The notes: generated by a model from the sequence alone, not told the origin. Shown: positions 1 to 16,048, counted from the stretch's first letter. The stretch: 16,048 bases of DNA from a virus (IMGVR_UViG_2636415477_000004:1-16048), one strand, 5' to 3'. Program-made: numbers and translations.

Positions 1-6945: not shown

Positions 6946-9369
6946 ATGTGGAACCTTTTGCGGCGAACCCGAAAAAACCAGAAATCAGGACGTGATGTAA
7001 AAGAGGTGGGCTGGACCAGCCTGTTTCAGGCGGTGGCTGAGCCCTTTTCCGGCGCCTGGCAGCAGGGCGTGAAAGCCGATCCTGAAGCCGTCCTCTCCTT
7101 TCATGCGGTGTTTGCATGTATTTCGCTGATATCCCAGGATATCGCCAAAATGCGGCTGCGTCTTATGCAGACGGATGCGCATGGGATACGCAGGGAAACG
7201 CGCCGGGGGGATATTGCCCGCCTCTGTCGTCGTCCCAACGCCCAGCAGAACCGCATCCAGTTTTTTGAACTGTGGCTGAACGCCAAACTGCGTCACGGCA
7301 ATACGGTGGTGCTGAAAATCCGTAATGCCCGGGGGCAGATCAAAGAACTGCGTATTCTGGACTGGAGCCGGGTTGAACCTCTGGTGGCGGATGACGGCGA
7401 GGTGTTCTATCGCATTACACCGGACCGGAACTGCGGGATCACGGAGGCGGTGACGGTGCCTGCCAGGGAAGTGATCCACGACCGGTTTAACTGTTTTTTT
7501 CATCCGCTTGTGGGGCTGCCGCCGGTGTATGCTGCCGGGCTGGCTGCCACGCAGGGGCATCATATTCAGGCAAATTCAACGTCTTTTTTCAGAAATGGCG
7601 GCAGGCCGTCCGGGGTGATTGAGATCCCCGGCAGTATAACGGAAGAAAATGCGAAAAAACTGAAGAGCAACTGGGACAGCGGGTATACCGGCGAAAATGC
7701 GGGGAAAACGGCGATCCTGAGCAACGGGGCGAAATATAACCCCACGACGTTTTCACCGGTGGATGCGCAGACGGTGGAACAGCTGAAAATGACGGCTGAA
7801 ATTGTCTGTTCGGTGTTCCGTGTCCCGGCCTACAAGATTGGCGTTGGCCAGCCGCCTTCCAGTGACAACGTGGAGGCGCTGGAGCAGCAGTATTATTCCC
7901 AGTGTCTGCAGACGCTGATTGAGTCCATTGAGCTGTTACTGGATGAGGCGCTGGAAACAGGGGAAAACGAGAGTACAGAATTTGATGTCACCACGCTGCT
8001 GAGAATGGACAGTGAGCGGCGCATGAAAACGCTGGGGGATGCGGTGAAAAATACGCTTCTCACGCCCAATGAGGCCCGTAAACGGGAGAACCTGCCGCCC
8101 CTGGCCGGCGGTGATGCACTGTATCTTCAGCAGCAGAACTACAGTCTGGAGGCGCTGTCCCGTCGTGATGCCCGTGAGGATCCGTTCGCGTCGACCGGGA
8201 AAACAGTTTCATCACAACTGCCTGACGGCGCATCTGACGGTAATAAGGCCATAAGCGAAACAGAGCATGATGCAGTGAAAGCGATGTTCAGGGGGGATAC
8301 TGAGAAAATGACGGAACGGGAACTGTCCATTATTCGTGCACTGGGAGAAGAATTCTCCACAGTGCTGGCGGATTTACAGCGCACATTTGAGGGGAAGATG
8401 GCCTCGCAGGCACAAGCGTTTGAAGAGAAACTGACTTCCCTGTCGGCGGTATTACAGAAGCATGTGACGGTGGATGAGGTGCGTCCGGTTCTGCAGGCGA
8501 TGGTGGATGACGCTGTGGGGGCCATTCCGGTACCGCGTGATGGTCGTGATTATGATCCGGATGTACTGCAGCAGGCGGTGAATGATGCGGTTGCGAATAT
8601 TCCGGTACCGGCGGACGGCAAAAGTATCACCCCCGATGATGTGCGTCCGATGCTTGAGCAGATGGTGAAAGAGGCCGTAAGTCATATCCCTGCTCCGCGT
8701 GATGGTCGTGATTACGATCCGGAAGTACTGAAGCAGGCGGTGAATGATGCGGTTGCGAATATTCCGGTACCGGCGGACGGCAAAAGTATTACCCCCGATG
8801 ATGTGCGTCCGATGCTTGAACAGATGGTGAAGGAGGCGGTAAGCCATATTCCTGTTCCGCGCGACGGTCGTGACTACGATCCGGATGTTCTGCAGAAGGC
8901 GGTTCTGGATGCGGTGAGTGCCCTGCCGGCTCCGCAGGACGGGCGTGATGCCACGGCACTGGAAATACTCCCTGCCATTGACGATCAAAAATCCTTTCCC
9001 CGGGGCACGTATGCCACACACCAGGGCGGACTCTGGCGGGCGTATGAAAAAACGCACGGGATGCGGGGATGGGAATGCCTGGTTGACGGGGTGGCCGATA
9101 TTGACGTCAGCATGACCGGCGAACGGTCGTTCACTGTGGTGGTCCGGCAGAGCAGTGGCCAGCGTACGGAAAAAACATTTTCCCTGCCGGTGATGCTCTA
9201 CCGCGGTGTGTTCAGAGCCGGTGAAACCTACCACCCCGGTGATACGGTGACGTGGGGGGGCTCGCTGTGGCACTGCAACAGTATGACCGCCGATAAACCG
9301 GGGGATGCGCATGCATCTGGCTGGACGCTGGCTGCCAAACGGGGACGGGATGCAGGAGGCGGAAAATGA
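6946..9369 (+). CDS. Portal protein (HK97-family core) with ~370-aa repeat-containing C-terminal extension
   Basis: 807-aa ORF. The N-terminal motif AVFACISLISQDIAKMRLRL and the central region (FRVPAYKIGVGQPP...) match portal patterns. GGAG lies 8 nt upstream of the ATG. Residues ~512-673 are tandem repeats. Confidence 0.75.
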   Translation: MWNLLRRTRKNQKSGRDVKEVGWTSLFQAVAEPFSGAWQQGVKADPEAVLSFHAVFACISLISQDIAKMRLRLMQTDAHGIRRETRRGDIARLCRRPNAQQNRIQFFELWLNAKLRHGNTVVLKIRNARGQIKELRILDWSRVEPLVADDGEVFYRITPDRNCGITEAVTVPAREVIHDRFNCFFHPLVGLPPVYAAGLAATQGHHIQANSTSFFRNGGRPSGVIEIPGSITEENAKKLKSNWDSGYTGENAGKTAILSNGAKYNPTTFSPVDAQTVEQLKMTAEIVCSVFRVPAYKIGVGQPPSSDNVEALEQQYYSQCLQTLIESIELLLDEALETGENESTEFDVTTLLRMDSERRMKTLGDAVKNTLLTPNEARKRENLPPLAGGDALYLQQQNYSLEALSRRDAREDPFASTGKTVSSQLPDGASDGNKAISETEHDAVKAMFRGDTEKMTERELSIIRALGEEFSTVLADLQRTFEGKMASQAQAFEEKLTSLSAVLQKHVTVDEVRPVLQAMVDDAVGAIPVPRDGRDYDPDVLQQAVNDAVANIPVPADGKSITPDDVRPMLEQMVKEAVSHIPAPRDGRDYDPEVLKQAVNDAVANIPVPADGKSITPDDVRPMLEQMVKEAVSHIPVPRDGRDYDPDVLQKAVLDAVSALPAPQDGRDATALEILPAIDDQKSFPRGTYATHQGGLWRAYEKTHGMRGWECLVDGVADIDVSMTGERSFTVVVRQSSGQRTEKTFSLPVMLYRGVFRAGETYHPGDTVTWGGSLWHCNSMTADKPGDAHASGWTLAAKRGRDAGGGK
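8479..8964 (+). repeat. In-frame tandem repeat inside the portal gene: three 162-bp units, each two ~27-aa sub-repeats
   Basis: Units begin at 8479, 8641 and 8803 (period 162 bp). Adjacent copies are near-identical at DNA level with mostly synonymous differences; sub-repeat pattern is L.Q.V..AV..IPVP.DG. Confidence 0.85.
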
Positions 9370-9692
9370 CGGCATTACTGACACTGGAAGAGATCAAGGC
9401 ACATCTGCGTGTCGACCATGACGCGGATGATGACATGCTGATGGACAAGGTTCGTCAGGCTACCGCCGTGCTGCTGGCCTACATTCAGGGCAGCCGGGAT
9501 AAGGTGATTCGTGAGGACGGTGAACTGATCCCGGGCGAGGCATTAACCCGGATGAAGGGGGCTGCCATGCGACTGACCGGGATGCTGTACCGGAATCCGG
9601 ATCTTGCGGAGCGGGAAGAACTGCTTCAGGGGGAGCTGCCGTTTTCTGTTTCCGTGCTGATTTACGATTTGCGTTGTCCGACGGTGTTATGA
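9366..9692 (+). CDS. Head-tail connector protein (gp6-like)
   Basis: 108-aa ORF with start overlapping the portal stop (ATGA); N-terminus MTALLTLEEIKAHLRVDHDADDDMLMDKVRQATAVLLAYIQG is typical of gp6-like connectors; position after portal. Confidence 0.65.
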   Translation: MTALLTLEEIKAHLRVDHDADDDMLMDKVRQATAVLLAYIQGSRDKVIREDGELIPGEALTRMKGAAMRLTGMLYRNPDLAEREELLQGELPFSVSVLIYDLRCPTVL

Positions 9693-9702
9693 GGAGGGGG
9701 GG

Positions 9703-10053
9703 ATGGCAATATCTGCAGGTCGTCTGACACAGATGATAAGTGTTCTGAACCCGGTGTTAACCCGTAATGCTGCCGGAGAAATGACGGAAGAATGGGTGTC
9801 ATGCGGGAAAATTCATGCGGATATCCGGGGCAGGAGCAGCCGGGAGCGGATGCAGTCCGGTGCGGAAATGGCGCAGGCGGAAATCCGCATCTGGGTGCGC
9901 GGTCTGTCTGGTCGTGAAATCACGGCGGCGTCACGACTTCATGTGCTGAGTGGTCCCTGGCGTGACTGTATCCTGAATGTTGTCGGGGTGCCCGTGCCGG
10001 ATGCGACCGGCGGGCGCCTGGAAATTCTCTGTCGGCTGGGAGGGGAAAAATGA
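9703..10053 (+). CDS. Head-tail joining / head closure protein
   Basis: 116-aa ORF after a GAGGAGGGGGGG Shine-Dalgarno; size, position and sequence character fit the small head-tail joining proteins. Confidence 0.6.
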   Translation: MAISAGRLTQMISVLNPVLTRNAAGEMTEEWVSCGKIHADIRGRSSRERMQSGAEMAQAEIRIWVRGLSGREITAASRLHVLSGPWRDCILNVVGVPVPDATGGRLEILCRLGGEK

Positions 10054-10496
10054 TCGAAACCCTGCTGGATTTTTCGGGACTTGAAGAAATAAGCCGTGAT
10101 TTGCAGCTTCTGAGTGGTGCAGAAAACAACCGGGTACTGCGTGAGGCAACCCGCGCGGGGGCGAATGAACTGAAAGAAGAAGTGGTGTCACGGGCACCGG
10201 TGCGCAGGGGAAAACTGCGCCGCAATGTGGTGGTCCTTTCCCGGCGCTCCCGCGATGGCGGGATGGAATCCGGTGTGCATATCCGTGGTGTTAATCCGGA
10301 CACCGGCAACAGTGATAACACCATGAAGGCGGATAATCCCCGCAATGCCTTCTACTGGCGGTTTGTGGAAATGGGGACCGTGAATATGCCACCGCACCCG
10401 TTTGTGCGCCCGGCGTTTGATGTGCGCAGTGAACAGGCAGCCCGGGTGGCGATTGCGCGGATGAACCGGGCCATTGATGAGGTACTGAGACGATGA
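10050..10496 (+). CDS. HK97 gp10-like tail component
   Basis: 148-aa ORF coupled by ATGA overlap; C-terminal WRFVEMGTVNMPPHPFVRPAF resembles the conserved gp10-family motif. Confidence 0.65.
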   Translation: MIETLLDFSGLEEISRDLQLLSGAENNRVLREATRAGANELKEEVVSRAPVRRGKLRRNVVVLSRRSRDGGMESGVHIRGVNPDTGNSDNTMKADNPRNAFYWRFVEMGTVNMPPHPFVRPAFDVRSEQAARVAIARMNRAIDEVLRR

Positions 10497-10837
10497 CGGA
10501 GGCGGATTTGTATCCTCATCTGGCGCATCTTGCCGGCGGGCAGGTGTACCCGTATGTGGTCCCCCTGCTGGATGGCAGGCCGTCGGTGGCGCTTCCGTGG
10601 GTGGTTTTCAGCCTGATTTCATCGGTGTCTGCGGACGTGATGGGCGGGCAGGCGGAGTCCTCAGTGTCGGTGCAGATAGACGTTTATGCCGGGACTGTGA
10701 CGCAGGCGCGTCAGATACGTCAGGACGCCCGTGAAGCCATAATGCTGCTGGCCCCGGGGTCCGTCAGTGAAATGCAGGACTATATTCCGGAAAACCGCTG
10801 TTACCGTGCAACCCTGGAGTTTCAGGTCACGGTGTGA
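10493..10837 (+). CDS. Tail terminator / tail completion protein (gpU-position, DUF3168-like)
   Basis: 114-aa ORF coupled by ATGA overlap, immediately upstream of the major tail protein gene. Confidence 0.55.
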   Translation: MTEADLYPHLAHLAGGQVYPYVVPLLDGRPSVALPWVVFSLISSVSADVMGGQAESSVSVQIDVYAGTVTQARQIRQDAREAIMLLAPGSVSEMQDYIPENRCYRATLEFQVTV

Positions 10838-10866
10838 CTTTTTCTTTTTTTCTACAAAACCCATAC

Positions 10867-10888
10867 CCCGCCGCGTGCGGGTTTTTTA
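10867..10888 (+). terminator. Terminator-like hairpin plus T-run upstream of the major tail protein gene
   Basis: CCCGC-cgcgt-GCGGG stem followed by T6, then ATTATCAGGAGG Shine-Dalgarno and the ATG at 10904. Confidence 0.4.
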
Positions 10889-10903
10889 TTATCAGGAGGC
10901 AGA

Positions 10904-11620
10904 ATGTCTGCTTTGTATGAACGCTCACAGCTGACGCAGGTGATGATTTCATCTGCCCCGGCGACTGCTGAAACTATGGATAAGGCGGAATATCTGCGCC
11001 TGGACTGCACCATCAAGGAAGTCCAGTTCACCGCCGGTCAGAAACAGGATATTGATGTGACCACGCTCTGCTCCACAGAGCAGGAGAACATCAACGGTCT
11101 GGGGGCGTCGTCCGAGATTTCCATGTCGGGTAATTTTTATCTGAATCAGGCCCAGAACGCCCTGCGTGATGCCTATGACAATGACACGGTGTATGCGTTT
11201 AAGGTGCAGTTTCCGTCCGGTAAGGGCTTTAAGTTCCTGGCGGAAGTGCGTCAGCACACCTGGTCATCCGGTACCAACGGCGTGGTGGCTGCAACGTTTT
11301 CACTTCGCCTGAAGGGTAAACCGGTGTCCTATGTGGTACCGCTGGCGTTTGTGAAAAATCCGGAGAAGACACTTACCGTGAATACCGGTGCGCTGCTGAC
11401 AATGTCAGTCAGTGTTAACGGGGGAACGCCGCCTTATAAACACGCCTGGAAGAAGGATGGTCAGCCGGTAGAGGGACAGACTACTGACACTTTCAGTAAA
11501 GCCAATACGCAGTCAGGTGATAAGGGGGCTTATACCTGCGAGGTAACGGATTCTGCAGAACAGCCGCAGAGCATTACCTCTGACGCGTGTACGGTAACGG
11601 TTAATGGTGCGGGCGGATAA
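10904..11620 (+). CDS. Major tail (tube) protein with C-terminal Ig-like domain
   Basis: 238-aa ORF with a strong Shine-Dalgarno, directly upstream of the chaperone and tape-measure genes. The C-terminal ~85 aa (TLTVNTGALLTMSVSVNGGTPPYKHAWKKDGQPVEG...GAYTCEVTD...CTVTV) have the W / Y.C hallmarks of an Ig-like domain. Confidence 0.75.
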   Translation: MSALYERSQLTQVMISSAPATAETMDKAEYLRLDCTIKEVQFTAGQKQDIDVTTLCSTEQENINGLGASSEISMSGNFYLNQAQNALRDAYDNDTVYAFKVQFPSGKGFKFLAEVRQHTWSSGTNGVVAATFSLRLKGKPVSYVVPLAFVKNPEKTLTVNTGALLTMSVSVNGGTPPYKHAWKKDGQPVEGQTTDTFSKANTQSGDKGAYTCEVTDSAEQPQSITSDACTVTVNGAGG

Positions 11621-11625
11621 GGCTT

Positions 11626-12000
11626 ATGGCAAAAGATCTGAAAACACTGGCACTGGCCAGGCTGTCGGGGTTCCGTCATAAAACGGTGAAGGTGCCGGAA
11701 TGGGGTAATGTCAGCGTGGTGCTGCGGGAGCCTTCGGCAGAGGCCTGGTATCTGTGGCGGGAAGTGCTGGATGGCGGTGATGCGGGTGACGATACCCTGT
11801 CGGTGGTGGCGAAAACCCGCCGTAACCTGGAAGCGGATGTGACGCTGTTCTGCGATGTCCTGTGTGATACGGATCTGCAGCGGGTGTTCACTCCGGACGA
11901 CCGTGAGCAGGTGCTGGCCGTCTATGGTCCGGTACATGCCCGGTTGCTGCGTCAGGCACTGGAACTGATCGCTGATGCAGAGTCGGCCAGAAAAAAGTAG
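11626..12000 (+). CDS. Tail assembly chaperone (lambda gpG-like)
   Basis: 124-aa acidic ORF between the tail tube and tape-measure genes; ends ...ESARKK with an A_AAA_AAG heptamer immediately before the stop. Confidence 0.8.
   Translation: MAKDLKTLALARLSGFRHKTVKVPEWGNVSVVLREPSAEAWYLWREVLDGGDAGDDTLSVVAKTRRNLEADVTLFCDVLCDTDLQRVFTPDDREQVLAVYGPVHARLLRQALELIADAESARKK
11991..11997 (+). promoter_or_regulatory. Programmed -1 ribosomal frameshift slippery heptamer (A AAA AAG)
   Basis: Heptamer sits in the gpG-like zero frame three nt before its TAG stop. The -1 frame is open from 11997 through 12305 with no Shine-Dalgarno before the first in-frame ATG at 12024. Confidence 0.7.
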
Positions 12001-12305
12001 CCCGCCCGGAAATTCGCTTTCTGATGCGACTTGCGCTCCGTCTGGGGCGCACCTTATCCGAACTGCGGCACAGCCTGAGTGCGAGCGAGGCGATGATGTG
12101 GATGGAGTTCGACAGGGTATCCCCGCTGGGTGATGAGCGCGGGGATATCCGTAATGCACAGATCGTGAAAGCGGTTTTTGGGGCACAGGGGATGAATGTT
12201 GCACTGAAGGACGCCATGCTCTGCTGGGGCGAGGATGAGGATAAGCCGGAGGTGGATCCGTTTGCGGCGCTGGAAGACGCGCTGAGCTTTGCAGCACAGT
12301 CATGA
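11997..12305 (+). CDS. gpT-like segment, expressed only as a G-T fusion by -1 frameshifting
   Basis: Reading frame in the -1 frame relative to the G-like gene, overlapping its end, with no independent ribosome-binding site; matches the lambda G/GT chaperone arrangement upstream of the tape measure. Confidence 0.7.
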   Translation, partial: VARPEIRFLMRLALRLGRTLSELRHSLSASEAMMWMEFDRVSPLGDERGDIRNAQIVKAVFGAQGMNVALKDAMLCWGEDEDKPEVDPFAALEDALSFAAQS

Positions 12306-12313
12306 ATGATGAG

Positions 12314-12334
12314 AACCGCTGAGGCGGTTTTTTT
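12314..12334 (+). terminator. Terminator-like hairpin plus T-run upstream of the tape-measure gene
   Basis: AACCGC-tgag-GCGGTT stem followed by a T-run; nearly identical in sequence to the hairpin at 4760-4779. Confidence 0.4.
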
Positions 12335-12352
12335 ACGCCCGGAGAAAGGTGA

Positions 12353-15300
12353 ATGGCGACGTTACGTGAACTGATTATCAAAATTTCGGCAAATTCGCAG
12401 TCATTCCAGTCGGAGATCCAGCGGGCTTCCCGCATGGGCAGTGAATATTACCGGACCCTGCAGAATGGCGGGCGTCAGGCTGCCGCAGTCGCCCGGGAGC
12501 AGCGACGCGCCCTGGCTGAGCTGAACAGCCAGTTGACGGAAATCCGCGCTTCAGCTGCCGGAACGGCGGGGGCATTTGCAGGTGCCTTTGCCACCGGACA
12601 CCTGATTTCTCTGGCCGATGAATGGAGTTCCGTGAATGCCCGACTGAAACAGGCGTCGCAGTCATCCGATGAATTTTCGTCATCACAGAAAGTGCTGATG
12701 GATATCAGCCAGCGGACGGGCACGGCATTTTCAGATAATGCGGCCCTGTTTGCCCGCTCGGCAGCCTCAATGCGTGAATATGGCTACAGTGCTGATGATG
12801 TGCTGAAGGTGACGGAGGCCATTTCCACGGGGCTGAAAATCTCCGGTGCCAGTACGGCAGAGGCGGGCTCGGTGATCACCCAGTTCAGCCAGGCGCTGGC
12901 ACAGGGTGTGTTACGCGGTGAGGAATTTAATTCGGTCAATGAAAGCGGAGACCGGATCGTACGTGCACTGGCTGCGGGTATGGGCGTGGCCCGTAAAGAC
13001 CTTAAGGCGATGGCGGACGACGGCAAACTGACGGCGGATAAAGTCGTTCCTGCGTTAATCAGCCAGCTGGGGGTATTGCGTGATGAATATGCCGCCATGC
13101 CGGAAACGGTCTCTGACGGGATCACAAAGGTGGAAAACGCCTTTATGGCCTGGGTGGGTGGCGCGAATGAAGCCAGCGGAGCGACGAAAACGCTCTCCGG
13201 CGTGCTGAATGGTGTTGCCGGACATATTGATAATGTGGCAACAGCCGCGGGGGCGCTGGTTGCCGTCGGGGTTGCCCGGTACTTTGGCAATATGGCCTCC
13301 GGAGCGGTGTCTGCCACGGCAGGACTTGTGACGGCAGCACGTAATGAAGTGGCACTGGCGGAAGCACAGCTCAGGGGGACGCAGATTGCCACGGCGCGGG
13401 CAAGGGCAGCCGTGTACCGTGCACAGCAGGCTGTGGCGGCAGCCCGCGGGACGGAGATGCAGATTGCTGCAGAAGCCCGTCTGGCGGCCACACAGGAACG
13501 CCTGAACAGAAATATTGCTGCCAGAACCGCAGCCCAGAATGCGCTGAACAGTACAACGGCGGTGGGCTCACGTCTGATGACTGGTGCGTTGGGACTGGTT
13601 GGTGGCGTACCCGGACTGGTGATGCTGGGGGCAGCAGCATGGTATACGCTGTACCAGAATCAGGAGCAGGCCAGGGAGTCAGCGCGCCAGTATGCACTGA
13701 CGATAGATGAAATCGCGCATAAAACGCCGTCAATGTCTTTGCCTGAAGCCTCAGATAATGAAGGACGAACACGGGCGGCGCTGGCAGAGCAGAACCGGCT
13801 GATTGATGAACAGGCCAGCCGGGTGAAATCCCTGCAGGAAAAAATCGCTGGATATCAGTATGTTCTGGCTAACCCTGGCTGGACAACCGGTGACGGATTC
13901 ATGATAAACCATCTGACATCGGTGAAGACCGTAACGGAAGGGCTTTCTCAGGCAACAGAGCAGCTTGCCGTTGAGCAGTCCCGTCTGGCACAGATGCAGG
14001 AAAAAGCGCAGTCCATTCAGGATGTGCTTGCCGGGCTGGAAGACCGTCGTGTGGCGTTAATTCGTCAGCAGGCGGCAGAGCAGAATAAGGTGTACCAGTC
14101 CATGCTGGTTATGAACGGTCAGCATACGGAATTCAACCGTCTGCTGGGGCTGGGGAATGAACTGCTTCAGCAGCGGCAGGGACTGGTGAATGTACCGTTA
14201 CGGCTGCCGCAGGCCACCCTGGATGATAAACAGCAGAGCGCCCTGACAAAAACAGAACGTGAGCTGGCCCTGTCCCGACTGAAGGGGGAGGAAAAAGAGC
14301 GTGCCCGGCTGGGGTATGCGGCGGATGACCTCGGTTTTGTGGGGGATTCGTATCAGGAGGCGAGACAGCGTTATATCAGTAATGCTCTGGAAGCCTGGCG
14401 TAATAACGAGGCGAACAAACCTAAATCCCGGGGTGGAAAATCAGAGACGGAAAAAGCGGAAGACAGTTTTTCCCGGCTACTGAAGCAGCAGAAAGAGCAA
14501 CTGGCACTGGCGGGTCAGAATACAGAGTTGGCGAAGCTGAAGTACCAGACTGCGCAGGGCGAACTGAAAACCCTGACGGAGATGCAGAAGCAGGAACTGC
14601 TGCGTAACGCGGCCCTGATTGACCAGCAAAAAATCCGGGAACAGTTGCGATCCCGGGAAGAGACCCTGAAGAATGATAATGTGGCTGCGCGTGCATCAAA
14701 TGAAGCCGAACTGCTGGGGTACGGGCAGGGAGAACGAGCCAGGGAACGCATGCGGGAGTTGCAGCAGATCCGCGACAGCTTCCGCCAGAAGGATGCGGAC
14801 CTTCAGTCTCAGTATCAGACCGGGGATATCAGTGAGGATTTTTACAGACAGGCACGGGCACAGAACGCGCAGTATCTGAGCGAACGCCTTAAGGACCAGG
14901 CAGCCTTTTATGCCGAATCGGATGCGCAGCGTGCGGACTGGCAGAAAGGGCTGCAGGAGGGGTTCAGTAACTGGGTGGATAATGCGTCCGATTACGCCTC
15001 ACAGGCAGCACAGCTGGCGACGGAGGGTATCTCAGGGATGGTGAATAACATCACGGAGATGCTGAACGGGAATAAAGTGGAATGGCGCAACTGGGCCTCA
15101 TCCGTACTGCAGGAAATATCAAAAGTTCTTATGAATGACGCGATTGTCAACGGAATTAAGACGGCGGCAAACGGTATGTCCGGTGCGGGAGGATTTATTG
15201 GCAGCATTGGTGACTGGCTGGGCGGTGCGGTGGCCAATGCAAAAGGCGGCGTGTATACCTCGGCAAACCTGAGCGCGTACAGCAACAGTATTGTGGATAC

Positions 15301-15595
15301 GCCCACGTACTTTGCCTTTGCAAAAGGGGCCGGGCTGATGGGGGAAGCAGGACCTGAAGCCATAATGCCCCTGACCCGGGCGGCGGATGGCTCGCTGGGT
15401 GTACGCGCGGTGGGCAGTATGAACGGCAGTGCCGGTCTGGTGTATTCCCCGGTCTACCATATCGCCATTCAGAATGACGGCGCTAACGGGCAGATAGGGC
15501 CGGAGGCGGCAGGCAGTCTTGTGCAGCTGATTGACCAGCGGGTGCAGGCGGTGATGCTGTCCATGCGACGTGACGGAGGAATGCTGAGTGGCTGA
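12353..15595 (+). CDS. Tail tape measure protein
   Basis: 1080-aa ORF after a GAGAAAGG Shine-Dalgarno; Ala/Gln-rich coiled-coil character, Gly-rich C-terminal region, located between the G/GT chaperones and gpM. Confidence 0.9.
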   Translation: MATLRELIIKISANSQSFQSEIQRASRMGSEYYRTLQNGGRQAAAVAREQRRALAELNSQLTEIRASAAGTAGAFAGAFATGHLISLADEWSSVNARLKQASQSSDEFSSSQKVLMDISQRTGTAFSDNAALFARSAASMREYGYSADDVLKVTEAISTGLKISGASTAEAGSVITQFSQALAQGVLRGEEFNSVNESGDRIVRALAAGMGVARKDLKAMADDGKLTADKVVPALISQLGVLRDEYAAMPETVSDGITKVENAFMAWVGGANEASGATKTLSGVLNGVAGHIDNVATAAGALVAVGVARYFGNMASGAVSATAGLVTAARNEVALAEAQLRGTQIATARARAAVYRAQQAVAAARGTEMQIAAEARLAATQERLNRNIAARTAAQNALNSTTAVGSRLMTGALGLVGGVPGLVMLGAAAWYTLYQNQEQARESARQYALTIDEIAHKTPSMSLPEASDNEGRTRAALAEQNRLIDEQASRVKSLQEKIAGYQYVLANPGWTTGDGFMINHLTSVKTVTEGLSQATEQLAVEQSRLAQMQEKAQSIQDVLAGLEDRRVALIRQQAAEQNKVYQSMLVMNGQHTEFNRLLGLGNELLQQRQGLVNVPLRLPQATLDDKQQSALTKTERELALSRLKGEEKERARLGYAADDLGFVGDSYQEARQRYISNALEAWRNNEANKPKSRGGKSETEKAEDSFSRLLKQQKEQLALAGQNTELAKLKYQTAQGELKTLTEMQKQELLRNAALIDQQKIREQLRSREETLKNDNVAARASNEAELLGYGQGERARERMRELQQIRDSFRQKDADLQSQYQTGDISEDFYRQARAQNAQYLSERLKDQAAFYAESDAQRADWQKGLQEGFSNWVDNASDYASQAAQLATEGISGMVNNITEMLNGNKVEWRNWASSVLQEISKVLMNDAIVNGIKTAANGMSGAGGFIGSIGDWLGGAVANAKGGVYTSANLSAYSNSIVDTPTYFAFAKGAGLMGEAGPEAIMPLTRAADGSLGVRAVGSMNGSAGLVYSPVYHIAIQNDGANGQIGPEAAGSLVQLIDQRVQAVMLSMRRDGGMLSG

Positions 15596-16048: not shown

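Follow-up and report, generated by a model that had tools for sequence, protein, structure and literature searches.

The window, by which we mean the whole 16,048-nt stretch of DNA that was analyzed, comes from a lambdoid E. coli prophage of the Stx1a/Stx2c-phage type and represents its late region. Its portal-region DNA is 93–96% identical to that of phage 2851, Stx1a phages, and others. The genes run from Rz, KilA-N, HNH, TerS, TerL, a protease–scaffold–capsid fusion of 645 aa, and a 73-aa ORF through the ORF studied here (6946–9369, + strand) to a gp6-like connector, a head completion protein, a gp10-like protein, and a tail completion protein; an Ig-bearing tail tube, the G/T chaperones, and the tape measure end the series. 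The genes around the ORF (TerS, TerL, protease-capsid, connector, and head completion) form a head-morphogenesis module. The ORF itself encodes 807 aa, with an HK97-type portal core followed by a C-terminal extension (Table 1).

Portal profiles and structures reach only aa ∼43–420 of this protein, as expected from the original prediction of an 807-aa ORF with a long extension behind the portal. Pfam PF04860 (Phage_portal) scored 271.9 bits (cutoff 39.1) and was confined to aa 54–382; TIGR01537 (portal_HK97) scored 349.4 bits (cutoff 112) and was confined to aa 45–388. The solved HK97-family portals 9lbn, 8cez, and 6tba aligned to aa 43–420 only (E values from 1e-28 to 7e-12). The portal proper consists of this HK97-family core and an acidic C-terminal tail of ∼35 aa, and by these sequence matches, aa 1–454 were shown to be an ordinary HK97-family portal. 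The C-terminal 353 aa do not belong to it: they are a separate ORF in 39 of 62 E. coli copies and have their own ORF at all non-E. coli comparison loci except a metagenomic fusion (L014/L015). The extension is thus not a feature of the portal, as had been supposed, but a lineage-specific gene fusion by a one-base insertion in a run of G residues. We call the separate conserved gene X; here, it corresponds to aa 455–807, starting at M455.

Table 1. Coordinates of the portal, junction, and X features within the window, with the adjoining connector gene
Feature	Position	Strand	Basis
Portal proper, aa 1–454	6946..8307	+	PF04860, TIGR01537, PDB portals, split relatives
G6 homopolymer, fusion point	8291..8296	+	Sequence read, alignment, junction census, tree
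X start and predicted N-terminal helix	8308..8463 (ATG at 8308–8310)	+	Stand-alone homologs; AlphaFold2
Acidic repeat array	8464..8943	+	Tandem Repeats Finder, motif positions, AlphaFold2, charge
C-terminal all-β knob, ∼140 aa	8944..9366	+	
gp6-like head-tail connector (next gene)	9366..9692	+	ORF list; PF05135 match

Searching with the terminal domain returned many 245-aa proteins from E. coli, along with proteins of 240–250 aa from Salmonella, E. albertii, and metagenomes. The stand-alone homologs (e.g., P0017, P0085, P0089, and P0102) begin at a methionine equivalent to residue 455 of the window ORF, with the sequence M[TDN]ERELS[IL]I. X lies directly 3′ of the portal in Salmonella, Klebsiella, Rhizobium, EBPR, and metagenomic phages, and it was encoded directly after the portal at all loci examined for this (L004, L005, L012, L013, L014, L096, L097, L098, and L100). 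Phage Lys8385Vzw has a 454-aa portal and a 245-aa ORF with an ATGA overlap, Stx1 phage BP-4795 has ORF58 (454 aa) and ORF59 (461 aa), a Salmonella prophage has a 479-aa portal and a 246-aa X with an 8-nt overlap, and a metagenomic phage has ORFs of 445 and 242 aa. The two genes are likewise split in two further metagenomic phages, in Salmonella phage FSL SP-016, EBPR siphovirus 3, and Rhizobium phage RHph_X2_26, and in 16 of 16 IMG/VR loci at ∼70% identity. The overlap between stop and start codons and the synteny with the portal were kept at every locus examined; in the window, the X stop and the connector start share 4 nt (ATGA). These overlaps suggest that portal, X, and connector are a translationally coupled string. 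A second fusion was found in a distant metagenomic lineage (P0136; 1237 aa with ∼25 repeats), where it is present on four contigs.

An exhaustive profile search against 1.84 billion representative proteins identified relatives of X, counted as representatives at 50% identity: 7811 passed E ≤ 1e-3, and 897 of them reached E ≤ 1e-30. Among the matches listed, a portal domain was present in 2 of 150 and absent from the other 148, with a median length of 330 aa, and the X family is therefore one of stand-alone proteins. At the sequence level, these searches showed X to be a very large uncharacterized family that normally adjoins HK97-type portals on their downstream side. A homolog search with the family alignment yielded mainly partial E. 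coli proteins and no new diversity.

The junction of the window reads TTC AGG GGG GAT ACT GAG AAA ATG ACG and contains six consecutive G (G6). In split E. coli copies, five G (G5) or an interrupted run leads to the portal end ...AMFRGILRK-TGA, whose stop codon overlaps the X start (ATGA); one extra G (G6 vs. G5) brings the portal and X into a single reading frame. The original prediction had pointed to a stop codon in relatives at ∼8400–8480 as the mark of two genes fused by a sequencing or assembly error. Relatives do have a stop, at the position equivalent to 8309–8311 rather than at 8400–8480. An assembly error does not account for the fusion, since 23 of the 62 independent copies, with phage 2851 among them, share the G6 allele. 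The G-run, 12–17 nt before the X ATG, may also serve as the Shine–Dalgarno sequence of X; the fused allele retains both the start codon and the purine-rich stretch that precedes it. The portal tail motif LRGI(L/I) is common to E. coli and Salmonella (..SLRGIIQNG*) in the split frame only, which indicates that the split arrangement is ancestral.

We compiled a junction census of 62 E. coli-type copies from the window, GenBank phages, complete genomes, and IMG/VR contigs. G6 was present in all 23 fused copies, phage 2851 among them, and G5 or an interrupted run was present in 38 of 39 split copies, which make up ∼60% of the E. coli copies sampled. The sole split exception, phi330 (L099), carries G6 and is broken elsewhere. 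Three copies had interrupted runs (one G3 and two G4), none of the 62 had G7, and two junction haplotypes carried G6. In a neighbor-joining tree of the junction-flanking sequence, the main G6 clade had four G5 copies nested inside it, and a second small G6 group stood elsewhere; this interleaving indicates that either the run changed repeatedly or recombination took place. Over the 261 bases that span the junction (8180–8440), the window was 100% identical to the complete genome of E. coli strain EC2. We also took 60 evenly spaced records from the 1250 matching records of 1245 E. coli genomes: 36 of the best-matching copies had no indel relative to the window, 24 had a one-base deletion, and the five inspected individually all had G5 or an interrupted run. 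We conclude that two neighboring virion genes have very probably been fused in frame, by a natural event, to give the 807-aa ORF.

The structure of X was modeled with AlphaFold2 using a 150-sequence alignment. Its N terminus (MTERELSII...) was predicted to form a single long helix of ∼50 aa (residues 3–52, pLDDT above 90), which is a candidate portal-docking or oligomerization helix. The helix is followed by the acidic array, in which Tandem Repeats Finder detected a period of 162 (8524–8903; 2.3 copies, 90% matches, score 641). Six [IL]P.P..G motifs, at aa 527, 552, 581, 606, 635, and 660, have a spacing that alternates between 25 and 29 aa, and they mark six sub-repeats, each modeled with moderate confidence (pLDDT 56–75) as a helix of 13–17 aa and a 12-aa [IL]P.P.DG loop. 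Two alternating sub-repeat types, of 25 and 29 aa, make up a 54-aa/162-bp unit, so that the array consists of two complete 162-bp units with a degenerate half on each side or, in another phase, of three 54-aa units containing the six motifs; the three tandem units originally described are, therefore, real. Units 1 and 2 differ at 12 nt, comprising eight synonymous and three nonsynonymous codon changes, where ∼23% synonymous changes would be expected from random single-base changes (binomial p = 7e-4). This excess agrees with the earlier reading that the repeat differences are mostly synonymous and points to constraint on the protein.

The comparison of repeat numbers across strains, which had been proposed as a check, revealed 2 to 14 motifs. 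The X lengths in E. coli follow the series 245+54n (245, 299, 353, 407, 461, and 569 aa), those in Klebsiella are 294, 348, and 402 aa, and the array expands and contracts in 162-bp steps. The stalk has a net charge of about −15, and the knob is near neutral (pI 8.0). Some members of the X family have a collagen-like tail (P0155).

The terminal domain had been described as a separate domain with a loose likeness to small carbohydrate-binding β modules, and the model and profile searches support this view. The knob is all-β in the AlphaFold2 model (pLDDT 93.5) and contains CBM5/12-like (chitin-binding-type) modules with the characteristic small β fold. The Pfam CBM_5_12 profile (PF02839) gave a borderline score of 25.5 bits on the knob alone (cutoff 26.2) and 21–26.4 bits in family members, with P0173 only above the cutoff. 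Fold matches were to chitin-binding domains and tail-fiber tips, and the best viral matches were to tail-fiber or collagen-like proteins. Conserved Trp and Tyr residues are present, and the Trp, Tyr, His, and Cys residues of the knob are nearly invariant across the family; the His and Cys residues might form a metal site. In seven of nine phage comparisons, identity in the knob was at least as high as in the portal core and capsid. The knob was 56% identical in L005 (43% for both portal core and capsid), 61% in L012 (46% for both), and 55% in L014 (48% for the portal core and 62% for the capsid). Receptor-binding tips do not show conservation of this kind. The slow evolution of the knob suggests a conserved ligand rather than a host-specific receptor, and we infer that this ligand could be a virion component, DNA, or the glycan backbone of peptidoglycan after ejection.

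Several known systems resemble X in part. Like X, the Phage_Mu_F proteins SPP1 gp7, Mu gpF, and staphylococcal 80alpha gp44 are encoded directly after the portal, and X would share with the SPP1 gp7/Mu F type an association with the inner end of the portal. However, these proteins lack the helical repeat stalk and CBM5/12-like knob predicted for X, and neither the window protein nor nine X family members had a Pfam match to Phage_Mu_F. The original suggestion of a fused head protein, akin to the minor head protein encoded after the portal in some phages, held in that X is a separate downstream gene in nearly all relatives, and it failed in treating the extension as belonging to the portal. The C-terminal barrel of the P22 portal is, as fused X would be, a long and largely helical extension from the crown into the head. 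The barrel is intrinsic to the portal chain, whereas X is a gene of its own in nearly all relatives, ends in a β knob, and even in near-identical phages ranges in length from 245 to 569 aa.

The predicted fold of the X knob resembles CBM5/12 (PF02839), as found in the chitin-binding domains of ChiB, ChiC, and ChiA1. Unlike CBM5/12, it is embedded in a larger β domain of 140 aa, is confined to the C-terminal end of a protein of the phage head module, and is as conserved as capsid genes, although it remains a putative glycan binder. X also shares with T4 fibritin (wac) and other segmented-helix fibers an N-terminal attachment helix, helices interrupted by loops, and a small C-terminal β domain, and the fibritin gene, like the X gene, adjoins neck genes. 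Fibritin has no sequence similarity to X and is external, whereas the fusion of X to the portal C terminus favors an internal one. Foreign domains can be brought into the capsid interior by engineered fusions to the C terminus of the T4 portal gp20, in the way the G6 allele would bring in X; those fusions are artificial, whereas the G6 fusion arose naturally, recurs, and is frequent among E. coli prophages.

Taken as a whole, fusion and function are best explained if X is an accessory head protein that is encoded next to the portal or fused to it, and we consider this explanation probable. Tolerance of both the free and the fused state, together with large changes in length, gives X the look of an accessory rather than a core component. 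Natural fusions of X to the portal C terminus occur in two separate lineages, one of which includes a named Stx2c phage, and to our knowledge, this terminus (the crown) is inside the capsid in all solved portals. Synteny with the portal, conservation of the knob, and the fusions to the portal C terminus together suggest that X sits at the inner end of the portal. X would be made in step with the portal through translational coupling, and its N-terminal helix would dock at or near the C-terminal (crown) tail of the portal. The G6 fusion would make this association covalent, such that in fused phages, twelve copies of X would hang from the crown in the capsid interior. That X is internal and tethered at the portal crown is a part of this proposal to which we give even odds. 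Both alleles occur in named Stx phages, fused in 2851 and split in BP-4795, and both of these phages are infectious.

A different reading concerns the location of X. X might be an external neck or collar fiber near the portal and adaptor, with a CBM5/12-like knob that binds a surface carbohydrate; the G6 fusion would then be tolerated or mildly defective, and the internal ATG at 8308 would still yield free X. The modeled helix, stalk of helical segments, and β knob give X a design like that of T4 fibritin, the knob fold resembles chitin-binding domains and tail-fiber tips, one family member has a collagen-like tail, and the gene lies between those of the portal and the head-tail adaptor. Fiber-like design, a CBM5/12 fold, collagen-like tails, and fold matches to tail-fiber and collagen proteins would lead one to expect an external glycan-binding appendage, and they count against an internal X. 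The start codon and upstream purine-rich stretch that persist in the fused allele fit this reading too: free X could be made there from its own ATG, and the fused allele might be merely tolerated and uninformative about the normal position of X. Against an external fiber, in-frame fusions occur in two lineages to a terminus established to be inside the capsid, the knob is conserved like core head proteins across distant hosts, in contrast to receptor-binding tips, and no fusion of X to the external adaptor was detected in a search for one. On balance, we regard an external fiber as unlikely, though it deserves more weight than any other alternative to an accessory head protein at the portal.

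The remaining alternatives concern the G-run. It could act as a switch, by phase variation or by ribosomal or transcriptional slippage, through which one genotype would give free and tethered X in a set ratio. Apart from the three interrupted runs, the junctions of the 62 copies carry G5 or G6 and never G7; the two states interleave on the flanking tree, G6 occurs on two junction haplotypes, and named phages show both states. By inspection, however, the canonical slippery heptamer X XXY YYZ is absent from both alleles (zero-frame codons AGG GGG GAT in the fused allele vs. AGG GGG ATA in the split allele), a run of 5–6 nt is short for high-rate slippage, and the junctions in Salmonella and in a metagenomic phage have no homopolymer. 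Recombination between prophages could also give the interleaved tree, and such a switch appears very improbable to us. We give almost no credence to the view that the 807-aa ORF is a homopolymer miscall or, as in the PGAP annotation, that the long ORF is ancestral and the split copies are decayed pseudogenes. It is true that the two states differ by a single homopolymer base and that PGAP labels split copies "frameshifted." But another 20 independent sequences, phage 2851 among them, have the identical G6 junction, and the 261-base match to a complete genome is exact, which tells against a miscall; all outgroups are split, 148 of the 150 listed family representatives are stand-alone, and the X ORFs of split copies are intact and keep the 245+54n length series, which tells against an ancestral long ORF. 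Going beyond an accessory head protein, X could represent a new class of portal-crown protein in the head, with an expandable acidic stalk and a knob of glycan-binding type, that exits through the portal after the DNA or holds the DNA end, with G5/G6 as a heritable switch between a releasable and a tethered form. This extended proposal is a long shot; if it were true, the G5/G6 switch would alter phage DNA delivery or the establishment of infection.

The module is carried by about a quarter of complete E. coli genomes (1245/5426), with 2906 copies in these 1245 genomes, and the free and tethered alleles of near-identical Stx phages (BP-4795 vs. 2851) constitute a ready-made experiment on the role and location of X. 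The family as a whole (7811 representatives at 50% identity) is without a described function and combines a stalk of variable length with a knob conserved to the degree of capsid proteins. We found no entry for the X family in Pfam (local copy), NCBIfam, or the PDB, and in comparisons of the protein and the family profile with solved structures, the X part matched designed helical repeat proteins only (E > 0.005). A precomputed Pfam accession, PF28083.1, is attached to E. coli X fragments. A search of the literature on portal fusions, virion proteomics of 2851 and BP-4795, and PF28083 found nothing on X.

Current annotation misnames X. PGAP labels split copies as a "phage portal protein, frameshifted" pseudogene or as two "phage portal protein" genes, and PHROGs 1289, which is the X family, is labeled "portal protein"; both are mislabels. 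PGAP thereby marks the ancestral split state as a pseudogene, which affects whether Stx prophages are called intact. Many RefSeq names ("phage portal protein" and "gp6-like head-tail connector") and PHROGs 1289 transfer a wrong function to a stand-alone family. The second of these names is borne by some Klebsiella X fragments. A chimeric query of X and the gp6-like adaptor matched stand-alone X only, covering 64% of the query, and the name "gp6-like head-tail connector" is, therefore, a mislabel as well.

X, the protein usually encoded by a separate ORF directly downstream of the HK97-type portal and fused to it in the window, has been annotated under several names. In RefSeq E. coli genomes, the ancestral pair of portal and X is labelled by PGAP as one pseudogene, "phage portal protein, frameshifted" (for example L007-L010: NZ_CP025573, NZ_AP021963, NZ_CP074815 and NZ_CP023541). 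Elsewhere, X is called "phage portal protein," "gp6-like head-tail connector protein," or "carbohydrate binding domain," and its family corresponds to PHROGs family 1289, labelled "portal protein." Part of X may already be described by a recent Pfam entry, PF28083.1, which the precomputed Pfam column assigns to E. coli X fragments consisting of the repeats and knob only (P0451, P0501, and others); the Klebsiella homologues carry no PF28083.1 assignment in that column.

Both halves of the C-terminal knob contain invariant or near-invariant His and Cys residues (..ATH.GGLW.., ..THG..GWEC.., and ..LWHC..), which might bind a metal or be joined in a disulfide. Some family members (P0155, P0120, and P0113) continue beyond the knob into a short collagen-like or GxDGKD tail, as in P0155 (locus L013, 2130-4475), where it reads GADGKDGKDGEKGEKGERGLRGYSG. 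Such tails hint that part of the X family may trimerise.

One phage record, L099 (Escherichia phage vB_EcoS_phi330, PV189401), carries the run of six G residues at the portal-X junction. Even so, the portal gene, the X gene, and several genes of the tail are fragmented into short ORFs there, which suggests that homopolymers were missequenced in this entry and that the breaks are not biological.

Around the fusion, the capsid gene precedes the portal gene instead of following it. The prohead protease, a coiled-coil scaffold-like stretch, and the major capsid domain all lie within a single ORF, and this arrangement, with the portal downstream, recurs in Salmonella and metagenomic relatives. The portal start (6946) is overlapped by 55 nt by a conserved small ORF, annotated as hypothetical in relatives; equivalent ORFs of 53-63 aa stand ahead of the portal in Salmonella and metagenomic loci. 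As in HK97-like cos phages, an HNH gene lies upstream of TerS. Among the tail genes, the Ig-bearing tail tube protein is misnamed "fibritin" in one phage record, and a fragment of it is called "Hoc-like head decoration" in another. A programmed -1 frameshift is expected at the tail assembly chaperone pair that follows.

Coordinates of the features in the window
Feature	Position	Strand	Details
HNH	1857-2222	+	upstream of TerS
Protease-scaffold-capsid ORF	4797-6734	+	645 aa, single ORF
S78 prohead protease domain	aa 48-152 of 645-aa ORF	+	
HK97-type major capsid domain	aa 386-635 of 645-aa ORF	+	
Small conserved ORF	6779-7000	+	73 aa; no family match
Knob His/Cys	~9019-9276		X H238, H250, C257, H322, C323; window ORF aa 692, 704, 711, 776, 777
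Tail tube protein	10904-11620	+	C-terminal Ig-like domain (Ig_2/Ig_3/I-set), aa ~150-233
Lambda G/T-type tail assembly chaperone pair	11626-12000 and 12024-12305	+	Phage_TAC_1 and Phage_tail_T
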